A stretch of 61,527 bases of DNA, filler included, from Asterionella formosa (lineage: Eukaryota), in the NCBI GenBank assembly GCA_002256025.1. It is 20 parts of 20 records of this genome, joined end to end, with 100 filler letters (N's around TTAATTAATTAA, not from the genome) between each part and the next. Parts side by side here need not be neighbours in the genome. Positions count along the whole stretch, not along the records: positions 6,190 to 9,182 come from NKIB01014587.1; 19 more parts are not named here. One strand, 5' to 3'. This document shows positions 1 through 61,527 of the stretch, in pieces; position 1 is the stretch's first letter, and every line of letters begins with the position of its first letter. The position numbers and the translations under genes were made by a program. The notes beneath the pieces were generated by a model that saw only the letters and a list, made by a program, of their open reading frames with translations, had not been told where the DNA came from and did not search any database.

Positions 1-279
1 CTTCTTTGTTGCTATCAATTTCATCAACTATATTCGATTAACACAGTACTAGGTTCAAGGCCGTCATTGTCGATTATGGTGGTTGAAACAAAATTGTCTT
101 GAGATAAAATAAAACAAAAGGAACAGCTGTTTTTTTTGACTCCCATGGAAGGCTGGATTTTCGAACATCTCAATTGCGGAATTGAACATTTTATAGATTC
201 AAGTAGTGCAGCTTAAGGCCGCAGCCACCAATCAAGGAACCAACAGCAACAATTTGAAGAAATTTGACCAACGAACCCC

Positions 280-783
280 ATGAGCGCCACGCCAGACGCA
301 ACGACCAGCGGCAGCTTAGCGAGTGGACGCGGCAGCACCGGTGTGAGAGGGCGAAGGGACAACTGTCTGCGCGGGAGCTGTGGCGGCCGGGCAAGGACAC
401 AAGCGACAAGCAACAACCGTGGCATTTTTAAGGGCAGCACAGAGGGCATGAACGGAAACGTATTTGAATGCTATGAAGAACAAAGTGACAGATGCCAGTA
501 CGCCAAAACGTTAGAAGTTCTAGATGGATATGTAAGGAAAACACTGAAGTACTCTGAAGACCTTGCCCCTTTGTTTGCCGACACCATGGCTGTTCCCATG
601 GTAGACATGCCAGATGACCTAGATGATGATGCAGGACTGACCAGGAAAATGATTTTCGCAGAAGAAGTAAAAGCGTATGTCAAGTGCAATCATACCCTGA
701 AGAGCAACCTAGCAACAGTGTATGCGGTGATTTGGGGCCAGTGTAGTGATGACATGAAGGCAAAGGTCAAAACGCACGATGGC
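280..783 (+). mobile_element. Ty1/copia (diatom CoDi-type) Gag N-terminal fragment, 3'-truncated
   Basis: ORF with a G/R-rich N-terminus, then FKGSTEGMNGNVFECYEEQSD..QYAKT and VIWGQCSDDMKAKVK, which I recognise as diatom copia Gag motifs. Similarity stops abruptly at about 783. Confidence 0.72.
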
Positions 784-1193
784 TACTTATATTATGTACT
801 GTTATATATTGTTTGATTACCGGTATATACCATACCTGGTCTGCATCTTCAGACAAATATTCGCAATATTCGGACTTTCCCAGAACTCCCAGTACTCTCA
901 GCCACTCCCTCATTTTAACAATATCTCTGTGATTGACATGATTTGAATTCAAAGTGCACATGAAGTTGTATTACAAATTTCCCCAACTAACCTAGCAGTA
1001 TTGCACAAAATAAACATTCTGACCAAAAATTGGAAGGACCATTATTATGTGGCTTCTTATTAGATAAAAAATAAAAAAGAATAAAATATAATTGCCAAGA
1101 GTTCATACCCACAGATGCTTGTTATTCCACCATTCCACCAGCTGCAAAATAAAAAAATGTATGCATGTTCACAAATCATCCAAGCTAAGGTGA

Positions 1194-2751
1194 CTAACCA
1201 GCACAAGTCACGCTCTCTTTACAGGAACTGCTGCAGTTGCAAATCAGTGGTGGGCAAACACCTATTTCTGCTAAAAGTGCGATACTACATACTTCTGTTG
1301 GAACTGTGCCTGTAAAATTGTTCATTCCAAGAGATAATCCAGCTGCCAAGAAAGTGAAATTTTAGCACAAACATTCAAGAAATATAAATTTAGGCCCAAA
1401 TAACTCACTCAATGCAGACATGAGACCAATTTCGGTGGGAATTATACCAGTAAACTTATTTTTCCCAATTTTAAAAACTGTGGCATTTGTTAAATGGCCG
1501 ATTTCTGACGGAAGTGCACCAGTCAACTGGTTTTCGTTTACATAGAAAATTGTTAGACCAGTCAAATATCCAATCTCTGTAGGAAGTGTGCCATTGAAAT
1601 CATTGGAATCTGCTTCAAAATCTGTGAGACTTGTCAAATATCCAATCTCTGTAGGAATGGTCCCAGTGAAGTTATTATAGCTGATAATCAAAGTCAATAG
1701 ATTTGTCAATAATCCAATCTCTCTTGGAAGTGTTCCCTTCAATGTGTTATTAGTCAATATTATTGAAATGACCTGGGTTTCATCTTCATTGCAATCCAAT
1801 CCAAACCAAGCACCACAATCATCGTTGATACTAAATAGCCACGAAGACCTGTTATTGACTTGGTATTTAGTAGAACCACGGTTGAGCCACTGGTCTCCAG
1901 AGGTTGCATAATAAAGGGTCACCAAAGCATAGATTTGGAGCAACTTAGCAGTATCCATCTTTTCTGTAGTACCTGGCTCACTTTCTAACCAGATCATTCA
2001 TTGCCTGCTGCTGTGGGGAGCCGTCAGTCAAAAGTGCAGCCCCATCATCAAACGACTTTTTAGATAGTAAGGAGAATAAAGCAGACGTTGGACTTGGTGA
2101 TGGAGGAACTGATGTTGGATTCGATGTGAAAGGATCAACTAACTCATTGCCTGACTTGTTCCGAGTAAGCACAAATGCAACTACAGCAGCAACAATCGCA
2201 ACAAGACTTGTGAGTCCACAAGATACCATGATGTTAATCATGCTACGGCGACGTTGGGCCTTCGCTTCAGCTTCAGCGTCGATGGCCGTCACAGTCGTAA
2301 ACCTAACAGGGGCAGAATCATCAACAAGAGTGGCATTCACGGCCTCCTGTTGGACTCCCTCTATGCTATGCATGGCAAGTGGTTGCTGAATTATTCCCTG
2401 GGACTCCACTAAAGACCATTCTTGCATGACCACTCCCTCCCACCGCGACTGCTCCAGAAAGTGTTTGTGGAGGTGGTGCTCCCAGTTCTTGATGCTCCAC
2501 CACCGCAGGAGAAACCCCTGCAAAATGTTACGCCCTCGTCCAGCCCTGTGGTTAACATGATGTTCCTTCCTATCAAGGCCTTCTCCATGTAAAAACTCAG
2601 AGTCCCAAGCTCGTTCTTCCTCCTTTGCTTCGTCAGCAAAAGGCACCCTGCTGGCATAATCGCTCTTCTGTTTTGCAGTGCCAGAAGGTTTCACTGACCT
2701 TACGTGATCATATTGGCTGCCTTTCTTGGCTTCCTTGCTGTCGTTGTTCAT
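1194..2751 (-). pseudogene. Single-pass transmembrane leucine-rich-repeat (receptor-like) protein, frameshifted
   Basis: TM helix (LTSLVAIVAAVVAFVL), SPQQQAM-IWL, ALVTLYYATSGDQW LRR cap, and several 24-aa plant-type LRRs (NxLxGxIPxEIGxLTxL). A GT-AG intron at 1408..1343 joins a last exon (GLSLGMNNFTGTVPTEVC...CAG*, stop at 1194). A CATT tandem duplication at 1995..2002 breaks the frame. Confidence 0.82.
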
Positions 2752-2998
2752 ACTGCTGCTGCTTGTATATTGTGTTTAACGCGCAGGATGATCACAACAG
2801 TAAGGCAAAGACAAGATTATGTGGAGAAGAAAAGAAAGAAGCATCAAACAAACAAAAACAAGCAAAACTTCGCAAGCAATATTCTCAAGGGAGGTCTGCA
2901 AAAAGAAGATTCCAATTTGCTTTGCGTATGTTGGAAAATACAATGTACAGGTGGGCTTTAGAAATACCCACTTACTGTTTTTTGGGAATTCGTCCCAG

Positions 2999-3098
2999 NN
3001 NNNNNNNNNNNNNNNNNNNNNNNNNNNNNNNNNNNNNNNNNNTTAATTAATTAANNNNNNNNNNNNNNNNNNNNNNNNNNNNNNNNNNNNNNNNNNNN
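2999..3098. other. Artificial contig spacer (first of 19)
   Basis: N44-TTAATTAATTAA-N44. Others start at 6090, 9183, 12275, 15367, 18456, 21545, 24631, 27715, 30798, 33879, 36955, 40031, 43106, 46180, 49253, 52325, 55393 and 58461. Confidence 0.99.
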
Positions 3099-3400
3099 CA
3101 CTTGTCGCTCTATTGATGGTAACAGAGATGCGGACAAGTTCAACAGTGAATACAAGAACAACATACCAATGAAAACAAGTCGACAGTGTGTGTACGCACA
3201 CGCCAAGCAGGTTTGAGGCAACGGACAGTTCCAACAAGCAAATGACGATATGGATATCAAATTTTTCCTACAAGCAAACAACAATGAAGAGAGCCACTTG
3301 CTTTCGCTCTCTTGATGGTATCAAAGATGCGGACAAGTTCAATACTAGTAAATACAAGTACAGCATGCCAAATTCAGAAACGAGCGATGATATGAAAAAG
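3099..3400 (+). repeat. Imperfect ~196-bp tandem duplication
   Basis: cacttg..cgctct.ttgatggta...agatgcggacaagttcaa...aatacaag occurs at 3099 and again at 3295. Confidence 0.55.
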
Positions 3401-3579
3401 AAATTGTAATCAGAATCATTCTATAACTATAGCTAGCTATGTGGACAGTAATCTGTTACATTTTCGTATCTCCTTCTATGCTGAATCTCAATAGTAGATG
3501 TAGTATCATGTGAGAATTGAAAATGTGAACAAGAACAATTAGAATGTGTTTGTTTATGGGTTGATTGGCGAGATCATTG

Positions 3580-3963
3580 TAATGCTGTTCACTGCACATG
3601 ACAATTACTCAAAGATATAATGATCACTTGACCAACAATTGAAGATGTTATTGCAAACAATCATTCCACTTGTCATCGCTAGTATTTCGTTGTTGTTTCA
3701 AAAATCGGAGTGATAACGGATGGAAATGACGAGCAAAATTACATTACTTTAGCTGGTACATTATCCTATCAAGAAATTCGAATACAGGAATCTAATAGAA
3801 ACAATACATATAATAATTAAATATATGTATTAAAAAGGGTTACTTTTTAAATTACAAGGGCATTTATCAAAATTATTAGATGATATAACGAAAAATTATT
3901 ATGATCAGATGATCACAATCCTATGATGCATCATGGAAATATGATAGTTTTTATTTGCAGACG
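3580..3963 (+). mobile_element. Terminus A of a Plavaka-like TIR transposon
   Basis: Aligns with 42783..43028 and with the reverse complement of 31289..31640. Ends in gatagtttttatttgcagacg. Confidence 0.8.
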
Positions 3964-3971
3964 GATGCCAT

Positions 3972-4922
3972 GATTTGCCCCTTGGTTTTCCAGCCCTGGG
4001 ATAGCCGAAATTGGCAAGGGGTCTACTTAAGGAAACCATTTTATATACTATCCAGATTTTAATAATTCATATCTAGAATTCACCTCGTTTTTGTTCGTCT
4101 CCTGAAAAAGTGACTCTGGCATTCACCTTTCACCATGCCAATCGTCGTCCATCATGACCGGTTTGAAGCGAAATCAGTTCCGCGATGACGCCAGTAGCGA
4201 TTTGTTGTCTAACGGATGCGGTTGGTTGTGGGATTGCTTGTCATCTCGAGGCATTTATGTAGTCGCATTGTCCGTATTTCGTCGGACAAACAAGGATATC
4301 GATTCATCTGATGTTGGTGGCAAGGTTTTGCTCCGGTCATGCATGTGATGATGCTTAACTGATATTCTACCGGTACTGGCAGTCATCTGGTCTACATACG
4401 TACGTGGTACTAAAAACAACCATGCATGGTTTAAGCTATACTTTAATGCTTACTTTGAACATGTTATAATATTATCTCTGTAGACTCAGTATTATTTTTA
4501 CGAGACCCGAATGTTAAATTATATCGTTCACATATTCATTGATTTTATGTACAGTATGCCCGATTTATCCTCACAATTAGTATAGTAGTTCTCACTCTAT
4601 CTTGCCTGCCTTTGTTCTATTCGGGCTTGCAATAGGCAATGTTCATCTTTCTTTGATCCTATCGTCTGCTGCTTGTTATGATAGTTGAAGCGGATCGGTG
4701 AGTACAACAGTGAAACACTGAATGTGGATTGTAGATCGTATTTACCATATCGACTTTCCGATTTGATTGCTTCCGTGGTTTGTTTTGATCACTTCCGTCG
4801 TTGTTTGTCGTTCCGCACTGTCGTTTTGTTTCGATTGTATATATCTACATAAGAACCAATGCATTTATCAATGACCACTCATTGAAGATGTGGTATTGTG
4901 CCGTTGTTGATCGTATTTGTTG
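3972..4922 (-). mobile_element. Internal fragment of non-autonomous TIR element X
   Basis: Reverse-complement match to about 59527..60477 and direct match to 18556..18733. Confidence 0.85.
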
Positions 4923-4985
4923 TAGTCTCAATTGGTTCATCCTGATTTAACAAAGGGGGCCAACTACGTGAAGAGCATTGCGAAT

Positions 4986-5417
4986 TCAGCAATAGAAATA
5001 GCAAGAATAAAAAGTCTTGAAGATGGGGCTGGGCCTGTTTCCATTGTAAGGATTGACTTTTATTATCATGTTAAAATTGAAAGTAACGTTCCCGGCCAAA
5101 CTACTATTTTCAGAGTCTTCATCTGCGAAGAACAAATGTTTGAGTTTCCTCTTCGAAAGCAATCTTTCTTTCTTTTCAATCTCTGCCACTATTATATCGG
5201 CATACTTCATTATTTTTTCTGGAGTATTATGAATCTGTTCAAATTCATCTGATCTTTGAGTGTATTCAAATGAATCATCGATTGATATCATAAGTTTCTT
5301 CATCTTCTTTTCCGAAAACATAAAGTCGTGTAGTGTAAACAATGGAAGTAAGTCACGTTTCTTGTTTGACTGATCCTTTGCATGAAATCCATGAAATGCC
5401 ATTTGGAAAGTTGTCAA
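4986..5417 (-). CDS. Hypothetical ORF, probably transposon-associated
   Basis: 143-aa charged ORF between a repeat and an AT-rich region; no recognisable motif. Confidence 0.25.
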   Translation of the reverse strand: MTTFQMAFHGFHAKDQSNKKRDLLPLFTLHDFMFSEKKMKKLMISIDDSFEYTQRSDEFEQIHNTPEKIMKYADIIVAEIEKKERLLSKRKLKHLFFADEDSENSSLAGNVTFNFNMIIKVNPYNGNRPSPIFKTFYSCYFYC

Positions 5418-6189
5418 AAGGCCAGCAGACTAAGATGTAAAACAGCGGAAAGGAAACGCGGTGCAAGCTTTTTGCGGCGCTTGTGGAGGTGCAGCTGGTG
5501 TGATGGTAACCGAGTGTAGTAATTGTTGAACAGAGCACTGTGTAATATGCATGTTCCGCCAGCGTAGTGTTTACACAATACACATGCCGGCATATATATA
5601 GCTACTATAACAAGGAAAAACGACATGACAATGAACGTGATGGCTGGTTGTTGAGGATACCGGTATGTGATATGCATCAATTCATATCACAAATCATATT
5701 TTAGTGATGTACATATCAATGCATCCATATACTTAGATCCTATCCACCGTATAATACTACTATCATATTAACTGTTGGCTTTTACTGTATACATTAAAAT
5801 TCGAATATATATATATATATAAATATATTAATTAACATACTTTATGATTTATTTATTTATTTTCTATGATGTATCGATAACACTTACGTACATATTTTAT
5901 CGTATTTTATTATCATTGTATTATCTTAACACGATCATATTTTGATCAAACTTTTATCATACACATTCTAAGAAATCATCATAGTTCTATGATCAATGTA
6001 TCATCGCTATGTGATATACTTTATTCAATATTATGTATAATACTTTGGTGATGTATGCATCGATGTAACCCTATCGTGATATCACATTANNNNNNNNNNN
6101 NNNNNNNNNNNNNNNNNNNNNNNNNNNNNNNNNTTAATTAATTAANNNNNNNNNNNNNNNNNNNNNNNNNNNNNNNNNNNNNNNNNNNN

Positions 6190-6254
6190 ATTTGATCATA
6201 TGATCGCCATTAAAAGATGCATCACACGAATTAGATGTTTTTTATTTGCAGATG
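6190..6254 (+). mobile_element. Diverged Plavaka-like terminus interrupting a copia gag
   Basis: gatgcatc...ttttttatttgcagatg resembles the family end TTTTTATTTGCAGACG. Confidence 0.65.
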
Positions 6255-6837
6255 TAGTTGCTGAAACAGTGTGTCAATGCATGGGCATCAGGGGATGCAA
6301 TGCTGTGGCCATGCGCTAAATGTTGTCATCTTTCATTTCCATGGTTACTCGGCCATATTGTGTGCGCAGGTGAGTGAGCATTTGGAGACAATTGACGCGT
6401 GAGAAACCGGATTGCCTTTCATTCAAGGCGTGTAGATAGATCAGCGGCGGCGTCACGGCAATAATTTGGCGGACAAGGGCTTGTTTGTCAACATCATGAT
6501 ATAGTTCGAAGGTCTTTTGGCGGACCAGAAGCAGGCGGTTGGCTTCAGTGATTTGTGGGCCGGTAGGCGCCTCCATGAGGAACACTGGTTCCACAGAGAG
6601 TACAACAGGGGGCACATAGGGGACTCCGGCAATCATGAGGTATGCAGCGGGAGTAACGGTGAGCATGAGGTGACCATTGAGTCCTCCTCCATCATAGGAG
6701 TGGACGGAGATCGCATTGGCATTGAGTTCCTTTTGGGCCGTTTCGATCGTGAGATAAGTTGGTTGCTGGGTGAGAGTGCCAAGGGGGGTCAGCGAGGGCG
6801 CTGGGAAGTTTGCCTGGAAGGCTCCTTCACTTGTCAT
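6255..6837 (-). mobile_element. Ty1/copia (CoDi-type) Gag, degenerate
   Basis: LNANAISVHSYDGGGLNGHL, QITEANR and LTHLRTQYG motifs typical of diatom copia Gag. Premature stop at 6316; truncated by the insertion ending at 6254. Confidence 0.8.
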
Positions 6838-6866
6838 GGTGACAAGTCAGCCTAAATTATCAGTTC

Positions 6867-7031
6867 TATTGAAGAACTCACTAAGCTACTAACTATAATG
6901 GTAATCAATGAACTGATAATTTATGAGTGGTTTAGAGACAGTTGTTGCTTCGGGCTGAGTGGTCATTGGAGTGACATCATGCTGCATCAATAAGTTGGGA
7001 AACCTGTAGGAAACCGTTGGGGTTCTCAACA
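6867..7031 (-). mobile_element. 5' LTR (~165 bp) of the CoDi element
   Basis: Inverted termini TGTTGAGAAC...GTTCTTCAATA, ending 30 nt upstream of the gag ATG. Confidence 0.7.
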
Positions 7032-7520
7032 CCAGGTACCGTAGCTATTTTTGTATATAAATATGATATGCATGATGCGTCCTATATGTATTGATTCTGC
7101 GACCATAATACTTGATTTTCTAGTGACTACATTCAAAGTAGTCAATATGGAATCCTACGTTTAGGTAACTTTGGAAAAAAAATACCTAAACGTAATGCGT
7201 TCGGGAAACTTATTGGGATATGGGCACGGAATCCCGTAATTGTAATGCGTTTGCGTACGGTTTTTCACTCCCGATAGCATCGTTTTTTAGGGTTGCCGAA
7301 ACCAAAACACTGTTTGGTTGGCGTTTTGGTCCACCGTTAGCAACGACCTGAGCGATGCCGTTTTGCAACACCGTGGATTTATCTGCTGTGCGTTCTGAGA
7401 ACCTCCGACAAATACCGGTAGGTACTTTAAGAAATCTAGCAGCGATCATCGCACATCCCTATTATCAAACTAAGTAATTTCTTCTAATCTAGGAAGGGTA
7501 TCGCTAAACGAATAAGAATT

Positions 7521-8204
7521 ATGGACGAGAAAATGAGCAAAATTCTGATGGAATCACCACCAGGCCACTTTGATTGTGTTCTGAAAAATATCACGGCTCT
7601 GAAACCAGGGTCGCAGTACAACGAGACACTATCACAATATGAAGCGAAAAACGGAAGAATCTACCTTATTGCCATTGAAGAAGGAGAAAAGCACCCGCTC
7701 GTTTCCACTTTGAAAGAGCAGCTGTTGTCCCACCAGGAAAAGTTCTTCTCAGCTACTGGAGTCTCCATGGGCTACAAGGTCGAATCCAATGGAAACAATA
7801 TTTTTGTGAGCTCGTACTCGGAACTTGATGACAAAACAAACTGCTTTTCTGGCTCCTGGTTTTCCCAGTGGAAGGTCAAAACCGACTTTGCATCTGAAGC
7901 ATTGGTAAGTGGAAAGGTGATTATCAAGGCCTACGCTTATGACAACAGCAACATACAATTGCAGACAACCGAAGATTTTGGGGATACCGCTGTCGCGGTG
8001 GAAGGCAACGATCTATCTAAGTCTTTCGTTGCTCAGATTTCCTTATGGGAGCAGCAAGTTATGGACAGCTTGCAGCAATTGCACGATGAAATGAATGACA
8101 AGCTGAAATCACTTCGCCGGGTTCTCCCCGTTACTCGCACTAAAATGGATTGGAACGTCATCACGCATCGAATGGTAAAGATCTTGGGAGAAGTGGCAGA
8201 GTAG
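7521..8204 (+). CDS. CAPZA: F-actin capping protein subunit alpha
   Basis: N-terminal SPPGHF, central SGSWFSQW and YAYDNSNIQL, and the C-terminal hallmark KSLRRVLPVTRTKMDW. Confidence 0.92.
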   Translation: MDEKMSKILMESPPGHFDCVLKNITALKPGSQYNETLSQYEAKNGRIYLIAIEEGEKHPLVSTLKEQLLSHQEKFFSATGVSMGYKVESNGNNIFVSSYSELDDKTNCFSGSWFSQWKVKTDFASEALVSGKVIIKAYAYDNSNIQLQTTEDFGDTAVAVEGNDLSKSFVAQISLWEQQVMDSLQQLHDEMNDKLKSLRRVLPVTRTKMDWNVITHRMVKILGEVAE

Positions 8205-8255
8205 ATTGATAACCGTGTGTCCAAGAAAATATTTATTTTTACTGAACATTCTCGT

Positions 8256-9110
8256 CTAGATAAGATTCGTACATGTGGCTTTAAATATTGCTCCGCCGGT
8301 CTCAGAGGCCTGCCTTAGATGATCCAAAAGCTCGCAATCAGAAAGTATTGCTCCAACCTCTGATATGTCGCTATCAATCAAGTTCCATTGTGAGCTCATT
8401 GGTGAAATACCGTTACACCTAAGAAAGCGATGCACCCTCGAGATTGCATACCAGTGTCGTCCCTCCTTAAAAAGTTGACCGAAAAAGGGTAGGAATCTAA
8501 AGATGCTACGGTCTTCGTTTGAAACGTTGATAATAAATCCCATCACATTGTTCTCAATCTCGCTTTTGTCGCCTTTTCCGTCACTAACGAAGCTGGGTTG
8601 TTCTCGCACCTGCCACCACAGAAGTGCTACGCCTCTATTGTGCAAGGCAGTCTGTAAGACTTCAAAACTATAGTTTCCAAAGAATATAGTTCTGTGATTA
8701 CTATTGATTCTTTCGTAGAGATTGGGCCCTCTGCGTCGACCTATTTCATTTGATACGGTGTGAACCAACGAAAGCAGATCATTCTCGAGGACAGTCAGAC
8801 CATCTGCAATTTCGTCGAATTCAGCTTTGGTTGCCGGCAGTAACTGTGCTGCACATAGTTTCAGCTCCCTTTCCCCACATAGCCACTGATACTTTGAATC
8901 ATGTTCATCTTTCGATAGCTGCAAGAGGTTGTTGACCGCATGGACGGCGCAAAGTTGCAGATGTTGCTTCTCGTGCACAATTATTACTCGTGACAGCAAA
9001 TCACCGTCCATATCATCCTCCTTTGCTTTCAGTTTACGGGTTGGCAGATTCGGAAATTGTCGTGCCAATGCGAGGACCGAACTAAATATGTTCGAAGCTA
9101 GCCACACCAT
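8256..9110 (-). CDS. Josephin-domain deubiquitinase (JOSD-like)
   Basis: HEKQHLQLCAVHAVNNLLQ (catalytic Cys), GNYSFEVL, RHWYAI (His) and WNLIDS (Asp). The true start may be the downstream MDGDLL. Convergent with CAPZA, 51 nt apart. Confidence 0.9.
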   Translation of the reverse strand: MVWLASNIFSSVLALARQFPNLPTRKLKAKEDDMDGDLLSRVIIVHEKQHLQLCAVHAVNNLLQLSKDEHDSKYQWLCGERELKLCAAQLLPATKAEFDEIADGLTVLENDLLSLVHTVSNEIGRRRGPNLYERINSNHRTIFFGNYSFEVLQTALHNRGVALLWWQVREQPSFVSDGKGDKSEIENNVMGFIINVSNEDRSIFRFLPFFGQLFKEGRHWYAISRVHRFLRCNGISPMSSQWNLIDSDISEVGAILSDCELLDHLRQASETGGAIFKATCTNLI

Positions 9111-10837
9111 TTTCTTTCAATGGTTGCTCCTCGAAAAAGAGATCATGTACTGCTTGCTTGGAAACAGTTCTGATAAATTTCTNNNNNNNNNNNNNNNNNN
9201 NNNNNNNNNNNNNNNNNNNNNNNNNNTTAATTAATTAANNNNNNNNNNNNNNNNNNNNNNNNNNNNNNNNNNNNNNNNNNNNTAATTTGAAAGTTCAGAA
9301 TCACTCATTGCTTCTTTGCTTAAATGCGGTTATTGTTGAAATAACCGGGAAATACATCGGTTAGCCAACCAATCTGCATTCACATCCGATACGCCTACGG
9401 ATTTTTGCAACTAGGATAAAAGGCTGGGTGTTTAATAGCCTTTTTGGGAAATGCAAAAATAGGTTTAAGTGACATCCTCTTGTTAGTAACAAAACATTCA
9501 TAGTAAGTCTGATGTATAGTAATACTATCATTCAATAATCTTTATAGTGCATTTTTACTAGCCTAGCTACATGATTCAAAAATAGTACTATCAACTTTTG
9601 CAACAACAGAGGGATCCATTTTAGCTAAAAACAAATGTCATGCTGAATTCGCTGCTAAAGCGGATGAATCTTCATAACCATGTAAGGATGAAACTTGAAC
9701 TGAATGTTTCCATTTGTAGTGATGCAGGTCAGATGATATTTTGTAGTAACAACGAATAAGGTCATTATGGATTTCTTGAAAACTGGTGTGCTCATCTTTG
9801 AGTTCCTTGTGGATATCTTGAAGACTGATGTGCTCATCTTTGAGTTTGTCATACTTCACCTGATCACTTCAATTGCAAAGCTTTTCGAAAACAAACATAG
9901 GGTGAATATTATGGTTGGTCTCAATAGCAGCAACCTTTCTTGAACCGGAATCGAGTGAATCATCATCGTCATTCTCACTGGCAGAATTCAAGACAGAATA
10001 TATGGGGGTAGAACGATTGAAACGAACCTTTGTAGTATCTGTAGTAAAAGGAGGATTTATGTTTGTTGGAGCATATGGGGTGGTAGGTGGTGTTGCACCA
10101 CCAAAGGCATCATGAGCAGTATACTGCTTTTGCTTTTTATTAAAATAACTGGTATGAAAGGTTCCAAAATCTGCTATGCATGATCACTCGCTTTGGAGCC
10201 AAATCTGGCAATCGCCTTGCAACTGCTGCATCTCGCACTGGTTTCGGAGACATTGTATAACTGGTGTGGTCAGAAAGGACAAGGAACAGATGAAGTGTCG
10301 CTAAAAAAGGGGTAATGGGAGATTAAACATGCTTGCTATGGACAAATAACATACCTGTAGGTACTTACTACACACTTATGCATATAAAGATGGTAAATAT
10401 ATATATATGTAGTAACTGGAAAAAGATCATACTACCAGGTACGTACATCATCAGAGCATGTCCTTCAAGAAGATGTATGCAGTTGTTCAAAACTACTGGT
10501 ACCTTGTTACTACGTACTCCTAGCAGTCCTTACTTGTGAACATGATAGAAGTAGATGAAATAGATTTCTACTTACAACATTGCATGTTGTAAAATGTATT
10601 AGTACTGTACACCACGATACTACAAACACTAGATTTATGATCATAAAAAACTAATTGTAAGATCATTTTACGTCAAATTTTGTACAACCGCAGTACATAT
10701 TCACACTTCGCATTCTAGCCCTAACCATTTTTCACGTATATTTCACATCCATGATGGGTCTTAAATATATCATTAACTATTTCTCCATACCCAACTGTTG
10801 TACAACCTAAATTTGTACTCTATTTTAGGTCATGGTA

Positions 10838-10945
10838 AAAAATGAACTCATACACAGCATTGAATATATTAAAATTCGGTACAGGTAGTAAATGAACTCA
10901 TACAGCTGCATTGAATATATACAAATTTGGCATGGGTAGTAATAT
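10838..10945 (+). repeat. Two ~50-bp imperfect tandem units in AT-rich DNA
   Basis: aaatgaactcatac..gcattgaatatat..aaatt.gg...ggtagta twice, with a partial third copy near 10987. Confidence 0.55.
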
Positions 10946-12139
10946 TTGTAATATCACTTACTGAAATTACTACAGCCTTAATTCATAAAAAATGAAATCA
11001 TACACAATTTCATAAAATCAAATTAAGTATGCTGGGTAATAAAGATGATATTCAGATCTAGCTTTGTGTACGATAGTGCAAGGTTGTTTGAAATATTCAA
11101 ACATACAAATACATATACATATATGGTTTGCTCAATTTTATTAGGACTCGTGGGTACATCTTTATTCTTATGCAAACTACATGAAATGAATAAACAACAC
11201 ACAGATAAACTACAGATCAATTTACCGATAGTACCTTGCGACTTCATTGGTGAAACAACAAGGAATGGTACTGAACAGAAGGCCGAAAGCCACAGTAGGT
11301 CAATGGAATAGGTCAGTATATTCAATTGTTGGGTTGACAGTAACTAAATGCATGCTTTCTCTTCAAGTGATTCATTGCTTACCTGAACAGCAATGTATAC
11401 TTGTAGGGACAAATTCAATGTGAAGAAGTGATGGTTGTGGTAGTAAGTGCTGTCATCGGATCATTGCTCAAAAGAATCACCTATTAGAATATAAGTAACA
11501 CATCCTTTTGAATCTATCAGGGTAATTGTATACAAAGAGAATATGGAAGTTCTAAACATCAACATGTTCATGATTTATTGAGGAATATGGAAACTGAACA
11601 TGGACTTGTTGTGGGAAATGACGATACCATCATGATTGGGACTGCCTGTTTTTAAGAAAAGCTAAGCAACAAGCCTAAGACATATTTGCTTCCCATTATT
11701 AGTAATTACAGTGAACAATCAAAATGGATCGATTGACACATTGTGTTCTTGAGGAATCTGTGTGACGGAATACATCTATTCAGGGTAAGTGAAAATAGAA
11801 TGGAACTGCATGTTGTTGCATAAGAATAATATGACTTACAAGTCTTTGCTTCGCAATTGTTACAACATTAACATGAATACTAATAATGAAGGTAAGCTCT
11901 GAAATGGAGTAACGGGAATGGGGAGAGGCAACCCGCCATTATCAGCAATATCAGTTGATTCTTTGGGCGATATTTATTAGTGAGCGTATCGAGAATATCA
12001 ATATTTTTACATACATTTTCAATACTGGCTGGCCGCCGCGAGGAGGACATACACGAGGATCCTTTCGTACCCTGGTATAGATCCTCGTCTGGGAAGACAT
12101 GAGTGAAAAATAGAGACATACCACCGGTATTGCAACACC

Positions 12140-12254
12140 ATGGTAGGTTTTTTGCAACCCATTGGCGCACATGCCGACGTCAAGGAGCTAGAATACATTT
12201 CGGCTTTGCACCAGACTCAGGCGGATTATCTTCGAGCCGATGGATCAATTGACG
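12140..12254 (+). CDS. First exon of an uncharacterised protein, cut by the contig end
   Basis: caacaccATG, then MVGFLQPIGAHADVKELEYISALHQTQADYLRADGSID, then a GTAAGT donor at 12255. The ELEYISALHQT motif is recalled from diatom hypothetical proteins. Confidence 0.55.
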
Positions 12255-12374
12255 GTAAGTAGAGAAGAACGAACNNNNNNNNNNNNNNNNNNNNNNNNNN
12301 NNNNNNNNNNNNNNNNNNTTAATTAATTAANNNNNNNNNNNNNNNNNNNNNNNNNNNNNNNNNNNNNNNNNNNN

Positions 12375-12616
12375 GCAGAGTATCTACGATGCCAGTATAC
12401 TGCGAGCCTGCAAAAGTATTTTTTAGGCCTGCAGTTATATACCAGTATACTGCAGCCAATGGCTGAACAGTATGGTTTTTCGAAACCACCGAAACAGTAT
12501 ACTGGTATACTGATCCAGCAAATCCCGGGGAGTTCTTATTCAATACTGCAGTATACTGCCAACCCAGTAAGTAATCACCGACCTATGATACCGATAGCAG
12601 CTAATCCTACACACTG
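12375..12616 (-). mobile_element. End of a TIR element or MITE (hAT-like CAGTG terminus) with periodic palindromes
   Basis: CAGTATACTG at 12393, 12443, 12495 and 12549. Ends in ...CACACTG exactly where the copia RNase H similarity breaks. Confidence 0.55.
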
Positions 12617-14520
12617 TTCGGTACCCTGCTACAAACAGAAACAATCTTTTGTCCTTTACAAGTCCAATTCACTAGCGATGCACCTCCAATGGTACCTGGT
12701 ACCAGGTACCCACCCAAGTATGAACTTCTCGAGTTACTGGCATCTGGATTTTCTCCAAATGAACTGTCTACCATGTCTTGAACTCGTAATTCATGTGGTG
12801 GTCTCAATTTCAATTTTCTGTTTCTTTCATTAGTTGCAATGAAACCTAAAAAAATGTTGAACAACACTCCAATGGGCCTCTCCTGGATTCTCTAAATTTT
12901 GGTAGAGTTCCCAACATACATTCTTTGTGCATCCGGTCCAACTTTCTTCTCAAAATACAACAGTTTACTGACCATGGAACGATATTCTTTAGTATGAAGA
13001 GTCACTTTGTCTGGATTCTTTCTGAGAAAAATTCCTGGCAATGCTGGGTTTGATGCATCTCTCGGATACTTTCCAAAAATATCATGATAATCTTGGAGCA
13101 TAACATGCCCAAAATCCTCCATGCTTGACTCCAAATAGCGTCCCATTTGATCCTGTCCCCAATCTTTCCCCACTCCCAAATGTTTCTTCAAAGGGCCCAG
13201 CTCCTTGTTTATGAAATTTTTATGATTTCATTTTTGAACCATTTAATATCATTTGGCTTTCCAGAAATTGCGCAATCATCAACATGTGTAGCAATTATTA
13301 GGATTACTAGTGCATTGTTTTCCTTGACGAAGAATACACACTGATTGACCTTGCTTGCTTTGCTGCAATACAACTTTGGTCCAGTTTTGAACCATTTTTT
13401 GAAGAATTGTTGTATGCATTTGTTTTTCATTGTTTCTTGTGTTTCGAAACCTAACTCTAAAACCCCATCTGGTCATTCAATGCAGAATGCTCTTTCATGT
13501 CTCCTTCAAGAAAACCAGCTTTGACATCAATGATTTCACAAAACAAAATGTTTTCCTCAGACTTATCCCATTTGTATTATGAGAGGGCAAATATCATACG
13601 CATTCATGTCTGAAGTATCTGTTGCAACTAGATCGAATGAATCAGTGAAATCCAGTCCAGGGATCTGAACATAGCCTTTCACTACAATATGTCCTTTGTA
13701 TCGAATACATTTATCCTGTTCGTTCTTCTTCTTAAATACCAAGCAAGTTTTTAAAGGTTTTGTGCCATTGAAATTGTCACAAGGAACCAGTTTCCAAAAA
13801 TTTCGCTTGTAGAAGTTGTTGATTTCATTTTTAATGGCAACGGCCCACTGCTTGCTCTCATCTCCTTTCATAGCCTACTTGTAATGCTTTGGATCCCCAG
13901 GATCTGAAGCAAGAGTAGCAAAATATGCATAGAACCTCTCTATTCCTACTTCACATTAAAACAGTTCATCATTTTCTTGAATGTCCAGCCACTTCAGCAT
14001 AGCTAATGTATATTTCTTCGATTGATTCTTTTTCCTTCTCATCAAGTTTCAAGTTGCGACGAGCACTACATTGGCAAGTGACTTCTTTTCGACCTTCTGG
14101 TAGTAGTTTCAATTATCGTTCCAATTTTGCTTCTTTGAGATATCTATATTGATCTTATCATCTGACTTCCCCACTACTTCAGAAAGCTGAAATCGAAAAA
14201 AATCTCAACTGGAACAGTTGTTTCCAAAACGGTGGTATACTGGAAAGGTGGCACAACAGGAAGAACATCTTTGTCCTGATTTTCATCTTCAATGGGAATA
14301 TCAATTATTTATATGTCTCTTTCCATATTGAAATCCTTTAAACCTGCAATTTTACTTGTTTGACCATGCCAATCAGCCCAGAAAATGTTGTAAATGTTTA
14401 CAATCTTTCATGTCTGAGGGTTAAACATTCAATATGTGGCCTGTTTCCGCCAGCATGACTATGAAAATAACCAACCAACTTTTTTGCTAGGTATAAAAGC
14501 AAGCATAATGAAGCCTACAT
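12617..14520 (-). mobile_element. Degenerate Ty1/copia pol (RT-RNase H)
   Basis: WAVAIKNEINNF, VFKKKNEQ..RYKGHIVVKGYVQIPGLDFTDSF, IATHVDDC, KKHLGV and GGASLVNW, with many stops and frameshifts. Confidence 0.88.
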
Positions 14521-15466
14521 GTGTACAATTAGAGAGCAGCAAGGAATCCCTGGTAGCAAAGTTGCAAAGGTTTCCGGATTCCCTTTGGGGAAAATCTCCA
14601 AACAACCAAAATCACCATGGCAAAAGCTCATTCGAACGCTGGGGGCTGCGACGCGTCCGGCTAATTGTACGCTAAATTTTACACAAAACAGTGTTTGCAT
14701 TGGAGTGAAAGGAAGCGATTCAATAACAGGTAAATTTCGTAAAGTAACCTATATTAATGCATCTAACTGCGATTGCGATGAAATCGACCTCGCAATGGCA
14801 TCAAAACAAGAAGTGTTTGCTGCCAAATTGGCATGTGCGAAAGCTGTCCTAATGCTGCGGCTAAGACAATCACCTTGGTGGTTGGGGACTCACCTACTAC
14901 ACTAACCAAAAAAAACTGTGCTTAGCATTTTTACAACTACCGTATTTAGGAACTGCTTGTATTTAGTTTGATTTTATTTGCATTTAGAAAATAAGTGACT
15001 GTTGGGAATAATATTTGTGGTTGTGGATCAAGAAATTATTTTGATTGGATGTACAAAAATTCGCGCCCACTGTGTACTCGGAGCATACTGCATACAAAAC
15101 AAAAAACAGAACGATTTTCGCCGCCAACATGCTTGATTGCAAAACAGCCCACAGTTTTCAAACTATTTGTGATGTTGTTCTTGAGACCATTTTAAATGCT
15201 CCGACACATATTCTTGCTGCTTCTGTAACGCAGCCAGTAATTTCTGTTGCTATTTCAGGTCTGTACCCCATTCATCAAGATTTTCCTGCTGCTGCGTCAA
15301 TCCAATCGATTCATCCAATTCTGAAGTGAACGAATCTGCGTTGCTTTCTCGCTTTCCATGGGCAGTNNNNNNNNNNNNNNNNNNNNNNNNNNNNNNNNNN
15401 NNNNNNNNNNTTAATTAATTAANNNNNNNNNNNNNNNNNNNNNNNNNNNNNNNNNNNNNNNNNNNN

Positions 15467-16385
15467 CATTTCGACGTGCATGTGTTGATGGGTACTTCCG
15501 AAGGCTGTGTGTGCCAATCAAACCATTGTTCATTCGTTTGAACTCACTACTTTCCCATACATCATCACGCAGAATTGTATAGGCCTTTCTTTTAGCATTT
15601 GATGGATTGTTGGTTTGTAGCGAAAACACCCATGGATTTTCAGGTGATGCGCCTTGTTCCATACATTCTGTCTCAAGATGAACAGCCAAGGCAAGGAGAA
15701 CGCAATAGTCTTGCGACATGGATGCAATGAGTACCTGGTTTGGTGCCTCCCTCTCTTCTTTAGCGTTTTTTGTCCAACACAGCTTGGCCATCAGAGTGAA
15801 AGGAAATCGAAGATTCGCAGTTAGGTTTATTTTTGTTAATTGCACACAATCGTCAATTCGGCCGACCATGTGGAATTGAAAGACACATAGTGCAGGCAAC
15901 TGATACCGATGGATACTGTCCTTGAATGAATGAAGGATATGCATTGTACTGGAGAACTCTTGGGATTCTAGGGGTCGCCTTGCTTGTGATGGTTTCCCTT
16001 GTCTGCGCACTTCCTTCTTTTTTACTGCCTTGATGAGATTATTGACAGGCACAGACCTTGTTGGATTGCCACTGTGCATAATAGCATTCCAAGTGGAGAG
16101 TCGATTTGGCATAAAATACGACAATGCCTTTTTGTAGTATTCCAGGGAAGAAGACCGGCCATGTGTTGGATTGTCATCATTGTTTGGATCAGGACGGCCA
16201 TAGACTTTCATAGCCATCCATTTGTAGACATCCTCAGGTGTAACTTCCCCAAGTTCCTCTGGACTAAACTCGTAGCTTTTAGAATATTCTATGCCATCTC
16301 TGTATGACATCATAGCAATTAGGACACTCTTGTAAACAGGGGATTGTGTAGGTTCATTTACTCTTCTTGTTGGCATTGTCGCCAT
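15467..16385 (-). mobile_element. Tyrosine recombinase of a Crypton-like (CryptonS-type) DNA transposon, 3' end cut by the contig
   Basis: Uninterrupted ORF with SGNPTRS, FQFHMVGRIDD (catalytic Arg), WTKN (Lys) and GTHSLRK (HxxR). Confidence 0.8.
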
Positions 16386-16440
16386 GTTGATATTTAGTTT
16401 AATTTTTTACTTCAATCCCATTTCATACCATGTTGTATCG

Positions 16441-16577
16441 TGGTAGAATTTCTTGGAAAATACCATGGCATACTGCAGGGTTCCATTGGTCCGTTGGTAG
16501 AATATTCTACCAAAATGTGAAAAAAAATTCTACCCCCAGTACTACTGGGTAGAATTTTTGCCTTTGCCTATACCATA
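16441..16577. promoter_or_regulatory. GGTAGAAT palindrome cluster upstream of the recombinase; candidate recombinase-binding or terminal sites
   Basis: Perfect 20-bp palindrome at 16494..16513; 13-bp inverted arms at 16523..16535 and 16547..16559; TATGG on the minus strand at 16577..16573. Confidence 0.5.
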
Positions 16578-16859
16578 TTTTCACCACGGTCAAGCAAGGG
16601 AGGGGTACCGGACAGTATTGACCTGTCCAGAGTAGAACACTACCCGAGCCCTGCAGAAAAATACTACTTTGGTAGAATTTCGTCAATAATGTCAAGGTAC
16701 CATCATGTCCCGAGTAGGACAATAACAGGGGTCTACAGAAAAATACAACTTGGGTTGAATTTTACCAATAACAGTATAATACACCTTGTATTGTACTGTC
16801 TAGTAAAGAATGTATATTTGCACAATATACCGGTAGACTACGTACGTATCGGTACATCG

Positions 16860-17016
16860 GTACCATGAATGTCTTTTTGCGAAGCTGAATGTCTGGATGA
16901 TAAGGACAGAGTCCATTCCTTGCGTACTCTGCTTGTACGCCATGCTCATTCAAAATTGGAGCTTCATGGTGGGTACGGGCGTATGAAGCATGGAGTGAAG
17001 GTGCAATATTCGCCAT
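16860..17016 (-). pseudogene. Gene fragment with a GxCPxHPxIxLRKK motif
   Basis: NGLCPYHPDIQLRKK resembles a recalled Cys/His repeat of diatom hypothetical proteins; it degenerates after about 16860. Confidence 0.3.
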
Positions 17017-18555
17017 GTTTGATTTCTTGTTCTTGTTGTTTAATCTCTCGCACGTGTGTGTTAAATACGCCTTTTTCTTTGGTATGGTCGTGTTTGTAAT
17101 TCTATGTAGAGTCCTGCCCTTATTTTACGGGATAATGAATAGTTTCGCTTCCATCTCATGTCGTTCAATTCTACATAACAGGTAGGTCCAAAATTCATTC
17201 AGTCATACGGGAACTTTTGTCCATCATCTATGTATCTATGTATGTATGAATGTATTTGTATATGTATGTAGTATAGTAGAATAAAGGATGAATCTTGTGT
17301 AAAATAGCTGCATGACTGATGAGGACAGCTTGAGCAATTAGGTAGTACGAGCTATTCAGATACATCAGTGTATAATACCTGTCGTAGCGGTATGAGGTAT
17401 ATTGGAAAGATCTCGATCGGTACCGGTATGGAATAATCTATAGAAGGTGGAAGTAGACATTAAAAGTCGCTCCACATTGGGGGTTCCTCAGCCAGTATGA
17501 TTGCTAATATCTTCACATATGCTTAAGAAATTGGTATCATTTTTACATCTGATAAAAGGTGCTGAAAACACGTCATCATCTACGTCATTGGTATATTTTC
17601 TACGTTAAAAAAAGATTCCAGGTGGAAGCACATGAGGGAACGGAATTTTGTTCAAACAATGCAAAGACAAGTGTTCGAACCTGCGCCTGCCCGTCTCAAT
17701 TGACATGCACGATTCTGTATACCGGTATGCTGGTTCCAATAGTGGTCCTGGTAGAGTGTAGTTTCGTACCTGCGCCTACCCACCTCAATACACATGCTTG
17801 AGGCTTTGTAATAAGCTGGTTCAAACTTTGTGGTCCCCTGGTACTGGGTATTGTACTGTACTACCGGTACCGTTAGCATCAGATGCATCTCTACATAACA
17901 TCAATCACGTCACGTCGATCCAACAAATTTTACCTACGGTAAAAGTATACCGGTAGCAAATTCAGCTGAGATATGGATTTCATCAGATTTGATGTTATAA
18001 CAGATATACCGGAAAGAGTATATAGTGTAGAGTGTAGCGTCTAGAATACCGGTATAAGAGGAAATGCCTGTATGTATCAGTTTTGTCTCCGCAATTTCCT
18101 CTCTCACTTCTACTGTACTATGTAGCCTGACACGTTGCTAATAGTAGCGCTACCAGTAGTAGCTAGGACCAGATTCTCTGTAACATCAAACAAGTTGCCT
18201 TAATTTTTCTGCAATGATCAGTGCTCCTGCTAGTGATAAGATGCTATCTAAAGACGAATTGGCCTGTTAGTGCCCTGCTGTAATGGTAGGTCCAACAAGT
18301 TGTGACTTGAGGCCATTCCAGCAGTACATTTTACTAGGTTAGTATGTATCTACGTAGATGGTACAACCACGTTGTACCAGTACCCATCAATACTGTGGAT
18401 ATCTGATTCATCAGTTGCAGTAAGCAGTAAGTCACCAATTACCCGGAGAACCCGANNNNNNNNNNNNNNNNNNNNNNNNNNNNNNNNNNNNNNNNNNNNT
18501 TAATTAATTAANNNNNNNNNNNNNNNNNNNNNNNNNNNNNNNNNNNNNNNNNNNN

Positions 18556-19210
18556 ATCTAGTCTACATACGTACGTGGTACTAAAAACAACCATGCATGG
18601 TTTAAGCTATGCTTTAACGCTTACTTTGAACACGTAATAATATAATTTCTGTAGACTCGGTATTATTTTTACGAGATCTGAAATGTTGAATTATATCGTT
18701 CACATATTCATTGATTTTACGTACCGTATGCCCGATGCATGTCTACATTGGGTTGAGCTTTTTCTCTTGTTCTTTCGGTCTTCGATTGTGTGGTGATGGA
18801 AAGTCAAGCAATGTTGCCTGGTGTGTAAGTACTACAATGATTCACAATGCATACGTCTCCATTGGAACTCTTATTTTTTATTTCATTTCTAACCCAAAAC
18901 AATTTTTTCTATTTCTCATTTGATGCTACTTATTACATCGCATTTCATACTTTGGTTGCTCCAAACATCATGTTCAATTTTCATTGATGTTGCATGTTAC
19001 AATCATTCTCGTGTGTTTTACGCTTGTTGTACCATCTCTATGCATATTACCGTTATTCTGGTTGTCATGCTAAAATCGGCAATTTTATTGCCGAAAAATT
19101 CGATGTGCCCCATATTGCCCTTAAATAAAAATTACTTAAGAAATTACTTAGAGCCTAAAAATTACTTAGAAGTACCCAAATGGCAAGACGATAGCTGGAG
19201 CGGGAATTGC
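18556..19210 (-). mobile_element. Internally deleted copy of TIR element X, abutting a LINE remnant
   Basis: Matches 4385..4563 and the reverse complement of 58750..59230. Ends with the TIR ...GAGCGGGAATTGC. Confidence 0.85.
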
Positions 19211-21544
19211 TGTCTCAGCCAGTAAGCCCATTGAACCCTATTAACTCTTTCATTGGGCCATGCTCAAATTGTGTGATTGCTGCTTTTCTACAATGGGAAT
19301 GGCAGTGCTTGAGTATTGCCTGTTCTAGACCTTCCGCCTCGAATTCCGTAGTCAATGTCATTGTTGACGATTCCTTTACTGTGATTGTAGGAACTAGAAC
19401 TTTCTATAGTGCGCCTGCTTGTTTGCATGGATTAGAAATCCTCTTTAGTCTTTGAAAACCTGCTTTGTACTCCTGCTCTACTTGCAAAATGGATCTGAGT
19501 CTTTTTCTGCCTCTTCAGGCCGCTTGTGATGAATAAACCTCAAGCTGCTCTAGCTCTTCTTCCGATTTCTTTCTGTGAATTGGTACCGACTGTTTTTGAA
19601 CAGCTCTTAATTTAGTCTCACAAGTACGACATTTTGAGAAGATTATTTCCCTTGAGCAACCGAAGCACCTATCATCTGGCGGGTTCTCCCCCCGCTGTGA
19701 TGCGGAGTTCTTCCATTACATCATCCTCTTCAATCCTGTTTTGATTCATTTTATATCTTCGCTTCCAATATTGATATGTATAAGCCGCCCGCTTTCCTCA
19801 GTTGCTTGAACCAGGATTATTTCCCCATTGGTTTCCTTACTGCCTTCTCTCTTATTGTCATTGCCCTACCTATGTCGCAATCTAGTTTTTCCCGTTCAAC
19901 CTGTATTTCTTCCCTTGTTGGAAGTAACACGACTAATAAATCTATCCTTGCCACGATCTTGTGGATTCTCCAATATTTTTTTACTGATGTCAGGTATTTC
20001 GTGCATTCTTGCTTCCTATAGGTTTCTAGACTGAAACTGTCTATTTTTGAACGCCGCAATATCGTTTGGGTTTCCTCCAGCCAACTAACTTGTTTGCATT
20101 AAAATCAATGAATATTGCTCGATGATTGCTTGTTACATATATCAATCATTTTTATAGCGCCTTTATACTAGCCTATTTCTAGATTTGGCGTTATTGCGCT
20201 CCATGGCCCATAGTGAGGTGGGGCGGTGGGAGATGTGTTGGTGGTCACTCCCTCGAGTAGAAGTGTTGGTTTAAAAAAAAATTCGGTAGCTGCGATCTTG
20301 GGTCCTTTCCATGTAGCTGAGTGGTGAATGTCACCAGCTCGGGAATTGGATTCGTAGTGTTGATTGTTTGTAGTGGGTTCTTGTGGGGCAAACACGAGAG
20401 TTTTGACGGATCCAGATAATACTATTTCAAATCTGTATATGTCCCCTGTGAAGATGTATTCATTATATATTCTGAAAATGTAATCGGAATTCATTATCAT
20501 CAACTTGTATCATTTCTTCATCCCATGTTTATTGGGAAATATCCGACTGTCGTCTTGTTTGAGGTAATTTGGTTTGATGTTTATTCCTTGTTGCCTCAGT
20601 TTTTTCTTGAATTTCTTTATTTGCCCCGCTTTTGGTATTCTGGTGGATGTTAGGAGGAATCCAGTCTTTCTGGCCCAAGTCAGCCACTCTTCTCCAGATT
20701 TTCTCCTCCTGATGGAATCTGAATTGCTTGGCTTTTTCGTTGATCTTCTTCTCCTTTTTCGGACTCTGATTATATTCACAAATTTGTTGGGCTTGTCTCT
20801 ATCATTTTATATCTGGGTTTTGGGATGATCGGCTTGTTTCTCAAATTTCTATTTCTGGAGTTATTTCTAAATCGGGAGGTTGATCCATGTTTTGTACCGC
20901 CTGTTGGAGTGAGCTGTTGTTTCTTGGTGTTGCTCATGCCATTCGATTCGCCTCTTTTTCTGAATAAACAACAGCACGAGGAAATGTAGAATCGAAGTCC
21001 TCCATGTCTGTGACTGAGTCCTCTACTACTAGAGGAGGCGGTGGCTCTTGATGCAATTCGGTTTTTTGACAAATAGTTTTTGCTTTCTTGACTGCTCGTC
21101 TTGCCATTTGCCATCATTATGATTGATCGATTTGTTCCATGGTTTCTATGGTCTCCATATCCTCAAAAGAGGCTGTCCGACTTGGCGATTGCATGAGGGT
21201 ACTAGTTAGCTCTCTTTATTCTTCCTGTAAAGTTGTTAGATTAGAGTCAGCTGGGTTTGAGCCTCCTGATGGTGGTTGTGAGGTGACTGATGTTGTTGAT
21301 TCATCTAAGAAATGTTTGATATCTTTGACACGCTGATTCCTGATCCTGCCACAAGTCTTTCTAATTCCTGAATTGACAGACTAAGTTTCTTGGAAAGAAG
21401 TGTAGTTTTCTCACTTGCTTGAGTGCGTTGGTCGGAAATGGATGAAGCTGTGAAGCAAGCTTGCCTGACTTGCAGCCTTGAATTGATATCCAATTAACTT
21501 ATCGATTCTCTTGCGCATGATGCCTAACTCTCAATTCACAGTTT
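19211..21544 (-). mobile_element. Degenerate non-LTR retrotransposon (ORF1 end and endonuclease-RT linker)
   Basis: EKLDCDIGRAMTIREK and LEQAILKHCHSH..A..T..EHGPMKELIGFNGLT match the linker I recall from diatom LINE ORF2; heavily disrupted. Confidence 0.6.
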
Positions 21545-22599
21545 NNNNNNNNNNNNNNNNNNNNNNNNNNNNNNNNNNNNNNNNNNNNTTAATTAATTAA
21601 NNNNNNNNNNNNNNNNNNNNNNNNNNNNNNNNNNNNNNNNNNNNTAATATGATGCTTTCTGCTGTACTATTTAAGTAATCAGTTTTAATTCAGTGTATTG
21701 AGCCATGAAGATCACAACTGGTACTGCCATGACCCATTGAAATCACTTCTTAGTTGTTATATAATCATTGTTTCTTCTTATGTACCAGCAATCATTCAAT
21801 TAGAATTTCAACACAACAGCTTGATTGATTGATTGATACTGTTCTGACACTATCAAACAAATGGGTCCAAAACTCAATAGAATTCACCTTTAGTCAGAGA
21901 AGTCAAACTAACATCCTAACTCAATGGGTCATGGCAGTCTTTCACTGTTACACCCTGGTACTTGGAGTACTCCATACCAGATACCTGGTACCAGGTACTA
22001 CCATTGACAATAACCTACCAGTATGCTACAAGCGAAAGGTAGAAGATACTATAGTTGAGAGTAGCTATGGTACCTGCAAGTTGAAGTAATTTTGCTATAT
22101 CTAGTTCCACAGACAACTTGGTGCCGTCAATACTGATTGATTCCAATTCCAAATTGCTTGGTATATGTGTCTCTTCTTGACATCTGTTTAGTAAAGCAAC
22201 CCGACCGGCTTGTTGTTTCTATACATATTTAGCTTTAATCTGATTCAGCCTAAAATATTGAGACCAATGTGTTTTGCTTATTCTTTCATTTGCTTCACTT
22301 AATGTAGGACCATTTTGCTTAAAGTAGGTTTGCTTGAAGTTGTGGCCCCAGCTTAAGCCTAGTTTGGAGTAAAACATGGCTAGGGTTGTAAAATTGGCAT
22401 GGAGCAGGGAATTTGTTTCTGTGTATTCCCATAATGCAAATGAGTGTCTTAATATTTAAACAAGTAGAAATTGGCGCCACAGTTTTGATAGAGTTCCATT
22501 TCAAACAGAATGAGAAGTTTATGTTATATCTACATTGCTCAATGTATATATAATTTTTACTCCCCACCAGAACACATGTATAGCTATATATGCTATAGC

Positions 22600-23000
22600 A
22601 TGATCCCAGAAAACATGCTTAGACCTACGGTAAGTTTTGATATGCAGCTGTGCTCCATTGTTAATAAGTATAATTCGAATAGCGGGCATGCTTTTGTATT
22701 GGGGGCTATTCAAAAAATACTGGACTACTGTGTAAAATCTAAGGTATGCAACATTTGTGACTATGCTGCATGGCGGTTTGCGTCAACCGAGCCTCATGTC
22801 TACCCTAAGATCTCAAATTGGGCAGTTCCAAGTCAATGGAACCTGATGCCAGGGTTGAAATGGTGGTAATCAAGGCAGTGGATAACTACTATCAAGTCTT
22901 CTGCACTACTATGGTCTGTGATGACGATTCAACTATAAGAGCTAATTGCAAATGGTCTTATAAGGATTTACAACAACAAAATCCATTGTTTGAATGACCA
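22600..23000 (+). mobile_element. Kolobok/Mutator-like (PF20700-type) transposase fragment
   Basis: TVSFDM..NKYNSNSGHAFVLG..KSKVCNIC..SSKSMEPDA..CDDDSTIR, paralogous to 37405..37990. Confidence 0.75.
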
Positions 23001-25559
23001 ATACTCAATCATGAGTGCCTCCCAAACCCCCAACACACTGTTTGATCGGAATGAAGATGAAGACCTTTCTCTGTAGACAAGTGATCCCATTTCTGTATCG
23101 AAGGGTAATTATTCTGGCGAAGTTGGCTAGTTTGTATGCTACACAAAGGCCAAAACGTTGGTCAATGTGTATGACAGGGTTTCCAATAATTCTGTTCTTG
23201 ACCATGCCCGGAAGCCTTCCGAAATCAACGAAATCGTCCCATGGGACAATTCATATTGGAGGTCTGGATCAAAATCAAGATTGATCAGATTGCCATACAG
23301 TTTGTTGCTCCTGTTCCAGAACGAAACGCCCATTCTTGTCAATTATTTTCTTGATCGTTTGTATGCCACACAACTTAAGTGCACAGAAGTAAGTGATCGC
23401 GCGTTAGCCGGAACTCTTGCTTCAGAAGAGCAGAATAGGATTAATAATTAGTTGTCCTACTTCGAAATTGAATACCACTTTGTTTGTAGTCAAAGAATAT
23501 ATTATTTCGGTAAGTATTAAATATAACTCAATGCATTCGCCCCACCCCGCATGATAAAAACTACCAGGTAATATCTAACTCTACATAGGCGCACTCAGAA
23601 ATAGTACTACCCGCCATCCCATCAATTGCGTAATCATACATGTATAATATTGTATGTATGTGGGTGAAGGTCCATCACCACATTACCAATTTTACTGAAT
23701 CCATTTCTTATTGATTCCAATATACCCATATATGGTTATATTGCATGATCACTTGGTAGTAATAGCAGTGATATGAGTCATGTTGTAAATTCTGTGGCTG
23801 ATCATCATGCAAAATAATTTACCAGCGAGCAACAATGGTGATCTCGAACAGCCTTACTGCATCCCGACTTGGGAAAATGATCCCCATTCTAGTACCAGTA
23901 CCACTTCCTGAGAACACATGTCGTGTTGTGATTAAATGGAAACTTCGAGTACTGCTTGATCAGTACCATGACTACACTCACCTACAAGGTCATGTTGAAG
24001 ACACCGTGAATGTGGGCAGACCTTGATAGTTTATTGGACGTCATGTTTAGGAGATTGCAGATAGTGAATTTGTCAACTTCCATTTAAAAAAAGGGTGGAA
24101 AGAAGATTGGATGGCATGCACTTGTTATTGATCATAGCAATGTCAAGTTTGCTAGAAGCTTTGTTGATGAGGCTTGGCCTTTGAACCAATGTGACCACAT
24201 TAAAGATCTTAAATAAAAACTTAAATATCTGATAAAGAAAGCTAAATTCTTAGTTCAGCAAATTAACGCAACTTGCAGGAGTATATCGTAGAATTGAATT
24301 TATATGTATGTATTCTTTTTTGTCTTCAAATTATTTGACTAAGGCTGTAGCAGGACTCTTACCAGCATATATTTGCATACATAGCTACCGGCACACGCAC
24401 CTATGTATCGGTACCGTAGTCAAATTCGACAGGGAGTCTAAACACCATACCTCTAGTATTTACAAATAATACAGTATTTTAAAATCAAATTATTAATTGC
24501 CAATTATTTTCCATATTCTTTCATTTCCCGTGACCCCGTATCTAGTGCTTTCTGTTAAAAAGTATTATCTAAGACGTCTATATCTATGAACATTGAAGTA
24601 CCTGGTACCAAGTACACGGTATGTTCATCANNNNNNNNNNNNNNNNNNNNNNNNNNNNNNNNNNNNNNNNNNNNTTAATTAATTAANNNNNNNNNNNNNN
24701 NNNNNNNNNNNNNNNNNNNNNNNNNNNNNNCTTCCGTTTTTCCAATTAGCTAGAGTGATAGCTTTCTAATCAATCATACTAGCATTGACAAGTAATCTAT
24801 ATTATTATTTTCTTCATTTTGAATCATCTACTACATCAAAATCATCAGTGGTGGATGACAGGTGCTGGGACAGTGGAGTACTGGAAGCACTTGAATTATT
24901 GAGATGCAATCAGATCACACCTTATCCCTCCTTCACTTTGTTCCATTGAACGACATTGCCTTTATTGGCATGAAGCCCTTCGTTAAAAGGCGCAACTCTC
25001 TTGGATACTTTTTTGAAAGTCTTCGGCTGATTAATCGACCATTGACACTGTAAACTGTTACACAATATACCTGTGGTATAACTTCACATAATGCTGAGCA
25101 AACTTGAGCACAATTTTGATCTGCAGGCAAGGGAAGGAGATATCAATGATAGCCAGGGACATGACACATCACGGTACATGAGGAACAATGCTGCCTTGAT
25201 GACACTCGCGCATCGCTATTGATTGTTGCTCTTGACAGCGCCAAAAAAATCCAACTTTGGTCTTCTCTGAAACCGACACTGAATCATCCTTGTTGGATGA
25301 TGCTCCTGCTGCTGCTGCTGCTCCTACTCATGTAGCATCCTGCTTGGACGTCAATGGATGATGATATCTTATTGGCTTGAACTTTCATAATATTATTGAT
25401 AGTTGCATGAACCTACGGGCGGGAGTTAGGCAGCTGATATCCATGGCAAGCAAAGATGCCGCAGCAAAGCGGCAATGCAGTCCTCAATGCGGAAGAAAGG
25501 AGAATAATTCACATCAAGAATTACGGTTATGGATGGTTGCCAACACTGTCCCTGACAGG

Positions 25560-27430
25560 CAGCAGGAGAGTGACTTTTTGGCGTAATTGCCTTTGAAGCC
25601 TTCAATAAATCTGGCTTAGATCTCTATCAAGTTATGTCCCCGAAACAACAGGATGAATTTGGCTTGTTATTATCTAGTGCAACAATGGGGAAACCTTTCT
25701 ACACCGCAAAATTAGAGGACGCCTGGATCGCACTCAGATTGACCCAGGATCGGTCCCAAGAGCTTGCTTTGGCACAATTTCTTAGAGGATTTTTGTCGAG
25801 AAGCATCCATAAAGAAACAAAAACCGAGGGAAACAGTGCTGAAGACAATTAAAGAAGCAGAATATATGACACTCGATTACGAAGACACGCACAGGGTTAG
25901 GGTTATGACGCGACCGGCGAAATAACGCAATTCCGAAGAGTTACTGATCCAGTACTAATGTTTCACCATCTGCTTCAGAGCAACATCGAACATTTTGCCC
26001 AAGCCGGCCACTTATACTCCCTGCTTTGTAAATGGAATCTTCGGACAACACCTCCTACCATTTCAGCAAAATTCATTCTCGGAATCTATCCTTCAAGTAA
26101 AGTACAGTAGATCTCACGCAGTTCGACTCAGACGAGGCCACTTTAGCCTGCATTTCAGAAATGAATTACCCAGCAGGGGAGGATGGGTCCTCACTGGTCC
26201 CGTTGGCAATTTCCCCACAGGAATTTCAAAAGGAATTTCAGCTGACCTCAGAAAAGTCATCTTCTTCCCCCAGCGGTTGCCACTTAGGCCATTAGAAGAC
26301 CGTACTGAAAGATGATATTCTATGCTTGATTTACTCAACTCTCATGTTGGTCCCATTCGAATATGGCTTCGTTCTCCTCCTTGTCGTGGGGCGACATTCC
26401 TACTCAACAAGACATGGGTTGCGAGTCATTTAGCCACAGCCATTAAAGAAGCGTCACATAGAACTGATCTTGTGAGATATATCATGGAACGAGACGGATG
26501 GGAGTCGCCCGAAATCTTTGATATGATATACTAGTGGGAAACCGGACATCGCACTGACAAGACAATCAAATAAGGCGAACATACGAAAAATTTTAAAACT
26601 TGAAATCGATTTATTTGCGACAATGAAGAGACAACCTCACTATGGGAAATTGAATGACGGCCGATACCCTCATTGTGGGAAATTCAATGAAGACTTCGAC
26701 CATATTCTCAGATGTCCACACAATCACCAGGAAAGTGCGACAAACCAAGATAAAATTATGGACAAAATTGATGGCGCCTTCACGAATTATATTCATGTCC
26801 ATATGTGATTAACACCTTTGAAATAGGTCTTAATATATGGTTTGCCAATGGTTCCATACGGTGGGATGGTGAATTCTGACAAGTGATTATTTAATTGGCC
26901 AGGCTGCCTTTCAAGCCTTTCTGAATCAACAAGACATAGGCTGGAACCAAGCTGTCAGGGGAAGGATCAGCTGTCAATGGGGAATTGCAAACTTGTTGTA
27001 TTTTAAAAGTAGAGGGTTAGCAGAGGAGGAGTTTTGAGCAGAACAGTGGACCATAAACCTGGTGTCTACGTTGTGGCAATATGGGGTCGATTTCTGGAGG
27101 GCAAGGAAACAGTATTTGTATGGAGACACTGACAAACAGCAAGCAGAAATTTTACGCCAGGATTTGGATACTTTGATTACCTATTTATATGATAGCTAGT
27201 ATGAAAGACATGATCAACCTGTGAGAGTTGGCGTTGTTTCTGCTTCCTCTACTAGTTCACCAGAAACACCACACATTGGGACAAAAATTTTATGGGTGAA
27301 AATAGTGAATATTTCAATTCAGGGTTGGCATAAAGAAGGTGGTATTACACTGGGAGATGGAGCTTGGCTCCGCCTAGTGCATCAGATTGAATGGCTAGTG
27401 GAACATTGGCTGAGGGTTTGTTTATGACAT
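25560..27430 (+). mobile_element. Degenerate non-LTR retrotransposon ORF2 3' region
   Basis: YIMERDGW, a PHCG..EDFDHILRC zinc knuckle, and QQDIGWNQAVRGRISCQW...WTINLVSTLWQY..DFWRAR C-terminal motifs. Confidence 0.72.
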
Positions 27431-27532
27431 GAGCTCACATAGTAGCCTCTTTGTGCTGCTCTCGAAGGCCCAAGTGCGATTTTTTGGTTTAGATATAGAG
27501 TACTCTAAAATTTTATTTACCTCCTCATTTCA

Positions 27533-27714
27533 GACGCCATTTACAGCACTTTTTCGAATTGCTGTCTAAAGTGACATATTTATGCTGCTTTTCTAAAATA
27601 TTATGTTTTTCTTCAAAAATTATGTTACTTCATCCATAATTTATTCAGGTTTAAAAAAATCTATTTCACTTATCGAATAATTATGTGTGCTCATGACAAT
27701 ATATGTTGACCAAC
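27533..27714 (+). mobile_element. PIF/Harbinger-like terminus (family Y)
   Basis: TCA|GACGCCATTTACAGCAC... aligns with TAA|GACGCCGTTTACGGCAC at 57405; homology begins at a TNA trinucleotide in both copies. Confidence 0.7.
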
Positions 27715-28293
27715 NNNNNNNNNNNNNNNNNNNNNNNNNNNNNNNNNNNNNNNNNNNNTTAATTAATTAANNNNNNNNNNNNNNNNNNNNNNNNNNNNNN
27801 NNNNNNNNNNNNNNATTCAACTTGATGGAAACTGTGAAGTGGTTGGAATGCAACAACTGCGAGATCATCACGTAGTCATATTTTGCAAAATTGGCACCAC
27901 TACTAATGTTGGTTTTGATGGAGGGTTCGACGAGGGGAATGGTATTATGCCTTTCGAGATTGAAGTTGAGTATCAGTTCTGTATCATCCTCATGCATGTT
28001 CCAACAAGACAAGAGATTCATCGAATTTTTGTGCTGGCAGGTGATTCATTGTTGTATGGAATTTTTCCTTTGCATCATACTCCATTTTGTTTTGCAGCTG
28101 ATGGCAACACTATTGGGGTGGGTGTCTCGTGGAAGGGTGTCATCATCACAGGATCAACTGTGAGAGAGCTTGGAGAACATTACGGCCTCGGTGATGGATT
28201 ACTTGTGAAGTTAAATAGAAAGAGAAACAAAAAGTCGAACCGTAAGCGTAACATCAAAAGCAAGGCAAAGCAAGATGGATTCGCTAGAGGGAT

Positions 28294-28422
28294 GTCAATG
28301 CAAGGATGAAATGTATTGTTGTGAGCAGAATGGTTAGTCAATGCAAGGATGAGATGTATTGTTGTGAGCAGAATGGTTAGTCAATGCAAGGATGAGATGT
28401 ATTGTTGTGAGCAGAATGGTTA
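28294..28422 (+). repeat. 43-bp tandem repeat, 3 copies
   Basis: gtcaatgcaaggatgaRatgtattgttgtgagcagaatggtta at 28294, 28337 and 28380. Confidence 0.95.
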
Positions 28423-28543
28423 GGAATGCTGATTATTCATTCGAGCCGGTAGAATCCAGTTTTGACGTCCTGGTTGCCCACTATTAGAGATGGGCGATTG
28501 TCTTCACGCGATACAAACTTCAATTCAGAAAAAATCAAATTAG

Positions 28544-28695
28544 AGTGGGATAAAGGATGACGGAATCCCTCGTGTCTTTGACTGGTAGTGCTTATTGAAA
28601 GTCTTTCATGTAAACACAAGTGGGATAAAGAATGACGGAATCCCTCGTGTCTTTGACTGGTAGTGCATATTGATAGACCTTCATGTAAACACAAG
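28544..28695 (+). repeat. 75-bp tandem repeat, 2 copies
   Basis: agtgggataaagRatgacggaatccctcgtg...catgtaaacaca at 28544 and 28619. Confidence 0.92.
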
Positions 28696-29387
28696 AACAT
28701 GACTAGATGGAGGAACTGGTGATCGACAGTTGCCTGGACAGTTGAATGGTAAAAGGATTCTAGTCGTTGCCTGGTCCTACATACCAATGAAGAAAGCTCT
28801 TATTTTTGCCTTCCTACGGAGGTAGTGAACATAAACATATCATTTCATCAAGCCGAGTAGAGTCACTCGACTAGTGTATGCTTAGAACCAGCATGTGGGT
28901 CTGCGTTTTGTTGCAGCTTTGGATCAAAATAGCTAAAGGAAGCACAATAATTATTCTCTGCAACACGGAAATCGTTGATGAGCGGATGACAATACGAAGT
29001 GTAACACATGTAAAGAACTAGTTCTTGTTGACCGGCCCTAACGCCAACACATTCTTTGTAGGTACCTCTGGTCCCATCCACGGTGATGGCGTCTGTACCC
29101 ATCATCGCTCCAAGTTATTACTGTGCATATCAGATGAGGCGCTTTTTATAATTCCCAGCCCATTCTTCGATTTCCATGGGGCAATGTATGCTTGAGTGCG
29201 GCACAGTGTTCAGTGAACGTCTTCGATCCCAATCCATATTGACCTATTTAAATAAGGATATCATAGGGCGTCACGATTGGTGAATAAACAACAGAAAACT
29301 CTCCAGTTAAAGTGTGCAACGTGGTCGATCCTTTCTATTTTGAGTATAAATTCATTCAGACTTGCTTCAATTTTTTTTTTACAAAAT

Positions 29388-29768
29388 CTAAACTTCATCT
29401 TCGTGAAGGATCATATTCGGAATGCCCTCCTTCACCGGAAATTTTCTCCCAGTATCTGGACAAACCAAGTGTCCTTCTATCAAATGCACATCAAAGAGCA
29501 CCCTGTGTAAATTCATCAAAGTTGTGTCGTCCAAGTCCCTATCTAAAGGCATTTCTGTCGGTAGGTCCGGAAGGCTGCATTTCGTCGATAGCTGCTGAGC
29601 CGCTCTAAGTAAACAAGGATAATCAAGTTTCGGTATCATTTTGAGTAGAAGTGCCTTGTCTAAAGGAGATTCTTCAACGACCACTTCGTCCGGTTCAATG
29701 ATCAAAGGGTAGCCTTTTGTAGTTCCCTTGACGTTGGATTGCAAATAGTTGTGTGTGAGTAATCTCAT
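29388..29768 (-). CDS. TRM112: Methyltransferase activator Trm112
   Basis: MRLLTHNYL start and EGHLVCPDTGRKFPVKEGIPNMILHEDEV end; intact 126 aa. Confidence 0.96.
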   Translation of the reverse strand: MRLLTHNYLQSNVKGTTKGYPLIIEPDEVVVEESPLDKALLLKMIPKLDYPCLLRAAQQLSTKCSLPDLPTEMPLDRDLDDTTLMNLHRVLFDVHLIEGHLVCPDTGRKFPVKEGIPNMILHEDEV

Positions 29769-30216
29769 GATGGTGCCTTCGAATGAATGAAAGTTTAGTA
29801 ATTGTGAAGTTTGGGTACGATGGAACCTGGTTCCTTGGTACCAGGTACCAGGTACCAGTTAAAAATGGATTTGATTTTCGAATGGCTTTGAGTCACTGGG
29901 CGCGCTCTGATAATAAAAAATTATTATATCATGTGTGTATTTTAACACAAATTATTTTGGTGATCTGCTACATAATATCGTCCTTGCGCTTTGATAATAG
30001 AGATATCTTAGATTACTTCTCTGACATAACATATATTTTTAACTTTAATTTTCAACAGCTAAATTTTCATATCGATGCATCCTCTTGTATGCTATGCCAC
30101 CTCTTGTTCATTATATGCATGAGTTCTATATATTCATCATCGTCGGTCACTGACCATGTCGACTTTCATCTCATCTCATCTCATCTCCTGATGATGATGA
30201 TGATGATGATGACATT

Positions 30217-30797
30217 ATGATCACATTGCTACTGTTAGCAATGTGCTATCCACCAGTAAATAGGACGCCATTATTCAGGGAAAGTTTGACTGTTGATGAG
30301 GTCAGAAGAAGAAGTGGCAAAATCCGTCGCCACGCACTACAGCATCCATTATTGAGTCCATTCTGGACTTTGTTCAACAGCAAGCATGATGATGCTCTGA
30401 TTACCTTGTGTGGGTTTGACCATGCTTCTTTCGAGCTCCTACACCAGCGGTTCAAACCTTGTTTTTATTCCTTTACTCCCTGTAGGAAAAATACGGATTT
30501 CATTGTTACAAATTCAACAACAAAGAAAGGTCGGCAAAGATACCCCTGTTCCATCAGTTGTCTAGCGCTTGGGTTAGCATGGACCAGGACTCGTGGTTCC
30601 TATATGATTCTTCAGATTATTTTCGGATTAACTCATGGTTCTTTGAGTGTTTGGTTGAGGTTTTCAAGGCAAATGATTGTAAAGTACTACTGACACACAA
30701 AGATGCCGTTGTGAGACTGCCTACTGCAGACGAAGCCACCTTGTTTGCAACCATGATCAATCAGAAATACCCACTTATAACAAATTGTTGGGGAGCA
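30217..30797 (+). mobile_element. PIF/Harbinger (DDE_Tnp_4-type) transposase N-terminal half, frameshifted
   Basis: ALITLCGFDHASF, CLALGLAWTRTRGS...IFGLT and, after a frameshift near 30682, LPT..E....I..KYP....WGA leading toward the first catalytic Asp at the contig end. Confidence 0.78.
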
Positions 30798-31288
30798 NNN
30801 NNNNNNNNNNNNNNNNNNNNNNNNNNNNNNNNNNNNNNNNNTTAATTAATTAANNNNNNNNNNNNNNNNNNNNNNNNNNNNNNNNNNNNNNNNNNNNGTT
30901 GTCTTATCATTGAAGTCATTGCCGTAGCAGTGGACTAGTTGACAGACATACATCATTTTGCCATTGGCAAAGGTTTTCACCTTTTGCTCGAATGTGCCAC
31001 AGGTATCATCATTTAAAGCTCACTCAATTCGGAGGCTGTTAATGGATAGCTGCAGGTGTTAATTTTGCTACTATAGCCTAGTTTTTTTGTTGCCTTCTTT
31101 GCAATATCCTAGGAAGAGGCCATGGTTTGTCATCGTCATCACTACTACTACTACTTTACAAATTAAGGAAGAAGTCAGGGTTTTCTTCATATCCTTCTGC
31201 TATGCTGGAAGAAAAGTGCTACAGAGCCAAGCAAGTATCAATACTTCTTGGACCAAGGAAGATGAAAGGTAAGTAAACAGATTGTATA

Positions 31289-32384
31289 TGTCTGCAAAAA
31301 ACCCATCATATTCCTATGATGCATCACAGGATTATGATCATCTGATCATATTTTTTTGTTAAATAATTAAATAATTTTGATAAATGCCCTGGTAATTGAA
31401 ATGGTAACCCTTTTGACTATGGATATTTAATTACAATATGTATTGTTTCTATTAGGATCCTTCATTAATATTTCTTGATAAGATAATGTACCAGCTAAAG
31501 TAATGTGGTTTGGTTCATCATCCTCTCCAGTCCTCATTCCGATTATTGCAAAAACGATAAAACAGCCATGTCGAGAGGAACGAGTGTTTGTGATAAAATC
31601 TTCATTTGTTGTTCAAGTCATCATATGTCTTTGATGAATCATCATCTACAGTGCACAGTATGTTTGTACGCAATCTGTTAAGAACTTGAAAAGAAATCCA
31701 ATGAAAACGAAATGGCTCATCAAATCGCTCATCACACAACACAAATATTTCCGGTCTGTCACTGGAGCATCGATCAGTGTTACAACCTCAATCATAGCTA
31801 AACAACATCCATTATAGAACAGGACAATCTACTTCTACTAGTATCCCACCTGATTATGGTGTCTCCTAATCTAATGGCAAATATGCAACAGCAAAAGAGT
31901 GGTGCCATGTTATATCGCATAATCCTACTACTATGCCTGCACTAATAAATCGTTTTTTGGTAGTGACTTGTTAGAAGGTTTAATTGGTGCAACTCCATTT
32001 GAGGTTCTTTATCAATAATAATTAAGTACATTTTGGAATCATTGTACAATTATTGGACTATCCCTGAAGAATGGACATGGTTTAAAAAAAAGAAAGTCAC
32101 CAGATATTCCAGAGAACATCTCTGATCAGAAGCAAAGCACTGAAAGAACAACAGACACTGCTATTCTTCTTGATCAAGAGCAACCAAAGAAATGGGCTAA
32201 GACCAAAATGGACACATGCACCAGTTACCAAAAATATCTACACTGGCAAAAATCAAGACCCATCACTTGTACCATTTATCATATTTTTGATCCAACACTC
32301 TAGTAATATATATGAAAAAATCCTGTACCACTTAGCATACGATACCCTTGATCCTATATGCATGATAGTTTTTATTTGCAGACG
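31289..32384 (+). mobile_element. Non-autonomous Plavaka-like element with both TIRs, flanked by TA/TA
   Basis: Left end (T)GTCTGCAAAAAACCCATCAT, right end ATGATAGTTTTTATTTGCAGACG. The internal part 31850..32275 aligns with the transposase pieces of contig 40131..43105. Confidence 0.8.
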
Positions 32385-32790
32385 TATCACAAAAATTTAG
32401 TTGGGATAATATTTGTGTCATGCTTGCGTATTTACAGTAAATTTAATCAGTGACAATGGATATGATACACACTGATCACCGGCTGTATCATTGATACGGT
32501 CTTGGTCAGGGGTCCAAAAACTGTATCAGTGATACACCTATGATACCACACTGGTTATCAGGCCGAAAATCCCGTTGTGATACAAACCGCCATTTTGAAG
32601 GTACATTTTTAGTAACGATGTTTACCGGCATTTCATATAGGTATTATACAAACTGTTAGGGTTAAAAAAAGAACGACCCTAAAAGCCATGCAGGATACAT
32701 AGGTACCGGTACTACTGTACGGAGTCCAAACTTGGTCGAGTTCGCGGAGTCATACAATAATTTGATCACAGTTGTGATACCGATTTGTCA
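32385..32790. repeat. Region rich in TGATAC/GTATCA motifs, probably a subterminal region of another element
   Basis: gtatcattgatac and gtatcagtgatac palindromes plus several single TGATAC copies. Confidence 0.4.
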
Positions 32791-32805
32791 ATGGGTACCA
32801 CACTA

Positions 32806-33878
32806 CCACTTAAAAACTGTAAGCCACCGCTACGGCGACTTTTGAACTGTAAGCCACCGCTAAACGGAGTAAACGCACGGTTTGAACTTAGTTTACAAGA
32901 TACGCTATTTATTGTCACGAACGAGTTGTTCAGATTTATATAGCGAGTAAATACTTCCGTACTTGTATTGTTGCATTGTGTACATTGTTAATTAGGTATT
33001 ATCGCCCAAAGGTTGCTGTCGACGTGAAATTGCGAAAATTGGATATTTTCACGTTTACTCGATTGAGCAAGCATCACCTTTTATATACGTATGCAGGTAT
33101 GAGAATATTCCTCCTCTAGAAAACTAATTTAGTATCCTCTAAAATTTATTTAATATGACTACGACGGCATTGCGCTTTCGCTCGTGCGCCATAATAAAGA
33201 GATAATTTCATTAATGGAAAACGTCAAATAGGAATTCCTGGTGCGCCCGAATTATGAGTACAAAAATTAAATGCAAACATACAACAATCACCCATCACCC
33301 ATCACCCATCACAACACCAACACCATGACCTCGAAAGCGCCTCGACAAGGCAATGCCTTGCCTCGAAAGAAATTGTCTCCTGAAGAGTTGGTCAGTGTTC
33401 AGTTTTGTCTTAACAATGTGATTAGGGAGCTATAAGCTAAGAAGGCTAAGAATGGTGGAAAAATGCCTTATGGTGCTATTTCTAGGACAGTATCAGCTAA
33501 GCAATGCATTTTCCCTTGGATATCTGTTAACCAAGTGAAGAATGAACTAAAACAAAGTGCTAAACTAGAAGTTAAGTCTAGTACTACTAGTATGTATACT
33601 ACTTCTGGTTCGTCCCTCTTTCAGCCATCAACTGCAACCATGGTGTCTACATTGACACCTGACCATTGTGGCCCTACTAAACCCCAACTCTTGAATGCTG
33701 ATGGCAGCTTTGCCTTGTTATTTCCCAGTAATCTCATTCATAATTCATATAAAATTGTCGAGGAGGAAGAAGATGACAACAATGAAGGTGTGAGTGAGCA
33801 TTATGATAGTCAGTTTACAATGATGGGCACTTTGGCATATGAAACTGGAAACAATGGTGTGCTTACCTGGGGAAGTTT
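32806..33878 (+). mobile_element. 5' part of a pogo/Tc2-like (Tc1/mariner) element
   Basis: TA|CCAC start; 18-bp direct repeats aactgtaagccaccgcta at 32815 and 32845; disrupted ORF from 33325 with NGGKMPYGAIS...FPWISVNQVK, recalled from diatom DDE_1 transposase N-termini. No catalytic domain is in the window. Confidence 0.5.
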
Positions 33879-34098
33879 NNNNNNNNNNNNNNNNNNNNNN
33901 NNNNNNNNNNNNNNNNNNNNNNTTAATTAATTAANNNNNNNNNNNNNNNNNNNNNNNNNNNNNNNNNNNNNNNNNNNNAGTTCCAGAGATCACATCAGAA
34001 CAAGGGGATGTCATGACTTTGACTTAAGAATTTGAGGCAGAAACTCTCAAAAAAGCAATCTTCCAACATTGTCATAAGCACTTTTGGAAAACATTCAG

Positions 34099-35957
34099 CA
34101 CTTAAGGATATGAAGCAATCGTACCCCATACAGGTGGTGGAGTACTCAATTGCTAATCGTATTGATGATGAGGCAGCGTTCGCATGGTGGGTGCCGACTC
34201 TTCTAAAGAAACGGGACCGAGTCCTAGAAAAGGTAAAGTCTAAGTATTGGCAGCGAACTCATAAATACGGTATACGGATACCGAAGTCCGTCGAAGAGGC
34301 GTTAACGATTGATAAAGCCAATGGCAACACATTATGGTGGGACGCCATCTGCAAGGAAACGAAAAACGTGCGACCGGCATTTGAAAAGTGGGAAAAGCGA
34401 GAGGGAGACCTTCCGCCAGGGTACCAAAAGATAAGGTGTCATTTCGTGTTCGACATCAAAATGGGCGAAAACTTTCGGCGTAAGGCGAGACTAGTTGCTG
34501 ACGGCAGCCGGACGGAAACGCCCGCAGCCCTGACGTATTCGTCAGTTGTGTCGAGGGACTCAGTGCGCATTGCCTTATTGGTTGCTTCATTGAACGACTT
34601 ACAACTTCTTGCTTGCGATATTCAAAACGCTTATCTAACCGCAGATTGCAGATAGAAAATTTACATAATTGCAGGGCCGGAATTTGGGTCGGAAGCGGGA
34701 GCTACCATGGTGGTGAAGAAAGCGCTGTATGGGCTCAAATCTAGCGGTGCGGCATTCAGAGCGCATCTCGCAGAAACCCTCCATGATTTGGGTTACTTGC
34801 CCACGAAAGGGGACCCTGATGTATGAATTCGACCGGCAGTAAAACCGGATGGGTTTGAGTATTACGAAATGATTCTTGTATATGTTGATGACATTCTTTG
34901 CATTTCAGCGCAGCCTCGAGCGACTATGAGCGGGATACAGTCGACCTTCAGATTGAAGGATGATAAAGTCGAGAAGCCGGAAAATTATCTGGGAGCCCAG
35001 GTAATGCAGAAAATAGTCGGCGGAGTTGAGTGTTGGGCCATGACTTCCGAGCAGTATGTCCAGGCAGCCATCGCCAACGTATAGTTCAAACTCGACGAGT
35101 CGGGTCAGCGGCTTCCAACGAGGTGCACTACCCCATTGCAGGGGAATTATAGACCGGAACTGGATATTTCTGCCGAACTCAAGATTGAAGGCGTGAGATA
35201 CTACCAGGAATTGATCGGCGTGCTCCGCTGGGCAGTGGAGCTTGGACGAATAGACATTGCTATGGAAGTTTCTATGTTATCTACTCACCTAGCGTTGCCG
35301 AGGAGCGGACACTTACAACAGGTATATCACATTTTCGGATATTTGAAAGCGAAACCCAAGAGGACGTTGATCTTTGATCCGACACACCCCGATATAAACG
35401 AGTCCAGGTTTGTTAAATGCGATTGGCACGACTTTTACAGGGGAGCGCAGGAGTCTATTCCAGGGGACGCACCCAAGCCCAGAGGTAACGTTGTAACTAC
35501 TCACTGTTTTGTGGATGCGGATCATGCAGGGAATAGGGTGACGAGGCGCTCGCAGACCGGGATACTGATTTTTGTGAATCGGGCTTCAATTATATGGTAC
35601 AGTAAGCGACAGAACACTGTCGAGACATCGACGTTTGGTAGCGAATTTGTGACTTTGAAGATCTCGGTCGAACTGATCGAGGCATTGAGGTATAAGCTGA
35701 GACTGTTTGGAATCCCAATCGATGGACCGACTAACGTTTTCTGCGACAACGAGGCGGTGACGAAGAACACGATTCATTCAGAATCGACTTTGAAAAAGAA
35801 ACATAATGCGATAGCGTATCACAGAGCGAGAGAAGCTGTGGCGGCAGGGATGATTCGGGTAACGAAGGAAGATGGAAAGACTAATTTGGCTGATGTGCTG
35901 ACGAAGCCATTACCCCAAATTACACGAGAGTATTTGTGCGACAAGTTCATGTATTGA
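34099..35957 (+). mobile_element. Ty1/copia (CoDi-type) pol RT-RNase H, young but with three in-frame stops
   Basis: RKARLVA, YSSVVSRDSVRI, CDIQNAYL, KALYGLKSSG, LVYVDD, FVDADHAG, STFGSEF and NLADVLTK in one frame. Stops at 34653, 34824 and 35082. Confidence 0.95.
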
Positions 35958-36113
35958 TGGCTGTTGGATCACAGTGGGTCGAAGATTGAAGCCAAGGTTC
36001 ATCGTGATGTCACAACCTATGACACCGGTTACCTCCTGGGCACGCAATGACGTGTGGCACCGAATCCAGGTCGATGTTTAGTGGTATATTTGTTTGGTTT
36101 CACCTCCCATGTA

Positions 36114-36294
36114 TTCGAGGGGACTGAACGAATATTGCAGTGCAGTGTGGGCGCGTGGATGAACGTACCGTGTCATACGGTACAGGGGACTAACTAGTCG
36201 TTAGAGTGTTTTAGCGATAGTACAGCGTGCAAGCTTGGAGCAGCGAATGCGCTAGAACGGCGTAGGTTTATATATCTTTAAGTCTATCTTTTCA
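36114..36294 (+). mobile_element. Polypurine tract and 3' LTR (36125..36294)
   Basis: TTCGAGGGGAC followed by TGAA...TTCA, 170 bp, downstream of the pol stop. Confidence 0.75.
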
Positions 36295-36329
36295 ACCTTT
36301 ATCTTTCTTTCCTTGTGCACCATGTAAGT

Positions 36330-36640
36330 TGTTCTGCCGACAACACTAGCGTATTTATTCGGAGGACTTCATAGCCAGAGTCACAGACCTGTCCAATGCT
36401 GAGTAAAGAACAATTGTGAAGACCAGGGACAATGCGAACATGCCTGGCAGCAGGGAAAAGCATGGGTAAATCTAACTCAGCCTCATGAGTAGAAGTAACA
36501 TGGTGACCATTAAGAAATTGAATGGTAATAGGCGTAGTGGTGGTTCGTGCTTTGATGACAGGGAGATCAACGGTGGCGGAATTTCCAGAACTAACAGAAA
36601 AAGCAATAAGCGTAATGGGGGGACAAGTAAGCAAAGTAGA
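36330..36640 (-). mobile_element. Older copia protease-region remnant beside the young copia
   Basis: PITIQFLNGHHVTSTHEAELDLP..AARHVRIVPGL..SLLSIGQVCDSG. Confidence 0.75.
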
Positions 36641-36907
36641 TAAGCTTGTGTTATTAGTATTAACAATGTCAACTTGCTCCCCTTGATATCAGGCAGGTGG
36701 CGTAGGCAGTGTGCGGTTGGTATGGGTACCATCGGTTGGTATGGGTACCATCGCTGAAGATATGGACGCTGCCGCCCATGCATTGATCAAGTGTGGCATG
36801 AATCTGATGACCAGAAGAGGGATGGTTATAGGTGGCACTGGTGTGGTTGGGGTGCTTGGTGAGACAATGAGTCCAACAATATCCTAATTGTACATTGTTG
36901 TATACAT

Positions 36908-36954
36908 CGTCTGCAAATAAAAAGTATCATGCATATAGGATCAAGGGTATCATA
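36908..36954 (-). mobile_element. Plavaka-like terminus B
   Basis: cgtctgcaaataaaaagtatcatgcatataggatcaagggtatc is the reverse complement of 32341..32384 with one mismatch. Confidence 0.85.
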
Positions 36955-37343
36955 NNNNNNNNNNNNNNNNNNNNNNNNNNNNNNNNNNNNNNNNNNNNTT
37001 AATTAATTAANNNNNNNNNNNNNNNNNNNNNNNNNNNNNNNNNNNNNNNNNNNNACGACATGGAAAATACAATCGTAAAAGAAGTAAAGTAATAACACTA
37101 ATAATGACAACGAAAATTGAGATCGCCGATAACAACATGAAGTCGCGTTTTTCTTGCGAGGTGAAGAACTCTCTCATTTTTCACAAGACGGAAATAATTG
37201 TCATATTAATACATCTTAGAAAAATGTGCGCTATCCTGTAGAACTAAAGAAATTTACTTAGGTCCATTATAAGGGAAATCTCTTCATTGTCCTGGGCCCC
37301 CCTTAAGTAAAATCAGTCAAATTCAGTCACGGCAGTGTACATT

Positions 37344-39541
37344 GGGGGGTCCAGGACAATGAAGTATACGGTAGGCTGAAAATAGTGGATTTTACCGGTC
37401 CGCAATGAATCTTCCACTTACCTTTGGATTTTGGTCTACGCAAGGTAACTTTGGTGCAGTAGAGAAACTGGTAGGAAACGCTGAAGTTATTGCAACCGCT
37501 CTTGCAATGAAAGAGGCGTGTCAGGAGGAAGTATATCTGACACTGAATGTGCATGAACGAGGAGACTGGGCTGACAAAGGATGTGATTTTCAGTGGTGGA
37601 ACAGTCTGTCTGGTATGGATCGCTTGCCTGTACTGAATACGCCTCGACTCACTGTTAGGTACGATATGGGCTGGCAGCAGCGTTCCAGCGGGAATAAGTA
37701 CAACTCTGTAAGTGGACATGCTTTTTGTATTGGCGGCTACACGAAAAAGATACTAGACAACAGAGTGAAATCTAAGGTTTGTAATGTGTGCAACAGGGCC
37801 AGACGGTACAAGAAACCAATCAATGAAAATGTTTGTCCCAAGAATCATGTAACTGGTAGTTCGAAGGCAATGGAACCAGATGCTGGTGTAGAAATGATGA
37901 TTGATGCAGTCATGAAAAACAATGTTATCTACTCTACAATCATCTGTGATGATGATTCTACTATTTGAGCTGTTTCTAAGTGGTCCTATAAGGAGTTATT
38001 GAAACTACAGCCATCCTTCCAATGGCCAAGAACATGGAAAGGATTTAAAAAATCGGACAAAGGATGCCTTCCACTGACTGTACCTGAACCTACATTTCTG
38101 TCTGACCCATCCCACAGAGTACTACGGGTCCTTCTCCGCCCAGCTTTTCATGAAATCCAATGGCCCGGTCTCCCTTGAGCGTCCCTCAAAAGCAGATTGT
38201 CTCCGGTTGAAAGTTTACTGTGGCGCTTGGATAAAAAACGAGAACCTCTCTCTGGCCGAATTCAGTATTTCCTCCAAGGCACCAATCAATCATTTATTTG
38301 GCTGCCACGATTACTACTGCTCTGAGACACGGTGCCCTGTAAAAGCAGGAAAAATGGTTAGTAACGGAAGATATCATGACAAGGAAAAGGAAACAGATTT
38401 ATGCGAAAGGTTAATGCTGCATGTTGCAGCGAAAGTCGAAGGCGAAAAGCTACTATCATTGCATCGTCCCTTTGACATGCAGATTAATGAGGTAATGAAC
38501 AATTCAGTTTCGCAACGATGTCCAAAAGACAAGGTGTTTGCGGGATCTGGAGGCCTTCAATATCGAGTGGATTTGGTTGCTGGGCAACAAAATACACAAG
38601 GAATGTATACAAACAATTTGTAATGCTGATGTCAGCACTGCAAGAATCCTTCTGGAGACAAAAAGAAAAGCGACAAAGTGACAATAGAGCCTATAAAGCA
38701 CAATTCAAACAAAAGAGGAAACGAAGCCGAAAAATACATGCAGCACGATTCGAAACAGTCAAACAGGAAAGGCAAGATAACAAATCAGGTAAGACTTACG
38801 GTTCTGGTGTTGCGCTCACCAGAAGGGAAAATCAGGAAACAAGAAGGAAAGGAACAAATGTCTGCAATCATTGTGGCCGCAATGATCATCAAAGGAAAAG
38901 CAGCGCACTCTCTCCATTCAATGTACCGGCAGGCAAAGTGCCTGATCACACTGGTATGCGTATGATCAATGATGATCAGCTACCTACTACTGTGGATATT
39001 GTTCCGGCCAACACCCAAGAAAATTTTACATGTGCATCTAGTGTGGCCAGCTTGGGTTTGCAAGACCGCGCAAACCAGCCCAATCAATTGTCGGTAAGTA
39101 ATTGAACTTGACCAATCAAAATATTTATATGTAGTGAAGCGTGCACTTACAATGGAATTTTTTGTACAGGCGATTGTAGGACGAAAAATTGAATCACTAG
39201 GCTCCTATTCCGATGATGACGTTTCAGCGATTAGTGATTCTGATTCCGATGTTTTGTTGACCATTGAAAAGGGCGATATTGTCGAATTTTTGGACGACGA
39301 TAGCTCAACGTTGGCAGGGTTTGAAGAAGAGTAAAGTACATAGGTAATCTTCATATAGCCCAGAAGTTAACTTTCGGCGAGAAACTGCAGAAAGGAACTT
39401 CGGTTTTTTTACTAGGCCAAATAAACGAGTTAGCCCGGTAAAATCCACTATTTTCAGCATAGTTAAAAAACCGAAGTTCCTTTCTGCAGTTTCTCGCCAG
39501 ATCCTATATCCTGACGATATATAGCGTTGACCTATACCCCT
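37344..39541 (+). mobile_element. Kolobok/Mutator-like (PF20700-type) transposase element, 5'-deleted and frameshifted
   Basis: YDMGWQQRSSG.KYNS.SGH, KSKVCNVC, CPKNH.GSSKAMEP, CDDDST, SDPSHR, HLFGCHDYYC, QINEVMN and a C-terminal CxHCG..DH knuckle. Element boundaries are inferred. Confidence 0.78.
39376..39498. repeat. Perfect 34-bp inverted repeat
   Basis: ggcgagaaactgcagaaaggaacttcggtttttt at 39376..39409 and its reverse complement at 39465..39498. Confidence 0.95.
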
Positions 39542-40130
39542 ACTTTGATAAATGACTGTATTTAAGCATGTGGAAAGGGAATTAAAAAAAACCTTAACTT
39601 TCAATTAGGATTCCTATCACAAAACGAGTTAGCCAGAAGCGTGAGTGTTCGCCGTTGAGACAAAAACACTTTCAAATGTTTTGGCCATCATCAATATGAA
39701 GAATCACACAGTACCTGGTACTGGTACTTGTGCGATTGTGTAGTCCTCCTCCCAAATTTCACGTGCATTATTAAGCCACACGATTTGCATGCCAAAATTT
39801 TCTTTTTTGGCTCCTAACGATCTCATAAACTTTGTCTAGGTTCATGTAAATTAATGGTGTATTCTTTTCTTGAATCTTCAGAAGACGTTCTTGGTGTTCC
39901 ACTAGAGTGTGCATCAGGCTGATTTTCCAAGGTCGAAAGGGGGTGCTCCAAAAATAGTAGTCCCTTGCCTGTCGTAACCATGAAAAAATTGGAAGCAACT
40001 CCCTTGTGTAACTCACTGTAGCTTGCCGATNNNNNNNNNNNNNNNNNNNNNNNNNNNNNNNNNNNNNNNNNNNNTTAATTAATTAANNNNNNNNNNNNNN
40101 NNNNNNNNNNNNNNNNNNNNNNNNNNNNNN

Positions 40131-43028
40131 AGCAACCGTGTTTTTTATGCATATGGTCACTGTCGACATTGCATGCAGGAACATCGAGTTCCTGGAATAC
40201 ATAGTGAAACTATGTATTGCGGTAGTGCATCTAATCATTCAAGGAAAGAAGTTAATGTCTGTGTAACTGCAGCATTCAGGGAGAGTAGACAACAAGAAGA
40301 GATTATGTGTCCTATCCTTGAATCAATTGGCCACAATCATCCAATTCATGACGACAGAGACGATTCAGTTTATAACAATATTCAGTCACAACAGGACGAA
40401 CAATTGAGACTAAAAACTCTCCAAGGGTTGTATTCAGAAACCATGCAATATTCAGATTTTCAAGATTGCACCGGCTTTCTCCCTGAAAATGCAATGGAAA
40501 TGCCCCTTCCTCCTCAATTTCAACTTCCAAGTAAACATTCTCTGAACATGCATCCAATTGAATTATAACTCATGTTATTCCTCAACAAGAATTATCTTGC
40601 ACCAGTTTACTTTGATCATCTAATGAAATGGCTGTTCAAGGCAAAAGCAATGAAATATTTTGATGGAAGGTATCAAGCTCCATCCTACCACACTTTGAAA
40701 ATACGCATGGATATTTCATTTCCACCAACATTAGCTGGTGGTCAACTGTTGACCAAACAAATACAGATTAATAACAATTCAAATATGATCATCCCACGCA
40801 CACTCCATTATTTCGAACCAGTACAGCTCATGGCAGGATTGCTACGTGATTCCGATATCATGCAACATTTTTTATGTCACCCACAAGTGAAACTTACAAC
40901 TTGTGGAGAAGGCATGCATATATGACGAAGTAACTTCTGCGACTTGGTTTGAAAATGCATTCAACAAATCTCCTGCATCAGAAAATGGAGTGTTGAAGAC
41001 AGGGTGTTTATTTGATGCCCTAGCAGTTTTCAGTGATGGTACACCTATTGATAAACAAATGAAACATTTTGCTGACAATTTTAAACTTAAGGTTGATGGA
41101 TGGCAATGAGTATCTCTTTTGCCAGACATTGAAATCAGTGATCTGGAGAAACAAATGAATAATAAGTTATCTGGTACCGACTTGTCCTTATGTAGACTCG
41201 AATTATATCATTCTGTTACAGGATTTCTATTGTCGCCTTTCGAAGAGCGATCCAAACAAGTCATACGATATTTGGGTTCATGGTCTTGGTATGACAAAAG
41301 TTTATTTCCAGATTGGAATGATCATTGGTGATACAAAAGAACACAATAAAATTTGTGGCTTCAGGGGTGGTAATGGATGATATCGACGATATGTTTGTCG
41401 TGATTGCTGGGTTTCAACTGAGGATGCTGATAATGTGAACGTCGTAAAGTGTCAGGTGTTAAAAAGTTTTTAAACAAATTTCTTGACAAAATTGCATATC
41501 CCGATGGAAAATTACCATGTATTTCACCTGAGCCGAGTATTGTGTCTCCCAATCTAATGGCAAATATACCTAGCTACGCAACAGCAAACGAGTGGTGCCG
41601 TGTTATATCGCATAATCCTATTATGCCTGCACTAATAAATCATTTTTTTGGTGGTGACTTAGAAGGATTCACTTATTTGGTGCAATTCCATTTGAGGTTC
41701 TTCATCAATTACTACTTGGAATATTTAAGTTTGCACATTTTGGAATCTTTGCTAGGCAACATCATTGTATCCGGAATCATTCCTTCGAAATCAATTTCTT
41801 TTGAAATACCCTCATTTTTACATTGATGGTATTTTCTCTAATCATCTTCTTTTGTTTGTTATCTGTATGTAATGAATCACTTACAAAAACAATTTTTCGT
41901 GCCAAGGCAAACTGCCTTGCTTGTTTCATATGACCTTGTTAAAATGTCATGCTTTAATCGATGTAATTGTCCGTTGACACCACGCTTACTGGGTGGCTCG
42001 TTTCAATTTGTCTTTCAAAAAAGACTTCAAATATCCACCAAAGAAATTAAGAGGAGATCCGAACTTCCTAATCAGATGAGGATAATATTTCATTCCATGA
42101 AATTTTGCCATTCGTAAGCCAATTTGAGATATCATTTCCCGTTGGGGACCAATCATAATCTTAGTAGCTGACATAAATCTATCTCTTCACCCTTTTCTCT
42201 AAAATATCAATACATTTTGATGCATATTGTGGTATGAATAAAGTTGTCATTGATAGATATACATTTCCATAACAGCAATGTGAAATAATCCTTTTCTAGG
42301 TGCATGTTCTCTGAACCCGCCCATCATTCCACCCATTGAAAAAATAGTTAACAGACATAATCCGGGAATTTCTTGCCCTGACATTTTCGACAAAGCTGTC
42401 ATCCCAGATCTGTATGACAATTTTGGAAATCTCACGATCGCTTTGCCTTTCCAAATGACTATTGATATATCTAGCACTTTGTTCGAAGTATAGTTTCGAA
42501 AATACATTTCTGGTGCTGGTACAAGTGTTGGGTCTTGATTTTTGCCAGCCATCTGCCATCTCCTCAGTCATCAAGATGTGGGGACAGATTTTGTTGGTCC
42601 GATAATTGTACAAGCTTGTACAATTATCGGACTATCATCCCTGAAGAATGGACATGTTTTTTTAAGAAAGAATTTCTCCAGATATTCCAGAAAAGATCTC
42701 CGATCATAAACGTAACACTGAAACAACAGACTCTGCTTTTCTTGATCAAGAGCAACCGAAGAAATGGGAAAAGACCAGTGATGACGGATGGAAATAACGA
42801 GCCAAATTACATTACTTGAACTGGTACATTATCCTACCAAGAAATTCGAATACAGAAATCAAATAGAAACAATACATATAATAATTAAATAAATGTAAAC
42901 AAAAGGGTTACTATTTAAATTACAAAGGCATTTATCAAATTTATTAGATGATATAACGAAATATTAAGATCAGATGATTACAATCCCATGATGCATCATG
43001 GAAATATGATAGTTTTTATTTGCAGACG
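40131..43028 (+). mobile_element. Degenerate Plavaka (CMC/EnSpm-related) transposase element with an internal inversion
   Basis: Plus strand: YDEVTSATW, FSDGTPID, IGDTKEHNKICG, CRDC, FGGDLEG-LFGAIPFEVLH. Minus strand, about 42613..41900: RQSDR, FPKLSYRSG, FHGMKYYPHLIRKFGSPLNFFGG. TIR ends at 43028. Confidence 0.8.
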
Positions 43029-45194
43029 ATCCCTCCTTTCCAATGACTGGAAGCATTGGAGAATCATTGAGCGTGCCATGTCAGATACTGTTCTAATAGC
43101 CCGTTNNNNNNNNNNNNNNNNNNNNNNNNNNNNNNNNNNNNNNNNNNNNTTAATTAATTAANNNNNNNNNNNNNNNNNNNNNNNNNNNNNNNNNNNNNNN
43201 NNNNNTCGAATTCAAGGTGGCAAAGATCGCCCTCAACCACCTTCTCTGTAGCGTCTGGCCATAAACCCACGATGAATTTACAATCGTTTTCAAAGAAACC
43301 ATGTGGGACAGTATCCAGACTACGCGTGAAAGGTTGATTCAGGACCCGGAAAATAACATCATTCGGCCGTCACTGATGTCAGATTCCGAATGCGTTTGTA
43401 GGATTCTTTTCATGCCTTGATTGCGATATAATTAATACTACCATCGTTTCCCTACAACATCCACTGTTCTTTATTTAACAAATATGTGCATACAGTTATC
43501 CGTACGTATGTGCTCGTTTGTAAATGGAGTACTTAGAAAACAGTACTATACTAATTTGATGTATTTACCGTAAACCTCTCAATATTTCCACGGATATAAT
43601 AACTCCACAGTGACCCTCCTCATCATAAGTCGCTCCACATTGGGGGTTCTGCCAATCATAATATCTCCACATGTAAGTAGCATTTTTACATGTGTGATAG
43701 CCCTGTAAGAGGTTTACATCGTGACGCAACACTATGCATGCATAAGAAAACATAGGTACCTGGTACCTACCGGTAGTAGAACTGGTTCCAGGTACAAGGT
43801 ACCATGTTTCTGTCTCACGATCAACCCGCTATCATGCATGCATCTGTGTAGTTTTAATACCGATAGTAGGAATAGGTTAGCTTCTACTACAGTGCCCCGA
43901 ACCTGGTACGTTCAGGTACAGCGCACTCTGGGCGGTATATGCCAGTATAAATAGCCGGTACAAATACATTGTAAAAGCAGCAGTACACTGCTACCTGGTA
44001 CAGCCGTATTGTTCTTACATCGTGGTACATATTGAACATAACGGTATACCTAATATCTGTCAGTCTACATCAAGATTTAGGGAACCTCTCTATCAAGATG
44101 TTTGATGCAGTTTTTGGGTCCATGGTAAGAACAGAAACTCTGAGGAACTCCATTCCATTGTATCCTCTTGCTTGCTTCACTTACCACAGCCAAATCAAAG
44201 CAAGTGATGTATAAGTCTGTAATAGTAAATTGTCAGTAAATTCTTGAATAAGTAAGTTTCAGGTTTCCAATGTTGCAGAATAAAACATACCAATTCATTT
44301 TCATTAGCTTAACTTTGAGAGAAGGTAAAGTAATGTGTCCGTCAGTTATGTTCCATCAGAAGTGAATATGTCCAATGACACAATGACAAGAGCACTTACC
44401 AATTTTGTTTTGTTTTACATTGGTGCCCCCCAACAAGCAAAACGAGCTGTTGCTGATTCAACTGAGAAAAAAGGAAATGTGCGTTTACTTTAAAATTTGT
44501 TGTTGTCCTACCTCCCAACGATTTTTATCCAAGTACCACATTGATGGCTTCATTACCTTAAACATACTCCAACCTTCGAAGGCGCAATGTGTCGAAGCCA
44601 CAATGTTTTTCGTTATTGCGTAAACTTTTCCTTTCTTGTCATGTGCTTTACTCCGATATTTCTTTTCATGAAGCAGGCCTTATTTGTTAACATGACAGAA
44701 CAATTTAAAATATATTTGCCATGTATATAATTATAAAATTTGTAAATATATAAATATATGAAGTGTCGTACATTTATAAAAATCAAAGGCACTCTCAATA
44801 TGGAACGTCCTCTGGTAGCTAGTATTGTTGAGATGATCATATTTGCATATTCGAAAATATTCAATGCACTATATGTCCATTGTTTTCCACGACTTCGTGT
44901 ACCGGTACTGTTTTTTTGAAATTTGTTTGCATCAATATTTTCTACGTCTGTTTGAACTATTTATTTACCGGAAGACCATTCAATTGGTGTACTAAGTCAT
45001 AACCCATTTGTAACATTATTTATGCGCGAGGATTTTGGTAGCAAATTGTTTAAGCCCCTTTTTGGGCGGGAGTTCTTCATGTGTAACGGTACATCATAGT
45101 ATGACAATAACATTTTATCACATATATATACAGAGTACCAGTAGCAGGTACTAGGAAGTGATTTACTGGGGGTACCAGGTAGTCAGAGTACCAG

Positions 45195-45873
45195 GTAGTA
45201 AGCAAGCAACAGAACACCATATGTTCATGACTGTTGCTACTGCAGTGAGACAGTAAATCATCATAGTCTTAGGATCGTATGATCATAAAATTGAAAAACG
45301 ATATTCGGAGTAGTGAGCGAGCAACAGAGCACCATGTGTTCATGACAGCTGCTACTGCAGAAAGACATTAAATCATCATAGTTTTAGGATCGTATGATCA
45401 TAAAATTGAAAAAGGATAGTCGGAGTAGTAAGTGAGGAATAGAACACCATATGTGCATCTGTTGCTACTGCATTGGGACAGTAAATCATCATAGTCTTAG
45501 GATTTTACGATCGTAAAATTGAAAGAGAGTAGTCGGAGTAGTAAGCGAGCAACAGAACACCATATGTTCATGACTGCTGCTACTGCAGTGGGACAGTAAA
45601 TCATCATAATTTTAGGATCGTATGATCATAAAATTGAAAAAGAATAGTCGGAGTAGTAAGCAAGCAACAGAACACCATATGTTCATGACTGTTGCTACTG
45701 CAGCGGGACAGTAAATCATCATAGTTTTAGGATTGTATGATTGTAAAATTGAAAGAGAGTAGTCGGACTAGAAAGCAAGCAACAGAACACCATATGTTCA
45801 TGACTGCTGCTAGTACTGCAGTGGGAAAGTAAATCATCATATTTTTAGGATTGTATAATCGTATAATTGAAAA
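45195..45873 (+). repeat. 115-bp tandem repeat, about 6 copies
   Basis: Units start at 45195, 45310, 45425, 45538, 45653 and 45768. Confidence 0.95.
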
Positions 45874-46363
45874 CAAGATATGCTATTACTCAAACTCGGT
45901 TCTGATTTTGTATATGATAATGTAAATAGCACTGTTGGTTTTATGGTATCATATCTAGACAGCGTAAAATATTGTATGTTGTGGCTGATGATTCATTTCA
46001 TTGTAGCTTGCAACACCTGATTTTAAGATCATCGAACTTTGAGGAAGAGAACGATAACAGTTATAGTAGTACAAGCAATGTCTCCAAAAAATTATAAAGA
46101 GGTTCATGGAAACAAGCGACATGTGGCAAATGCTGCCGGTATGGAACAAAGAAGCAAGTACCAAAATGAGTTAACAAAGNNNNNNNNNNNNNNNNNNNNN
46201 NNNNNNNNNNNNNNNNNNNNNNNTTAATTAATTAANNNNNNNNNNNNNNNNNNNNNNNNNNNNNNNNNNNNNNNNNNNNACGACTCCAGAAGCTGGGATA
46301 AATTTCTAGGCTAACTATATTTTTGTATTTCCAGATATTTGTGACTCAGGCAAGTTTTAAAGC

Positions 46364-49144
46364 TCAATCTGCGTTAGACCGAAGTTTGTAGAATCGCTCA
46401 TTGAAATAAGAAAAAATGATTTCAGTGGCGCTATTTCTCTCGTGGTCGAGAACTGCTCCATCACCTTCTTCGACACTTTCCCACGAGCCGTCGTCGTCGT
46501 CATAATCAGCACCACCATCAGCATTGTCTTCATCTTGGTAGTTGTCATCGACACTAGCCAATGTGTTCGAATGGTTTGGTTCTTGGGCAACAAGCAATGT
46601 CTTTTCACTTGTAAATAAGAGCAGATCTTCTCGCCCAGTTGCACGACTGACGTCTCGGCAAAGCAGTTCATCTTCGAAATCAAACTTCTTAAATGGCGGC
46701 TTCCCGCAATCACAAAGGTGAGCTCGGTAGTCTCTTTTCCTGTGCTCGCTTGAGACCCATGATGAAATTTGGCACTCAGGACATTGGATTGTTACCAGAG
46801 GTTGTTTCCACGTCCAAATGTTCGTTTCTGCCTCACTAGCAAGCTTCCATCTCATCAACTGGATACTATTCTCTACCAGGCATTGCTGGCACCAGCATGT
46901 TGCTTCTTTATCTGGCCACCATGACCTGGGCAAAAATTCAACGACATTTCGAGCAATCTCAAGGGGCATACCGATTCTGTGAGAGGCTAGCAAAAGATTC
47001 TTGGCCGCATCTCGATATGACTTATGGAAGGAGCCGTGACGTTCAGGTGTCCAATGCTGATTCCAGGATCGTTGAAGCAGAAGGAGAGTGAAATCGTATC
47101 GGGCGGCAATCTTGTTTTCAGAAGCGCACAGCTCGTTTGAATTCTCGTCAAATAAATAAGGCTCAGAATCATCATAGTTGGAGACGTAGTTGTGGCGGTG
47201 GGAAAAAATGAGAGGATCCAAAGGATGAATGGGAAGTCGCAGCCATACAACTGCATCTCCAAATCCACAGAGCGACGTGTATATGTCAACAAGGTCCCGG
47301 GCGAAAAGAGATCGGATTGCATCTCTGATATCGTTAGGCACCTTGGATTTTAGGAAATTATTGGCCTTGCACATGATATTTGTGACGGGTGTCTCGTTGT
47401 CGGGACTTGAGTCCCCTATGTTGATGACAATGTCACTATATCGACTAAAATCAATGAGTGTTTTCCCTTTCAGTTCTTCGGTCCTCCATCTTGGCATGTA
47501 CTCTTCTTGATCATCCAAAGCATCAACTCGTGGCTCAAGGTACGCCTCTACAAGGCACCTGACAAGGACACCGCCCATTTCCATTGAACGCTGATTGGAG
47601 GGCAGCCTTCGAACAGACATTTCAGCACAAAATACAATCGTCCTCAAGCAGTTAAAGAAAGAATCAATAATAAAGCTAGCAACCGTCTCTTTGTTGTTTT
47701 CTCCCTGAACAGCTTGGGAAGTGCTGTCGTTAATTGTGCTGATAAGGGTTGAAATGTGATCCCTAGATTGTACAGCTCGTCGCCCCAAACCAAACAAAAA
47801 TTCATTCATGAGAGTATAAGGCATAGGATCTGTCCTGAATATCCCATCATCTTCATCCTCGCTATCATCATCTTCGTCTGTATTTTTCCAAAGGTATAGT
47901 GACTGCTTCAAACAATTTTTGGGGTCCCTAGAAAAAAGTTGTGCTTTACTTCCACCCCGAATCAAACTCTCTTCGATGGAACGTGCACCAGAATTCGCTG
48001 TGTCAAATGCCATCTTCACAGCTGCGCAAGTATATAAGGCGTGGTCTTCAGTAAAATGTGCTACTCCTAACGGTACCAGCTTTGCAAGCAGCATCTCAAA
48101 CATCTGCCACTATAATTTGAAAGCATGAGGACCAAAACATGGAAATATTTACGAGGACAAGAGACCGAAAAAACGTTACCGACTCCCACAATAAGAACTT
48201 ACATCCGAGCAGTAGTGATCTGGTTCTTCTACTTCTCCGCGACTAGCATTGAGGAACCTCGAATGGCATTCACCATCGCACTTTCGTGGCTCTACCATAA
48301 TAACAGCGAGGAAGCGTGCGTAAAAAGCAACGTCGCTAAAATAGCACCAATCAATCATTCGCCTGAGCACAGCATACGCCAACCGGTGATCTTTCTGCAG
48401 ATCCGACATTGCGTGACGAAGCAGCTTTAGCAATATTAGCTGTCGCTCCGATTTGCTTTGAGGTAAATTATGAGGACCGTGCAATTCAAATTTCCTCTGC
48501 TGAGCACGAGCAGATCGCTCCAGGGCGTCCAACTCTGGATTCACGTCCAAACGCACATTGCCTGAATATTTACACATGGCGTATACCTGTTCTTCTGTCG
48601 CCCCAATGGCACTGTTGGGTAAATCCGTTTCATCGTAGTCTTCTCCCTCGTACAGGAGAGCTGTATGAATGGCCTGCCACGAAGTTTGGAGCTGGCCAGG
48701 AACATGGGTCTCGGGATCATCGTCTTCGTCCGGTTCGTCCCGCCGATTGCGAACCTGAACCCTCGTCGGGAGGACCGAATGCTTTTCGTAAGTCGGTTGG
48801 AATTCTCTATCCTCGTACAAACAATCGTAACAGTCTAACAGTGGATAGCAAGCAGTATGGTACGGAAACATGGTGGGATCGTCCACTTGGCCTCGCTTGT
48901 TGTAATAATTTCGACGAGGAACCTGGACAAGCTTTCCCTTAAACTTTATCTCAATCATTTGCTCATATTTCTTGACTTCCTCAGCCCACATACAATGCAT
49001 TTCCGCAGCAGTCTGCTTGAGCTCTGCTACTTTGTTGTTCACATGGAGATATTTGATGCGCTCGTACTTTGACAGCAGCTTGTTTGAAGAACAACTTGCT
49101 TTGTCGTCTGGTTGCTGTTCTTCATTCTCCGACGACGCAATCAT
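46364..49144 (-). CDS. Uncharacterised ~895-aa protein with a C-terminal MYND-like zinc finger and acidic tail; two exons
   Basis: ORFs 49144..48176 and 48103..46364 join in frame through an intron at 48202..48110 (GTAAGT...TTATAG). Contains CQQC...CPEC...SSEH...H..C. Confidence 0.8.
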
Positions 49145-49352
49145 GCTTCAAAGATTAGAATTGTGTTCCTGTATCTGTTGGCTAGCAATCCCCACCCTAG
49201 CCATCGTCTTGCTTTTCGATGAGAACTGTGGGTGTCTAAGTAATTTTTGGTTNNNNNNNNNNNNNNNNNNNNNNNNNNNNNNNNNNNNNNNNNNNNTTAA
49301 TTAATTAANNNNNNNNNNNNNNNNNNNNNNNNNNNNNNNNNNNNNNNNNNNN

Positions 49353-50393
49353 GGGGGGGTCCAAGGATAAGTCGAGCATGACTGGCGATACCTTATGGAG
49401 AAAGTGGCAGTAGATTAGAAACAAACTTCACAACAGTATCATTTCTAGTTCAAACATGCATCGACCAGGATTTGCACAAACTTCCGAGTGGACAAGGTTT
49501 GAAGGATGCATATTTCAAATTTGTCTGCAATATTTCCAAGCAAAGTTTCCAAAAGAAGAATCCAATGTGTCAAATCATGATTGATGGAGTTGATTTACCT
49601 GGTCAATCAACCAGCAGACTCGAAATCATGGTTGTTCCAAGCCCACCCAATCATTGGGAATACAGGGATCCAACTTTGTGCTATTTGCTTACTTTAAATA
49701 TTTTTCGGAAGAATATGCAATTGGTTCCAGAAATGAAAGACAGTGATGTTGTAAATATAAGTCGACGAGAGATGCTGCTGGCAGATCGCGAAGAGAAGAG
49801 GAATAAGGAGCATGGAAGGAGCAACAAACGAAAGCATAATCATGGTGAATATTCATCACCAAGCAAACAGAAAACCCCAACCATGATGGATATGTCGATG
49901 CTCAATTTTCAAGCATCACAAACTCGAAAGGGAAAAACTGATGAGATTGTTGCTCATCTTGATCTATATGAAAGATTCAAGCACATACTCCCTGAAGACA
50001 GATATCATGCAGCTGTTTTGAATTGTTTCGATAATCTACCTTTCCTACAAACTTAATGATGTTGAGAGTACAAGTGTTTTGACGGACAAAAGTGTTGTCA
50101 ATGCAACAAGTGTCTTTGGAAATGAGCTGACTCCAACAAATACTACCCCAATTCCCTCTTTTGTTTGTAATGATGAGCAAGATAAAGATCAAGGCCCAGG
50201 ACTTGTTGGAGGCATTTGCACTGACTGCCAAGTCATGAACAGTGAACACCTTTGCATTGATTGCAACAAATTTGTTTGCATCGTTTGCTGTGATGGTTTT
50301 CGAAATCTACAGAACATTTGGTGTTGTGGTGCTTGCTTTTCTATGCACAATTCTGATGTTCAGGAACTAATTAGGCAACATAAATACTCATGA
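49353..50393 (+). mobile_element. Harbinger accessory ORF (Myb/SANT-like start, Cys-rich end), disrupted
   Basis: TLWRKWQ*IRNKL...KLPSG, then CTDC..H.C.DC...C.VCC....CC.AC. Convergent with the transposase, with stops about 40 nt apart. Confidence 0.55.
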
Positions 50394-50433
50394 ATATATT
50401 TTACTAAGAATATATATAGTTACATAATATATA

Positions 50434-51907
50434 TTAAGCTATCTTGCTAACTTGCTTCTTGTTACATCTTTTACGAAATTCGTCATAATGATCAACAAGT
50501 AGTTGAACTCTATTCCACCATTGACTTTGTTTACCCCCAGCCACTGTTTCATTCAAGAAGGTGCGGTGTGAAGTAACATGCAATTCCATGCAGTCACCCC
50601 GCACAGTATGCGCAATATGCTATGTGTCAGAACTTTCACAGTCAAGGTAACCATCGCTTTCTAATAGAATGTTATGGAGCAGACAGCATGATGTGAACGC
50701 ATTTTCGATATGCTCAGGTCGAGACAAGTTGTTCCAGTTCTTAAGAAATAACCATCAACTTTTCAATATACCAAAAGTACATTCAATCTATTTTCGAACT
50801 GACTCCACCATCATACCCCATGCCCTTTCTTTTCCATGTTCATTGCCGTATTTAATTGGACAATTCAACTCTGGCCATCGTAGGTAGTACCCTCCATCAC
50901 AAATGAAATAGTAGCCTTTACAAGTAATAGAAGACTCAACAGTGAGCACATTCCACTCTTGCCTGCCAAGAAACGAATTTCTATTGTGTAGATTGGAAAC
51001 AGCAGCATCAAACTTGACTATGTGTTTGTCATTTCTTGTTCCTGGGTGTAGGTAGCTAGCTGATTGATAAAATCTTTCTTCTGTGATCAGAAACAACCTC
51101 AAAAACAACTGAAGGATACCCCTTGGAACCTTTAAATATATTCTTCTGGTAGGCAGGACATCGATTCCATCCAATGTGCACACAATCAATTGAGCCTATA
51201 CAACCTGGAAGCCCAATGGAACTGTAATCATTTAGAATTCGTTGCAGTTGGTCATCATCTTCCTCTTCCTCTCTCAGTATGTATACATATTCATCCTTCT
51301 TTTCTGCAAACTTTGAAGTCCAGTGAATGAAAAATTTTCGGTGTACCTCTTTAGAGATTTCAGTTTGAATATACACATACAAATGGGAAGCACCAGTTGC
51401 TAGAGTGTTGAGAACACCCAGGAGGAGCAACTCAAGGTCCTTGCACAGAAGATTGGTGCAATCTTTCCTGTGCGGATCATACCAACCATTAGATATTGTC
51501 ATATCATAGAGTTTCAAGAATATGTCGAATGGAAGACGAAAAATTTTGCAAAAGAGTCGTGCTTCCCATGTGTTCATGTCCAATTGTAAGATGCGCTTTT
51601 CGTTTGTTAGGAACTTCTTCCACCAACATGACTCTTCCCTTGACACCAGAGGTCGTTTCTTTCTTTTTCGCTTAGCAGATGTTGTTGAATGGCAATTGCT
51701 GTTGGACGGTGATTGCTGATTCCCTCTTTCAGATTGAGCTTCCAAATGGAACTGAGAAACCAGCTCATTTCGCAATGCAGCTGGCAAGGCTGCTGGTAGT
51801 TGCCATGACAACCATTGTTGCTTCCATGGCTGCACACACTGTTGATAATGTGCCAGGAAGGTTGATGATAGCGTTGGCGGAGTCGTCATGTTACAAATTA
51901 TTATCAT
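50434..51907 (-). mobile_element. PIF/Harbinger transposase (Plant_tran-like), frameshifted
   Basis: GLPGCIGSIDCVH, GTRNDK, FICDGGY, ESVRK*IECTFGILK and CCLLHN. Frameshift at the TAGCTAGCT near 51053. Confidence 0.9.
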
Positions 51908-54900
51908 AAAACAAAAATATTAAAAGTAAAATTATTATAGGAAAAAGATATTTCGTCCCCCTCTTTTTGATAAACCCTTAAACCCTACTAGCCTACATAG
52001 TCTTCGTATAAACCACCAATACTTTTTTGCCACACGAATTTTAGTTGACTCCTCCACGACACTGCCGTGCTAACGCAAACAAAGACTCAATTGTAAACAC
52101 CTGGTAAATTGAATATTTTGATCAATATGTTGTAACAAAGAAATTACCTTTGCACAATACCTGTTGATGCCACTGTCTACACACCCATCAGTGTTGGGCA
52201 ATCTATTTTCTTCAGCAGCAGTTTGTGCTGAAAGTCGAATGAATAGCTCAAGAGAGGAATTGTGGACTAGATTATCAGAAGTTGCTGATACACTGCTGTG
52301 TGATTTGGGTGGGCTATCTTTCCANNNNNNNNNNNNNNNNNNNNNNNNNNNNNNNNNNNNNNNNNNNNTTAATTAATTAANNNNNNNNNNNNNNNNNNNN
52401 NNNNNNNNNNNNNNNNNNNNNNNNGTGGTGATGGCAGACCTATATTGGAAGCCCTTCAAATAATGGCAAAACTTCGAATTCACAAAATCTTGGAAAAGAA
52501 GCAAGAAAAATTGATCTCATAGTATTAGAGACTTAATAATAAAACGAAGATTGTATGAGAGTTGAGGCCTGTCGGAATAGAATATTAACGGAGAAGAGGT
52601 AAACAATAGAAGTGAGTTGGTCAAAATTGAGACTGACTACTGCCTCCCTGGGTTTGAGTTTCGTTGTCAAATGACCAGAATTCTCTTGGAATGTACCTCC
52701 AGCTGGAAAGCAAAGGAAAATAGGGTTGAAAAAGCCAAGCAGTGTGCAAAGGCAAAAATTCAAGTGCACTTTTCGAATTTATGTCTCAGTGACTTATTTA
52801 TGCAACTTTTCTAAAACATTATGCTGCTTTATCAGCTAAATATTATTTACTAGTGGTTATGTGGGCTATCTGGGGTACCCTGAGCATGAATCCAGCCATA
52901 CTTTTTTTGTAAAGGGTGGTAAAATTAGAGGCCCTCACGGTAGACGGGCGGCGCATACAACAATGCAGACCAAGCCAGTATTTTTGGGTGTTCATTTTAC
53001 AGGAGTCTGGTACAGCGGAATATGGAATGATCACAATCTACATGGCTCATATTTGATTAATTATAGACTGGTTCTCTGCCTATCACCATTCTTGCACCGT
53101 AGACATAATTATATAATCATAGTACCGAAATCAAGGAAAACCGCGATGATGATGGTGGTTGCCGCTGCATGGTCAGTTTGATGTGATTGTTATTCATTTA
53201 AACGTATACTTCTCACACCTCTACCTCCTTCCTAAAAAACAGTCTCGCATTAAAAAATTCAATATTCAATGAAAAATTGAGGTCGTTGTCAAGGTTCGTT
53301 CCTGGCGCTTTCCATGGTTTGATCTTGTTTTTTATTTCATTTATGTATTGCATTCTGATCATTGCAAACACTCACACAAGTAATATAGCTTGTATATCGG
53401 AAACTGAAATACTTTATGAAAGCTCCATTATAAAATAAGGTAAGAAACAAGATGATTTGTGTGTGCGCCTTGCCATTGTTATCTATTGAGCAACTCTAAA
53501 ATATTTATCTCTCTCCTATTTGCAGAAATCATTGTTGCTTCGCCTCCAACAATCAGCCATCACCACCAGATACTGGTGATAAAGAAACTAATAATACTTT
53601 GATTGAAGAGAAGGTTGGTATGCTACAATGAATGCTGCTAGAAAATTTATTTAAAGAATTCCAACGCAAGAAGCAAGCAGAGCAATGATTCTATATCAGC
53701 ATGCTGTTCAGCGATTTTGGCAACTACTAGTAGTAATGCTCCTATCTAGTCAATACAATGTAAATTATAGTTGCGGGAGATATTACAACAGCATTAATCT
53801 TATTGCAATAGCATTTTCGTTTAATTTTTCCCTTCATAGAAAGTATAGTTGATTGCTGCGAGCAATGATTGTGGTTGTGATACAGAAACTATAGGATCAG
53901 GAATACAGAAATAATGTTAGGTTGTCCCAAAATTTATGTGGGTTGGTTGCTTTAGAAAATAAATTATGCCAGTTGTCGAAACTATTTTAGTTCACTCCAG
54001 TCTTATATACTATATGATGCAAATTTTATATTTGATATCATACCCTTAAATTATGAACATTGTGCAATTAATCATATTGGGCCACCAAAATTATTAATTT
54101 GGGTGATCATATTTGACTAGCGTTTTTTCTGATGGCTGAACCAATAATCGGCGTTGTCGACATTAGAGATAGCTAGTAGCTAGGGCAGTCTTGTTGGGAA
54201 TGGCAGATTCCTTGACATCAACAGTCCATCCATCAACCATCATAATGATAAACCTGGCTGGTGGGATTAACACCATAAAGATTGACTGTATTGGGATTGT
54301 ACTAATAGGTCACCAGGACCTTGCCAAGAAACCTGAAGCTGGCCACAAGATTGCCATCCTCGTCATCTCGCATTGCAAATAATATTTGTAAGACAGCCAT
54401 CCAGGCGAGAACGATATTAGTCTTCGAATGTCAGCTCTATGAGAAGTAACAACAACAACTTATGCATGTTGCAGTAAGCGATGAACATCATAATTACTAC
54501 AGGAGTAGCAAAAATACTTACTGTTGATCCCTCTCCCGAAAATCACTTCTGTTGTTACCATTAGGGATGAAAATGGTGTTATTGCTGATTAATTTAATTA
54601 CAAGACGTATATTAAATATAAATATATATTGTTCCTTAACGCTGTATCTGCAGATATCTTGTGCAGATATCATACATTTTGGAACAACAACAAAATGTTG
54701 CTGGAAGCAGCATATCACCTGGACTTGGGATATAAAAAAATATTGCGACAAAAACATATTTCTCTGTCTCTGTTGAGAGATGTGGACTTTAGGCATTTAT
54801 ACTGGGATGGCAAATTTTGGTGGCTCGAGTCATGAGGACTGTGGACTCAACATAATCTAACAAGCCAAGTCATGCGCTGTTACGCCAATCAGCTGGTTAA

Positions 54901-55311
54901 CAAGATCGAAGATTGATGACTTCTATAGATATAGAATTCCAAGTTTTTTAAGTGGACATTCAATGTGACCTTTATAATGTCTTGAGAAGCAAAAGATGCA
55001 CATGAAAGAAAAAATAGTTTAGGTCAGTAATTTAAGAATTTACAAAACAATAAAGTAGTAAACAGTGTTAATTGGCGGGGAAAAGGTCCATTAGTTTTTC
55101 TTGCAGGGAGGCTAAAAGAGAAAGTAAAGGCTGTAGAGAATGTAAATGGTACAAGTGAGTACTACTAGCAAGCGAAATTCCAAGTAAAAGGTGCAAGCCC
55201 CCCACCCCACCCCAAAGCACCAGGCAGGCAGAATTACGATGCCTTCAACAAATATTTAGGTATGTGTTTCAAGTAGCTACTAATATCATGGAATATATCT
55301 TTCCTTAAATG

Positions 55312-55380
55312 TAGGAATGGGTAATGGCTTAGTGGTAAGCCCATATGTTGCGGTGGCAGGTTCGATTCCTGCATTCTTCA
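55312..55380 (+). pseudogene. tRNA-derived sequence (pseudo-tRNA or SINE head)
   Basis: A box TGGCTTAGTGG (55325), D-stem GCTT/AAGC, T-arm GCAGG-TTCGATT-CCTGC and a T-run downstream. The anticodon arm is too short. Confidence 0.6.
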
Positions 55381-55492
55381 CCTGTCTTTTTCNNNNNNNN
55401 NNNNNNNNNNNNNNNNNNNNNNNNNNNNNNNNNNNNTTAATTAATTAANNNNNNNNNNNNNNNNNNNNNNNNNNNNNNNNNNNNNNNNNNNN

Positions 55493-55548
55493 GCTTGAAA
55501 CTTGCCCTTGGCTTGAGCCTTCTTGGTAAACTTTCCTTTGCCACTCAT
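55493..55548 (-). CDS. Possible gene start (MSGKGKFTKKAQAKGKFQ), cut by the contig end
   Basis: catcATG context and an open basic frame to the contig edge; divergent from the PPTase. Confidence 0.35.
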
Positions 55549-55990
55549 GATGCGCCTTGTGCGACTTCTTCAGACTCTGGATGGTCTGGTACCCTCAGAT
55601 CTTGTCTCCGGACTCTCAATTGTCCGCTTGTTGTTGATTGTGGTATCACGGCTCTTCCTGGCCGGCTAATTCTATTAAAACTGTTGAAATTGCGTCCCGA
55701 AGCACTCTATGCTTTCTTGTATCCTGTAAGGACACGTCAGGGACCAAATAGGCTGTAGATATAACAACGATGTCTCCGTGATCGATTGTAATCGTTCCTA
55801 AGTGTTTTAATAGAATTATGGGTTTTTACTGTTGGCGTAGATTGTTTTCGAATTCTCTGGTACCATATTCTTTCTTGATTCATTCGATTCAATATGTAGT
55901 AGGTAATTTATACCGGGATTTTCTTTCCTAAAATATTTTCTCCAACACAAGTACCTCGAGACTCTGGCCAGTCCAGATTCCATTGTTGCA

Positions 55991-56423
55991 TTGTGGGATC
56001 CTTTTCCTACCAAGCCGATAGCGACAACGTCGTGGGAAAGACTCTTTGATCTGCAGCTGTCAGAAGGGCGGTGCATCGGCCTTGTGCTATCAGATGTTGA
56101 ACCGTCGCATGCAGATGCCTTGACACCGGAGGGGATTGCTCATGCCAAGCATTGGATTCATGACATGTTGCATCCTCAAGAAGTGTCCTTTGGAGTAGCT
56201 CAGCCATCGCATCATGCTCGGATGTCCTTCTTCCTGGGAAGGCTGGCCATGCGAGAAGCTCTGCGACTAGAGCGGCATACTTCGAAAAGCATTTCTATTC
56301 TTAAGGATGAGCATGGACGTCCGACTGTTCCGAATGGATATCTGGGTTCTATTAGTCACAAGGGTGCAACCGGAGTGGCATTGATCGCTACTACGACAGA
56401 GGAGCACATGGCAACAGGAATTA
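55991..56423 (+). pseudogene. 4'-phosphopantetheinyl transferase (EntD/Sfp-like) N-terminal half, truncated
   Basis: LHPQE, SFFLGRLAMREAL, ILKDEHGRP and GSISHK. The expected GxDxE and KE catalytic motifs are missing after ATGI. Confidence 0.78.
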
Positions 56424-57404
56424 GGAGAAAGGAGATAGGACGATGTGAAGGCCGATCACCTTAAAACAGCAACAGCAACGATGATGATGGAGCATTGAGT
56501 GTTGATAATTTTAATTATAATTAATTACTATAATATTCCTGCGGACGAGACTACTAATTTTCATGTAGGAAATAAATTTCAATTCACGAGATCGGTCATT
56601 CGACATATGGATTGACATACTATTTAATCTTTGGGACCGTAAGGTGGCCATAAAATTTCCCGAATACGAAGATCGAAGATTTTGCCGCGATAGCTTCGCA
56701 ATATTTGATCTTCGTATTTCATGCACCGTAAGTTTCAGCCGACCTGAGCTATTGCTCCAGCAATGCTTGATCATGACTCCGGACATTCGGTCGACTTACA
56801 GAAGTATGTTCGTACACCTGTAGTACAGTTGGTTCGAATTGGTCGTCTCGCAATCGAATAGTAGATGCATATTTCATCATCCTGCTCCCTGTCTCCCCTA
56901 CTGCTTGTAAATAGTAGCCTTTCTGGTTTTTTGTTCGGTGATTCCAACTTCCCATTCTTTCCAAAGAACAAATATAGTTTTGGTGTCTTGGAAGGTTACT
57001 CTCATTATCAGGATCCACATCCATGTTTGCTTGTTTGTCCACAATACCTGCTTGATTGTGGGTTTGTTGGTTCCTAGAGCAAGCTGTGTGACATGGACCT
57101 ATGGTAGTAGATTGCTTGGCAGGGTAGCCTACACATGTGGCTATTTAAATAGTTACAACAAACATAGCAAATGTTGACTATTCCACAAGCTCTACTAAAG
57201 TAGAACTTCAGCTAGCTCAAGAATGGATCTGACATATAGGGATAGTGCGGCAATGTAAACCAACCCAGATATATATGGTTCATCAGTTATAAACATGTTC
57301 TACTAAAATTTAGCCTAGTAAAAGGCATAATCACACATTTCAGGACACTTATTACAATGTTTGAATTCGAAGTAGAATATCATGATACAGTGATTTCCAT
57401 CTAA

Positions 57405-57630
57405 GACGCCGTTTACGGCACTTTTTCGAATTTATGTGTAAAGTGACGTATTTATGCTACTTTTTTAAAATATTATGTTACTTTTCTAAAATATTATGTT
57501 ACTTTTTTGAAATATTATGCTACTTTTTCCCTAATTTATTCGGGTTAAACAAAAATTTATTTCACTTATCGAATAATTATGTGATCACACCAATAATTAT
57601 GTGTGTTCGTGACAATATATGTTGACCAAC
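57405..57630 (+). mobile_element. PIF/Harbinger-like terminus (family Y) with 21-bp subterminal repeats
   Basis: Paralog of 27533..27714; the ttatgYtactttt...aaata unit occurs about 4 times. Confidence 0.72.
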
Positions 57631-57950
57631 TAGCCATCGCAACAGTTTAAAAGCGAAATTATGCTGCTCTGCCGCAATATTATGCTGCTTTCACCATATA
57701 ATGAACGAAAGAGTCGCCAATTCCGATACACTTATTATTTTTTCCGCTCCGACATATCACTTTGATCTGAACTGGCAAAGAATAACACATGCAAGAGGAA
57801 GATTCACACTGTAGAATTCAGCACACGTAGTAGTAGTAGTTGATGTTGTAGACACATAATTAAGTCATTGTTGATTGTAGAGATTACAATAGCCTGCCAG
57901 ATTGGAAATAAAGCACTGTTGGTCCTCGTTGAGCATCGTTTAGCATTGCA

Positions 57951-58460
57951 TGTCGCCGTAGCTAGTGAGTCAAAATTGAGATGCGCCGCAATGGCCTTCT
58001 CCGTTTCGGAGCAGCTACAAATAGTCTGCAGCAATAAGTCGAGCAAGTACAATATAGAAAAAGAAGGAAAGGATGCTGAGTAGCTCACAATAAGGAATTG
58101 AATCCGTTATTTCGTTAAGAAACAGCTGTTGCATATTTCAACCTTGGATGTCGCCGTAGTGAGTCAAAATTGAGATGTGCCGCAATGGCCTTCTCCGTTT
58201 CGGAGCAGCTACAAATAGTCTACAGCGATAACTCTAGCAAGTACAATATAGAAAAAGAAGGAAAGGATGCTGAGTAGCTGACAATAAGGAATTGAATCCG
58301 TTATTTCGTTCAGAAACAGCTGTTGCATATTTTAACCTTGCATGTCGCCGTAGTGAGTCAAAATTGAGATGTGCCGCAATGGCCTTCTCCGTTTCGGAGC
58401 AGCTACAAATAGTCTACAGCAATAAGTCGAGCAAGTACAATATAGAAATAGAAGGAAAGG
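57951..58460 (+). repeat. 194-bp tandem repeat, about 2.6 copies
   Basis: tgtcgccgta at 57951, 58149 and 58343; the first unit carries a GCTA insertion. Confidence 0.95.
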
Positions 58461-58749
58461 NNNNNNNNNNNNNNNNNNNNNNNNNNNNNNNNNNNNNNNN
58501 NNNNTTAATTAATTAANNNNNNNNNNNNNNNNNNNNNNNNNNNNNNNNNNNNNNNNNNNNGTCGCGTTGTCGCTATATTAATTTCTCAGCTTCGACTCCT
58601 TCGATTCGCATCGCGTGGTTTTTCTAGTGCGTCCGGTGCTCGTCTGGTATAACTCCATCGCGTCTGTCCTTGTCCGTAATATAAATTTCCACATTCCGAT
58701 ACTTAGCGGTAGTCCCCTTGTATGCTACTTTGGTACATTCAGTTTTTCA

Positions 58750-60697
58750 GCAATTCCCGCTCCAGGTACTATCATCTTGCCATTCGGGTACTTCTAAGTA
58801 ATTTTTAGGCTCTTGGTAATTTCTTAAGTAATTTTTATTTATGGGCAATAAGGGGCACATCGAATTTTTCGGTATAAAAATTGCCGATTTTAGCGTGACA
58901 ACCAGAATAACGGTAATATGCATAGAGATGGTACAACAAGCGTAAAACACACAAGAAGGATTGTAACGTGCAACATCAATGAAAGTTGAACATGATGTTT
59001 GGAGAAACCAAAGTATGAAATGCGATGTAATAAGTTGCATCAAATGAGAAATAGAAAAAAAAGTTTTGGGTTAGAAATGAAATAAAAAAATAAGAGTTCC
59101 AATGGAGACGTAGCTATGCATTGTGAATCATTGTAGTACTTACACAGGCAACATTGACTTTCCATTGCCATACAATCGAAGACCAAAAGAAGAAGAAAAA
59201 AGGCTGAACCAAATTTAGACCTGCATCGTTTTGTAGCGTTAATGGTCTGGTTTCTGCAACCATGTGCATCGCTGTTGTAGCCTGACACCAGTAGCAGTAT
59301 TTCCGCCACAGTCATTCGTCTCTGCCCACCAAACAGGCAACCCTGATCATTCCATTCTGAGCAAGCATGATCGCCACGCTGCTCCAGCACTATTGACTCT
59401 CTCTAGCTGAGTATTCGTCATGTAGCTTCTGATACGAACTCGTAGTAGCATTGTAGCAAAGCGCGTTAGTACAAGAAATGCATTGCTTGGCGGCAATATT
59501 GACCTCATTGTCAATGACTATACATATCAACAAATACAATCAACAACGGCACAATACCACATCTTCAATGAGTAGTCATTGATAAATGCATTGGTTCTTA
59601 TGTAGATATGTACAATCGAAACAAAACGACAGTGCATAACGACAAACAACGATGGAAGCAATCAAAACAAACCATGGAAGCAATCAAATCGGAAAGTCGA
59701 TAAATACAATCTACAATCCACATTCAGTGTTTCACTGTTGTACTTACCGATCCGCTTCAACTAGCATAATAAGCAGCAGACTATGGGATCAAAGAAATAC
59801 GAACGTTGCCTATTGCAAGCCCGAATAGAGCAAAGGCAGGCAAGATAGAGTGAGAACTATATTTGTGAGGACGAAATCGGGCATATGGTACGTAATATCA
59901 ATCAATATGTGAATGATATAATTTAACATTCAGGTCTCGTAAAAATATTACCGAGTCTACAGAGATAATATTATAACGTGTTCAAAGTAAGCGTTAAAGC
60001 ATAGCTTAAACCATGCATGGTTGTTTTTAGTACCACGTACGTATGTAGACTAGATGACTGCCGATACCGGTAGAATATCCGTTAAGCAACATTACATACA
60101 TGACCGGAGCAAAAACTTGCCACCAACATCAGATGTATCGATATCATCGTTTATCCGACGAAATATGGACGATGCGACTACATGAATGCCTTGAGAAGAC
60201 AAGCACTCCAACAACCAACCGCATCCGTTAGACAACGAGTCGCTTCTGGTGTCAACGCGGAACTGATTTTGCTTCAAACCGGTCATGATGGACAACGATT
60301 GGCATGGTGAAAGGTGAATTGCCGGAGTCCACTTTTCAGGAGACGAACAAAAACGAGGTGAATTCTAGATATAAATTATAAATTATCAAAATCTGTATAG
60401 TATATAAAATGGTTTCCTTAAGTAGATCCCTTGCCGATTTTGGCTATTCCAGGGCTGGAAAACCGAGGGGCAATCGCCGTCTGTTGTCTTGCCAAAATGC
60501 GAACATATGAAATATACAAAATATATTTTAATGATGGGCAATATCGGACCCATTGCAATTTTCGAGGTGAAGATAGGAAATATATGAAATATATTTTAAA
60601 TGATGGGCAATAATAGTAAGCAAAAAATCACATTTATGCTTTATTTGTGGGCAGTAGGTAAGCGAATGACGCGACGATAGCTAGAGCGGGAATTGCC
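58750..60697 (+). mobile_element. Non-autonomous TIR element X (~1.95 kb), Harbinger-like
   Basis: Imperfect ~38-bp TIRs GCAATTCCCGCTCYAG..CTATCRTC; TCA on both sides (58747 and 60698). Confidence 0.72.
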
Positions 60698-60700
60698 TCA

Positions 60701-60884
60701 ACAATACCCTTCTTGGCGGCTACTTGCCTTCTCGTATACATGTGTACTTGACTGGGATGGCACTCATAGGGTGACCTTCTTGCAGCAATGGGGGCGCCAC
60801 TCGTACTGTCAACCTACTCGTGCCACCCAGCCTTTAACACATGTATACTTACAGGCAAGAGACCACCTTGGGCGTGTATTGCCT
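60701..60884. mobile_element. Foldback MITE related to element X
   Basis: About 75-nt imperfect inverted arms; the end reads GGCAATACACGCCCAAG on the minus strand, similar to the element X TIR; TCA on both sides. Confidence 0.65.
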
Positions 60885-60887
60885 TCA

Positions 60888-61527
60888 GGAATTCCCGCTC
60901 CAGCAGGTACTATTGTCTTGCCATTCAGGTACTTCTAAGTAATTTTTAGGCTCTTTGTAATTTATTAAGTAATTTTTATTCAGTGGCAATATGGGGCACA
61001 TCGAATTTTTTGGTATTAAAATTGCCGATTTTAGCATCACAACCAGAATGATGGTAATATGCATGGAGATGGTACAACAAGCGTAAAACACACAAGAATG
61101 ATTGTAACGTGCAACATCAATGAAAGTTGAACATGATGTTTGGAGCAACCAAAGTATGAAATGCGATGTAATAAGTTGTGTCAAATAAGAAATTGAAAAA
61201 ATTGTTTTGGGTTAGAAATGAAGTAAACAATAGGAGTTTCAATGGAGACCCATGCATTGTGAATCATTGTAGTACTTACACAGGCAACATCATTACCACA
61301 CAATCGAAGACTGAAAGAAGAAGAAAAAAGGCTGAACCAAATTTAGACCTGCATCGTTATGTAGCGTTAATGGTCTGGTTGCTGCAACCATGCACATCGT
61401 TGTAGTAGCCTGACACCAGTAGCAGTATTTCCGCCACAGTCATTCCTCTCTGCCCACCAAACAGGCAACCCTGATCATTCCATTCTGAGCAAGCATGATC
61501 GCCACGCTGCTCCAGCACTATTGACTC
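60888..61527 (+). mobile_element. Second copy of element X, left end
   Basis: Direct repeat of 58750..59399, preceded by TCA. Confidence 0.9.

Follow-up and report, generated by a model that had tools for sequence, protein, structure and literature searches.

A copia-type lineage of LTR retrotransposons present in the diatom Asterionella formosa probably primes reverse transcription with its own RNA in the manner of Tf1, because two distant relatives of the element described here keep the underlying pairing with different sequences. The element lies in a stretch of 61,527 nucleotides from assembly GCA_002256025.1 that was analysed as a whole and is referred to as the window throughout. On the minus strand, the 14 nt TAAATTATCAGTTC at 6923..6910 are the perfect complement of GAACTGATAATTTA at 6866..6853, and an inner helix, ATTGA/TCAAT, adds 5 bp past a bulged A at 6867. 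A sequence-only reading of the window had placed the 14-nt complement at these positions and had noted the bulged A and the inner helix, and all of its coordinates were recovered by our own reading of the minus strand and, for the 14-nt repeat, by a script. What we observe is the complementarity itself, its place relative to supported LTR ends, its compensatory conservation in three families and a copia-type protein set.

The 61.5-kb window consists of contig pieces of ~3 kb, which are chained in falling order of size and joined by 44 N, TTAATTAATTAA and another 44 N, and the retrotransposon feature sits in the piece 6190..9182. Read on the minus strand, this piece runs from host genes through a repeat-like terminus and a 29-nt leader into a gag-like ORF that reaches the piece end. 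The window copy thus comprises an LTR and a decayed gag remnant, cut by the piece end at 6190; a second LTR or further copy of the element was not found within the window, where the sole other match is an unrelated stretch of 60 nt. A search of 6190..9182 against Rfam (E up to 0.1) gave no match, and ARAGORN found no tRNA gene in the window. In the order of the minus strand, the features are as follows.

8256..9110, minus strand: Josephin-domain gene (Pfam, E 3.8e-20; assigned to Eukaryota by the Atlas).
7521..8204, plus strand: F-actin-capping alpha gene (Pfam, E 1.1e-30).
7032..7036, minus strand: CCTGG, 5' copy of a candidate 5-bp target-site duplication (from the flank of X6 record 20).
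6867..7031, minus strand: 5' LTR of 165 nt (contig breakpoints, terminal inverted repeat and sequence reading).
6921..6927, minus strand: CTCATAA, conserved initiator-like motif with the predicted transcript start at T6923 (invariant in relatives).
6910..6923, minus strand: predicted self-primer TAAATTATCAGTTC, the opening 14 nt of the RNA as predicted and start of R (complement of 6866..6853).
6905..6909, minus strand: ATTGA, 5' half of the 5-bp inner helix (paired in the minimum-energy fold with 6872..6868, TCAAT).
6873..6904, minus strand: U5 loop with a small internal hairpin (minimum-energy fold; TTAGTG and GTT conserved in relatives).
6868..6872, minus strand: TCAAT, 3' half of the inner helix and, together with A6867, the last LTR bases (reading and fold).
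6867, minus strand: unpaired A, last LTR nucleotide and first template base for the predicted primer (fold).
6853..6866, minus strand: predicted primer binding site (PBS) GAACTGATAATTTA, 0 nt after the LTR end and with no TGG start (complement of 6923..6910).
6280..6837, minus strand: decayed gag remnant (78% identical to residues 1-184 of the relative P0001, across a stop).

The position of the hairpin relative to the LTR depends on where the LTR ends. Its termini, 5'-TGTTGAGAAC...GTTCTTCAATA-3', form an imperfect terminal inverted repeat and are not of the TG...CA type. Seven RNA-library runs were found to contain parts of the window, all of them in the form of assembled contigs and each with a small share of the stretch (0.05-0.15); four of these runs (X1, X2, X3 and X6) were compared over 6206..7250, and three (X1, X3 and X6) inform the LTR ends. 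At the LTR start, 7031/7032, contigs of all three runs stop or diverge: X1 record 2 spans 6311..7031 unbroken and stops at 7031, X3 record 17 spans 6873..7032, and X6 records 20 and 21 agree with the window as far as 7032, past which they carry unlike sequence. In element sense, this unlike sequence ends in the purine-rich ...GGGTGAGGGT, resembling a polypurine tract as would precede a 3' LTR. At the other end, the match of X6 record 20 to the LTR reaches 6867, and past this point the contig diverges from the window. Because the contig breakpoints lie at 7031/7032 and at 6867, we delimit the LTR as 7031..6867. Two lines of evidence, the point at which X6 record 20 diverges and the terminal inverted repeat, thus support the end at 6867 assumed in the sequence-only reading, and with the end fixed there, the PBS-like 14-mer begins at the very first post-LTR base.

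The unmatched flank of X6 record 20 past the LTR end opens, in element sense, with CCTGG, and the window has these 5 nt immediately before its LTR. We infer that X6 record 20 and the window copy may represent one old insertion with a 5-bp target duplication, seen in a related strain. X6 record 20 carries an LTR variant that is devoid of 6923..6888, i.e. of the primer and half of the inner helix; if this LTR is the partner LTR of the window insertion, its deletion would be simple decay.

The RNA from 6924 to 6838 is predicted to fold as one long hairpin with an energy of -27 kcal/mol compared with -12.9 +/- 2.8 kcal/mol for shuffled sequences (n=200; z -5.07), and none of the 200 shuffles folded as stably as the window sequence. 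Next to the 14-bp duplex, the prediction contains one adjoining duplex of 5-6 bp and, within U5, an inner hairpin; conservation does not extend to a third duplex, which lies downstream of the PBS. Base 6907 differs in closer relatives represented by contigs of X1 and X3, which would cost the inner helix one pair unless accompanied by a difference at 6870; among the matches listed for these contigs, there is no change at 6870.

We considered that the hairpin might be an inverted repeat that arose by chance, or else an artefact in the assembly of this one decayed copy, given that it is found in a dead copy on a 3-kb piece of an unplaced contig. Perfect inverted repeats of at least 14 nt with a loop of at most 100 nt occur at five loci in the window; however, in 100 first-order Markov shuffles of the window, repeats of this class occurred with a mean of 0.03 and a maximum of 1 per shuffled window. 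By simple arithmetic, the chance that a 165-nt LTR contains a complement to the first 14 post-LTR nucleotides is ~152/4^14 = 6e-7. Also against an artefact, the independent X1 record 2 covers 6311..7031 without a break, and independent metagenome contigs show this architecture too (see below). We exclude chance and artefact as the origin of the hairpin. The other long inverted repeats of the window are at 12438, 37282, 39376 and 42597; reading of stretches of 226-261 nt around 12438, 37282 and 39376 showed no LTR end or gag start.

Because the window copy is truncated, its family had to be assigned through relatives of its gag. The gag ATG is at 6837 and opens an ORF of 173 codons (6837..6319) that is closed by a TAG at 6318..6316, and similarity to relatives reaches on to 6280. 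This ORF matched no Pfam family. Among 715 candidate proteins of the "longer" length class, 10 were related to it with E <= 1e-3, all from metagenome or run assemblies: five metagenome proteins of 325-396 aa are 76-82% identical to the ORF, two are 55-57% identical and three are 35% identical, among them P0010, a gag-pol protein of 1701 aa. Compared with its relatives, which measure 381-396 aa, the window gag has two one-residue insertions and the premature TAG, and the window copy is, to judge from its sequence, old and dead.

The window gag is linked to pol-bearing relatives at 35-37% identity (E 1e-16 to 1e-17). In P0010, matches to Pol_BBD (497-577), SH3_retrovirus (922-983) and RVT_2 (1336-1459) follow each other in the copia order, with E values of 3e-5 to 3e-4 and scores that all fall short of the Pfam gathering cut-offs, and RVT_2 is carried by all 10 of the best Atlas clusters for this protein. 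In a second relative, the metagenome locus L002, pol ends ~340 aa past the RVT_2 match, and no integrase family was detected in that part. On the evidence of P0010 and L002, the family is of the Ty1/copia type, as had been proposed for the element from its sequence. Membership in the Tf1/sushi group (Ty3/gypsy chromoviruses) was tried as an alternative affiliation and ruled out: SH3_retrovirus precedes RVT_2, and no C-terminal integrase was detected.

The sequence-only reading had named the loss of complementarity in related elements as a result that would speak against self-priming. A search of metagenome contigs with a gag alignment (A1) yielded three loci, L001, L002 and L003, from 282 pattern matches. 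The same alignment yielded no relatives in prokaryote genome contigs (98 pattern matches) or in viral contigs (37 pattern matches), and a pol alignment (A3) yielded none in viral contigs (83 pattern matches). The gag of the three loci is 31-32% identical to that of the window, and L003 is a near-duplicate of L002. In the contigs of L001 and L002, the order is pol end, GAGGGTG, LTR, leader and gag, which probably results from the assembler having collapsed two LTRs into one; L003 starts inside the LTR and contains LTR, leader and gag only. The LTR termini of L001 and L002 are homologous to those of the window, TATTGATA...TATCAATA and ...TATCAAGA, and follow the purine-rich GAGGGTG.

The window element and these relatives share a module that consists of CTCATAA, a spacing of exactly 14 nt from CTCA to ATTGAT, a short U5 and, at the end of the LTR, ...TCAATA or ...TCAAGA. 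CTCATAA is invariant in the window and in L001, L002 and L003, as is ATTGAT in the relatives, while most of U3 gave no alignment. R and U5 together measure 57, 46 and 53 nt in the window, L001 and L002, respectively, compared with 108, 213 and 128 nt for U3, and the leader from the LTR end to the gag ATG measures 29, 25 and 22 nt. Within this module, the two arms of the duplex read as follows.

Window: last bases of the 14 nt after CTCA, TAAATTATCAGTTC; first post-LTR bases, GAACTGATAATTTA; perfect 14 bp.
L001: last bases of the 14 nt after CTCA, ATATTTAATTAC; first post-LTR bases, GTAATTAAATAT; perfect 12 bp.
L002: last bases of the 14 nt after CTCA, ATATTAAATCAC; first post-LTR bases, GTGATTTAATAT; perfect 12 bp.

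In L001, L002 and L003, 12 of 12 bp are complementary at offset 0 after the LTR. The duplex of L001 and L002 uses bases 3-14 after CTCA and that of the window bases 1-14. Across the 12 shared pairs, the window and L001 differ at 6 of 12 positions and L001 and L002 at 2 of 12, and in each case the other arm matches. In an alignment of the hairpin (A2; four rows, 19 pairs), eight pairs are changed on both sides, none on one side only and eight are invariant; the remaining 3 of 19, i.e. the two outermost pairs and the pair beside the bulge, depart by unpaired cells only. Paired cells make up 91.9% of this alignment compared with 29-47% if the partner is slid by 1-3 columns, and its covariation score was reached by 0 of 500 shuffles, statistics that are inflated by shared ancestry and represent only three independent families because L003 closely resembles L002. 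There is no G-U pair in any of the 12-14-bp duplexes. Every family has a junction bulge at the LTR end, A in the window and L001 and GA in L002 and L003. The relatives also fold stably, with z values of -6.6, -5.1 and -5.2 for L001, L002 and L003, and in each case none of 200 shuffles was as good. The complementarity is, therefore, kept by related elements, with a duplex of 12-14 bp in three families and 8 of 19 pairs changed on both sides.

As a negative control, the motif CTCATAA-N10-CATTGATTNCC was scanned in viral contigs (8 loci) and prokaryote genome contigs (90 loci). At these 98 chance loci, the downstream complement measured less than 6 nt in 93 cases, 6 nt in four and 8 nt in one, and none had a complement of at least 10 nt.

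The post-LTR bases of the window, L001 and L002 start with GAA, GTA and GTG, respectively, and a TGG start is found in none of them, so that the absence of a TGG-type PBS noted from the window sequence extends to the relatives. G or C account for only 2 of 12 of these bases in L001, 3 of 12 in L002 and 4 of 14 in the window, and a content this low is unlike cytoplasmic tRNA sequence. In addition, the PBS differs between the families and yet always complements the LTR of the same element. These observations make it very improbable that a host tRNA or an internal tRNA fragment is the primer and the match to the LTR secondary, even though priming by a tRNA or half-tRNA is described as the rule in Ty1/copia elements (PMC6317226).

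A different explanation for the same conservation is that the R-U5-leader region forms a conserved RNA structure with another role, and that something else primes. A strong conserved fold with compensatory changes is what would be expected of any functional RNA helix, and the fungal GalEa elements, which are also of the copia type, have a conserved hairpin at the PBS position, the Conserved Hairpin Site (CHS), whose mechanism is unexplained (PMC5445492). Such a hairpin could function in packaging or dimerisation, or as an initiation scaffold comparable to the retroviral U5-leader stem; it could also hide an R-U5 signal at the 5' end of the RNA only, because the 3' arm is outside the LTR. Four observations weigh against a purely structural role. 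First, the leaders of 22-29 nt contain no alternative primer site; because they are this short, there is no room for one. Second, in three families the 3' arm opens with the very first post-LTR base, the position that the 3' end of a primer must occupy to define the LTR end. Third, the lack of G-U pairs and of one-sided changes is a better fit to templated copying than to selection for RNA structure alone. Finally, the 5' arm directly follows an initiator-like motif. We consider a structural role instead of priming unlikely, and we favour self-priming.

Self-priming would require that the RNA begins at the 5' arm. A consensus of TCAH(+1)W has been proposed for an Inr-like element in diatoms, and it is a loose one, the motif being present in 68% of promoter flanks (PMC4686930). 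CTCATAA fits this consensus in a way that places +1 on 6923, i.e. on the first base of the 14-mer, and the weight of so loose a match rests on the conservation of the motif beside the predicted primer. Assembled RNA-library contigs cannot reveal RNA starts. X1 record 2 continues past 6924 as far as 7031 and so gives no support for a start at 6923; this contig could stem from read-through, from DNA present in the library or from reads of the 3' and 5' LTRs that were collapsed into one sequence.

Our working hypothesis for the reaction, for which we infer transcript start, cleavage and priming, is as follows. Transcription would start within the 165-nt LTR, at ~6923 in the conserved TCA|T initiator, and the first 14 nt of the RNA would fold back over a 43-nt R-U5 loop to pair with the 14 nt directly after the LTR, the PBS. 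The end of this duplex would be marked by the adjoining 5-bp helix and the unpaired LTR-terminal A. The RNase H of the element would then cut after C6910 (between 6910 and 6909), opposite the bulged A6867, a site that we predict by analogy with Tf1, and free a 14-nt RNA primer. By extending the 3' end of this primer, with A6867 as the first base to be copied, reverse transcriptase would generate minus-strand strong-stop DNA. Plus-strand strong-stop synthesis would later copy the primer and thereby rewrite the PBS from the 5' end of the RNA in each cycle. Because the PBS would be recopied from the primer, the two arms would stay perfect, without G-U or half-changed pairs, while their sequence drifts. 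After the predicted cleavage, the overlap between strong-stop DNA and the 3' R could not exceed 43 nt, which would make R short. We note separately that X2 record 10 ends at ~6906-6909, beside the predicted cleavage site; as a single contig end, it carries no evidential weight, and the same applies to parts of the stretch that some runs leave uncovered.

Self-priming has been demonstrated experimentally for Tf1 and Tf2 of Schizosaccharomyces pombe and for the Tf1/sushi group of Ty3/gypsy chromoviruses, and the primer of Tf1 measures 11 nt. The primers predicted here are of similar size, at 12-14 nt. In Tf1, the RNA has the self-primer at its 5' end, the PBS follows closely on the 5' LTR, and PBS-adjacent sequence forms a further duplex with LTR sequence (PMC10085805). 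The window element resembles this description of Tf1 in that its predicted PBS directly follows the 5' LTR, complements what would be the start of its own RNA and has no TGG-type beginning. It differs in belonging to the Ty1/copia superfamily, with an RVT_2-type reverse transcriptase that is preceded by integrase-associated domains, in an LTR that ends in TA and not CA, and in a predicted fold that is a single unbroken hairpin, bulged where the LTR ends, instead of a three-duplex "pretzel".

The sequence-only reading had taken it that copia elements are normally primed by tRNA. The premise that they are not self-primed no longer stands: among plant copia elements, a proposal of self-priming exists for the families Houba and Osr-1, and a prediction of it covers the whole TAR lineage (PMC6317226). 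Host tRNAs or internal fragments of them serve as primers in Drosophila copia and in the plant lineages Osser and Bianca. Self-priming copia elements have, therefore, already been predicted in plants, and the window element would be a further case and not the first. The suggestion that this copia lineage self-primes is supported in so far as the pairing is kept in relatives and the family is copia-type; the premise that copia elements do not self-prime is not supported. Neumann et al. 2019 looked within the 5' LTR for a complement to at least 10 bp beginning 0-5 bp after it (PMC6317226), and the window element has one of 14 bp at offset 0. Like the TAR lineage, it is copia-type with an LTR stretch complementary to the post-LTR bases; unlike in that lineage, the gag of the window family belongs to no Pfam family and the relatives found for it are all metagenome proteins.

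Among diatom elements, groups 1-7 of CoDi (Copia from Diatoms), described from Phaeodactylum and Thalassiosira, include elements with short LTRs, such as CoDi4.4 with 153 bp, and CoDi3.2, 4.2 and 4.3 are without TG...CA termini (PMC2806351). With its 165-nt LTR and T..A termini, the window element is similar to CoDi4-type families by description, a likeness that concerns LTR size and termini only. The main text of the CoDi paper makes no mention of primer binding, tRNA or self-priming (PMC2806351), and a search of full-text literature, which covered few of the subscription journals, showed among the papers listed no report of self-priming in diatom or stramenopile elements.

Fungal GalEa elements resemble the window element in being copia-type with no apparent tRNA-type PBS, in having a hairpin conserved where a PBS would lie, and in a bulge or internal loop located at the junction with the LTR. 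In GalEa, however, both 9-nt arms of the CHS are downstream of the LTR, 12-41 bp apart and with an A/A mismatch that is conserved, and CHSeq1 forms a palindrome with the final A of the LTR; the authors report having found no Tf1-like complementarity to the RNA start (PMC5445492). Identity of the window hairpin with the CHS was examined and ruled out because the 5' arm in the window is inside the LTR, 43 nt upstream of the LTR end; unlike in GalEa, this arm adjoins the predicted RNA start. In the copia tree, GalEa is placed in branch 1 together with CoDi-like diatom clades (PMC5445492). One might speculate that a minimal form of self-priming by a single hairpin, with the first 12-14 nt of the RNA as primer and an unpaired LTR-terminal base marking the cut, is ancestral in the copia branch of CoDi-like, GalEa and Ty elements and that the hairpin site of GalEa is derived from it, a scenario to which we assign a low likelihood. 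The idea that the first LTR retrotransposons self-primed via a 5' hairpin and that tRNA priming came later has been raised before (PMC3601003), and the ancestral single-hairpin scenario, if true, would lend it support at the sequence level.

The mode of starting reverse transcription decides on the dependence of an element on its host, on the rebuilding of its ends and on its detection by annotation programs. Most LTR annotation programs look for a tRNA-type PBS. If the window lineage self-primes, this would explain why such elements are without a recognisable PBS, and LTR finders that are based on the PBS will miss or mis-delimit such elements in algal genomes. The compact module, with an R-U5 of 46-57 nt and a leader of 22-29 nt, would offer a small and easily mutated model structure. 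To our knowledge, the demonstration of self-priming is limited to Tf1/sushi gypsy elements, with a prediction for a single copia lineage of plants; if our reading is true, the elements described here would constitute a second, unrelated copia lineage, from microbial eukaryotes, and the mechanism would be wider than is usually assumed, or older.

The contig X6 record 20, assembled from one of the RNA libraries, holds a variant of the LTR. It is a copy of the 3'-LTR type, with the end of pol and a purine tract upstream, and it carries 4 nt in place of the 36 nt at 6923..6888 of the window, which contain the predicted primer together with one half of the inner helix. Its flank opens with CCTGG, and the same 5 nt precede the LTR in the window. 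Possibly the contig comes from a related strain and shows the second LTR of the old insertion whose first LTR lies in the window.

A second RNA-library contig, X2 record 10 (536 nt), spans gag and the leader and ends at ~6906-6909, close beside the point (6910|6909) where RNase H is predicted to cut; as a lone contig end, this carries no evidential weight. Just upstream of the LTR, 7083-7250 had very high contig depth (up to 853) in all four RNA libraries, and the contigs holding it depart from the window sequence on either side. Because of this depth and the dissimilar flanks, we take 7083-7250 to be repeated or highly expressed; it had no match to Rfam families.

The window (1-61527) does not represent a single locus: it is a chain of ~20 contig pieces, each roughly 3 kb long and ordered by falling length. 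The pieces are joined by linkers of the form N44-TTAATTAATTAA-N44 (2999-3098, 6090-6189, 9183-9282 and so on), and features on either side of a linker are therefore not genomic neighbours. One further piece holds retrotransposon fragments on both strands and lacks an LTR/PBS junction:

36374-36896, minus strand, second fragment in the window from the element's gag family, covering the zinc-knuckle region and sharing 54% identity with residues 328-368 of the metagenome protein P0001
within the same 36374-36896 stretch, minus strand, pol N-terminal fragment
34023-34655, plus strand (opposite to the gag fragment), RVT_2 fragment

Besides that of the feature itself, the window contains four perfect inverted repeats, whose arms measure 14-34 nt:

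12438-12509, perfect inverted repeat
37282-37364, perfect inverted repeat
39376-39498, perfect inverted repeat
42597-42632, perfect inverted repeat

A common motif of ~23 nt adjoins both the repeat at 37.3 kb and the one at 39.4 kb; it lies in opposite orientation at the two sites and differs by one base, which suggests a MITE-like repeat.

In the gag-related metagenome locus L002, gag (1424-2518) and pol (2519-5251) share one frame and are split by a single stop codon, whereas in the metagenome protein P0010 gag and pol are fused in one 1701-aa ORF. Residues 650-701 of the L002 pol translation gave Tudor-domain matches below the cut-off (best E 2.6e-5); these lie after the integrase-like part, where the BLAST alignment to P0010 has no coverage. 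Here a copia element may carry a chromatin-reading domain for targeting, which would be the counterpart of the chromodomain of chromoviruses.
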